Virus record (IMG/VR): IMGVR_UViG_3300030097_000525
Span: 1-38,928 of that record
Reading direction: 5' to 3' (one strand)
DNA length: 38,928 nt
Source of the DNA: a virus
Taxonomy: Duplodnaviria > Caudoviricetes
The position numbers were made by a program, and so were the translations under genes. The notes below the pieces were generated by a model. The model was not told the DNA's origin. It was given only the letters and a program-made list of their open reading frames with translations, and did no database searches. Positions within the stretch are counted from its first letter, which is position 1, and every line of letters starts with the position of its first letter. This document shows positions 1 to 38,928 of the stretch, one piece after another.

Positions 1-98
1 GTTTGCGGACTTTCCAACTGGCATTTTATCCACAGATCGAACATATATTAATTTACAACAGATTTCTAATGCTGGGAGTGTAAGTGCTTTAACAAATT
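1..98. repeat. Terminal direct repeat, left copy (circular contig overlap)
   Basis: 1-98 is identical to 38830-38927; the next base differs (C at 99, T at 38928). A CDS reads in frame across the junction. Confidence 0.95.
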
Positions 99-151
99 CA
101 AACTTTCCAGATGCTTCATATATGAACTTTACAGTCATATACCTAACTTAA
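1..151 (+). CDS. 3' part of the junction-spanning fibre/receptor-binding protein that starts at 38363
   Basis: The frame continues from the window end (...FADFPTGILSTDRTY...YMNFTVIYLT*) to TAA at 149-151. Confidence 0.85.
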   Translation, partial: FADFPTGILSTDRTYINLQQISNAGSVSALTNSNFPDASYMNFTVIYLT

Positions 152-206
152 CTACTGCTAGTGGATTCTAGCAATGGACATTTAACAGCAAATAGAAAGA
201 CACAAA

Positions 207-464
207 ATGGCAATAACAAAAACAGTTGAATACGACAAAACAGAAATTGTAGGTGACTACAAAGCAGTACAATGTCGTGAAGCAACAATCATAAAGGAAA
301 ATGGAGTTGAATTATCACGATCTTTTCACCGTCATGTCCTGCATCCTGACTCAGATATTAGTGGTGAACCACAGGAGACTCAGGATATTTGCAATGCAGT
401 CTGGACTGATGAAGTGAAAGCAGCTTGGACAGCATTTCAGGAAGAACAGGCAGAACCAGAATAA
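207..464 (+). CDS. Small fibre-associated protein (putative assembly chaperone/partner)
   Basis: 85 aa directly after a DDYEEGTWT-type fibre gene. Contains ELSRSFHRHVL and ICNAVWTDEVKAAW motifs, which I recognise from small phage fibre-partner genes. Confidence 0.65.
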   Translation: MAITKTVEYDKTEIVGDYKAVQCREATIIKENGVELSRSFHRHVLHPDSDISGEPQETQDICNAVWTDEVKAAWTAFQEEQAEPE

Positions 465-524
465 CGGACAAAAGTGTCCGAATACAACCACGAAAAATAG
501 AACCCTAACTCCGGAATTACAACA

Positions 525-674
525 ATGACTTCTCAAGTACTTTTCGCCTTCGGTTTAACAGTAAGTATTTTAGGGTGGACACTAATCTCGGTGAGTGATC
601 TAAAAGCAGATATGCGTTTAGTTCAGTATCAGTTAACAGAGATACAGGAGTCATTAAATGCAAAAGATAATTGA
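525..674 (+). CDS. Small membrane protein (TM plus coiled coil), not in ORF track
   Basis: MTSQVLFAFGLTVSILGWTLISVSDLKADMRLVQYQLTEIQESLNAKDN (49 aa). Fills the gap and overlaps the next start; lies in the lysis region. Confidence 0.6.
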   Translation: MTSQVLFAFGLTVSILGWTLISVSDLKADMRLVQYQLTEIQESLNAKDN

Positions 675-1074
675 TAATGCAATCACTGTTTTATTGGGTT
701 TGGTAATCGGCAGCCTTTTCTTTTTTGCAGTTCAGGCAAAAGGAGAACCTCCAAATATGTATGAGGAACGTGCCAGACCTTCACCTCACCCTGTGCAGGG
801 GAAATCCAACGTAAACACAGCAATTGATGACATAATTAATCTGATTCTTAAACAAGGATTCGCAGGAGCAATTATCGTCTGTCTTGGGATCTGGACTTTT
901 CGCACAGACAAAGCGAACAGGGCAATGCAAAAGGAGAATTTTGATAAGCTTGCAAAGATTAGTGTAGATTGTAGCAGTCATATGGCAAGCGTTTCCACAA
1001 GATTAGAGAACCTCGAAAGAGAGGTTGAAGCCTCCAAACAACTTGAGATGCTTTCTGCTTCACGAAAGGGGTAG
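658..1074 (+). CDS. Membrane protein, holin-like or inner-spanin-like
   Basis: Two hydrophobic segments and a C-terminal coiled coil; upstream of the endolysin. Confidence 0.5.
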   Translation: MQKIIDNAITVLLGLVIGSLFFFAVQAKGEPPNMYEERARPSPHPVQGKSNVNTAIDDIINLILKQGFAGAIIVCLGIWTFRTDKANRAMQKENFDKLAKISVDCSSHMASVSTRLENLEREVEASKQLEMLSASRKG

Positions 1075-1222
1075 TATTAGATTATTTTTAATTATTATTT
1101 TCCTGACAGGATGTTCAGCAACCTCAGAAGTGGAGTTAGGATATTGGGACAAGGGGTACAGGGAATTTTCAAAATGGAATTGCGTAGAACCTTTTACGCC
1201 TTTCAAAAACACGGAGTGTTAA
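1025..1222 (+). CDS. Putative lipoprotein (outer-spanin candidate); true start uncertain
   Basis: RLFLIIIFLTGC reads as a signal peptide with an LTGC lipobox; lies in the lysis cluster. Confidence 0.5.
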   Translation: MKPPNNLRCFLLHERGSIRLFLIIIFLTGCSATSEVELGYWDKGYREFSKWNCVEPFTPFKNTEC

Positions 1223-1225
1223 GAA

Positions 1226-1519
1226 GTGAATACAAACGGTAAGATCCAAATCTACAGGTTTTGGGGTAGGTTAATGTTGGCATTGTTTATCTTAGTTATT
1301 TATGCAGGCACAATCTATTCGCTACTTTATCATGTGAAAGATTTGGACGATAAAAGTGCATCACTTTCCCAAGTAATGGTAGGAGCACTAACAGTGGTGC
1401 TTTCTCAGATAGGACAGTATATGTGGGGAAATGATAAGAGTGATGATTTAAAGGAGTCAGAACCAACAAATAAACAGGAGGAAACTAATGTTGGAAGTAC
1501 TATTACTCAATACGATTAA
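1226..1519 (+). CDS. Two-TM holin-like protein
   Basis: Two hydrophobic helices and a charged C-terminal tail; near the endolysin. Confidence 0.55.
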   Translation: MNTNGKIQIYRFWGRLMLALFILVIYAGTIYSLLYHVKDLDDKSASLSQVMVGALTVVLSQIGQYMWGNDKSDDLKESEPTNKQEETNVGSTITQYD

Positions 1520-1676
1520 AAGCTTAGTTGCAAGCAAGGCACAAAGTCTTGTAACAGATCATGTACAAGAGGCACTAAGTGATAACCTTAACGCAGAGCA
1601 GCTTCATGCTTTGGATGCAGTTGTTGATGCAATGCCTGAAAATGCTTTTAAGAACGTCAAGGATTTATTTGGATGA
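1488..1676 (+). CDS. Hypothetical protein
   Basis: AGGAGG RBS; ATGA overlap with the endolysin gene. Confidence 0.7.
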   Translation: MLEVLLLNTIKSLVASKAQSLVTDHVQEALSDNLNAEQLHALDAVVDAMPENAFKNVKDLFG

Positions 1677-2140
1677 GGATCTCAAAAAATTTCACCTTAA
1701 AGGAACTCACGAAAAGTTCAACAGGTGAGAGACTCGGGATCGACAACCAAGTTAAGGATCAACAAACCTTGGTCAACCTTTGTGCTCTAACTCACAACAT
1801 TCTACAGAAGGTTAGGGAGGAGCACGGTAGGACCACAGTTAATTCTTCTTTCCGCTGCCTTAACCTGAATCGGGCAATTAAGAGCAGTGATAAGTCTCAG
1901 CACGTTAAGGGTGAAGCTGCAGACATTGAATGTCCTGCAATAGATAACTTTAAGTTAGCAAAGTGGATTGCTTCTAACTTGGATTTCGATATGGTCCTTC
2001 TTGAATTCTATACTCAGGGAATACCTGACTCAGGTTGGGTGCATGTTAGTTATAAAGCAGACGGTAATAACCGGGAGAAGGAACTTACTGCTGTAAAAGT
2101 AAAAGGTAAAACAGTTTACAAGGAAGGTCTAATTGGATAA
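1673..2140 (+). CDS. Endolysin, peptidase M15A (D-Ala-D-Ala carboxypeptidase-like)
   Basis: Motifs NFTLKEL, SSFRCxxLN, SQHxxGEAADI and WVHVS give the His/Asp/His zinc ligands. Confidence 0.9.
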   Translation: MRISKNFTLKELTKSSTGERLGIDNQVKDQQTLVNLCALTHNILQKVREEHGRTTVNSSFRCLNLNRAIKSSDKSQHVKGEAADIECPAIDNFKLAKWIASNLDFDMVLLEFYTQGIPDSGWVHVSYKADGNNREKELTAVKVKGKTVYKEGLIG

Positions 2141-4305
2141 TGCTAGTCGAGCTTAACGTAAAACCCGGAGTCTACAAGAACGGATCTGTCAGGGAAGCAA
2201 AAGGCAGGTACTTTGATGCTAATCTTGTGAGGTGGAAGGACGGTAAACTGAGACCTATAGGTGGGTGGGCAAAAACAACATCTTCCGCAATAACAGGAAA
2301 GGGGAGGACTATGCTTCCCTTTTTAGACAATGACAAAAGTTCTTATATTGCAGTAGGGACTTCTTCAAAGCTTTATGTTTACACAGGAAAAACAAGTGCT
2401 GCTTCAGATATCACACCCACTTCCCCTGCATTTGTTCCGGGAAATGACACTTCTGCAGTTGGTGTAGGATTTGGCAGTGGACCTTATAACGGCACAGAAC
2501 TTTTAACCTCTGCAACTTATACTGCTTCAACTATTTCTGCTGCCACTTCAGATGATAGTTTTAATGATAGTGCTAGTGCTTTCCCTATCACAGAATACGA
2601 AGTAGGTGACCTGATTCAGGTGAGTGGATTTAGTAACGCTGCTAATAATAAAGCTTATTCTACAGGAACAGCATTAACCTTCACTACTGATTACGCTACC
2701 AACAACAGACTAACTACAAGTTCAGCGCATAGTCTTGTTGTGAATGATCCTGTTGTATTATCGGGAAGTGATATCCCTGCACCACTTGTAGTAGGAACAG
2801 TATATTATGTAAAAACTCAACCAACCACAACCGCAGTCACTTTAGCTGCTGCTCCTGCAGGAACAGAGATAACTTTAACAGATAACGGACAAGGGACTCA
2901 CACTATAACTGAACAGAACTCTCACAGGATAACTGCAATCACTGCTGCAAAAATAACAGTAGCAGCAAGCAACCTTACAACAGAATCAGCACCCGGTCCA
3001 GTCACAATTTCAAAAGCAAGAAACTTTGGCGAAGACGAATATGCTGCAACTACTTCTCTAGTCACTAGTGCAAATCTTTGGAGTTTTGATCTGTGGGGGC
3101 AGTACCTGATAGCATGTTCAGATTCAGACGGTAGAATCTGGTACTGGGACCCTTCTGCAACAGATCCTCTAAATACAAAAGCTGCTCTAGTTAATGCTAC
3201 TTATGCTCCAACTCAGAACACTTGTATCCTAGTTAGTAAGGAGAGACACCTAATCGCTTTTGGTGCGGACGGGAATCCTAAAAGAATAGAGTGGTGTACT
3301 TCAGAGGATTATTCAACTGCAGACTCCGGGTCAGTTAATGCTTGGACTGCTGCTGCCACAAATGACGCAGGAAGTTTTGAGATTGACACTACAGGCAAGA
3401 TAAGGACTGCAACTAAGGTGGGTAATGTGATCCTGATCAACACAGATGTTGATGCTCACGAAATGCGGTATGTGGGACCTCCTTACATTTACTCTCGCAG
3501 GTTAATTGCATCGTCCTGTGGAATTATATCTAGGCAAGCAGTTACTTCAGTTGCAGGATTTGCAGTTTGGATGTCCTACAACGGGAATTTCTTTATGTAT
3601 GACGGTAGTGTCCGGCCTCTGCCTTGTGACGTTTCTAAGTATATTGCAGATGATATAAATGTTGTCCAAGACGATCTTTTTTATGCAGTACCAAATTCAC
3701 TAAATAACGAGATCTGGTGGTTCTATGTGAGTAGTGCAGGTTCTGATATAGACAGGTATGTAATTTGGAACTATGCCGAGAACTGGTGGAGTATAGGACA
3801 ACTCGAGCGAACAGCATTTACTGACGTTGGTGTTTTTGGGAAACCTTTAGGCATTGCCCTGAACGGTCATATCTTTGAGCATGAGATAAAGAGATCCGGC
3901 AGCGGGAACAGGGGGGCAGATGTTTCTTTTGAACCTACAAATACAAATCAGCTTTCTGAAGGAGACAGGACACTTTCCTTCGGTCTTAGTTCTGCCTCTT
4001 CAAATGAAATGACTTATGCCGAGACAGGTGTTTTTGAGGTGGGAATAGGAGACAGGTTTGCAAATGTAAAAACTATGATCACAGACACGACTGCAGGAGA
4101 TAATGCGTTGAGCTTTAAGGTCTACTCTGCATTGAATTCTGACAGTGCCGAAACAGTTTCTGATAGTTATGCTTTAGGCACGGACGGTTACACTCACCTG
4201 AGAGAAACTGGGAGACACCTTCGCTTGAAAATACTGGCTCCCTTTGACCAAGACTTTGAAATTTCAGCACTGAGGGCACAGGTTTCAGCAGGAGGAAGAA
4301 GGTGA
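2140..4305 (+). CDS. Tail nozzle / packaged-DNA stabilization protein (P22 gp10-like) with inserted beta-rich domains
   Basis: 721 aa; N-terminal KPGV..NLVRW..LRPIGGW, beta-propeller-like body and NEIWWFY motif; positioned before the ejection genes. Confidence 0.7.
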   Translation: MLVELNVKPGVYKNGSVREAKGRYFDANLVRWKDGKLRPIGGWAKTTSSAITGKGRTMLPFLDNDKSSYIAVGTSSKLYVYTGKTSAASDITPTSPAFVPGNDTSAVGVGFGSGPYNGTELLTSATYTASTISAATSDDSFNDSASAFPITEYEVGDLIQVSGFSNAANNKAYSTGTALTFTTDYATNNRLTTSSAHSLVVNDPVVLSGSDIPAPLVVGTVYYVKTQPTTTAVTLAAAPAGTEITLTDNGQGTHTITEQNSHRITAITAAKITVAASNLTTESAPGPVTISKARNFGEDEYAATTSLVTSANLWSFDLWGQYLIACSDSDGRIWYWDPSATDPLNTKAALVNATYAPTQNTCILVSKERHLIAFGADGNPKRIEWCTSEDYSTADSGSVNAWTAAATNDAGSFEIDTTGKIRTATKVGNVILINTDVDAHEMRYVGPPYIYSRRLIASSCGIISRQAVTSVAGFAVWMSYNGNFFMYDGSVRPLPCDVSKYIADDINVVQDDLFYAVPNSLNNEIWWFYVSSAGSDIDRYVIWNYAENWWSIGQLERTAFTDVGVFGKPLGIALNGHIFEHEIKRSGSGNRGADVSFEPTNTNQLSEGDRTLSFGLSSASSNEMTYAETGVFEVGIGDRFANVKTMITDTTAGDNALSFKVYSALNSDSAETVSDSYALGTDGYTHLRETGRHLRLKILAPFDQDFEISALRAQVSAGGRR

Positions 4306-4547
4306 AAAGTCCTGCTCTTGCACCTACAGAATATGATCAAACTTATCAGACTGAGCTTAACACAATTATCACTGAGCTTGATGATAATATGATGAAACTG
4401 AATGTAGCTAATTTCTTAATAGATCAAACAGGAGCAATTGTTTTGCAGTCTCCTGACGGGACTTTTTATAAATTGTCAGTAGCAAACGGAGGAGCAATAT
4501 CAGGAACTGCTGTGACTACAGGTCAAACCTCTAATCCTTATGCCTAA
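4302..4547 (+). CDS. Small tail-associated structural protein
   Basis: GTGA overlap with the nozzle gene; P.EYDQ and IVLQSPDGT.YKLSV.N.G motifs. Confidence 0.6.
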   Translation: MKSPALAPTEYDQTYQTELNTIITELDDNMMKLNVANFLIDQTGAIVLQSPDGTFYKLSVANGGAISGTAVTTGQTSNPYA

Positions 4548-4911
4548 GTGGCAGACCGAACTTAAACGTTGTAAAAAATATCTGCTCCCGGTTTTTAAAA
4601 AGTTTGACACTTACAACTGGGAAGACGTTGTTGAGAATGTAAGACAGGGACGTTGGTATTTATTTACACTGCCAAACTCGGCACTGCTAATTGAGTTCTT
4701 AGAGTATCCAAGAAAGAGAGTCCTGTACGTCTTGGCAGCAGGAGGAAACTTGGAAGAAATAATAAAGTCCGAAAGTGATGTAATATCAATTGCAAAAGCA
4801 AAGGAGTGCAACAGCATTGAAGTTAGAGGACGTTTAGGTTTTGAAAAAATTACAAAGGATATCAAAGGCTGGAAAAAACAGTATACTGTGATTAGTAAAA
4901 ATTTAGAATGA
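4540..4911 (+). CDS. GNAT-like virion assembly protein
   Basis: LAAGGNLEE and AKAKECNSIEVRGRLGFEK resemble the acetyltransferase-fold genes found before podovirus ejection genes. Confidence 0.6.
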   Translation: MPKWQTELKRCKKYLLPVFKKFDTYNWEDVVENVRQGRWYLFTLPNSALLIEFLEYPRKRVLYVLAAGGNLEEIIKSESDVISIAKAKECNSIEVRGRLGFEKITKDIKGWKKQYTVISKNLE

Positions 4912-4950
4912 AAGGGGTTAAGAATAAACCTAGTATAATGAGTTTTAAAA

Positions 4951-5355
4951 GTGGAGGACTACAAGCACAAAGTTAATTCAAGTTTTACATATTTACAAAT
5001 AAGACCAATAAGTTCTGAAGAAGAGAGAATGCAGGTTTATGAGGAAGCAAAAAAGGACGGGAACAGACACCCGCTTATGCCGACTCACATAGTTAAAAAA
5101 GAAGAAGAAATTGTTGGAGCATTCTGTTTATTTAGTCCAACAGTTTACTGGTGGATGCACACAACAAAAGTTAAAGGTAGAGACTCACTTTCAATATTCC
5201 AAACTATGAGTGCTCTTCTTGCAAATGAAGGTGTAATAGATTTTATTCTACCATGTGAACCAGAATCACCTTACTTTCACTATCTGTCAAAAAAACTTAA
5301 CTACCACCGTGGTACAGAGGGTGGTGATTGGAGACTTTTCTTAAACAAAGGGTAA
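4951..5355 (+). CDS. Second GNAT-like protein (tentative)
   Basis: HIVKKEEEIVGAFCL strand pair, size and position. Confidence 0.4.
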   Translation: MEDYKHKVNSSFTYLQIRPISSEEERMQVYEEAKKDGNRHPLMPTHIVKKEEEIVGAFCLFSPTVYWWMHTTKVKGRDSLSIFQTMSALLANEGVIDFILPCEPESPYFHYLSKKLNYHRGTEGGDWRLFLNKG

Positions 5356-5356
5356 C

Positions 5357-6340
5357 ATGATAAAAGAATATATTGAGGTACTAGACAACTTACGTCCAGA
5401 AGAAACAAGGTTTGATTTTGATCCCTTAAATAAGAACCTCTGCTTTGGAGGAGCAAGTTCTGGGGGGGGAAACCCTTTGGAAAATCTTTTGAATAGTTGG
5501 GGAATTGGTGGAGGAGGTGGATCAAGTTCAGGTGATGTCGAAACTGAGGGAGGATTAAGTCCTCAAGACCAAGAAATGAAAGATCTTCTCTACGGCAAGA
5601 TCAAGGGTATGTTTGACAGACCTTATTCTCCTTATGAGGGGGGTATGTATCAACCGCGGGAGGAGGGGGAACTTGCTCTTCTTGAAGAACTCAAAGGTGG
5701 TGGAGATTATCAAAAACATTATGACACAGCAGCTACTGATCTAGGTTTCACTCAAGATATTTATAAAAAAGGCACAGAATATGGTGTGGGTGATCTAGAT
5801 CGAGATGCTGGTGATCTCATGTCAAGTGATACTTATAGGAATGAAGTTGCAGAGAGGATCTTGAGGGACATGAATCGTGGTGCTTCAATGTCAGGAATGG
5901 ATCTTACCGGGAAGCAGAACTTCGGTGGTACTGGTGGTGGTGATCGTGCGGATCTTGCACGGTTGAGTAGTAATCTAGGTTATTCTGAAAAAGCAGGTGA
6001 TGCACTTTCAAACCTGCACTATGGTGCACTTAAGGATGCTCGTTCTAGTGCAAGACAGTTGCAGCAGGATAGGTTAGGTGCAGCAGGTTTATATGAAGGA
6101 ACAGCACTCGAAAAATTAGGAGTTGGAACCCGGGGTCTTGATAAAAGGTATTCTACTTCTCTTGGTGCATACGGAGAGGATAGAGCATTCGGGGACAGAG
6201 GCTTGGCATACGACAAAAAAATGTGGGATGAAAGACAAAATTATCCTCTTAAACAACTTGCATTCGGTTCAGGTCTATTTTCTGGAATGCCTTTTGAAGA
6301 AAAGGTTGTATCTAATCAACCTGCAAGCGGAGGTAAATAA
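5357..6340 (+). CDS. Ejection / internal virion protein
   Basis: Leader ending LCFGG, Gly/Ser-rich stretch, PY.PY.G motif, helical body, C-terminal GGK. Confidence 0.65.
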   Translation: MIKEYIEVLDNLRPEETRFDFDPLNKNLCFGGASSGGGNPLENLLNSWGIGGGGGSSSGDVETEGGLSPQDQEMKDLLYGKIKGMFDRPYSPYEGGMYQPREEGELALLEELKGGGDYQKHYDTAATDLGFTQDIYKKGTEYGVGDLDRDAGDLMSSDTYRNEVAERILRDMNRGASMSGMDLTGKQNFGGTGGGDRADLARLSSNLGYSEKAGDALSNLHYGALKDARSSARQLQQDRLGAAGLYEGTALEKLGVGTRGLDKRYSTSLGAYGEDRAFGDRGLAYDKKMWDERQNYPLKQLAFGSGLFSGMPFEEKVVSNQPASGGK

Positions 6341-7350
6341 TGGATAACGAAGAACTTATAAAATATGTGAATTGGATGCAGAGGGAGTATGGTCCTGAAT
6401 GGAAGGAAGTTCTTAATGATCAACTAAGAACAAACCAGTTTGGTGATCATAGTCCCAATTATTCATTTGCGGAAAAAACCCTTCCTTCAGATATGGGCCT
6501 GCTTAATAGTCGTGAGGAAATAAACCAAGTGCTAGGAAGTAAATTAGCAGAAAATTTTCCTGATACTAGAACTAGTATTAGTTTAGTTGATAACCCTGAA
6601 TATCCACATATCCAAAATACCCCAAGTCATTTATCTATGATGAGTACAGACGGTGCTCCTAGAGGAGAGCAGTTACTGAGTGAAGCACCTTTCAATAGCC
6701 CAGATTATCAATTGGATCAATGGGGGCAAACTTCAGATCCTTATGTGTTTCATACTCAAGATTCTCTTAAAGACTATATCTCAGAAAATTTTCCTGATAC
6801 TAATTCTAGTTTAGGATTCCCTTCAACAGTACAGACCGCACCGCAGATGCAAGCTATAGAAAGTTCTAGTTCTTTTATTCCAGCAGCTTCATCTTCTTTG
6901 GCTTTAGAAGCAGGACCGAGTGGATATCCTTCTGTTGATGCTGCTGCAGGACAAATGTATGGTGGGACAGGAATCTCTGAAGAATTAGCATCACAGACAG
7001 CAGCAAAGGCAGGAGCAGAATCTGCGTGGGGTGGACCTGCAACCTTTGCTGGAAATATGGCACTGAACATGATCCCAACTCGAGACAGAAATAAGGTAAA
7101 CACTCCTTTAGGTGATGAAGGTAGCATGAGTGGAATACTTAAAGGAACAGGGAAGGGTGCTCTTCTTGGTGGAACTATATCAGGAGGGAATCCTTATGCA
7201 ATCGCAGGAGGAGCAGCTTTAGGTGCTTTGGGAGGAGCATCAGGTTATTTTGATTCTACCTCAGCACCTGTAGTTAATATTTCTAGGGTTAGACGAAGAG
7301 GAGGAGGTATGCAAGGTGGACTTCTAGGTGGGGGGTCAATGTATGGCTAA
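6340..7350 (+). CDS. Ejection / internal virion protein with C-terminal glycine zipper
   Basis: Low-complexity body followed by GALLGG..AIAGGAALGALGG. Confidence 0.55.
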   Translation: MDNEELIKYVNWMQREYGPEWKEVLNDQLRTNQFGDHSPNYSFAEKTLPSDMGLLNSREEINQVLGSKLAENFPDTRTSISLVDNPEYPHIQNTPSHLSMMSTDGAPRGEQLLSEAPFNSPDYQLDQWGQTSDPYVFHTQDSLKDYISENFPDTNSSLGFPSTVQTAPQMQAIESSSSFIPAASSSLALEAGPSGYPSVDAAAGQMYGGTGISEELASQTAAKAGAESAWGGPATFAGNMALNMIPTRDRNKVNTPLGDEGSMSGILKGTGKGALLGGTISGGNPYAIAGGAALGALGGASGYFDSTSAPVVNISRVRRRGGGMQGGLLGGGSMYG

Positions 7351-9769
7351 TGAACCCGGATTTTGGAGTGAAGAAGGTTTCCCTTATCCGCTACTTGCCC
7401 TTGGACAAACATTTCCACGCGGTTATCAGTATCAGAGTGAACGCACTCCTTACAAGAGAGACGCTCGAGGTGATTGGGGCAGAGCACTGAACGAGAGCAT
7501 AGATCAGTTCTTCGGAATGTGGCCTCAGTATATGCAGCAGAAAAGACAATTTGCTTTGCAGAGGGATCAGCTTAACAGACAACGCATGTCTGATAAGCAT
7601 CAGGCAAAGCTTCGTCCTTTTGAGTTGAAGGAAGCAGAAGCAGCAGATAAGCTTCGACAACAACAAATGCAGATGCGGGAGGACTATCCTCAACAGGTAA
7701 AGGGTCTTAAAGTCTCGGATGAAATTAAATCATACCTGCTAACGCAAACTCCTGAAGCAGGGAATAAGTTTCTCCAGACTTATTACACTCACAAGGCGAA
7801 GGCGAAGGGTAAAACAAAATTTATAAAGGCAGGTCAACCAGACAGTCGAGGGATTATCCGCAGACTAGACGTACAGGAAAAACCAGACGGTACAATAATT
7901 AAAGCTGCTGTTTCTCCAGAAAAAATAAATATTTTCCCCAATGAATTCTTTCCGGGGACAAAACAAAAAAATACTTCTGGTGTTACTATTGAATATAATC
8001 CTGCTGACGGAAGTTTTAGTTATCCTTTAGATAAACCACCAACTCAGGATTTCATTACTGTTGGACCGGGACAAAAATTCCCTGACGGTAGTATAAATAA
8101 CAGTGCTAGAGATCAGCTATTTGATAGAAGAAATAATAAAAAAGTTGCATATGAAGGAACTACACCACAAAAGAAAATAGTTCCTCTTTCAATACATGAT
8201 AGAAGGGCAGATGCTTTCCCTGCGTGGCAACGTCCTTTTCTTCAATTAGATATGACTCACGGTGGAGACGGGGAGGTAATTGTTTCTGATGCTGCAAAGA
8301 CTGCTCCTAAGAATCTGGTTCCTGTCCCCAAGGATGACCCCCGGTTAAAGAATTATTATCCTGACGAACTTGCTCATTTACAACTTGATAAAAATAATAA
8401 TCAGATTGTTAAAGATCCGGGTTTTACATTACGCGAGAAAATAGTAAATGTTCCAGCGGGGGGATTATATCCTGACGGGAAGACTAAGAATAATTTAAAA
8501 GTTCCTGTCCAAGTTAATAGAAGTGGGGTAGCGACTACACCTGAAGGGAAAGCTCCTCAAGAAGAGTTTGTTCGTGTTCCTGAAGGTGATTCCCGGTTAA
8601 ACGCTTATCCTGAAGCACTGCATCAGTATTTACATATTAACAAGAGAAATAACCAGATTTCCTTCCACCCAAGCTTTTCGAGGGAAATGCAACAACTTGT
8701 ATTAAAAGAAGCGAGGCCAAGTGCAACTCAAAGATTTTCAAAATGGCTTAAAGTACCGGGTAATCAAGTACAATCTTTCGCAGATTTGGAACCTTGGACA
8801 GGAACAAGTCTCGAAAGTAAACTCTGGTTTGCAACGCAGAATCTTGAACCAAATCACCCACTACATATCGATGCTCAGAATCAACTTAATCTCAAGCATG
8901 TTAAAGTTACGCCTAATGCAGTTATTGTTGGTAGAGGATATAAAGATCCTTCCAGACCTGACGAAGCTAAAAGACTTCCTGAACCAACTACTGAAGAAAT
9001 ACTTACCGGGGATACCGTTTCTAGCTTGGCTGAGAGATTTGGCACAACGGAGTCACAAATAATTGCTGCAAACCCGGATTGGTTTGACAAGGATATGAAC
9101 GGGAAGGCAAACGTTTTGAGCATGAGAACCTCAGAGCAAATGGAGGATGCTGAAATGATAATCCCCACCGGGAAAAGTAAGCTGAGTCAAAGTCAGATTA
9201 ATGAAGCACACAGTAGTAGGAGGAGAGCAAGAGTATCTGAAATGCCTTACGGCACTATAATTCCTATACAAACAGCAACAGTGGGTGACGGATTAAGGTT
9301 GAACACTGAGCGTTTGGATATGCAGAATATTCAGAAGTCCGTGAAGGATTTCGTTGAACTAATGCAAAATCCTAAAGCACGAGGTTTTGGAAAGATTGGA
9401 AAAAAGGAAAAAGGTGAACTTGAAGGAATCAGGCAACGATTAATTAACAACGTTCAGGTGCTTCGTGACTACGGTGTTCTGTCACCTTCCGAAATCACAA
9501 ATATTGAAAGATCTGTTCCTCCAGTGAACTCTATCATTGCTCTCATGACTCGGGGGTTGGGATCAGATCAATTTGTTATAGGTGCTATGAATAAGCTTTA
9601 TGAGGAAGCAGTTAATCGTCAGAGACAACTTGAGTCACTAATAAAGTTATATGGTGCTCCTATAACAGACTATGAAAGGTATAGTGGTGGAGTCCCCGGA
9701 TATGACGCAACAAGTGGAGGTAGTGAAATAGAAATTTTGGATGATGAGTTAAATTCTTTCGGAGGCTAA
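7343..9769 (+). CDS. Large ejection protein with internal repeats and a LysM-like domain
   Basis: Probable ATG at 7343 (MANEPG); Q-rich coiled coil; GDTVSSLAERFGTTESQIIAANP is LysM-like. Confidence 0.65.
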   Translation: MANEPGFWSEEGFPYPLLALGQTFPRGYQYQSERTPYKRDARGDWGRALNESIDQFFGMWPQYMQQKRQFALQRDQLNRQRMSDKHQAKLRPFELKEAEAADKLRQQQMQMREDYPQQVKGLKVSDEIKSYLLTQTPEAGNKFLQTYYTHKAKAKGKTKFIKAGQPDSRGIIRRLDVQEKPDGTIIKAAVSPEKINIFPNEFFPGTKQKNTSGVTIEYNPADGSFSYPLDKPPTQDFITVGPGQKFPDGSINNSARDQLFDRRNNKKVAYEGTTPQKKIVPLSIHDRRADAFPAWQRPFLQLDMTHGGDGEVIVSDAAKTAPKNLVPVPKDDPRLKNYYPDELAHLQLDKNNNQIVKDPGFTLREKIVNVPAGGLYPDGKTKNNLKVPVQVNRSGVATTPEGKAPQEEFVRVPEGDSRLNAYPEALHQYLHINKRNNQISFHPSFSREMQQLVLKEARPSATQRFSKWLKVPGNQVQSFADLEPWTGTSLESKLWFATQNLEPNHPLHIDAQNQLNLKHVKVTPNAVIVGRGYKDPSRPDEAKRLPEPTTEEILTGDTVSSLAERFGTTESQIIAANPDWFDKDMNGKANVLSMRTSEQMEDAEMIIPTGKSKLSQSQINEAHSSRRRARVSEMPYGTIIPIQTATVGDGLRLNTERLDMQNIQKSVKDFVELMQNPKARGFGKIGKKEKGELEGIRQRLINNVQVLRDYGVLSPSEITNIERSVPPVNSIIALMTRGLGSDQFVIGAMNKLYEEAVNRQRQLESLIKLYGAPITDYERYSGGVPGYDATSGGSEIEILDDELNSFGG

Positions 9770-12294
9770 TGGCAGAAGCAGCAACTAAACAAGTATCAAA
9801 TTGGGAGGGGGTTTTGAATCCCTTCACTAATACCTTTGACCGAATCCGGGCAGATGTAGATGCTATTCTTGCACAGCAGAGACAGGTCACTGAACAATAT
9901 CCTGATCAGGCCGAAGCAATTAAAAGAATGGCACTTGATCAAATTCACGCAACCCTTGCAGACGCAGGTGTCTCACCTGATGAATATCGGAAAACACTAA
10001 AAACCGAAAAACAGTATAGCCTCGACTTCGGAGATGATCCTTTCACATACACAAAAGGAATTGCTCGAGCACTTGGTCAGGGTTTATTCTTGGGTGCTGG
10101 TGACGAGTTAGAAGCATTCGTTACTCACATGATCAAGAACAAGCTGATGCTTAATGAAAATAATACTGAGCAGACCTATATGGAAGTGCTTGCAGATATT
10201 CAGGCAGGGATTTCTGCATTTGAGAAAAAGAATCCCGGTGTCTCTCTTACGTCTGAAATTATCGGTGGACTTTACTTTCCGGGTTACACAGCAGGAGTTC
10301 GGGCAGCACGGGGTCTAACCAAAGGTCTCAAGCTTGGTCCGGGTGGGAGAGAAGCTGCTGCACAAGGTCTTGTTGGTGCAGGTGCAGGTACTTTCTATTC
10401 TTATGCAAAGGATCGGGAGGTCAGTCCTTTTGATCCACTTATTGCAGGAGGAGCTTCTGCAGGATTCTCAAGACTCTTAACTAAATCAGGAGAACTCAGA
10501 AGGGGAGCAGACGCAGATATTGCAGAATCAAAACTCACACAGATATCAGGTCCGGGGGGAGTACTTCAGGATCAACCGATTTCTTTGGGAACCAAGATCA
10601 AGAGCAAGCTTCCAAATATTCCTGCTGCACCCGGTGGTCCTCCGGGTAAACCTCCCGGTGAATTAGGTGCTCCGGGTAGTCAAGGATTTCACGAAGCTGC
10701 AATGAGAGAAATAATTCAGGCAGCAGATGACGAAGGTGTTACGTTTGGAGATCTCCTTATGAGGTTAGATGATTACGTTAAGGCAAATCTTGGTGAACAT
10801 GTACGCACAATTGACTTAGTAGATGAGGGAGGTGACATTGCAAGGACTATAAGAGGTCTGACAATTGATAACCCCAAAGCATCTGCTTCTAAGAAATCTT
10901 TTCTAAAGAGACAGATAGAAGCAAAGCAGAGAACGATTCCAAAAATCTTTTCTCTGTTTGATCCTGAAGGAAAAATGAATGTAGAGGGAATTAATAATAA
11001 TATTCTTAGGTGGGTTAACAAATCAAAAGATATCAGGCAGACAAAAGCTCAACCACTCTATGACGAGTTTGACAAGTTAACTCTCTTCGATCCGACAAAG
11101 GGAGGGGGGAACCCACTTGGGGAACAGTTGTGGAATCGGATCAATACTGCAATGGAATATGATAAAGGTATTAAGAAAGCTTGGACTTCTGCAGCAGGTA
11201 AACTTGCGTGGAATGATCCCCGGCTTGCACACACCCTGCACGAAAATATTTTAACAGGGAAGCGCTTTGACGCTTTCAAGAAAAAGCTTGACGGTCAAAT
11301 AGGAGAACTACTTGCAAAAGGTAATGTGCAGGAAGCTAAAGACTTGATAATTGTTAAGAATGAAATGCTCCAAATGGTGGATACGATTGTTGAGCAGAGT
11401 ACAAAGGCAAAACCGGGGCAGGGTGTGTATCAGCAGGCAAGGAATATTTACTCAGGATCTCACGGTGCAGATAGTGCTTTTGAATTAGGAACAGGAGCAG
11501 TTAAATCTCACAAGGGTTCTAACTATTCGTCAGACGAATTTGAGGTGCTCTTTGATAAGCTAACTGATTCTGAAAAAGCTTTTACTAGACTAGGTTTTGG
11601 TCAGGCATTAAGAGAAGCACTTGAGAGTGATATGACTGAGCTTACACCAAACGTTAGGAAGTTAATTTTGGGAGGTGCTAAACCGAATCACCTTGAGAAA
11701 AAATTCCACTATGTGTTTAAACATGATTTCAAAGCACCTAATATTGCAACGTCAAAAGGCATGATAAAAAGTGGCAAGGAACGTTCAAAAGAATTTGTTA
11801 ACGTATTAAATAAAGAAGCAAAGTTCTTAAAGTCCTACCGCGCACTTTTTGGTGGTTCTGATACTGCTGCGAAAATGTCTGATGTAAACAGATTAACTAA
11901 CAAACTTTCTGACGTAGTTCAAACCGCAGCCGACTTAGGACCGGAGGCTTTAATTAGAGGAGGTGTTCCTTCAGTAGGATTATTCTCCAAAGCAGGGCAG
12001 TTTGTTACGTCAAAATTTTCTGAAGCAAAGCGCAGGCAACTTGCTCGCGAAAAATATGGTGGTGAGATTGCCGAGATGCTAATGAGAGAGGGTGGAGATA
12101 TTAAAGCTTCAAAGCTCAAACAAACTCTTGAGGATCTAGAAAGATATAAGAAGCAACTCGATCTTGAAAACTATAAAGGCTTGTTTGGTTACAAACCTTA
12201 CAAACAGATCCCAAGGCTCGGAAGATATTCCCTGCTTCAACCCGGTCCGATCCCAGAGGTTTCATTCCCTATTGACGTACTCGAGAACAGGTGA
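9769..12294 (+). CDS. Large DNA-ejection / internal virion protein
   Basis: ARALGQGLFLGAGDELEA and GGSDTA motifs are typical of podovirus injection proteins; last gene of the late operon. Confidence 0.7.
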   Translation: MAEAATKQVSNWEGVLNPFTNTFDRIRADVDAILAQQRQVTEQYPDQAEAIKRMALDQIHATLADAGVSPDEYRKTLKTEKQYSLDFGDDPFTYTKGIARALGQGLFLGAGDELEAFVTHMIKNKLMLNENNTEQTYMEVLADIQAGISAFEKKNPGVSLTSEIIGGLYFPGYTAGVRAARGLTKGLKLGPGGREAAAQGLVGAGAGTFYSYAKDREVSPFDPLIAGGASAGFSRLLTKSGELRRGADADIAESKLTQISGPGGVLQDQPISLGTKIKSKLPNIPAAPGGPPGKPPGELGAPGSQGFHEAAMREIIQAADDEGVTFGDLLMRLDDYVKANLGEHVRTIDLVDEGGDIARTIRGLTIDNPKASASKKSFLKRQIEAKQRTIPKIFSLFDPEGKMNVEGINNNILRWVNKSKDIRQTKAQPLYDEFDKLTLFDPTKGGGNPLGEQLWNRINTAMEYDKGIKKAWTSAAGKLAWNDPRLAHTLHENILTGKRFDAFKKKLDGQIGELLAKGNVQEAKDLIIVKNEMLQMVDTIVEQSTKAKPGQGVYQQARNIYSGSHGADSAFELGTGAVKSHKGSNYSSDEFEVLFDKLTDSEKAFTRLGFGQALREALESDMTELTPNVRKLILGGAKPNHLEKKFHYVFKHDFKAPNIATSKGMIKSGKERSKEFVNVLNKEAKFLKSYRALFGGSDTAAKMSDVNRLTNKLSDVVQTAADLGPEALIRGGVPSVGLFSKAGQFVTSKFSEAKRRQLAREKYGGEIAEMLMREGGDIKASKLKQTLEDLERYKKQLDLENYKGLFGYKPYKQIPRLGRYSLLQPGPIPEVSFPIDVLENR

Positions 12295-12295
12295 A

Positions 12296-12577
12296 TGTAA
12301 GGAGTGTGTAACACCTTGAACTAAAAAAAGAAGTGTAAGGGGTGTCCCGAGAAAGTTCTTTTGTGTCAACTGCAAGGGATTACAGAGGTTTAAAATATAA
12401 GATATTATGCATCATAATCTTATTATACTGTCATAGGTTAAAGTATAAAGTGAGTAATTGCAAGGGTTTTCAAGGGTTTAGGCTTTTTATTTTGATTAGG
12501 TAGGTAGGAAATGTAAGGGGTTATGTAAGGGGTTAGAGAAGTGTAAGGGGTGTCCCCTGTCCCCTCAAGGGACACCC
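12296..12577. promoter_or_regulatory. Putative attP: arm-type direct repeats around an AT-rich core
   Basis: TGTAAGGGGT at 12334, 12512, 12524 and 12542, with a variant at 12296. Exact 20-bp repeat at 12329-12348 and 12537-12556. Non-coding, downstream of the integrase operon. Confidence 0.65.
12548..12577. terminator. GC-rich hairpin between convergent operons (possible terminator)
   Basis: GGGTGTCCC-N12-GGGACACCC perfect 9-bp stem; no strong U-tract. Confidence 0.35.
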
Positions 12578-12583
12578 TATTAG

Positions 12584-12841
12584 TTACTTTTTCCGAGTGA
12601 AAGCTACAGGAGGTCCGGGCCAAGCAGAGTTATCATTTGCTGATCTGGCATTCTGCCTAACCCAAGCTTTCCCCCCTTTTATCCTATAATAAATTCCGTC
12701 ATCCTCTACAGATTTATACAGGCATTTCTCTTCATCGACTAGGTAGAATTCGTCTGCGATTAATTCCACCTCACCTAATTTTTTGAGGTCTTGAAAAATC
12801 CCCCACTCGGTCTTCTTGTCAGTCATTGATTTTTTCTTCAT
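12584..12841 (-). CDS. Hypothetical protein coupled to the integrase
   Basis: ATGA overlap with the integrase stop; GGAGG RBS. Confidence 0.65.
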   Translation of the reverse strand: MKKKSMTDKKTEWGIFQDLKKLGEVELIADEFYLVDEEKCLYKSVEDDGIYYRIKGGKAWVRQNARSANDNSAWPGPPVAFTRKK

Positions 12842-14214
12842 GCAACCTCCAATAATTTAGGTTTAGGATTAATTACGATTAACTTATTTTTAGGTTCCTG
12901 ATTCCTGGCATTCTTCACCCACTTCTTACCAAGCTGATTCTGCTTTTCCTCAACAACATGATTCACTCGGTTTGAGTTGAGATATCTTTTTGTCGTTTCG
13001 AGCAGTTCGTGACGCAGGAAAGTTTTTACAATATATATGTCCCCGGTAATCTCGAAAAGTTCGATTGCCCCGGTGTGACGAAATGCATGCCAAGGTTGAC
13101 GATCAAAAATGCCAAGCTTGTTCAGCTTCTTTGAGAATTTATTTGTGTATGTACAAAGAACTGAAAACCAAGGTGCTCCTGAAGGTTTTGCGAGAATAAA
13201 TTCTTCAGGATCTCTCCCTTCAAAATCCTTCTCTAAAAAGTCAATCAGGATATCGTTAGAAGCATACAGAGTTCCAACACTCCCTCCTTTTTCAGACAAC
13301 TTATATCCCTTTGCCTTTGGAAGTTTGAAGTGTGAATGCGTTGAACTGTCTTTAAACCAGTGCTTGATTTGAAGGTTCGCAATTTCATGAACCCTCGCAC
13401 CAGTAAACCTGGCAAGATAAAATCCTCGAAGGAAGTTTTTCTCCTTACCACTCTCATAAAGTTCCCGAGCATTAGACTCAAAAGTATCTAGTTCCTCTTC
13501 AGTAAAAGGAACACTTTCAGGTTTAGGCTGCGGAACCTTTGGGTAAAGTGGGACGTTCTCAGTATATCCCTTTAGCTGCAGATACTTGAAATATCTTTTG
13601 ATCTGCCCCTGAATAAGATACAAGGAAGCTTCCGCAGTGTTACCCTTCTCCACTGAATCCCTCAAAGCTGAAATGATCTTGAATCCTGTACCGTCAAACT
13701 TGAACTCAAGCTCATCGAAGCGAAAATCACCAAGCCTTTTTGTGAATCCCGAATCATGAGTTATAAGGAGATCCAAAGCTTTTGACTGACAGGTCCGATA
13801 AGTGTTCAGTGTATTTTTATTTTGAAGCTCAATTGAGACATAATCATAATAGGCTTCAAGTGCCTCGTCAAGAGTCGTTGCTGATAGGTTGGAAGTTGCT
13901 TCCTTTGTTGCCTGCTTGATCGTGATAAAGTCTTCACGCTTTTTGAGGAGTGCAGAACGAAGTGCGTTGTGGAAACGAACCTGTTTTGAGGAATAGGAAG
14001 GTTTGGGGTGCTCATTATCAACAGCAAATTCTGCTGCTGCATAATCAAGTTTTCCCGCAGTGGTTGCTGATATCCTCCGAGCGTATTCTCGGAAGAGAGA
14101 AAGGTTAGCAAAAAGCACAGTTTGTGAAGGAAGGTTAGGACCGTCCGACTTCCTGAACTTTGCAACCACGTTTTGTCGTGGTCTGAATATTGAGATTGTT
14201 TTGAAAGCACTCAT
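12838..14214 (-). CDS. int: Tyrosine recombinase / integrase
   Basis: Catalytic motifs FTGARVHEI (R), WHAFRHT (HxxR) and LRH..TTKRY (H,Y); AAGGAG RBS. Confidence 0.93.
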   Translation of the reverse strand: MSAFKTISIFRPRQNVVAKFRKSDGPNLPSQTVLFANLSLFREYARRISATTAGKLDYAAAEFAVDNEHPKPSYSSKQVRFHNALRSALLKKREDFITIKQATKEATSNLSATTLDEALEAYYDYVSIELQNKNTLNTYRTCQSKALDLLITHDSGFTKRLGDFRFDELEFKFDGTGFKIISALRDSVEKGNTAEASLYLIQGQIKRYFKYLQLKGYTENVPLYPKVPQPKPESVPFTEEELDTFESNARELYESGKEKNFLRGFYLARFTGARVHEIANLQIKHWFKDSSTHSHFKLPKAKGYKLSEKGGSVGTLYASNDILIDFLEKDFEGRDPEEFILAKPSGAPWFSVLCTYTNKFSKKLNKLGIFDRQPWHAFRHTGAIELFEITGDIYIVKTFLRHELLETTKRYLNSNRVNHVVEEKQNQLGKKWVKNARNQEPKNKLIVINPKPKLLEVA

Positions 14215-14468
14215 ATTACTCCTTTTGAAGTGGCCTCCTTGAGACCGGGTTAACTCATTTATATAAAATGAGATTTAATTTTAAACTATTTCGACAAAAA
14301 CCTCAAGCAAAAAATGTAAAATAATGAAAATAAATGAAAATAATTTATTTCCTCAATGATTTCATGAGGATAAATAGTGAAATAATTTGGTGTAAGGGGT
14401 GTAACTCCTGACATTTTCTATCTTTTTTTAAAGCTTGAGGTTTCTTCAAAAAAAAGTAAAATAAGTTG

Positions 14469-14497
14469 TTGACAATGTTTTTATTTAGGAATAGAAT
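14469..14497 (+). promoter_or_regulatory. Sigma70-type early promoter
   Basis: TTGACA-17 bp-TAGAAT with an upstream A-tract; predicted start near 14504. Confidence 0.8.
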
Positions 14498-14554
14498 CAG
14501 TATATGGCAAATCAATTGCATTGTCAGAAGGAGCAGTTTTGGAATTAACATTAA

Positions 14555-14615
14555 GGGGGGGTGGTCTCAATTCAGGGACTGTGGAATTTGCTCCTTTCAC
14601 CACATATGCCCCCCT
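14555..14615 (+). ncRNA. Structured leader element (three-way junction, anti-SD loop)
   Basis: GGGGGGU/GCCCCCC closing stem with two internal hairpins; a loop carries UGCUCCUUUC. Confidence 0.45.
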
Positions 14616-14672
14616 CATATTTGAAACAAGGAAGTATGAACTGACGTTATATTTGTAACTGAAAGGAAAAAT

Positions 14673-15746
14673 ATGAGCAAGAAAAAAGAAATTGATATTC
14701 TTTTTAGGTCTTCATTGGATGATGTTAAAGATGTTAAATTCTCCCCTGACATTGAAGGATTTACAGTTGGCACAGAAGGACAGTTAGAAATAGAACCTGA
14801 GTGGTTTCCTGGTGAAGACGATTTCTTTTGTGTTGACAGTTACCCTTCTATCCTCAATTGCACCGAAGCTGAGTACCACAAAATCCAAGCTTTCTCAAAC
14901 TCCTTTGGGTCAACTCTTTTAAATGAAGATCCTTGGTTTCAGAAAGCTTGGACAGGAATAGAACCTTCCAGACCTATGATCTTAGGATCTGCTGCAGAGT
15001 TATATCTTGAATTATTATCAGACTGTATCAAGGACCAGAGTTTCATAGATCTTGACCGAATGAATTGGAAGGTAGGTAAGGTCTTTGAGCATGTTGTCGT
15101 GATGCCCCTGTGGGAAGGCACTGGAGCGCGGAAAAATCAGAAAGCATTCAAGGAAGATAACGAAGATAAGCTGATCATTACTGAAAAGGAATTTGACACA
15201 ATAATGATGATGCTGAAAAGCGCACTCTCAAATAGTCAATTTTGGGAGAGGTTAAACGGAACCTGGCAGACTGTGATCCTGTGGATTGAGGACGGTGTTC
15301 CTATGAAAGCTATGTTGGACCACATTACGCAGAACCTGATCACAAGAAACGTCAAAACGCCCGGAGATCTCAAGACCACTGATATAGGGAATCCCAAAGC
15401 ATTTCATAAAAAAATGTACGACAGGAATTACGATATGCAAGCATACCACTATACAGTGGCACTTCAGTCTCTGTATCCGGAAGAAAAGATAGGTCCTTTT
15501 ATTTGGTATGTTTTAGAAACTCAAGATCCCTATGGCAGTGCGGTTTATTATGCAGACGAAGTTGTGCTTGAATCTGGAAGAGCTAAACGTGCTCGAGCTA
15601 TTGAAATAGCCAAGCAGCTTCACAAGAAGGGGGAGCTTGCAGAGTTCCCTAATTACTCACCTGACTTTCCTAAAGAGTTCACCCTTTGGGATTGGCAGAT
15701 AAACAAAAGCCTCAGAATGGAGCAAGAAAATGAGACAGTTAACTAA
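14673..15746 (+). CDS. RecE / exonuclease VIII-like PD-(D/E)XK exonuclease (DUF3799-like)
   Basis: KAMLD..DLKTT..YDMQAYHY motifs; adjacent to RecT. Confidence 0.85.
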   Translation: MSKKKEIDILFRSSLDDVKDVKFSPDIEGFTVGTEGQLEIEPEWFPGEDDFFCVDSYPSILNCTEAEYHKIQAFSNSFGSTLLNEDPWFQKAWTGIEPSRPMILGSAAELYLELLSDCIKDQSFIDLDRMNWKVGKVFEHVVVMPLWEGTGARKNQKAFKEDNEDKLIITEKEFDTIMMMLKSALSNSQFWERLNGTWQTVILWIEDGVPMKAMLDHITQNLITRNVKTPGDLKTTDIGNPKAFHKKMYDRNYDMQAYHYTVALQSLYPEEKIGPFIWYVLETQDPYGSAVYYADEVVLESGRAKRARAIEIAKQLHKKGELAEFPNYSPDFPKEFTLWDWQINKSLRMEQENETVN

Positions 15747-16677
15747 GCTAACTAAAGAAGTAGTGCTAAAGCACTGCAATATATACGATGAAGAATTCAG
15801 GGTTACAGTACCTGATCCTTCCTTTAATCTGCAACGCACATATGAAGTAGCTGCTGCAGAAGTTCAAAAGAATAAGAGACTACAGGAGTGCAGCATTGAA
15901 AGCATACTGGAGTCAGTTAAGCAGGCTTGTTATTTGGGACTAGAACCTTCCTCAGTAACAGGTGAAGCCTACCTAGTTCCCTACGGTTCCAAGTGTACCC
16001 TAGTTATAGGTTATAAAGGTCAACTCGAATTAATGTATCGTGGTGGTCATGTTACTTCGGTTTGGGCATATCCTATATATGAGTCAGATCTACCAAACGT
16101 TGACATTCAACTTGGAACCAATCCCCAAGTAAAACACTCACCAACACTCGGAGCAAGCCGGGGTGAATTAGTTGCTGTTTATGCTTGTGCAGAAATCCCC
16201 AACTCGGATCAGGTTAAATTCGATTTCATGACTCGAGAGGAGTGTGATCGGATCAGAAGCAAAAGTGCAGGAGCACATTCAAAAGCACACCCTTGGAATA
16301 CAGATTATGAAGCAATGTGTCTCAAGAGTGTGATTAAAAAAATGTCTAAGACTATCAGCAAAAAACAGAACGTTCATGCTGAACGTCTTAGTTATGCCTC
16401 TGTTGCAGCAGAGGATACTGGAGAAGGTCAGACTATTACTTTAGGTACTACCGACTTTCAAACTATAACCAATCAAGAGGAGACAGATGAAAAAGGAAAA
16501 GAGTCAAGTGATGAAGGAAGTGGACAAAGCAGTACGAGAAGTCCTATCGAGATCGATAAAGAAAATGCCCCAAAACCAAAGCGAACCCGAGGAAGAAAGC
16601 CAGTTGTTCAGCAAGAAGGATCTCAAAGCAGCATTGAAGAGGGTGCAGAACAGGGAACTAACCTCTCAGCAGCGTAG
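15730..16677 (+). CDS. recT: RecT family single-strand annealing protein
   Basis: LGLEP..GEAYLVPY..IGYKG and PW.TDYEAMCLKSVIK motifs. Confidence 0.92.
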   Translation: MRQLTKLTKEVVLKHCNIYDEEFRVTVPDPSFNLQRTYEVAAAEVQKNKRLQECSIESILESVKQACYLGLEPSSVTGEAYLVPYGSKCTLVIGYKGQLELMYRGGHVTSVWAYPIYESDLPNVDIQLGTNPQVKHSPTLGASRGELVAVYACAEIPNSDQVKFDFMTREECDRIRSKSAGAHSKAHPWNTDYEAMCLKSVIKKMSKTISKKQNVHAERLSYASVAAEDTGEGQTITLGTTDFQTITNQEETDEKGKESSDEGSGQSSTRSPIEIDKENAPKPKRTRGRKPVVQQEGSQSSIEEGAEQGTNLSAA

Positions 16678-16855
16678 ATCTGCACTCAACGTTTACATGA
16701 TAATGAAAAACAGTAATCTTCGCAGTTCAAATCCAAGTTGCAGGATAGGTAAAAACGAGAGAACCACATTCCACGGTGATGACGTGGATTATGCTTATCC
16801 TTATTCTCACAGGTACAACGAAAGTGACTCGGATCGAGGCGCAACAGATGAATAA
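16487..16855 (+). CDS. Hypothetical protein overlapping the recT 3' end
   Basis: GAGGAG RBS before the ATG; 191-nt overlap with recT. Confidence 0.55.
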   Translation: MKKEKSQVMKEVDKAVREVLSRSIKKMPQNQSEPEEESQLFSKKDLKAALKRVQNRELTSQQRRSALNVYMIMKNSNLRSSNPSCRIGKNERTTFHGDDVDYAYPYSHRYNESDSDRGATDE

Positions 16856-17045
16856 GGAAAAAGGGGTAGATTGGGACGAAAAACGGTGGAAACAACACTG
16901 GGCAGGTCTAAGAAAAAGTCAAAAGAAAATGAAAAAGAAGTTTATGTGGTTGGTCCTAAAGGTCTGACTTTTTATGTAGTGACAACCCTTCTTGCCTATA
17001 AAACGAAGGATAAGTTTAAGGGGTTCATAGTCAAAGTAAAGGAAA

Positions 17046-17309
17046 ATGATTTCAGAAACAGAGTGGTCAGAAATAGATAGAAAAATGAAGGAAGGTTCTG
17101 GTGAAGAACCTAGTCAAAAACATTCTCTAAAAGGAGAAACTTTGAGTCCAAAAGAGACAGGAGAGAAGATTAAAGAGCACGAACAAATCCTGATAGAAAT
17201 GAGGAAGGAAATAAGTGCTCTCGGCTTCACTTTAGCACAGCATCAAAGTTATTTTGAGTTGCTCCAAAAGTTATCTGAGCAGCAGAAAATAGAAGTCGTT
17301 AAAAACTAA
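17046..17309 (+). CDS. Hypothetical coiled-coil protein
   Basis: AAGGA RBS; C-terminal heptad pattern. Confidence 0.65.
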   Translation: MISETEWSEIDRKMKEGSGEEPSQKHSLKGETLSPKETGEKIKEHEQILIEMRKEISALGFTLAQHQSYFELLQKLSEQQKIEVVKN

Positions 17310-17421
17310 AACTAAAGTGCTTGAATACCTAATCTGGAAGTATTCTATTCACATAGCATTAACGTGGACAATTATATACTTTTGGGATAAACCCTTCGTG
17401 TATTAATTCACCTTAACAAAG

Positions 17422-17596
17422 CAAACGAGTTCACAAGGATAGGTGACGTTTGACTAACAGGTTGACGTTAGACCTAGAGGCTAAGACAGGCGCAAGGGTT
17501 TCTCATACTAAAACTACCTTGCTTTCTGACCTGTTAAAACGATAACGAATATCTGTCTACCAATCCAGGATAGATATTCTGAAGTTGTCTCTAGGT
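17422..17596 (+). ncRNA. Candidate pseudoknotted structured RNA
   Basis: Five helices in an ORF-free gap, two of them crossing; G-U pairs favour the + strand (see findings). Confidence 0.6.
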
Positions 17597-17628
17597 ATAG
17601 CACACTTTAACAACTAATAGAAAGGAAG

Positions 17629-17877
17629 GTGAAGATGTTGGCAGTAAAGAAGAAGAAACGAGGTAGACCCTTTAGTCTGTTTAAGCATTCAAGTAGGGGT
17701 AGACCTAAAGAGAGTATTCAAAGAGCGTTTCTGTTCTATTTAAAATACTCAAAGGCAAGGCACGTTCTCAAAGTTTGTCAAGGACGTGATTTAACTATAA
17801 CTCAATACTTCGATGATCTGGTTACAAAGGATCTCGGATCAAAATCTAATAGGAAGGAAGAATCCAATGGCAGGTAG
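17629..17877 (+). CDS. Small DNA-binding protein (two AT-hook-like RGRP motifs plus a ribbon-helix-helix-like C-terminus)
   Basis: KKRGRP and RGRPK, then a strand-helix-helix pattern; strong RBS. Confidence 0.55.
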   Translation: MKMLAVKKKKRGRPFSLFKHSSRGRPKESIQRAFLFYLKYSKARHVLKVCQGRDLTITQYFDDLVTKDLGSKSNRKEESNGR

Positions 17878-18076
17878 AACTATTTGTAACATGTTTAATA
17901 ATCCCCCGGACGAGTCAAAAGGAAGAGACGAATACTTCTCTGGACAGTGGCCTTTCGGAGGAAAGGTAATGCTTTGGCCTCGCAGCGTTAAGGACGATCA
18001 GGGTAACTGGGTTGCACCACCTGAAAATCAACCTCAGTGGCAACTCAAGTGGTATCCCGATAGCGAAGGTCTATAG
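17867..18076 (+). CDS. Hypothetical protein (start likely MAGRT)
   Basis: AAGGA RBS upstream of the ATG at 17867. Confidence 0.6.
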   Translation: MAGRTICNMFNNPPDESKGRDEYFSGQWPFGGKVMLWPRSVKDDQGNWVAPPENQPQWQLKWYPDSEGL

Positions 18077-18107
18077 TTCAATTTAAACTCACGGATGAGG
18101 GTTTCAT

Positions 18108-18872
18108 ATGCTCAAGGAAGAGCAACCAAAACAACTAGACAGTTTTATAAAGTTGTTCCGCAAAGCTAAAAGAAATCCCCTGTTTAAAAAGCCTTTGACA
18201 TTTCATTATTTCACCTACTGTTTGCTATCAGCCTGGTGGAGTGACGAACCTACCAAATTCAATCTTGGTGGGGTTGAGATCCTTATTCGGAAGGGTGAGT
18301 TTGCAACAACACTGAAAAGGTCTGCTTATGAAACTGGCCTTAGTATTCAGAATGTTAGGACTGCAATTAAGGCTTTAAAGCTAACAAACGTTCTAACAGA
18401 GGATCTAACAAGGTCACTAACAAACGGTGGAAGGGTCTTAAGGGTCTGTAAATACTCAGTTTATCAAGCTAAAAAAAGTGAAGGTAACAGACCTACTAAC
18501 AGACCCTCTAACAGACCCTCTAACAAACAAATAAAGAAGGTTAAAAAAGAAAGTATTAATAAGCCCCCTTATATTCCCCCACAGGGGAATTTCAAGGATA
18601 GTCACAGATCTAAGATTAGAAATGTGGGTCTATTCAGGCAACTAGTTAAGGGTTATCTCAACATAGAAACGAATGACAAATCACTCAACAAAAGGATCAA
18701 TGAAAAATATAAGCTCAACAGAACTGCTGAAGAAGCAAAAGAAGAGCTCCTCCGAGAAGGACGTGACGAAGGACGTTCAGAACTGGGCAGCAGTGAGGTC
18801 AAAGACTGTCAGGTTATTCAGAATGCAGACAACAGGAATACCCAACGGCAAGGGAGGGTTCAGAACAAATAG
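18108..18872 (+). CDS. Replication initiator (phage replisome-organiser type, winged helix)
   Basis: SFIKLFR and I.KGEF.T...L...TGLS.QNVRTAIK.L motifs; internal iterons. Confidence 0.8.
   Translation: MLKEEQPKQLDSFIKLFRKAKRNPLFKKPLTFHYFTYCLLSAWWSDEPTKFNLGGVEILIRKGEFATTLKRSAYETGLSIQNVRTAIKALKLTNVLTEDLTRSLTNGGRVLRVCKYSVYQAKKSEGNRPTNRPSNRPSNKQIKKVKKESINKPPYIPPQGNFKDSHRSKIRNVGLFRQLVKGYLNIETNDKSLNKRINEKYKLNRTAEEAKEELLREGRDEGRSELGSSEVKDCQVIQNADNRNTQRQGRVQNK
18381..18527. repeat. Iteron arrays, putative replication origin
   Basis: (C/G)TAACA at 18381, 18393, 18405, 18417 and at 18484, 18496, 18508, 18520; exact 12-bp period. Confidence 0.8.
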
Positions 18873-19266
18873 CGAAAAAGGTGCACCTGACTTTCTTGGA
18901 GTCTATCTACTCGCAAAGATCCCGGTGCTGTTTGCATTTGAAATCAAATCACCTCAAGGAAAACAAAGTGGTACGCAAAAGGCTTGGCAGGACAGAGCAG
19001 AAGAATTCGGAGTCAGTTACTTCATTATCAAGTGCTGGCAAGATGCAGAAAGTGCGATACAGAGGCTCCACAAGAAGCATCGCAGGAAAATACACTGGGG
19101 ATTCCTTGGACCTAAGTTCCCTGAACACGTCACCCTTGACAAAAAACTTTGGGGAAACTTTAAAGATTCCACCGGGGAAACTAAAAAAACAACTAGAGGA
19201 AGTTCTGTCCCTGACCCTAAGAACAAGAAGCAGTCTGACAAAGTTCGAGACAACCCGGGAGGCTGA
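18700..19266 (+). CDS. VRR-NUC family nuclease / Holliday junction resolvase-like
   Basis: G.PD..FEIKS..GKQS..QK.W motif; ATG at 18700 follows AAGGA (the track start is 18673). Confidence 0.8.
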   Translation: MKNISSTELLKKQKKSSSEKDVTKDVQNWAAVRSKTVRLFRMQTTGIPNGKGGFRTNSEKGAPDFLGVYLLAKIPVLFAFEIKSPQGKQSGTQKAWQDRAEEFGVSYFIIKCWQDAESAIQRLHKKHRRKIHWGFLGPKFPEHVTLDKKLWGNFKDSTGETKKTTRGSSVPDPKNKKQSDKVRDNPGG

Positions 19267-19558
19267 AGAGTTTGAAGCTGAGATCGAAAAATATCTGCCA
19301 AAAGATATTGGAGTATTTATTATCAGAGAGACTGAAGTAAACTGTTATCAGATAACTTATCGGAAGAAAGAAGATAAACTAACAGATGCTATCACATACA
19401 GGGGGGTCAGAAATCACCTTCATGCTCGATTTAAAGATCCAAAAATAGAGAAAGAGATAAAACGTGCCTTCCAAAGATCCTACTTTGCCAAAAAGAACAA
19501 AGCAGATAAGCTCAAAAAAGGGACTGAGAAAACAGAGAACCGCAGATCTAAAAACTGA
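18881..19558 (+). CDS. Hypothetical protein; true start probably near 19106-19140
   Basis: The C-terminal half looks protein-like; the N-terminal part shadows the VRR-NUC gene. Confidence 0.45.
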   Translation: MHLTFLESIYSQRSRCCLHLKSNHLKENKVVRKRLGRTEQKNSESVTSLSSAGKMQKVRYRGSTRSIAGKYTGDSLDLSSLNTSPLTKNFGETLKIPPGKLKKQLEEVLSLTLRTRSSLTKFETTREAEEFEAEIEKYLPKDIGVFIIRETEVNCYQITYRKKEDKLTDAITYRGVRNHLHARFKDPKIEKEIKRAFQRSYFAKKNKADKLKKGTEKTENRRSKN

Positions 19559-20003
19559 TCCCGACTTTTGGAAGCAGGTGTGGATGATGTTTGAGAACGG
19601 TGCAAATGCTCTGACTATTGCTCAAGCCTATGACCTTCCCAAAATGGCAATTTACAGGTGGGTTAAAGAAGATCCTGAGAAGGAAAGGAAGGTTGAAGAA
19701 TATCGTCATATGAGAGCAGACGGTAGTGCTGATTCGGTTGCACAAAAGTGCGACAGGTTAGAGGAAGTGTTCGAGCAGCAGATATCTGAGGGTAAACCAA
19801 ATCCTGCACTTGGTAACCTGATATTCCAAATGAGAACCTGGGATGCCAAGACAGGTAATCCTGATCGCTATGGTGAGAAGAGAAAGCTAGAAGTGACTCA
19901 AGAAACAAGAGTTCAGCACGTTCAGCAGCTTCGAGATCTGAACAAAAGAAAGATTCGAGATATTACTCCAAAGAAGAAACAACTAAAAAATAACGAAGAA
20001 TAA
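19464..20003 (+). CDS. terS: Terminase small subunit (Sf6-like)
   Basis: N-terminal HTH (IA..YDLP...IYRW), then RTW.A...PDRYGEK..LEV. Confidence 0.75.
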   Translation: MPSKDPTLPKRTKQISSKKGLRKQRTADLKTDPDFWKQVWMMFENGANALTIAQAYDLPKMAIYRWVKEDPEKERKVEEYRHMRADGSADSVAQKCDRLEEVFEQQISEGKPNPALGNLIFQMRTWDAKTGNPDRYGEKRKLEVTQETRVQHVQQLRDLNKRKIRDITPKKKQLKNNEE

Positions 20004-20049
20004 TAGTGTATAGTTCCTCGCTACTTTACAAACCTAAACGAGGAGGTCT

Positions 20050-20400
20050 ATGAATACTGATTCAAGATTAATAAAGATCCTGCTGCTGACACTGATAGGT
20101 ATGTTGACGTTAGCTTCAGGTGTAATTAACTCAAGAGCAGCAGACAAAGAAGAGTCCAAGCTTAAGTTTCCTACTCAGAATATCAGGGAAATGTGGTGGT
20201 CCTGTTCAACTGAGTTTAGAAAGCTCATGCCTACCTTGACTGAACAAACTAGGATCTATCTGTGTGACTGCTACACTGATCATATGAGGAAAACTTACAC
20301 AACTGAACAAGTCAAAGCACTTACACAAGAACAGGCAAGGACACTCGGTTTAAGGATGAGAGAGAGATGTCCAATTCCAAGGCCTGAGATTAGGACATAA
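20050..20400 (+). CDS. Exported or membrane-anchored cysteine-containing protein
   Basis: Signal/TM segment and a C..CxC..C pattern; AGGAGG RBS. Confidence 0.7.
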   Translation: MNTDSRLIKILLLTLIGMLTLASGVINSRAADKEESKLKFPTQNIREMWWSCSTEFRKLMPTLTEQTRIYLCDCYTDHMRKTYTTEQVKALTQEQARTLGLRMRERCPIPRPEIRT

Positions 20401-20717
20401 TCTGCTCCCACATGCGTCCCTGCTAGCCTCACGCACGGGGCATTTTCAGGAGAAGGTGTGCAGCTTTTAGGGTGTATAGTTATCAAGCATTATATAACCA
20501 CCCTAGTAAGGGCAAGGGTTCAGAGGTGTGGAGAGCAGCATGTAACGGGTGCTGTAAGGGGTTAGGGTCCGAAAAACAGGGATATAATCTATATGTACGA
20601 TAATACTCAAAATCGAACATATGAAGATATCTGACCTGCTTTTTGAGACCCCCCCCGGGCTACCCCCTTAAATAAAAAAAGGTGCAACCTAGATACATAT
20701 CAAACCTTTAAAAGTTT

Positions 20718-20816
20718 ATGCCTACGTTTGCAGCTATCATTATTTTTTCTTATTTTGCTGCCCTTATTCTTTTAGTGGTTGCAGGATTATTCTTAATTTT
20801 AAAATCTGAGTTATAA
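20718..20816 (+). CDS. Single-TM micropeptide (not in track)
   Basis: MPTFAAIIIFSYFAALILLVVAGLFLILKSEL; no clear RBS. Confidence 0.35.
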   Translation: MPTFAAIIIFSYFAALILLVVAGLFLILKSEL

Positions 20817-20829
20817 CGAAGACCTACTA

Positions 20830-21024
20830 GTGAGAAAACCTTATCTAACAACGATTGAATCTTTGGACCTGCTGCGTGATTCTGATATTACGTTGACCTA
20901 TGAGGCACTGAAGAAACATATTCAAAGGGGGAACTTATCAACAAGGCAGTTCAGGAAAGGAGGGACGCATTTAATCACCCGAGGAGCACTAACTGAGTTT
21001 ATAAAACATTATGAAACAAGGTAA
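20830..21024 (+). CDS. Excisionase-like (MerR / HTH_17) DNA-binding protein
   Basis: 64 aa; YLT..E.., I.RG.L and GG..LI...L.EFI winged-helix pattern. Confidence 0.65.
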   Translation: MRKPYLTTIESLDLLRDSDITLTYEALKKHIQRGNLSTRQFRKGGTHLITRGALTEFIKHYETR

Positions 21025-21466
21025 TAACGAGGACTTCACCAAGGAGTTACAGGGGGAGTTGCAGGAGATAGTGAGAGGTATAAAGCTTACTGAGGAAGCA
21101 GAAAAGGTTTTAAGGTTACTTCTAAAGTATGTTGATCGGATAGGGAGATATCCTAAGAACTTTGAACCTGATCACGTTGAGTTAATTCAGGATCTGATAG
21201 TTCTTTTGAACCACAGAAAGGTTCAGCGTAAGAGGCTTAAAAAGTTAGAATATATTCACAACAGGAACCTTCTGATTCCAGAAGCAGAAGCAACAGCATA
21301 TATCAAGTTGCGTGAGGAAGCATATCCTGATTCTACTGAAGAATATAATAACAAATTTAATCTGTACTTCCACACTGCAATGAGCAAGTTAGCATTTGAG
21401 AAGTTTGGATCAACCGATTCTGTCACTATAGGGAGAACCAGTGGGACTTCAAACAAAAGCAGATAA
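21011..21466 (+). CDS. Hypothetical helical protein
   Basis: Operon-packed ORF. Confidence 0.65.
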   Translation: MKQGNNEDFTKELQGELQEIVRGIKLTEEAEKVLRLLLKYVDRIGRYPKNFEPDHVELIQDLIVLLNHRKVQRKRLKKLEYIHNRNLLIPEAEATAYIKLREEAYPDSTEEYNNKFNLYFHTAMSKLAFEKFGSTDSVTIGRTSGTSNKSR

Positions 21467-21899
21467 GTTAAACGAGAAGAGAGCAAAGGCAAAGTTAGAG
21501 AAGATTTGGGGAATTGACCTTTACGAGAATCCACCCTTTTATCAAGCAGATTGGCAGGCAATGCGTGACGAAAAGCACCTTGCTTTAGTCGAGTATAAAA
21601 TGTCTTTCAAGAGCTTAGAGGAAATTAGCGAAGAGTTTCCCGGTTTCAGGATCGGGACCAACAAGCTGCAGTTTGCATTTCCTATCGTGCAACTCTGTAA
21701 CCAAGATTTTTATATTGTGATTGAGTTTCCAGAAGGAGAAATGCTGCAGCACAAAATAAAACCTAACGCAAACGTATACCAAATGACTAGGTTTTTCAAA
21801 AGCAGGAACGGAGGAAAGGACAGGATGCCTGCTTATCTTATACCCTGGCATTTATTTGAGGAGGTAAAACCAAATGAATTCAATAGCACTAACATATGA
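21441..21899 (+). CDS. PD-(D/E)XK-like nuclease (tentative)
   Basis: ADW..LVEYK motif and C-terminal YLIP..F. Confidence 0.5.
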   Translation: MGLQTKADKLNEKRAKAKLEKIWGIDLYENPPFYQADWQAMRDEKHLALVEYKMSFKSLEEISEEFPGFRIGTNKLQFAFPIVQLCNQDFYIVIEFPEGEMLQHKIKPNANVYQMTRFFKSRNGGKDRMPAYLIPWHLFEEVKPNEFNSTNI

Positions 21900-22113
21900 G
21901 GAACTTGACGCATTAGATGACGTTTTAGATATCTATGCAAATCTTCACTCAAACAGTGTCCTGATAGATTGGTACTTTCGAGGGGTCAACTATGTTGACG
22001 TTTTGAAGCTGCACCAGAAGATAATCAGGAAAGTTGAAAAGGTGTATTCAAGAGATCATATAAAAGTTAACCTGCGTGAAGGGAGGCGAAGGTTAGAAAA
22101 GAGACCCACTTAA
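21874..22113 (+). CDS. Hypothetical protein
   Basis: GGAGG RBS. Confidence 0.65.
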   Translation: MNSIALTYEELDALDDVLDIYANLHSNSVLIDWYFRGVNYVDVLKLHQKIIRKVEKVYSRDHIKVNLREGRRRLEKRPT

Positions 22114-22114
22114 G

Positions 22115-22285
22115 GTGTGGTATCTTGTTCTGCCTGACCTACTAATTTACTTCACTATCTTCTTTGGTGGAGTCCTGACAGGTATACTCTTAGTAATTAT
22201 CCTGATGCTTATTTATTGCAGCAGCGGAGGGACTATAAAGATACAATACACAGAAGAAGACGAGATTAAACAAGAGGACTATTGA
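22115..22285 (+). CDS. Small membrane protein (not in track)
   Basis: 56 aa with a long hydrophobic stretch and an acidic tail; TTGA overlap with the terL start. Confidence 0.6.
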   Translation: MWYLVLPDLLIYFTIFFGGVLTGILLVIILMLIYCSSGGTIKIQYTEEDEIKQEDY

Positions 22286-23685
22286 AGAACGAAGTATCTA
22301 AGTTCATTGATTTATATAAAGACGATCCTATTTCCTTCATAGAGAACTGCCTTGGTGCAGAGTTAGATCCTTGGCAGAGGGATTTTTTCGAGGTAATTCC
22401 ACACACTCGGAAGGTCAGCATTGCAGCAGGACACGGAGTAGGAAAAAGTACTGCACTCTGCTTCCTGTGTCTTCACACGCTGCTTTTTGAATTTCCTTGC
22501 AAAGGAGTTATCACTGCTCCTTCTTCAGCACAGTTATATTCTGCCCTTTGGGCAGACCTGAAAATGTGGATCGAGCACCTGCCTGAAGTCCTCAAAGATT
22601 CAATTGAATATACACAAGATATTATTCGGTTAAAAGAAGCACCAAACGAATCTTTTATTCGTGCTGCAGTTGCCAGGATAGATCAACCTGACGCACTTCA
22701 GGGTGTTCATGCACAGTCAGGAATCGTGCTCCTAATTGTAGACGAAGCAGCAGCCGTTCATGAGCGCAATTTTGAAAGTGCATATGGTAGTCTTTCTCAA
22801 GAAAATGCCAAGATGATCCTAATTGGAAATCCAACAAGGAATTCCGGATACTTCTACGAGACATTTCACCGGGTAAAAGACGAGTGGACAAACTTTCAGG
22901 TATCCTGCCTTGATTCACCAAGAGTTTCACAAAGTTACATTAACGAAATGCGGAACCTCTACGGAGAAGATTCTGCAATGTTTAAGGTTCGCGTCTTAGG
23001 AGAGTTTGCAGACGAGGAAGAAGCAGGTTTTATTTCACCTTCAATTATCAGATCCGCAATTGGTCGTGATATAGAAGCTTCACCTTCTGCACCTATTATC
23101 TGGGGTCTTGATGTTGCAAGAATGGGAAGAGATAAGTCTGCCCTATGCAAGAGGCAAGGTGGAGTAATTCTTGAGAAGGTTAAAACCTGGAAGAAGCTTG
23201 ACCTAATGAGTTTGGCAGGCGAGATCATGAACGAATTTGAGAACACACAACCTGAGAAGCAGTGCCAAGAATTATTAATTGACAGCATCGGGATCGGAGC
23301 CGGAATATTTGATCGAATCGCTGAAATTGGTATTATACCCTGTAGGGGTATCAACGTTTCTGAGAGTTCTGCTTTAGTGAATGAGTGTGGAAACCTGAGA
23401 GCAGAACTTTGGTACAAGGCAAGGGAGTTTTTCGAGAAGAAAACCTGCAAGATTCCAGACGATCCCGAATTAGTAAAAGAACTTTCTGCGCCTCGATACA
23501 AGTTTGACTCTCGAGGGAGATACCTTATCGAATCAAAAGACGAGATGCGAAAGAGAGGAGAAAGATCCCCGGATCTCGCAGATGCTTTTTGCTTAACTTT
23601 CGCCACAAATCCAGCAATTATAAGTGGAGGAGAGAGAGTATCCTGGAACCAACCTTTAGTTCGAGATATTCAAGGAATTCAGTAA
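22282..23685 (+). CDS. terL: Terminase large subunit
   Basis: Walker A GHGVGKS, Walker B IVDEA, GNP coupling motif, nuclease GLDVAR and SPD.ADA. Confidence 0.95.
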   Translation: MKNEVSKFIDLYKDDPISFIENCLGAELDPWQRDFFEVIPHTRKVSIAAGHGVGKSTALCFLCLHTLLFEFPCKGVITAPSSAQLYSALWADLKMWIEHLPEVLKDSIEYTQDIIRLKEAPNESFIRAAVARIDQPDALQGVHAQSGIVLLIVDEAAAVHERNFESAYGSLSQENAKMILIGNPTRNSGYFYETFHRVKDEWTNFQVSCLDSPRVSQSYINEMRNLYGEDSAMFKVRVLGEFADEEEAGFISPSIIRSAIGRDIEASPSAPIIWGLDVARMGRDKSALCKRQGGVILEKVKTWKKLDLMSLAGEIMNEFENTQPEKQCQELLIDSIGIGAGIFDRIAEIGIIPCRGINVSESSALVNECGNLRAELWYKAREFFEKKTCKIPDDPELVKELSAPRYKFDSRGRYLIESKDEMRKRGERSPDLADAFCLTFATNPAIISGGERVSWNQPLVRDIQGIQ

Positions 23686-23738
23686 AAAAAATTACAATTA
23701 AGAGTCTGTTAGCATAGTGTTATTTATCTCGAGACTCT

Positions 23739-25877
23739 ATGCCAACAGAAATAGACGAATATACACAAGAAGGTGACGCACCTATTCCCGAAGTTGATCA
23801 CCTTGATGACGAGGAGTTCCTTTCTCACTGTAGAGAGCAGCTAGAGGATGCAAAAGACTTCCTAGAGAACCACCTTGCACCTCACAGGTCTGATGCAATT
23901 GACGTTTACCACCAAAAGGAATATGGTGACGAAGAACAAGGACGTTCTCAGTACGTTGATTCCACACTTAGAGATACTATCAACAGTATCCTTCCTTCCC
24001 TACTAAAAATATTCACTTCTTCAGAAAGAGTGCTTGAATTTATGCCTCGTCAACCTGAAGACGAACCTTTTGCACTTCAAGCCACTGATTATGTCAGGCA
24101 CTGTCTGAACGAGTCGAATTTCTATAATGTACTTCACGATGCAATGAAAGATGCGCTTGTTGTTGGCAGCGGATTTGTTAAATATTTCTATGAATATGCA
24201 CAAGAAGTTGAAGGGTACTCTTACACAGGATTAGACGATGATACTCTTGCTGCACTTATGCAAGATAACCAGATCGAAATATCTTCTATAGATTCAAGGC
24301 CAATTGCTTCTGGAACAGATATGTCTCCCGAGGAAATGCCAATGACGCACGATATTGAGGTCAAGCGCAGATCAAACAAGGGTAAGTTTCGGCTTGAGTG
24401 TATTCCTCCAGAAGAAGTTTTATTCAACAGGAGATCTAAAGGATTTGGTGATGCGTCAACAGACCTAATTGCTCACAGGAGAGTAGTGACCGTTTCAGAT
24501 CTTGTTTCACTTGGATTTGAAAAAGAGGATTTTATCGAATATGCAGGTGATACTTATGATTTGGATCAGGCAGAAGAGTTTTATGCAAGGAGACCTGAGA
24601 TTCAAGGTAAGGAAGGACTTGCATATCAGGAAGCATCAAAAAAGCTTCTTTGGACCGAACTTTATATAAAATGTGACTACGATTTAGACGATTATGCAGA
24701 GGTCAGAAGGGTCTGCATAGCAGGACCAAATTTCGATAAGATCCTGATGAATGAGCCTGTAAATGACTTTCCTTTCGTTCATTTTACGCCTTACAGAGAG
24801 CCTCACGATGTTCAAGGCGCAGGTTTATATACGATATTGCGCGATATTCAGAAGACGAAAACACAGGTAATGCGTGGAATGTTAGATAGTCTCAGTCTCA
24901 GCATTTTTCCACGAATGAGTTTTTTAGACGGACAAGTCAGCGTATCGGACCTTATGAACGTGGAAACTGGTGCTTTGATAAGAATGCGAACTCCAGATGC
25001 AGTCAAACCTTTGACTGTTCCTTTTGTGGGTGCTGCTGCAGAGGGAATTTTGAACTACTTTTCCGAGGTAACCGAAAATAGGACAGGGATCTCAAAAGCT
25101 TCTCTTGGTTTAGATCCTTCGAGCCTTATGAGCAGTTCTCCAATTGCAGTTTCGGGAACCCTTTCTGCTGCACAACTGAAAATAGAATATATTGCAAGGA
25201 ACTTTGCAGAAACTGCACTAAAACCACTGTATCAAGGAATATTAAAGCTGATCGTGCAGCACCAAGATCGGGAGACAATGATCAGGCTTCGCAACGAGTG
25301 GATTCCTATGAATCCTGCTGCGTGGGATACAGGTTATGACGTTATGATCAACGTTGCACTTGGAGGAGGAGACGAAAACTTAAGAATGCAGGCACTTCAA
25401 ACAATAGCTGCAAAACAGGAAGAAATTATAAAAACTGTTGGTCCAGAGAATCCTTTAGTCAACATTCAGCAGTATTCAAACACACTGAGAAAAATGACAG
25501 AACTTAGTGGTTTTAAAAACTCTGAAGAGTTCTTTAAAGATCCTTCAAAAGAACCTCCTCCACAACCTGAACCTGAGAAACCTTCTCCAGAAGAAATGCA
25601 GATGCAAATGATGCAGATGCAAGTGCAACTAGCAAAAGGACAACTTGAACTTGATCAAATGAGGTTGAAGTTAGACGAAGACAAGGCACAGACAGATGCA
25701 GCATTGAAGTCTGTAGAAATTGAAACTGATGCACAGTTAAAACTTCAAGAGTTAAGTGCAAAATACAATCAGTCTATCGATACAACTCAACTTCGAGGAA
25801 TGATTGAAACTAATCGTGAAATGATCAGGCAGCAGGGTCTGCTTGAAGCAGCAAAAATTAACAAACGAGGAGATTAG
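23739..25877 (+). CDS. Portal protein (podovirus type with C-terminal helical barrel)
   Basis: 712 aa after terL; GRSQYV, D.Q..KT..RG.LD and E.RTGIS motifs; Pro-rich linker and coiled coil. Confidence 0.9.
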   Translation: MPTEIDEYTQEGDAPIPEVDHLDDEEFLSHCREQLEDAKDFLENHLAPHRSDAIDVYHQKEYGDEEQGRSQYVDSTLRDTINSILPSLLKIFTSSERVLEFMPRQPEDEPFALQATDYVRHCLNESNFYNVLHDAMKDALVVGSGFVKYFYEYAQEVEGYSYTGLDDDTLAALMQDNQIEISSIDSRPIASGTDMSPEEMPMTHDIEVKRRSNKGKFRLECIPPEEVLFNRRSKGFGDASTDLIAHRRVVTVSDLVSLGFEKEDFIEYAGDTYDLDQAEEFYARRPEIQGKEGLAYQEASKKLLWTELYIKCDYDLDDYAEVRRVCIAGPNFDKILMNEPVNDFPFVHFTPYREPHDVQGAGLYTILRDIQKTKTQVMRGMLDSLSLSIFPRMSFLDGQVSVSDLMNVETGALIRMRTPDAVKPLTVPFVGAAAEGILNYFSEVTENRTGISKASLGLDPSSLMSSSPIAVSGTLSAAQLKIEYIARNFAETALKPLYQGILKLIVQHQDRETMIRLRNEWIPMNPAAWDTGYDVMINVALGGGDENLRMQALQTIAAKQEEIIKTVGPENPLVNIQQYSNTLRKMTELSGFKNSEEFFKDPSKEPPPQPEPEKPSPEEMQMQMMQMQVQLAKGQLELDQMRLKLDEDKAQTDAALKSVEIETDAQLKLQELSAKYNQSIDTTQLRGMIETNREMIRQQGLLEAAKINKRGD

Positions 25878-25880
25878 CTT

Positions 25881-26102
25881 ATGCCTAAAGGTAAAGGATA
25901 TACAGAAAAGCAAATAATGCAAATGCGTGATGAGGGGGTCTTATCTCCTGCGGAAATTGAGAATTTGTTAAGAAGTGTCCTCGCAGGTGGAGGTGCGATT
26001 GCACCCGGTTTGGATTTGAAACCCTCCCCGGGAACTCGAGGTGCTAAAGGAGGAACCAGAAGGAGTAGGAGTCAAGGATACAAGTATTTTCCAGACAACT
26101 AA
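25881..26102 (+). CDS. Hypothetical protein
   Basis: GAGGAG RBS. Confidence 0.6.
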   Translation: MPKGKGYTEKQIMQMRDEGVLSPAEIENLLRSVLAGGGAIAPGLDLKPSPGTRGAKGGTRRSRSQGYKYFPDN

Positions 26103-26105
26103 AAT

Positions 26106-26576
26106 GTGGGAAAGGGAATTCTTAACAGGGGTACTCAGGTACATAAGTCTAAGCTTAAGTACAACAGATTAACTGTTGCCAAAAAGTTAGATTGTAATCC
26201 TGTTACAAAATACATAGAAGAAGAAAACCAGAAGATGACTTTAGATCCTTTAGGTTATGAACCTATAAAAGACATAGATGAGGTTAGTAACAGAAACAGG
26301 CGTAAAACTGATGATCAGGATAGAAAAACTACGTTGTCTCAAAAGCAGAAAGATCAGTGGAGAGGATATGTTTCTTCAAAATTAAAAGTTGACGATCAGG
26401 AAAACATTAGAAGGGTTAAGAAGGAGGTGGATCTTTGGTTAAGAGAAACGAGAGTACCTAAGAAACTTCAAAACAAACTTCAACGACAAGCTTCTGAAAA
26501 AGGACTAGAGGGTAGTCAAGTAGATAAATACATTCAAAAAGTAGAGAGAAGAATGAACAGGAGAAAAAGTGACTAG
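26106..26576 (+). CDS. Hypothetical basic protein
   Basis: Lys/Arg-rich ORF in operon orientation. Confidence 0.55.
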   Translation: MGKGILNRGTQVHKSKLKYNRLTVAKKLDCNPVTKYIEEENQKMTLDPLGYEPIKDIDEVSNRNRRKTDDQDRKTTLSQKQKDQWRGYVSSKLKVDDQENIRRVKKEVDLWLRETRVPKKLQNKLQRQASEKGLEGSQVDKYIQKVERRMNRRKSD

Positions 26577-26676
26577 ACTTATCAGGGGGGTACGACTGAA
26601 ACCTCTAACTTAGATCGGATCTTGGAATTGATGCCGAATCATCAACTGAGCAGCTTAACCCCCCAGTTTTCTTGAT

Positions 26677-29193
26677 ATGACCACAAATATTAGACAACGT
26701 AACAGAGCAGTAGGGTCTCAACCCGGTTTTTGGCAGACTATTGGAGATCAAATTCCGGGTCTTGCAAGAGGTGCATATTCAGGATTACTTGGCTTGCCCG
26801 GTGATGTTGAAGAAATGACAGTTTCAGCAGCACCCTATGCTCTTTTATCTCAAGGTAAAATATCTCCACAAAGATTCTCTAATCTTGCTACTCAGGATTA
26901 CTCCCCCGGACTACTTACCTCAGAAGAAATTGCAGATCCACTAAGAAAAGAGGGTCTCCTTTCAAAAAGACCACTTGAAGGAGAATATACCGAACTTGCA
27001 GGAATGTTTCTCTCTCCAGACATGTTTGTTGGTGATATTGCAAAACTTGGAGCACTGGGTGTTGGTGCTTCTATTTTTACTTCTCCTGCACAGAAAGCAG
27101 TTCGTGAAGTTAGCAAAGAAGCACTTCCTTCTCAGCAGTGGTTAAAACAACTTGAGGGAAGAGGAGTTAAGAAAGACGAATTGGAGTGGACAGGACTTTT
27201 GAATTTTCTGAAAGGGAAAAAGGGCAACATTCAAAAATCTGAAGTTGAAGATTTTATTGAGGCAAACAAGATAGAGATTGAAGAAGTTGTAACAGGAGGG
27301 AAGGTTGAGCCAAATTTAGACAGCAAATATGCAGTTCCAGAAGTTCTGGAAGCAAGAAGCAACTCAAACGGGACACATCACGATACAGAATTATGGTTGA
27401 CCAGTGATGAGAGCACTTATTTTTCGTTGAAAGATCAGTTCCCAGAAATCCAAAAAATGGAAGATGCAGATGAGGATTGGGCAGAATATATTGTAAAAGA
27501 AGTGTTTGGGGAAGAACCACCAAGCACTAGGTTCGGGAGTGAGGATTTGCAACTTTCCGGTGGTGAGAACTATAGGGAACTTGTTTTAAAATGGCCTAAT
27601 AGCAATGTTGAAAAAGCAAGTAAAGAATTGCAAGACTTTACCTCTCAGTTTAAAGATGAGTCTGGGAGAAGTCTTCCAATTCCGGATGAGTTTAAAGCAG
27701 AATATGAAAGATTAACCCAAGCAATTGCTGATGCAAAACCTTACAGGGGTGGGCACTTCCCAGAAGAGGATAATGTTCTGTCACATATTCGGTTTAACGA
27801 GAGAGTAGACACAGACGGCAATAAGGTTCTGTTCATTGAAGAGATCCAGAGTGATTGGGCACATGCTGGTTTGGATAAAGGATTTAAGGACAAAGCATAC
27901 CAAGAACTTGAAGCATCTTTAACTAAAGAATTAAATGGTTATGAAACAGAATTCCAAGAGGTGGCAAACAAATTGATGCCCAATGCAATTCTTACTAGAG
28001 AAAATGTAATACCAAATCCAATGTATGATCCTCCTCCAGAGATGCTTCTGGAGAAAGATAGAATATGGGCATTTAAAACCCCAACTGGAACAGTAGCGAT
28101 AAAGAAGAATCAGTACAAAGCAACTGATTTTTTAAGTGACGGTGACGAAGCAATACCTTCTGCCCCGGATATTACTCAGGATGAAGCGTTAGAAATAGTG
28201 TTAAGGGATTTTCAACCAGACCCAAATGTGGTAAGGGCAGATTTGATCCACCAAATAAACACGAAAAGCCCTAGTGAATTTGCACAAAAATTTAATATCC
28301 CAACAGAAGAAGTGAATAGGATTTATGGTTTGCCAAGTAGTATATTTCAGGTAAGTCAAAAATTAGAGGGGGGTGCTAAATTACCACCCGGACCTTTTGT
28401 TACAGATACTCACCAGTGGACTAACTTGTCACTGAAGCGCATGACCAAGTGGGCTACCGATAACGGATTTGACTCTATTGCTTGGACAACCGGGAAGCAA
28501 CAGGGGCAGAGGTATAAACGTATTAGTCCTGTTGGTAGTATAAAATTCAGTGATGTTTCAGCAAGAGACGGTGATGTTAAGTCATGGAAGATAGAGGCAT
28601 GGAAGGGAAAAGATGATGCTGCTACTTTAGAATCTCCTGCTGGGAGTTCTCATAAATATAGTGGTGGGCGGATCAATCTTTCTGATGATAAAGAATTTTT
28701 TTCTGAAGCAGAAATGCGTAAAACTTTTGGTGATGAAGTCGCTGATCAAATTATTGCTGACAGTGAACGATTGGGTGACGAATGGGGGAAACCGGGAGTT
28801 TCTGCTGCAATTTTAAATATCCAAGAAAAGTTTGGTGATGTTGAGGTAGGAGGGGAATATGGTAAATTTATCTATGATAAAGTATTGACTGAACAAGCTA
28901 AGAAGATTGGAAAGAAGCACGGTGCAAAGGTTGAGAAAGGTACTGTTTTTACAGAATCTGGTCCCTCTAAAACCACAACTGAAGAAATGAGGGAATACAT
29001 TGAAAGTGGACAGGATGTTGAAGATTTGAAGAAAAGTCTTTTAGGAACTGGAGAAGGACAAGAAGTCTGGACCTTGCGCCTAACAGACAAGCTCAAGGAA
29101 GCAGCAAAAGAGGGGTTGCCTTATTACGCTTTAGTACCTCCGGGTCTTTTGGCAGTTGGAGCACAGAGGGAAAGACAGTCCCTGTTAGAGTAG
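26677..29193 (+). CDS. Large virion-cargo-like protein with an EEIQSDW domain
   Basis: GVKKDELEW.GL, GGENYRELVL, SHIRFNER, LFIEEIQSDW and GFD.IAWTTG.QQ..RY are motifs I recognise from large phage polyvalent/injected proteins. Confidence 0.7.
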   Translation: MTTNIRQRNRAVGSQPGFWQTIGDQIPGLARGAYSGLLGLPGDVEEMTVSAAPYALLSQGKISPQRFSNLATQDYSPGLLTSEEIADPLRKEGLLSKRPLEGEYTELAGMFLSPDMFVGDIAKLGALGVGASIFTSPAQKAVREVSKEALPSQQWLKQLEGRGVKKDELEWTGLLNFLKGKKGNIQKSEVEDFIEANKIEIEEVVTGGKVEPNLDSKYAVPEVLEARSNSNGTHHDTELWLTSDESTYFSLKDQFPEIQKMEDADEDWAEYIVKEVFGEEPPSTRFGSEDLQLSGGENYRELVLKWPNSNVEKASKELQDFTSQFKDESGRSLPIPDEFKAEYERLTQAIADAKPYRGGHFPEEDNVLSHIRFNERVDTDGNKVLFIEEIQSDWAHAGLDKGFKDKAYQELEASLTKELNGYETEFQEVANKLMPNAILTRENVIPNPMYDPPPEMLLEKDRIWAFKTPTGTVAIKKNQYKATDFLSDGDEAIPSAPDITQDEALEIVLRDFQPDPNVVRADLIHQINTKSPSEFAQKFNIPTEEVNRIYGLPSSIFQVSQKLEGGAKLPPGPFVTDTHQWTNLSLKRMTKWATDNGFDSIAWTTGKQQGQRYKRISPVGSIKFSDVSARDGDVKSWKIEAWKGKDDAATLESPAGSSHKYSGGRINLSDDKEFFSEAEMRKTFGDEVADQIIADSERLGDEWGKPGVSAAILNIQEKFGDVEVGGEYGKFIYDKVLTEQAKKIGKKHGAKVEKGTVFTESGPSKTTTEEMREYIESGQDVEDLKKSLLGTGEGQEVWTLRLTDKLKEAAKEGLPYYALVPPGLLAVGAQRERQSLLE

Positions 29194-29264
29194 CAAGAAG
29201 GAGGTAAAATAATTTATCATTTATCTCAGTGTACTATACCCTTGAACGAATTTAAGAAATAAAC

Positions 29265-29519
29265 TTGGCAGATACAGATAAAATTTTTCGTGCAGAAGAA
29301 GCAGCGCGGATTTATAAAGCAAATTCATTTAATGAAGCTTGGGAAGAATTAAGAAAGATTCTTATCGAGAAACTTATTAACACAGATCCGCTGGATAACG
29401 AGATCCGAGAATTGCATTACAGCAGGATTAAGCTGCTTGACGAATTGAAAGAAGCATTTATTAGGATTATGAATGAGGGGAGTATTGAAGCAAAAACACT
29501 TAGATTAAAACGAAAATGA
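29265..29519 (+). CDS. Small head-module protein
   Basis: Helical 84-aa protein before the scaffold; ATGA overlap. Confidence 0.7.
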   Translation: MADTDKIFRAEEAARIYKANSFNEAWEELRKILIEKLINTDPLDNEIRELHYSRIKLLDELKEAFIRIMNEGSIEAKTLRLKRK

Positions 29520-30499
29520 GTGAAGAAGCACAACCCCTAGACATGCAAGGAGCAGAAAATGCCTTTGCAACCCTTTTATCAGGTAAGGAACCTGAACCAA
29601 CAGAATCCGAGGAACTCACAGAAGAGCAACCCGCGGATCTTGTTGATCATTTAGACCCTGTTGAAGAGGAACAGGAATCTTCCGAAGAAGAAGTAACTGA
29701 AGAAGAGGAAGAAGAGCAGCTAGTCGAAGCTCAAAAATATGCACTGCCCTTCGGGGATAACGGAGCAGTTATTGAGGTAGACCAAGGTGAACTTCAGAAT
29801 TATGTTCTCAGGCAACAGGATTATACGAAGAAGACACAGGAAGTTGCAGCAGAAAGAAAGCAGCTTAACGAGGAAAGGAACTCCTTACGAGCAATCCAAT
29901 CACTCGCTAATCAGTTACAAGATGAATACGATTCTTTAAAAAAAGTCGAGGAAGTCGAAAACTCAGACGAGTATTGGAACCAGTTAAAAGCTGAAAATCC
30001 AATGCAATTCTTGGTTGAGAGACAGGAGATGCAGGAGAAATCTTCTGAGCGTGAAGTAGCGCAGCAGAAGGTTTATCATATGCAGCAACAGTTGGCAGAA
30101 CAAAGTAAGCTTGAGCAGCAGAGGACGCTATACTCCGAAGCACAGAAACTTGAGGAGATGATCCCTGAGTGGAAGGATCAGGCAACTGCAGAAAAAGAAA
30201 AAGCAGAGTTAATGACCTATGGCAGAGCAAATAATTACTCAGATGAGGAGCTAAATAATGTCTCTGATTCGAGAGCAATTAATATGCTGAGAAAAGCTTT
30301 CCTTTGGGACGAGTTACAATCTAAAAAAGGTAACTTGAAGCAAAAAGCTTTAGCAACTCCTGCTAGTTCAACTGCAATAAGAAATGCCAATGCACCTCGA
30401 AAGAAGATGACGGAATTCAAAAAGGCTGAGTTACAACTAAGAAAAACAGGTAAATTAAAGGACGCAGCGAGTGCGTTCGAGGTACTTTTAAGAAAATAA
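29516..30499 (+). CDS. Capsid scaffolding protein
   Basis: Acidic N-terminus, RQ.DYTKKTQE.A, coiled coil, basic C-terminus L.KTG...DAA. Confidence 0.85.
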   Translation: MSEEAQPLDMQGAENAFATLLSGKEPEPTESEELTEEQPADLVDHLDPVEEEQESSEEEVTEEEEEEQLVEAQKYALPFGDNGAVIEVDQGELQNYVLRQQDYTKKTQEVAAERKQLNEERNSLRAIQSLANQLQDEYDSLKKVEEVENSDEYWNQLKAENPMQFLVERQEMQEKSSEREVAQQKVYHMQQQLAEQSKLEQQRTLYSEAQKLEEMIPEWKDQATAEKEKAELMTYGRANNYSDEELNNVSDSRAINMLRKAFLWDELQSKKGNLKQKALATPASSTAIRNANAPRKKMTEFKKAELQLRKTGKLKDAASAFEVLLRK

Positions 30500-30514
30500 T
30501 TGTAAGGAGGAACT

Positions 30515-31552
30515 ATGGCAGTTTTAACTGACGTAATGGAGACTTATGATGCCTCTGCGATAAAGGAAGATATTTCTTCTGTAATTTTTAATCTGGACCC
30601 AGACGAAACTCCAGTTTTGTCTAATGCCGGACGCAGGGACGTACATAACACTCTATTTCAATGGCAGACAGAATCGTTGCCAACATCTGCTTCAACGAAC
30701 AAACATATCGAGGGTGCAAAAATTCTCGAGGTGGATGCAGAACTTGATGCAGGAACAGCAACTACTCTGCTTAATAACTACACACAAATTTCTTGGAGAA
30801 ACGCAACTGTTTCTGGAACACTCCAAAGTGTTTCTCAACACGCCAAGTCCCAAGAAATGGCTCATCAAATGGCACTCAGATCTAAGCAATTAAAAATCGA
30901 TATAGAAAAGTCGATCTTGTCCCACAACCCTGCAATCGCAGGTGCTTCTGGAACTGCAAGACAGTCCGAGTCTCTTCCGCATATGCTCGGTAGACTTGGA
31001 ACTGCAGGATCTGCGTGGGCTTCAACAGATACCAGTATTCATATTGATACAAGTGGTGGAACACTGACAGTAGTTGCAACGAGCGCAACTGGTGCTCATA
31101 CTGATTCAACCACTGCAGCAGGTTCTCTTCCCGCAATGACTGAAGCACTCTTTATGGGAGTCGCAAACGGTGTGTGGGACAACGGTGGGAATCTTGACAC
31201 TGTTGTTTGCAATGGTGCAATAAAGAGAGAGATAAGCGACTTCGCAGGTCGTGCTGCCTCTCAAATTATTGTGTCTCCCGAGACAGTAGCCAACAACGTT
31301 ACTCTGGTTCAAACTGACTTTGGTGACTGCAAGGTAATGCTTGACCGACATATGGCAGTAACCAACGGTGTGGATGTTGGTTTTATCGACTGGGACTATT
31401 TGAACGTTGCGTTCTTGCGTCCCTTCACAAGTCAAGTCCTAGGTAAACAGGGTGACGCTGACGTTACGAATCTCTTATGCGAATGGGGCGTAATGTTGTC
31501 GAATTCTCAGAGTATGGGCTGGATGTTCGATGTTAACAAAACATACGCATAA
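30515..31552 (+). CDS. Major capsid protein (DUF5309 / SU10-like)
   Basis: EDIS..I.N..P.ETP, WQT.SL, NYTQI...VSGT, K.DIE and TDFG motifs; AAGGAGG RBS. Confidence 0.9.
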   Translation: MAVLTDVMETYDASAIKEDISSVIFNLDPDETPVLSNAGRRDVHNTLFQWQTESLPTSASTNKHIEGAKILEVDAELDAGTATTLLNNYTQISWRNATVSGTLQSVSQHAKSQEMAHQMALRSKQLKIDIEKSILSHNPAIAGASGTARQSESLPHMLGRLGTAGSAWASTDTSIHIDTSGGTLTVVATSATGAHTDSTTAAGSLPAMTEALFMGVANGVWDNGGNLDTVVCNGAIKREISDFAGRAASQIIVSPETVANNVTLVQTDFGDCKVMLDRHMAVTNGVDVGFIDWDYLNVAFLRPFTSQVLGKQGDADVTNLLCEWGVMLSNSQSMGWMFDVNKTYA

Positions 31553-31556
31553 TTAA

Positions 31557-31886
31557 ATGAAAGCTTCTTCTAGAGTGGGGTTAAAACCCACTTCAAGTAG
31601 CAGCGTAATATACAATCACCGGGGAGACGTAATGAGTGAATATTACGTTGACCCGGTTGATAACGTCATTACGTTTAACCGCAAGCAAGATGTGTCAAAA
31701 CTCTTAAAGTATTGTCACGCAAAGCGTAACCACGTTCCAATTGATCGGAAAAGTTGCGTCAGATCTATAGCAGAGATCCCGAACATAATATACTACCGTG
31801 CAGTCAGAGAAGGTTGGGCAAACGACTCAGATGCGTGGAAGAAGTGGTATCGAGATCCTGACAACAAATATTTTAGAACCTCATAA
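31557..31886 (+). CDS. Conserved small protein after the capsid gene
   Basis: QDV..L, IAEIP and KKW..DPDN..FRT motifs. Confidence 0.7.
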   Translation: MKASSRVGLKPTSSSSVIYNHRGDVMSEYYVDPVDNVITFNRKQDVSKLLKYCHAKRNHVPIDRKSCVRSIAEIPNIIYYRAVREGWANDSDAWKKWYRDPDNKYFRTS

Positions 31887-31901
31887 CATGAAAGGATAAT
31901 C

Positions 31902-32099
31902 ATGAAAAAAGCCTTAAAAGATTATATTGAAAAGCAGATAGATAAAGTCCTTGATCTTGGTGACGAAGGGAAACCAGACGTTCAAGCTTTCAACAAGATT
32001 CGGAAAAATTTTGGTGGAGGAGCAGGAGATTTTATCCTAATGGGAATGATCTGTAACCGAGCAATTGAACGAAGTAAAAAAGGTAACGGGAAAAAATAG
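31902..32099 (+). CDS. Hypothetical protein
   Basis: AAAGGA RBS. Confidence 0.6.
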   Translation: MKKALKDYIEKQIDKVLDLGDEGKPDVQAFNKIRKNFGGGAGDFILMGMICNRAIERSKKGNGKK

Positions 32100-32740
32100 T
32101 GGCTATAACGTCTTACAGCACCCTGATCAGTGCAGCAAAGACGTACCTGAATCGATCTGATATTTCTGATGCACAAATTAAAGAATTTATATCACTGGCT
32201 GAAGCGTCTTTTAACCGGGTACTAAGAACTCGAAATCAGATCAAGCGGAGCACCTCAGACGTTTCGACTCAGTTCGTCACTATGCCCACTGATCTACTGG
32301 AACTTTATAATATCCAGCTAAACAGTGATCCTATAGTTAGGCTTGAGCAGGTTTCTTTGTCTGCCTTAGACACAATGAAATCTCAGTCAACCACTACAGG
32401 CAAGCCAAGATATTTTGCTATCACAGGCTCGGACCTCGAGTTTTATCCTGCCCCCGATTCAACCTATGAGATAGAAGTAATTTATTACTCTACTATCACT
32501 CCTTTGTCCGACTCAAATGCCGACAACTTTTTAATAACGAATCACAATGATATTTACCTGTTTGGTACTTTAGTTCAAGCTGAACCCTTCCTTATGAACG
32601 ATGAGAGAATAGGTGTGTGGGGAGCATTTTTAGGCAAGGCAATTGAGGAACTTAGAATCTCAGACGAAAGATCACAAACAGAAAGTGGAACTATAGTTAT
32701 GAGAGCAAAAAGGAACCTTGACTTTGGAGGTTGGAAATGA
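32099..32740 (+). CDS. Head-tail adaptor protein
   Basis: YLNRSD, FISLAEA..NR.LR, G.PRYF, P.PD..Y and YL.G.L..A.PFL.NDER motifs. Confidence 0.8.
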   Translation: MAITSYSTLISAAKTYLNRSDISDAQIKEFISLAEASFNRVLRTRNQIKRSTSDVSTQFVTMPTDLLELYNIQLNSDPIVRLEQVSLSALDTMKSQSTTTGKPRYFAITGSDLEFYPAPDSTYEIEVIYYSTITPLSDSNADNFLITNHNDIYLFGTLVQAEPFLMNDERIGVWGAFLGKAIEELRISDERSQTESGTIVMRAKRNLDFGGWK

Positions 32741-32982
32741 GTTATCACATATCACCTCAAACTTATTCAGAACAAACTTCGCCAACAACAACGTTTTCTT
32801 CTCAGTCAGCATCCTCATTAACTTTTTCTGGTCAAACAAGTCCCACTGCAACCTTCACTGAAAAGTCACCAACACTTGAAGGGACATTCTACGGACTAGA
32901 TGACTATGAAAGATCTATAGATGCGGGCGGGGGTAGTATATATTACGAAGGACGAACTTTAATTTTAGGAAGGGCAGAATAA
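32737..32982 (+). CDS. Small structural protein with 10-aa repeats
   Basis: ATGA overlap; T(F/Y)SxQ(T/S) four times at 10-aa spacing. Confidence 0.6.
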   Translation: MSYHISPQTYSEQTSPTTTFSSQSASSLTFSGQTSPTATFTEKSPTLEGTFYGLDDYERSIDAGGGSIYYEGRTLILGRAE

Positions 32983-34070
32983 TGGCAAACACTTTCACAA
33001 CAAACTATAGCCTAACCAAGCCTGAGGTGGGAGGCGCAAACGACACGTGGGGCACACTTATAAATTCAGATCTAGACGATCTTGATTCTCAGGTCTACAA
33101 CAAAGTAGACAAAGTAGATCAGAAGGGTGTTACTCACTCTTTAAGTTTCTCAGGGAATAATATAACAACAGGAACCAGCAACGGGTTTAATTCCTACATT
33201 GCAGGAGACAGATTATATATTGCAAATGCTTCAAGTAATGCTGCAAACCTTGGAGAGTTTTTAATAGAAAATGTTGTCAGTGATACAGAGTTAGATCTTA
33301 AAAAAGCAGACGGAACCACAGATGCAGGATTCACAACAGAAACTATTTCTTCTGTTGTTTATCTGTTATCTGAACCAAGGTTTACTCGGCAGGGTTTGAC
33401 TCAGTTAGCAGGAGAAATAAAACTTTATGGAAGCACCACTCTATCAGTAATTCAAGCTTTGGGAAGCATAGATTATGCAGGAGGAACAAGATATTTTTGG
33501 CTGCCCTGTGACGGATCTGCTTATTCAAGAACTTTGTATGATGACCTCTTTGATGTTATTGGAACTTCTTTCGGAGTCGGTAACGGTTCCACTACTTTTA
33601 ACGTTCCAGACTTCAGAGGAAGAGCACCTATAGGAACAGGAACAGGAACAGGGGGTGCTGCTGAAGATACAGCAACAGGGACAGCACCTACAGGAGGATC
33701 AACACTCACTGCAAGAGACTTAGGAGAGTGGGGAGGAAGGGAAACTTTCTCAATAGCTTCAGCAAACCTGCCCACTCACGTTCACACAATAGCACACCAG
33801 CATGATTTTGCAGATACTGATGCTCATACTCATGTCGTAGGAACAGGTGGGGTAGTACACCAAAGTGGGACAACTACAACTAAAGTAACACACGATCACG
33901 GTGCAGGTTCTGGTACTCACACCACTGAATCAACTACAGTTTCTATTTCAGGAATTACCACAAATATAAGTGCAGATGATACAGGTAACGGTGGTTTTGC
34001 AAATACTGCAATGACTAGTCATGAAAGAGCAATGCCCTTCCTTTGTGTTAATTATATAATTGCAACTTAA
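32982..34070 (+). CDS. Tail fibre with tail-collar domain
   Basis: N-terminal LTKPEVG..TWG anchor; collar motif [32 protein letters not shown]; His-rich tip; ends P.L.VNYII. Confidence 0.85.
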
Positions 34071-34072
34071 AA

Positions 34073-35089
34073 ATGGCAGACGCAACAACAACTAATTTAA
34101 GTTTAACTAAGCCTGAAAGTGGAGGTTCTAAAGGAACCTGGGGAACAAAGTTAAATGCGAACTTTGATACGCTTGATAATTCTGTCCTGCTCACAAATAC
34201 ACAGACCCTAACGAATAAGACTCTAACAGACTGTTTAGCAAACACACAGAGTGCGTCTGATAATTCAACCAAGTTAGCAACCACTGCATATGTTGATAGT
34301 CAGGTTGCAACAGTAGATACAATTAATGAATTAACTGACGTTACAATTACCTCTGCTACAGATAATGAAGTACTTGCATATGACAGTTCCTCAAGTGAGT
34401 TTATTAACCAGACTGCAACTGAAGCAGGACTAGCAACAGAGGTAGGACTTGCAGCAAGAGTATCAGCAGCTACCACAGCAGCGCAAGGGGTTGGGACAGG
34501 CAACTCACCAACTTTTGTTACAGTAACAGGAAATTTAACTGGCAATGTCACCGGGAATGTTACCGGAGATGTAACTGGAGATGTTACTGGAGATATAACT
34601 GGAGATATAACTGGTGATGTAACTGGGGATCTAACAGGTAATGCAGATACTGCAACTGCACTTGCAACAGGCAGGACAATTGGAATGACAGGTGATGTTG
34701 TTTGGACTTCAGCATCATTTACTGGAGCAGGGAATGTAACAGGCACTGCAGCAATTCAGGCAAATTCTGTAGCATTAGGTACAGACACTACTGGTAATTA
34801 TGTTGCTACTGTTACTGGAGGAACTGGACTGACTTCAACTGGAGCAACCACTGGAGAAAGTATAGCTCACTCACTTAGTGTAGATGCATCACAAACTCAA
34901 ATCACCTCAGTTGGAGCACTGAATGTGGGTTCAATCACCTCTGGATTTACAAGTATTGATGTTGGATCTGGAGCAATAACAACGACAGGGACAGCAACAG
35001 CAACTACTTTTGTTGGTGCTTTGACAGGTGTTGCTTCTGGTAACGATACTCTAGGAACTGGAGTGGCAATGGCAATCGCATTAGGATAA
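34073..35089 (+). CDS. Tail fibre stem protein
   Basis: Same anchor domain as 32982; TLTNKTL; (TG[ND][VIL])n repeats; C-terminal AMAIALG. Confidence 0.8.
34526..34645 (+). repeat. Ten 12-nt coding repeats (TG-N/D-hydrophobic)
   Basis: Degenerate ACNGGN(G/A)AT... units. Confidence 0.9.
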
Positions 35090-35096
35090 GGAGAAT

Positions 35097-35465
35097 ATGG
35101 CAAACACATTTAAGAATATGACTTTCAGAGGAGGCAGTACTTCTGCTGATGCTCTTACTAATGTGGGAGACTTTGGTGGGATCAGTGATGCTGTAGCTGA
35201 AGACTCACAAATAACCCTGATTGGAATGACTATCTCAAATATTGTAAGTTCTGTAATTTCTGTGGGAGTTAAATTGATTAATGCATCAAATCAAACTTGG
35301 ATAGTCAAGGATGCCCCAATTCCCCCCGGAGGAAGTTTAATTGTCTGCGGAGGGGACGCTAAGATTTGTATGCAATTTGGTCCTTCAGTTGGAGATACAC
35401 TTTCGGTAATTTCAGATACCGCTAATTCAATGGATGTTGTAATAAGCTATTTGGAGATAACGTAA
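35097..35465 (+). CDS. ~120-aa beta-sandwich fibre-associated protein (putative hub 1)
   Basis: IVKDAPIP.GGSL..K..GD.L.V.SD...S.DV.ISYLEIT pattern. Confidence 0.65.
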   Translation: MANTFKNMTFRGGSTSADALTNVGDFGGISDAVAEDSQITLIGMTISNIVSSVISVGVKLINASNQTWIVKDAPIPPGGSLIVCGGDAKICMQFGPSVGDTLSVISDTANSMDVVISYLEIT

Positions 35466-36379
35466 TGGCATACCTTGGAAGAAAAGGACAAACTGCACCT
35501 TTAACCAGTGGTGATATACCAGACGGAATAATTGTAGCAGCAGATTTAGCACCAAACTCTGTGGATAGTGACCAGTATGTTGATGGTAGTATTGACAACG
35601 CACATCTAGCAGATGATGCAGTTGGAACTGATGAACTTGCAAATGATGTTGTAATCAACACCTCTGGATCAATTACTAGTACAAGTGCCACAGGGATTCT
35701 TAATACTGTTGGTGGAACTTCAGCACGTTTACTGTCATATCCAGGCAATGCTGGTTCAGTAGGTACTTCAACTAATCATAAATTTGTTGTGCAAACAAAT
35801 GCCACAGATAGAATGACCATTGACACCTCTGGTGATATTTCTATGGCAGGATCAATGAGTGTTGGAAGTCATCTTCATATAGCCACTTCCGCTTTTTCTG
35901 CTGCTAGGAGGTTGTCAAGTTCATCTTCTGATTCAACACCAATAACTTTGTATTGGGGTGACCTGACTGTAACTACATCTTCAGATGTACGATTAAAAGA
36001 TAACATTATTGATACAGAAATAAATGGCTTAGAAAAACTGAATCAGTTAGCTGTAAAAGATTTTACATGGAATGATCCAAGTGATAAAGGTTACAACAAC
36101 AGAAATGTACGAGGGAAATGGACTGGATTAATTGCCCAAGAAGTAATCGACATTTTACCATTTTGTGTGCATGCACCGAGAGATAAAGAAACATTAGAGA
36201 CATTGCCTGATGCAGTAGATGAAGAGGATGGAGAAACCATAATCCCTTGGAGAATGGAATTTGGTTATATGGTTCCTGTTTTAATCAAAGCAATCCAAGA
36301 ACTTTCTGCAAAAGTAACCGCACTAGAAACTGCAAACACAGCACTTGAGGCAAGAGTGTTAGCACTAGAATCGGCATGA
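35465..36379 (+). CDS. Fibre / receptor-binding protein with peptidase S74 intramolecular chaperone
   Basis: SDVRLKDNI, GLIAQEV and LIKAIQEL plus coiled coil. Confidence 0.85.
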   Translation: MAYLGRKGQTAPLTSGDIPDGIIVAADLAPNSVDSDQYVDGSIDNAHLADDAVGTDELANDVVINTSGSITSTSATGILNTVGGTSARLLSYPGNAGSVGTSTNHKFVVQTNATDRMTIDTSGDISMAGSMSVGSHLHIATSAFSAARRLSSSSSDSTPITLYWGDLTVTTSSDVRLKDNIIDTEINGLEKLNQLAVKDFTWNDPSDKGYNNRNVRGKWTGLIAQEVIDILPFCVHAPRDKETLETLPDAVDEEDGETIIPWRMEFGYMVPVLIKAIQELSAKVTALETANTALEARVLALESA

Positions 36380-36519
36380 CAATAGAAGAAGTTGAGAAGA
36401 TAATCCAAGACCTTCGGCAACAGATACCTAATATGCAAATGCAACTCCACCAAGCAGAAGGATACAAACAGGCACTTGTTGATTTAGAAAAGAGAGAACC
36501 AGAAGAGGATAACGAATGA
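36376..36519 (+). CDS. Small coiled-coil protein (not in track)
   Basis: 47 aa, MTIEEVEKIIQDLRQQ...; ATGA overlaps at both ends. Confidence 0.7.
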   Translation: MTIEEVEKIIQDLRQQIPNMQMQLHQAEGYKQALVDLEKREPEEDNE

Positions 36520-36935
36520 GTTATATCGGAGCAGAACCAGACGGAAAGGGATCTGCAGAGAGATTTATTTTCACTGCAACTGCAAGCACGACTGACACTG
36601 TCACACATGCAGATTCCGGATTAGCTATTAACTATGAGGCTAATCACGTCTCTGTTTTTCTCAACGGAGTGAAACAGGTTATTCCAACTGATGTAGTCGC
36701 ATCAAACGGTTCAACTTTAGTTTTTGCATCAAATTTGGCAGAGGACGATATTGTTGAGTGTATTGCGCTCTCGAGCTTTCAACCTTCAGACACAGTGAGT
36801 GCAAGTGCAGGGGGAACCTTTACTGGGACAGTTATAGCAAACGGTGGGTTGGAAACTTCCACAACAACTAAGATAAAGCAGAAGGGCAGTTTCTTACAAA
36901 GCTCTTTCCACCAAGCACTTACATTAGGATATTAG
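36516..36935 (+). CDS. Fibre linker protein
   Basis: MSYIG start; V.LNGVKQ..D..ASNG..LVF..DDIVE domain; C-terminal HQALTLGY. Confidence 0.7.
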   Translation: MSYIGAEPDGKGSAERFIFTATASTTDTVTHADSGLAINYEANHVSVFLNGVKQVIPTDVVASNGSTLVFASNLAEDDIVECIALSSFQPSDTVSASAGGTFTGTVIANGGLETSTTTKIKQKGSFLQSSFHQALTLGY

Positions 36936-36944
36936 GAGGTAATT

Positions 36945-37298
36945 ATGGCAATACCAAGTGGATCAGGAACAGAGGTTCTTAAACGAGCAAGTGTAAATGC
37001 AAATAGTGATGCATGGGCAACAGCAATTAATGGAGTTGCCAATCACATTTATACTATCATAAGTATTGTAGCTGGAAATAATAGTTTGACTAATGATGAA
37101 ACTATTGGATTGAGAGTTGCAATTGATGGATCAACAAACATTACTCTTATTCCAGCAACAGGGCAACCCTTAGTAGGGGGGGCAAGTTTCGTCTGGAATG
37201 ATCGGATAGTTCTAAGCGGAACAGATCATTTAGATGTTCATAATTCTGCTGGAGATGTTGATTGGCTAATTAGTTACATCGACCAAGACTGGACATAA
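36945..37298 (+). CDS. ~117-aa beta-sandwich protein (putative hub 2)
   Basis: Similar size and strand pattern to 35097; ends DVD.LISYIDQ. Confidence 0.6.
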   Translation: MAIPSGSGTEVLKRASVNANSDAWATAINGVANHIYTIISIVAGNNSLTNDETIGLRVAIDGSTNITLIPATGQPLVGGASFVWNDRIVLSGTDHLDVHNSAGDVDWLISYIDQDWT

Positions 37299-37307
37299 GG
37301 AGAAACC

Positions 37308-37811
37308 ATGAGTGGAATAATTAATTCGGCAGGATCTAGGTCAGGTATCATCGGAATACAAAGTAGCTCAACACAACCTGCTTTCATGGCAACAATTAAT
37401 GTTGTAACTAATATTGCTACTGACACGAATACATACATTACTGGCACTGAAGTATTTGACCAAAATTCAAATTTAACCATTGGTTCTACAGGAAGTTCTT
37501 TAAATTCAGATGGCATGGTATTTACTGCACCAGTTACAGGAAAATATCAATTTAATGCTTGGGTGGAGTTCGAAAATGCACCTTCTAATGCAAGCTACCT
37601 CACCACGGCTTTTATTACTACTGCAAGAAATTTTTATACTAAACAGGGCGCCCATGACATTACTGGTGGTAATCATAACATAGCATGTAGTGTTTTAACA
37701 GATATGGATGTAGGAGATCAAGCAACGCTGATGGTATATCAACCTAGTGGGACTGCTTCAACAGATATACTTGGGGGTCAAAGTGCATTCTCTGGATTTT
37801 TGATTGGATAA
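37308..37811 (+). CDS. C1q-like domain receptor-binding protein
   Basis: QPAF, VFDQN, FTAPVTGKYQF, DMD.GD and FSGFLIG match the gC1q signature. Confidence 0.75.
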   Translation: MSGIINSAGSRSGIIGIQSSSTQPAFMATINVVTNIATDTNTYITGTEVFDQNSNLTIGSTGSSLNSDGMVFTAPVTGKYQFNAWVEFENAPSNASYLTTAFITTARNFYTKQGAHDITGGNHNIACSVLTDMDVGDQATLMVYQPSGTASTDILGGQSAFSGFLIG

Positions 37812-37830
37812 CTTTTAATAGAGAAAATAA

Positions 37831-38112
37831 ATGGACATAAAAAAAAGAACACTTACATTAGTCGAAGAGGCAGTTTTAAAAAATAATCTTCTGGATATTC
37901 AGGGATGGGTTGATGGAGCATTAAATGGTAAAATCAACAACTGTAAAAAACGAATGTGTGAAGAATGGCGAAAAATTCTTTATGCAGATGAATCAGTTAC
38001 TCAAATTCCAAATGATGATGATGAATTAGTCACATTGATTATAGCAAGAGATGATTATAAAACTAGAGAAGAAAGAGACGCTGAACGAGAAGCAGAGATG
38101 AATCCTGAATAA
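37831..38112 (+). CDS. Small fibre-partner protein
   Basis: Follows the C1q-like gene; W...A..GK.NNC.KRM motif. Confidence 0.6.
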   Translation: MDIKKRTLTLVEEAVLKNNLLDIQGWVDGALNGKINNCKKRMCEEWRKILYADESVTQIPNDDDELVTLIIARDDYKTREERDAEREAEMNPE

Positions 38113-38121
38113 CACACAGAT

Positions 38122-38179
38122 CGCGACGTGGGCAACATTCCAAGCTGAACAAGAAGCACAAAGGAGTAACCAACAATGA
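38122..38179 (+). pseudogene. 3' remnant of a paralogue of gene 207-464
   Basis: Start-less fragment ATWATFQAEQEAQRSNQQ* resembles AAWTAFQEEQAEPE*. Confidence 0.5.
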
Positions 38180-38192
38180 AAATAAGGAATAA

Positions 38193-38354
38193 ATGTTTGA
38201 CATAGAGAATTTAGAATTTCCAACGTATGCCGAGTGGAAAGAATCAGTAGAGAAATTAATGAAGGAACAACCAGAAAAGTGTAAGAAATACCAAGAGCAG
38301 GTTCAGAAATTCTGGACAGACTTTTTTGCAGATAGTTTTAAATTTAAAAGTTAG
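38193..38354 (+). CDS. Small amphipathic helical protein (not in track)
   Basis: 53 aa, MFDIENLEFPTYAEWKES...; AAGGA RBS. Confidence 0.65.
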   Translation: MFDIENLEFPTYAEWKESVEKLMKEQPEKCKKYQEQVQKFWTDFFADSFKFKS

Positions 38355-38362
38355 GAGTAAGA

Positions 38363-38928
38363 GTGACAAGAGCAAGAGACAATGCAGACTTAGGTGATTC
38401 TTTTGGAGTTCTAGGTTCAGGAGTAACAGGAGGAACTGGACTAACTGCAATAGCTGGTGTAACCACAGGAAGTGGTAATGTTACTATAGCAAACGGCAAC
38501 CTAGTAATCGGTACATCGGGCAAGGGTATTGACTTTAGTGCTACAAGTGATGCAGGTGGAATGACCAGTGAACTTCTGGATGATTATGAAGAAGGGACTT
38601 GGACGGCTGTTTTACAGTTTGGAGGTGCTTCTGTCGGGATAGTTTATATATCAGACGGACAAACTGGCACTTACACAAAAATCGGTAATATAGTTATAGC
38701 AAAAGGTTTTATTGGGATAAGCAATAATGGCTCTTCAACTGGATCTGCAGATATTACAGGATTACCATTTACATCTTCATCTGCTACAAGAACAAACTCT
38801 GTTGTTAGTTTTTGGCCAGAGAATATTTCGTTTGCGGACTTTCCAACTGGCATTTTATCCACAGATCGAACATATATTAATTTACAACAGATTTCTAATG
38901 CTGGGAGTGTAAGTGCTTTAACAAATTT
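38363..38928 (+). CDS. Fibre / receptor-binding protein, 205 aa when joined to 1-151
   Basis: AGGAG RBS and GTG start (MTRARDNAD); GIDFSA, LDDYEEGTWT, G.YTKIG and GLPF motifs. Confidence 0.85.
   Translation, partial: MTRARDNADLGDSFGVLGSGVTGGTGLTAIAGVTTGSGNVTIANGNLVIGTSGKGIDFSATSDAGGMTSELLDDYEEGTWTAVLQFGGASVGIVYISDGQTGTYTKIGNIVIAKGFIGISNNGSSTGSADITGLPFTSSSATRTNSVVSFWPENISFADFPTGILSTDRTYINLQQISNAGSVSALTN
38830..38927. repeat. Terminal direct repeat, right copy
   Basis: Identical to 1-98. Confidence 0.95.

Follow-up and report, generated by a model that had tools for sequence, protein, structure and literature searches.

A conserved three-way-junction leader RNA precedes recE in temperate phages with and without a repressor gene

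The window, by which we mean the whole stretch of 38,928 nt that was analysed, is a complete phage genome with a 99-nt terminal repeat. Its layout is that of a temperate podophage. The integrase lies on the minus strand; recE, recT, replication and terminase genes come next on the plus strand, which also carries an SU10-type portal gene and capsid, tail and lysis genes; going round from recE to 12294, almost all genes are on this strand. The relatives compared below are uncultured, being contigs from marine viral and metagenome data. A blastn search of 50,697 GenBank phage records gave no match, and a pattern scan of prokaryote genomes gave 20 matches (best E 0.014), none of which was accepted as a homolog. 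Relaxed pattern scans of viral sequences (120 and 90 loci; the first scan comprised 12 of 64 parts) added one true homolog, L086. Sequence upstream of recE was present in 28 loci, several of them near-duplicates. L068 and L086 are referred to as the distant phages, and a set of 21 loci as the close group. An RNA run (X1), covering a small share of the stretch, contributed two 151-nt contigs of depth 2 in the promoter region, upstream of the junction described below, which is not evidence of expression. The features of the region are given in Table 1.

Table 1. Features between the integrase gene and recE (positions in the window; strand as + or −)
Feature	Position	Strand	Basis or remark
Tyrosine integrase, intact, 458 aa	12838..14214	−	phrog_1, E 1.6e-25; PF00589; L003 integrase 82% identical
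Integrase RBS, complementary to P3 loop	14215..14226	−	−12.5 kcal/mol; recE site −10.1 to −10.7
Candidate leftward promoter, integrase operon	14278..14306	−	9/12 consensus; region conserved in relatives
Repeat copy TGTAAGGGGTGTAA	14391..14404	+	repeat clusters at 12296-12555
Empty slot (in relatives, HTH repressor and second gene)	14405..14468		blastn of relatives' cassettes matches flanks only
Early rightward promoter, TTGACA-17-TAGAAT	14469..14497	+	11/12 consensus; prediction by match
14-codon leaderless ORF, spans upstream site	14504..14548	+	same start in 6/6 repressor-less loci
Upstream site, putative decoy, 10 bp with P3 loop	14527..14536	+	contains AAGGAGCA, 14528-35
39-codon TTG ORF	14539..14658	+	length, frame and sequence unconserved
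GAATT, proposed second target	14542..14546	+	unsupported; p 0.19 here
Three-way-junction leader RNA	14553..14616	+	fold, model R1 matches, covariation
P1, closing stem	14555-62/14608-15	+	G-run/C-run
P2 (hairpin 1)	14563-80	+	fold
P2 loop AAUUCA	14569..14574	+	seven variants in 20 loci; no conserved partner
P3 (hairpin 2)	14581-14603	+	fold
P3 loop, anti-Shine-Dalgarno core CUCCUUUC	14585..14599	+	core in 20/20 tabulated loci
recE RBS TGAAAGGA, 8 bp complementary to P3 loop	14660..14667	+	
recE (RecE/exonuclease VIII-like), operon gene 1	14673..15746	+	phrog_412, E 8.5e-32; PF12684

A first, sequence-only reading of this DNA had placed a three-way junction in the leader between a strong promoter and recE. 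The promoter was confirmed as a prediction, and the letters and positions given for the closing stem (14556-62/14608-14), the hairpins, the ORFs and the proposed targets were all correct. P1 extends to 14555/14615, and the loop of P3, rightly placed, is 4 nt longer than quoted. Folding energy alone was unremarkable and within chance (169-nt leader, z −0.42; core, z −1.46); the fold is accepted as real because of its conservation, not its energy. A covariance model (R1) built on 18 leaders found exactly one copy in 27 of the 28 loci, always after the promoter and directly 5′ of recE or of a short gene preceding recE. The sole miss was L069 (RecE 36% identity), where a repressor gene is present and R1 gave no match. 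In L086, which was found by pattern scan with no protein bait, the same order of repressor, RNA and recE was seen.

We tested covariation on a MAFFT alignment of 13 homologs, structure not being used in aligning. Paired cells amounted to 88.8% as against 78.7% in shuffles, and 7 of 14 pairs had changed on both sides as against 4.2. None of 500 shuffles, which ignore relatedness, equalled any pairing measure, and slid controls were lower as well. A model-fitted alignment agreed with the structure-free one. Both P2 and P3 covary, their inner three pairs taking nine and six forms, respectively, in 20 loci. Constrained folds of 23 loci gave a J2/3 of 0-1 nt and a J3/1 of 2-6 nt, often A-rich. The G-U pairs indicate that the plus strand is the RNA strand. 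A minus-strand reading, with a GGA loop, was rejected on the fit of the G-U changes to the plus strand and on the loss of the junction from the other strand in the window and L027; in L005, L068 and L086 the junction folds on both strands. Rfam scans of the window and its homologs returned no relevant family. We conclude that the junction is a real, conserved and covarying leader RNA that is uncatalogued. An interpretation of P1 as an intrinsic terminator was discarded, as no conserved U-tract follows it (3-6 U in 8 nt); neither an intrinsic terminator in the leader nor a terminator-like site between the RNA and recE was found.

The core of the P3 loop is constant in the distant phages too, within a loop of 15 nt in the window and 12-17 nt across loci. 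Located 23-37 nt before P1 is a site complementary to it. Pairing of the loop with this upstream site exceeded that in shuffled leaders in 17 of 19 loci (p≤0.04), or 17 of 20 with L086 added; these 17 loci are related and hence not independent. The pairing fails in L016, L068 and L086 (p 0.94 and 0.76 in the distant phages). The site occurs in at least four forms (contiguous, bulged at two loop positions or shortened), each with 8-12 pairs. It is contiguous, with 8-10 bp, in all six loci that lack the repressor gene, and bulged in others. The site also codes for an in-frame K-E-Q of a short upstream ORF. Pairing survives a change of E to G (L006, L018 and L021), of Q to H (L015) and stops (L004), and its retention through such changes in three lineages mildly favours RNA pairing. 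L016 has lost the pairing and kept the frame and K-x-Q, so the upstream site may owe part of its conservation to encoding the start of a peptide.

The Shine-Dalgarno (SD) sequence of the first gene is complementary to the P3 loop in all close loci, as had been read from the window. This match went beyond chance in only 3 of 19 loci (p≤0.05), because any strong SD matches an anti-SD loop. In 21 of 21 close loci, P1 is followed by an SD-like site at a distance of 7-46 nt (7-9 nt in seven). In L068 and L086, the recE start regions pair weakly with the loop (−5.1 and −6.8 kcal/mol) and are ~200-360 nt away. The sequence-only reading had called for covariation of loops and targets in related phages. 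The stems do covary and the upstream pairing is kept; a compensatory change between loop and target was not demonstrable at either site because the loop barely varies. Of the bipartite upstream target proposed in the same reading, only the half facing the P3 loop was upheld. The P2 loop is variable, and its pairing with the upstream leader, where GAAUU had been proposed, gave p 0.09-1.0 in 19 of 19 loci; with sequence 3′ of the SD, p was 0.24-1.0 (20 loci). A kissing contact between the P2 loop and the 5′ side of the loop of P3 (only two loci of 20 with p≤0.05) and self-pairing of the P2 loop (palindrome absent from 4 of 20) were rejected.

The leaderless ORF has 12-14 codons in four of the six repressor-less loci, 40 in L015 and three in L004, and an upstream ATG is common to all six. 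The 39-codon ORF, which had been thought to carry translation through the structure, did not hold up. Its counterparts in L004, L023, L029 and L034 have 22-28 codons and other frames or ends, and a start of this type is absent from L015 and from the repressor-bearing loci. Variation in length, frame and sequence rules it out as a conserved peptide.

Folds of nascent transcripts had the P3 loop paired upstream of P1 in 15 of 20 loci (two of them partly), and P1 re-formed in all 20 full-length folds. In the window, the upstream pairing came first and was then displaced by P1. Nested (pseudoknot-free) folds of the window leader gave −33.6 and −31.2 kcal/mol for the two loop pairings compared with −40.2 kcal/mol for the free junction. 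Since both pairings thus cost 7-9 kcal/mol, the full leader would need a pseudoknot or a second molecule.

A divergent HTH repressor gene lies beside the RNA in 17 of 23 loci (15 of 21 examined, plus L068 and L086). It encodes 104-113 aa, and the rightward promoter overlaps its start codon at the −35 box. The product matches the phage repressor family phrog_3 (E 2.7e-7); against HTH_3 it scored above the cut-off in L016 and L068 and below it in L012. Repressor identity between phages is 54-88%, and the P3 loop is nearly invariant, which is the reverse of what would be expected of an immunity-specificity determinant. The sequence-only reading had the RNA standing in for CI. With RNA and repressor gene together in 17 of 23 loci, the RNA is not a CI replacement across the family, and we consider it unlikely to be a general substitute for a protein repressor.

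The six repressor-less loci are the window, L004, L015, L023, L029 and L034. For the window, the earlier statement that there is no CI repressor is correct: among 844 six-frame segments, none matched the repressor profile with an E-value better than 1. It does not extend to the family. The distance from the repeat at 14391 to the RNA is 164 nt here and about 500-970 nt in repressor-bearing loci, a spacing so short that the cassette must be absent rather than diverged. In L034, a different gene (144 aa) fills the slot and no leftward genes were seen. On a RecE tree of 20 rows, from which L034 and some duplicates were excluded, the repressor-less state requires at least three changes and is interspersed with repressor-bearing phages. 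Moreover, L003 (with repressor) and L015 (without) have near-identical recE genes and RNAs. Recurrence on the tree and the near-identity of this pair indicate module exchange. Phages of the repressor-less type have their own, stronger predicted promoter and an intact integrase.

A search of the window for repressors with HMMs, also proposed earlier, found none of the family type and two small candidate DNA-binding genes in the rightward operon, one RHH-like (17629-17877), which occurs in both immunity types, and one HTH_17-like (20830-21024). Repressor-bearing leaders (L003, L005, L006, L012, L013, L016, L020, L024 and L026-L028) have an extra 5′ hairpin in the first 50 nt after the promoter, in several cases with a UUCC-containing loop and pair-preserving changes; it may double as an operator. 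L004, L014, L023, L029 and L034 carry a gene for a coiled-coil-like protein of 92-108 aa between the RNA and recE. At the corresponding place (14625-14643), the window has a 2-codon ORF with an SD, perhaps a remnant.

The closest known architecture is that of the int-alpA motif, which reportedly comes from a 2017 survey. It is listed in Rfam as RF02996 (type 'Gene; sRNA') and is a three-way junction of ~65-70 nt found in mobile elements. Its consensus has a P1 of about 8 bp, a short J1/2, a 4-bp P2, a 5-bp P3, a CCUU anti-SD loop and an SD ~9 nt after P1. Both thus combine three stems with an anti-SD loop on P3 and with an SD soon after P1. However, int-alpA combines GAAAA at J2/3 with 2 nt at J3/1 and a loop of 9 nt, whereas the leader RNA has 0-1 nt and 2-6 nt, respectively, at these junctions, a loop of 12-17 nt and a P1 that pairs a G-run with a C-run. 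The int-alpA model (gathering threshold 35.8 bits) had no match in the window at E≤10 or in five related virus records at E≤5; as a control, it gave over-threshold matches in 31 of 141 proteobacterial genomes. Conversely, R1 had no match at the int-alpA sites of 14 proteobacterial loci. The leader RNA is built like int-alpA and is not a member of that family. Literature searches found no functional study of int-alpA.

The comparison with P4 CI and P1 C4 drawn by the sequence-only reading applies in part: the leader location and one loop complementary to both an upstream site and the RBS are shared, and the bipartite target and the specificity loop are not. Both known RNAs are cut from their leaders, C4 by RNase P at the 5′ end of P1, and give stable small RNAs that work in trans. 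C4 has three stems with one loop occluding an RBS (PMC5320573), and in P1 the c4 RNA acts beside the C1 protein (PMC8546580). Like C4 of P1/P7 (RF01695), the leader RNA has three stems, a location in an operon leader, a loop complementary to an RBS (complementarity only, here) and coexistence with a protein repressor. Unlike C4, it is ~62 rather than 77 nt long, precedes recE rather than an antirepressor gene and has no variable a′-type specificity loop with a target. The RF01695 model had no match at E≤10; in one search with it no control genome passed the cut-off, which makes that search by itself a weak negative. The CI RNA of P4 is the sole immunity determinant of that phage, which is not known to have a protein repressor. 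Resemblance to P4 lies in complementary sites upstream and downstream of the RNA (the downstream one being the SD, whose match is mostly within chance), in short leader ORFs and in the 6 of 23 loci without a repressor gene; the other 17 are unlike P4, and the leader has no conserved intrinsic terminator. For P4, PMC4825925 describes complementary sites on both sides of the CI RNA and premature termination caused by CI, and PMC3632133 also describes the P4/P1 RNA layout. No IsrK/seqA-like Rfam match was found.

The put element of HK022 is an antitermination element of two adjacent hairpins. To put and to boxA/nut sites, the leader RNA is similar in lying behind an early lytic promoter and in having two adjacent hairpins and a U/C-rich loop. 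It differs in that the hairpins are closed by a third stem, that there is one copy per locus and that its loop, compared by eye, does not fit the boxA consensus GYTCTTTAANA, which was derived for gamma-proteobacteria (PMC5725501). In the literature we found no description of this RNA. The portions of PMC2864571, PMC5737381 and PMC13612085 that were available do not describe it, and the part of the PMC10690425 supplement that could be searched for the loop motif gave no match; the supplementary lists of PMC5737381 and PMC10690425 may contain it.

On the leftward side, direct repeats (TGTAAGGGGTGT) cluster at 12296-12555, downstream of the integrase operon. At up to three mismatches there are 10 matches, compared with a mean of 3.5 in shuffles (0 of 100 as high). 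The clustered repeats are likely to be arm-type (attP arm) sites of the integrase. Most loci have one further copy upstream of the leftward promoter, which may let the integrase regulate its own operon. Small unrelated genes between repressor and integrase have near-identical RBS regions and flanks, like exchangeable cassettes (L006, L012, L016-L018, L020-L022, L026 and L029). A minus-strand promoter-like site (14499-14527, 10/12) overlaps the rightward start, and a G-C-rich hairpin (14222-14245, minus strand) precedes the integrase RBS, with a similar hairpin in L006. Inside the end of recE, the RBS region of recT (15714-15729) has a pairing energy of −15 kcal/mol with the P3 loop in each of 12 homologs; this region is also under RecE coding constraint.

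Taken together, these data lead us to propose, tentatively and with a probability of roughly 0.45, that the junction is a cis-acting translational switch in which the anti-SD loop pairs either with the upstream decoy or with the RBS of the first gene. As the leader emerges from RNA polymerase, the P3 loop would pair first with the decoy, leaving the RBS free. Transcription of the C-run would then allow P1 to close and present the loop, which could reach the RBS as a pseudoknot and reduce translation of recE and, through coupling or polarity, of the rest of the operon. Ribosomes translating the short upstream ORF would cross the decoy and shift the balance to the closed state. The switch would add a second layer of control beneath that of the protein repressor, and in repressor-less variants it might be the main brake. 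We count in its favour the fold, the covariation, the constant core, the upstream site and the position between promoter and recE. The distant phages fit poorly, because they keep fold and core without the upstream site.

An alternative, by analogy with P4 CI and P1 C4, is that the junction, once excised as a stable small RNA, targets in trans new leaders made by the phage itself or by an incoming one, controlling immunity or lysogeny alone in repressor-less variants and beside the repressor elsewhere. Complementary sites on both sides of the RNA are arranged as in P4, the three stems and RBS-complementary loop recall C4, and a stable product would be in keeping with the strong G-C closing stem. 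Presence of a repressor does not exclude such a role, since in P1 the c4 RNA works beside the C1 protein. This alternative is most plausible for the repressor-less type: here the upstream site is contiguous and the upstream ATG shared in all six loci, the type has arisen repeatedly (at least three changes), and the window is a complete genome with an intact integrase and no repressor homolog. We nevertheless regard a trans-acting role as unlikely. A second, specificity loop with a conserved target was not found, and the P3 loop hardly varies between phages whose repressors differ. RF01695 did not match, and neither a conserved U-tract nor a terminator-like site before recE is present. Furthermore, the RNA lies behind the very promoter that the repressor should shut, a second promoter being predicted in only 4 of 13 repressor-bearing leaders, and the window has other candidate regulators in its RHH-like and HTH_17-like genes. 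If the junction were instead a platform for protein or RNA polymerase, serving antitermination of the long one-way operon in the manner of nut or put, the loop would be kept as a binding site and the complementary sites would be incidental. Such a platform would explain an element directly behind the early promoter of a nearly all-plus-strand operon, a loop resembling boxA and the retention of fold and core in L068 and L086 without a clear local partner. However, the loop misfits the boxA consensus (which, being gamma-proteobacterial, may not be that of the host) and in L068 and L086 it lacks the first G; R1 found no second copy behind the leftward promoter. Weak terminator-like sites between 16000 and 27000 number 12, close to the chance level (8.2±2.4), only 4 of the 12 being on the plus strand, and it would remain unexplained why the upstream site takes four forms that all preserve pairing. 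We therefore consider the platform improbable.

The position of the RNA also suggests a role in place of Cro, in which trans pairing would silence the RBSs of the leftward integrase operon and so favour lysis. Directly after the RNA comes recE or one short gene, and a Cro-like gene was not found at this place. An SD extended by CAA/UAA, which pairs with UUG of the loop, was found in 14 of 22 leftward as against 2 of 30 rightward gene families (Fisher p 1.4e-5), and the distant phages have neither the loop G nor such sites. For the integrase RBS, pairing with the loop amounts to −9.2 to −14.4 kcal/mol and is in most cases stronger than for the recE RBS. The CAA/UAA pattern was, however, defined post hoc; shared flanks among leftward cassettes make the families non-independent, and the starts counted include an internal ATG at least once on either side. 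On energy alone the loop is not selective, given 310 sites in the window that reach −9.5 kcal/mol. Pairing with the repressor mRNA, prompted by a 10-nt match in L068, stayed within synonymous controls (p 0.07-0.7 in 14 of 14) and was rejected. This Cro-like role seems about as improbable as the platform. A combined version for the repressor-less variants, which retain integrase and attachment-site repeats, is rather unlikely; in it a released RNA would regulate lysis and lysogeny, its loop choosing between early and integrase RBSs, and cassette exchange would switch the family between control by protein plus RNA and control by RNA only. If it were true, one RNA would fill the roles of both CI and Cro.

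The switches of temperate phages are almost invariably interpreted as protein circuits, and here a structured RNA occupies the position of Cro. It is the one element retained in repressor-bearing and repressor-less forms of the same phage group, and it may matter most in the natural repressor-less variant. L003 and L015, near-identical in recE and RNA, provide a natural controlled comparison, the first having the repressor and the second lacking it. This pair makes it testable whether the RNA can take over lysogeny control, and also what toggles anti-SD junction leaders built on the int-alpA plan. Should the RNA be only a brake in cis, it would still be an uncatalogued leader family.

Several structured elements outside the close group were seen in passing. 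Long, highly foldable non-coding stretches separate the RNA from recE in L068 (3645-4000) and L086 (200 nt after the RNA); they had no Rfam match, and L068 has a long-range stem whose 5′ arm shows complementarity to the P3 loop (p 0.22). An intergenic stem-loop family, characterised by GUAGG/CCUAC as inner stem and by an anti-SD loop, recurs in other viral contigs (L194, L199, L200, L217, L224, L227, L230, L241 and L245; about position 2000), again with no Rfam match (four scanned). Two unrelated phages carry a very similar three-way junction with a G-run/C-run stem and a UUUCCUCCUUUC loop (L244, 69-119, reversed; L271, 1807-1861); it had no Rfam match and in both lies directly before a gene with two SD-like sites.

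Follow-up and report, generated by a model that had tools for sequence, protein, structure and literature searches.

Genomic context of the RNA block

The analysed window is a virus record of 38,928 nucleotides (38.9 kb) belonging to a temperate tailed phage. The record is nearly complete (98%), and the relatives of this phage are uncultured and come from marine metagenome collections; a host was looked for and none was found. The minus strand carries a tyrosine integrase, and the plus-strand gene order after it is a RecE-like exonuclease, RecT, small genes, a DnaD-like initiator, terminase, portal, capsid and tail. The gap at 12270-12580, past the last rightward gene, holds several copies of the motif TGTAAGGGG, with a further copy at 14391 upstream of the integrase, and these copies are possibly integrase arm sites around attP. 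From RecT to the RNA (16487-17406) there is a cassette region in which the small genes differ from relative to relative; in the relatives L004 and L008 it contains a gene that we take to be AlpA-like. A lambda-type replication origin lies inside the initiator gene (18378-18425 and 18481-18528), with two blocks of four 12-bp iterons flanking an A-rich spacer. The window has seven to eight iteron cores, as do 12 of 13 relatives, the contig of the thirteenth ending early, and an iteron core also occurs once at 17454, within the P1 strand listed below, in 4 of the 11 P0-bearing loci examined. Two long frames (18673-19266 and 18881-19558) overlap each other, and the first of them has a weak VRR-NUC match, under the Pfam cut-off.

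The RNA block is placed between a 29-aa ORF (17317-17406) and the gene for a probable ribbon-helix-helix (RHH) protein (17635-17877). The original prediction described the gap as free of open reading frames, which holds from 17407 on but not before this position, where the 29-aa ORF recurs in relatives. The encoded peptide is hydrophobic and Trp-rich, is kept in L002, L005 and L009-L011, and has no Pfam match; in L003, L004 and L008 a 54-aa protein carrying two CxxC-like pairs takes its place. Its presence is not coupled to that of the RNA core. The product of the downstream gene gave no Pfam or PHROG match, and its Atlas look-alikes are named RHH/CopG at 0.93-0.94, which is taken as a lead only. 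The features of the block are as follows.

17407-17414, plus strand: predicted long-range partner of 17626-17633, over the ribosome-binding region (p 0.93 in the window)
17422-17452, plus strand: P0 hairpin, distinct from the core and found whether or not the core is there; invariant 6-bp stem and loop of variable length in 20 of 20 rows
17455-17464, plus strand: 5' strand of the originally predicted P1, an optional competitor for 17527-17536 outside the deleted unit; 70% paired
17468-17471, plus strand: predicted to prolong the closing stem outward by pairing with 17597-17600, from flank pairing
17472-17596, plus strand: core, an optional RNA domain of 125 nt with a predicted three-way junction (matches of the covariance model R2, consensus fold, whole deletion)
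17472-17481, plus strand: 5' strand of the closing stem (originally P2), pairing with 17587-17596; 98.9% of cells paired
17482-17484, plus strand: junction strand UAA; two of three bases invariant in six lineages
17485-17490, plus strand: 5' strand of the nested helix, pairing with 17530-17535 and competing with P1; 100% paired in nine variants
17492-17522, plus strand: arm A hairpin (originally P3; 17492-17497/17517-17522); 96.2% paired, five of six pairs invariant
17523-17529, plus strand: bulge 3' of arm A; variable, with none of 10 columns invariant
17536-17546, plus strand: conserved junction, 3-bp helix (17538-17540/17584-17586) and purine-rich internal loop; seven of eight unpaired columns invariant
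17547-17579, plus strand: arm B hairpin (originally P4) with an invariant 9-nt loop, 17559-17567; 89.5% paired
17587-17596, plus strand: 3' strand of the closing stem, pairing with 17472-17481
17635-17877, plus strand: downstream gene for a probable ribbon-helix-helix DNA-binding protein with two RGRP motifs

Folding of the window sequence

The strands of P0 to P4 were found at the positions first proposed for them and pair as listed there, with 12 bp in P4, 10 bp in each of P2 and P1, 6 + 4 bp with a 2-nt bulge in P3, and 6 + 4 bp in P0. Folding of 17422-17596 gave a z-score of -4.17 on the plus strand, better than 200 of 200 shuffles, and a weak -1.86 on the minus strand, better than 189 of 200. 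A 133-nt core reached -5.21, under all 97 tiles of the genome (lowest tile -4.50). The best single fold does not include P1: in it, 17530-17535 pairs with 17485-17490, stacked under P3, and P2 closes a three-way junction. In the full-length ensemble, computed with a program that cannot score pseudoknots, the probability of this nested helix was 0.92 versus 0.00 for P1. The nested helix shares the 3' strand of P1, a competition missing from the original prediction, and the alternative hairpin given there instead (17454-17471) is not retained across the aligned variants.

Homologues and range of the core

Using two downstream proteins as queries, 10 IMG/VR records were collected (5 with the core, 2 with P0 alone, 3 with neither), together with 28 metagenome contigs (9 with the core, 11 with P0 only, 6 with neither and 2 not reaching upstream). 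Among the nine core-bearing contigs, one was identical to the window, three duplicated IMG/VR rows and one was partial. The distinct full-length variants of the core numbered nine, in about six lineages, and four of these nine rows belong to a single clade (L033 clade). All variants, with lengths of 133-139, occupy one fixed locus upstream of the same gene, at one copy per genome, and score 119-159 bits with R2. A contig of run X2 supplied the 3' half of one further variant, with junction and loop bases unchanged.

Four motif scans of IMG/VR (18, 61, 12 and 94 stretches) returned the same five records each time and no further member. R2 gave no convincing match on the other scan stretches (best stray 16.6 bits; for the first scan, 7 of 13 stray loci were scored, one for most sets of near-identical rows), and a pattern scan of IMG/VR for P0 retrieved 7 records only, none of them new. 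A motif scan of GTDB for the core resulted in 16 matches, all by chance, and BLAST against GenBank phages, plasmids and E. coli genomes was negative. Likewise, R2 matched none of 30 other phage records, most of them fragments, and, in a run without a positive control, none of 101 sampled bacterial genomes of one phylum. Comparison with Rfam, proposed from the outset as a check, yielded no match in the window at gathering level, and none to the core of six variants at E up to 10. A tRNA or tmRNA reading was rejected, as ARAGORN found 0 such genes in the window. A literature search, with the alignments and positions of the candidates of Fremin et al. outside the comparison, returned no description of the core RNA. 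The core is a real, uncatalogued motif, absent from Rfam 15 and narrow in range.

Consensus fold and covariation

Judged from the aligned sequences, the core (17472-17596) likely folds as a nested, three-armed three-way junction. In alignment A5, which was fitted to the model and represents few (about six) lineages, 95.7% of 328 cells were paired under this fold and five pairs had changed on both sides; none of 500 shuffles was as high, and slid controls were 35-50% paired. RNAalifold, unaided, produced the same junction fold, and in a MAFFT alignment the nested helix 17485-17490/17530-17535 was paired in 100% against 70% for P1, which is broken in five of the nine variants. Covariation among homologues, which was to decide on the predicted pseudoknot of P1 and P2, is therefore present in the core but supports the nested junction, and the pseudoknot does not stand as the conserved fold.

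The two-sided changes are unevenly distributed: four of the five fall in arm B, where they concern 4 of 12 pairs, and the fifth is in the closing stem (L052), which has three more pairs changed on one side. No two-sided change was seen in the nested helix or in the 3-bp helix, the junction helices being invariant or changed one-sidedly. The nested helix has two one-sided changes and an ensemble probability of 0.92-1.00 in six variants and of 0.17-0.66 in three. The 3-bp helix is invariant, hence carries no covariation information, and is weak (p 0.06-0.66). In single-sequence folds of the four L033-clade variants, one arm departs from the consensus. As for P3, its 6 bp at 17492-17497/17517-17522 were borne out, whereas the extra four pairs lack conservation; the apical loop of this arm varies from 17 to 23 nt, with 9 of 23 columns invariant. 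A contact of 4-5 bp between loops A and B is possible in eight of nine variants and of 3 bp in L032, being short and AU-rich. Outward from its anchor pair the closing stem is predicted to extend over 6-13 pairs, five of these within the stem, and its own flanks are the best pairing partners in four of six lineages.

The bias of G-U pairs to the plus strand, initially put forward as a sign of selection on RNA, is real but weak (10 G-U versus 3 A-C column types, p 0.046). Besides, folding energy was lower on the plus strand in all nine variants and the z-score better in eight. The claim of an uncatalogued structured RNA on the plus strand is supported by the consensus fold and the negative Rfam searches.

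Conservation against neighbouring sites

The baseline was the set of four-fold sites in genes nearby, of which 71 of 160 are invariant across six lineages, and the segments compared with it were picked after the alignment was viewed. Loop B (17559-17567) was invariant at 9 of 9 positions (p 0.0009), the junction and internal-loop bases at 12 of 15 (p 0.008), and the paired columns of the core at 48 of 74 (p 0.003). When all unpaired columns were pooled, 30 of 58 were invariant, which is not above four-fold sites (p 0.21). No reading frame within the core is conserved across the variants, and a small-peptide reading was rejected. In L033 (3069-3237), L053 and L056, the core can be read without a stop in the frame of the downstream gene, probably by chance, as the fourth variant of the clade (L057) breaks this frame.

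Status of P1 and the HDV-ribozyme reading

P1 is broken in L052 and in the four L033-clade variants, which retain every other feature. On the MAFFT alignment, six of its ten pairs depart by mismatches only; of its three two-sided changes, one (L002) fits the nested helix equally well and two lie at the ragged inner end. The 5' strand of P1 is also retained, without a partner, in eight core-less rows, with L055 differing by one base. In the window, L002, L031 and L032, P1 is the stronger duplex (-10.5 to -13.3 versus -6.6 to -10.6 kcal/mol for the nested helix), modestly above chance (8-19 of 300 shuffles as strong), and it dominates in a transcript ending before the closing stem (p 0.68-0.99). 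The L033 clade has a substitute partner for P1 in its P0 loop, which is weaker and not above chance (30-75 of 300 shuffles; 159 of 300 for L052). P1 is not the conserved fold and may serve as an intermediate in folding or as a switch specific to a subclade; a pseudoknot may form in the four P1-bearing variants, the folding program not scoring pseudoknots.

HDV-like ribozymes have a G1 at the cleavage site, a P1.1 of 2 bp and a short P3 with a 7-nt loop. They are described as a nested double pseudoknot in which P1 crosses P2 and P1.1 is needed (PMC13635239, PMC10879173), with the catalytic cytosine at the first J4/2 position (PMC10879173). At the corresponding position of the core, i.e., the first base after P4, U is found in five variants including the window, C in three and G in one. 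P1 starts with U at 17455, and the P3 loop measures 17-23 nt. A strict HDV descriptor of our own design matched none of the nine variants, and a relaxed one matched six of them, at two unrelated places and not in the proposed topology. The order P1-P2-P3-P3'-P1'-P4-P4'-P2' from which kinship with the HDV family was first suggested can form in the window and in three further variants. However, with P1 broken in five variants, a catalytic position divided among U, C and G, a U at the start of P1, no match to the strict descriptor and none in Rfam, an HDV-like ribozyme is hardly credible.

Presence, absence and loss of the core

A tree was built from 27 downstream sequences, leaving out nine duplicate, one partial and two uninformative loci. 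P0 is confined to one well-supported subclade of 20 rows, ten with the core and ten without. The distribution of the core on this tree needs four changes (three to five in bootstrap), and no bootstrap tree gives a single one; the starred (supported) branches alone do not demand more than one change. Empty alleles are of three junction types, the flanks of each resembling a different core-bearing lineage. None of the ten empty rows retains half of the core, and the P0 hairpin and the ribosome-binding site remain in them. We read the empty alleles as repeated loss of the core through at least three junctions. Slippage across the base of the stem would give the same clean pattern without selection; since stem geometry alone suffices for loss of the whole unit, such loss is no proof of modular function. 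P0 itself may be a separate RNA signal or a protein site.

Expression context

The core always lies 23-35 nt upstream of the ribosome-binding site of the downstream gene, and no plus-strand terminator was found in the gap. A long-range pairing similar to that of 17407-17414 with 17626-17633 is predicted in nine of nine loci with the core and in five of six without it, although the best single fold does not always contain it. Loci with the core (0.26-0.57) and loci without it (0.27-0.77) overlap in the predicted accessibility of the ribosome-binding region, and hence no expression platform is evident. The riboswitch-like leader once proposed is accordingly not borne out, there being no terminator and no change in predicted ribosome-site access with the core. 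Among 48 translation-start regions of the phage, no antisense target of the loops was above chance, with 64-83 of 100 shuffles doing equally well, and the simpler use that remains is the binding of a protein. In the recorded RNA run, cover is confined to 17618-17819, and the run covering the 3' half of the core is only guessed to be RNA. This look at expression took in two runs with a small share of words, so lack of cover over the core carries no weight. No protein partner, promoter or cut site of the core was identified, and no RNA ends were seen in the runs.

Interpretation

The core is conserved in sequence, covaries, occupies one fixed locus and is lost as a whole unit. Our tentative reading is that it is a dispensable, stand-alone RNA domain whose invariant bases in the loop and the junction would be offered to a partner protein. 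The core would be transcribed with the RecE/RecT-to-replication operon as part of an early rightward transcript, and its 10-bp closing stem and extension would join both ends, letting the domain fold independently of the ribosome-binding site. A double-strand RNase could then excise it as a small RNA of about 130 nt, whose invariant single strands would form a binding surface, the RNA being a decoy or a ligand for a host or phage protein. Should its benefit be conditional, slippage across the stem base would remove the core repeatedly while the lineage survives. That the core founds a new class of phage catalytic or decoy RNA, self-cut or released, with a loop that disarms a host protein, seems rather unlikely.

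Other readings place the action in cis or in catalysis. In a leader switch of the RHH and replication genes, P1 would form first on the nascent RNA, and upon completion of the closing stem, or with a ligand or protein, the nested helix would replace it and tune downstream expression. The fixed distance to the same ribosome-binding site, the strength of P1 and its dominance in nascent folds in four of nine variants (again 8-19 of 300 shuffles as strong), and the weaker substitute partner offered by the P0 loop of the L033 clade would agree with such a switch. Yet P1 is missing in five of nine variants, its substitute is not above chance, there is neither a terminator nor a predicted shift in access, and 10 of 20 rows keep the gene without the core, making the switch unlikely. 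Small ribozymes resemble the core in their size and in their patchy presence in phage intergenic DNA. Theta ribozymes (PMC10879173) are the phage example of this resemblance. The concentration of invariant bases at the junction, internal loop and hairpin loop, and the contact of 4-5 bp between loops A and B possible in eight of nine variants, would suit a self-cleaving ribozyme of an undescribed class cutting the polycistronic early transcript. However, no Rfam ribozyme (including hammerhead, twister, twister-sister, pistol and hatchet) matches the core of six variants at E up to 10, the hammerhead core is absent from the variants, the loop contact is short, AU-rich and broken in L032, and no RNA ends were seen; such a ribozyme is quite improbable.

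A slender chance is left to the core being a relic or a MITE-like small mobile DNA element, in which the fold would arise from the inverted ends and no RNA function would exist at present. It has near-perfect inverted ends of 11 bp, with TATA at both ends in L002, and is present or absent as a unit; against this, there is one copy per genome, always at the same locus, none in the 101 sampled bacterial genomes (one phylum) or in plasmids, the empty sites differ by lineage with no single target site restored, and the interior covaries and retains G-U pairs. It is very unlikely that the core is an antitermination element of the put or nut kind, which would modify RNA polymerase before it reaches the replication and late genes. 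The place of the core, with the lambda-type initiator gene and a long run of same-strand genes downstream of it, would be appropriate, as would the run 3' of the core (17603-17612), which we take to be boxA-like. Elements of the put/nut type are required for growth, whereas half of the subclade does without the core, and the boxA-like run varies, several rows having a changed copy or none. Finally, similar size, three-way topology and a few loop words, which looked alike to the eye and are partly visible in the alignment, are shared with 5S rRNA, and the core could be a captured, diverged copy of it or a mimic titrating ribosomal proteins. This is most improbable, as RF00001 has no hit within the window at E up to 10, R2 with its filters off scores none of six real 5S genes, and global alignments have a mean z of 0.38 over 54 pairs.

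Significance and comparison with known systems

Cataloguing of phage accessory functions has so far been almost wholly of proteins. The core, an RNA supported by covariation, resembles an accessory gene in its behaviour, being found at a fixed locus in half of a subclade and lost whole several times. The natural pairs with and without it, together with the nine variants, make testing cheap. Self-cleavage by the core would establish a new class of ribozyme, and binding to a protein of the host would make it a phage decoy RNA of a new kind. With so narrow a range, the reach of these results is restricted for now.

The phi29 pRNA and 5S rRNA are RNAs of about 120 nt in which a three-way junction joins two hairpin arms and a closing stem. 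The core has no covariance-model match to either and can be dispensed with, unlike the phi29 pRNA; the loop-loop complementarity possible in the core would amount to only 4-5 bp and is broken in one of nine variants. Three-way-junction riboswitch aptamers are similar in their place 5' of a gene, their conserved junction bases and their variable stems. Unlike riboswitches, the core has no expression platform that was found and no downstream metabolic gene, and it is lost in half of its close relatives. The HDV, CPEB3 and phage theta ribozymes share the originally predicted helix order, the phage intergenic place and the patchy presence, whereas the fold of the core is nested, without a conserved catalytic C, a G at the start of P1 or a P1.1, and with no tRNA adjoining. 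Fremin et al. (PMC10690425) report 8,495 orphan phage structured-RNA candidates of 29-151 nt from IMG/VR 3.0. These candidates and the core are alike as covarying intergenic RNAs of marine Caudoviricetes, the size of the core being in their range, and the core may be one of these unnamed candidates.
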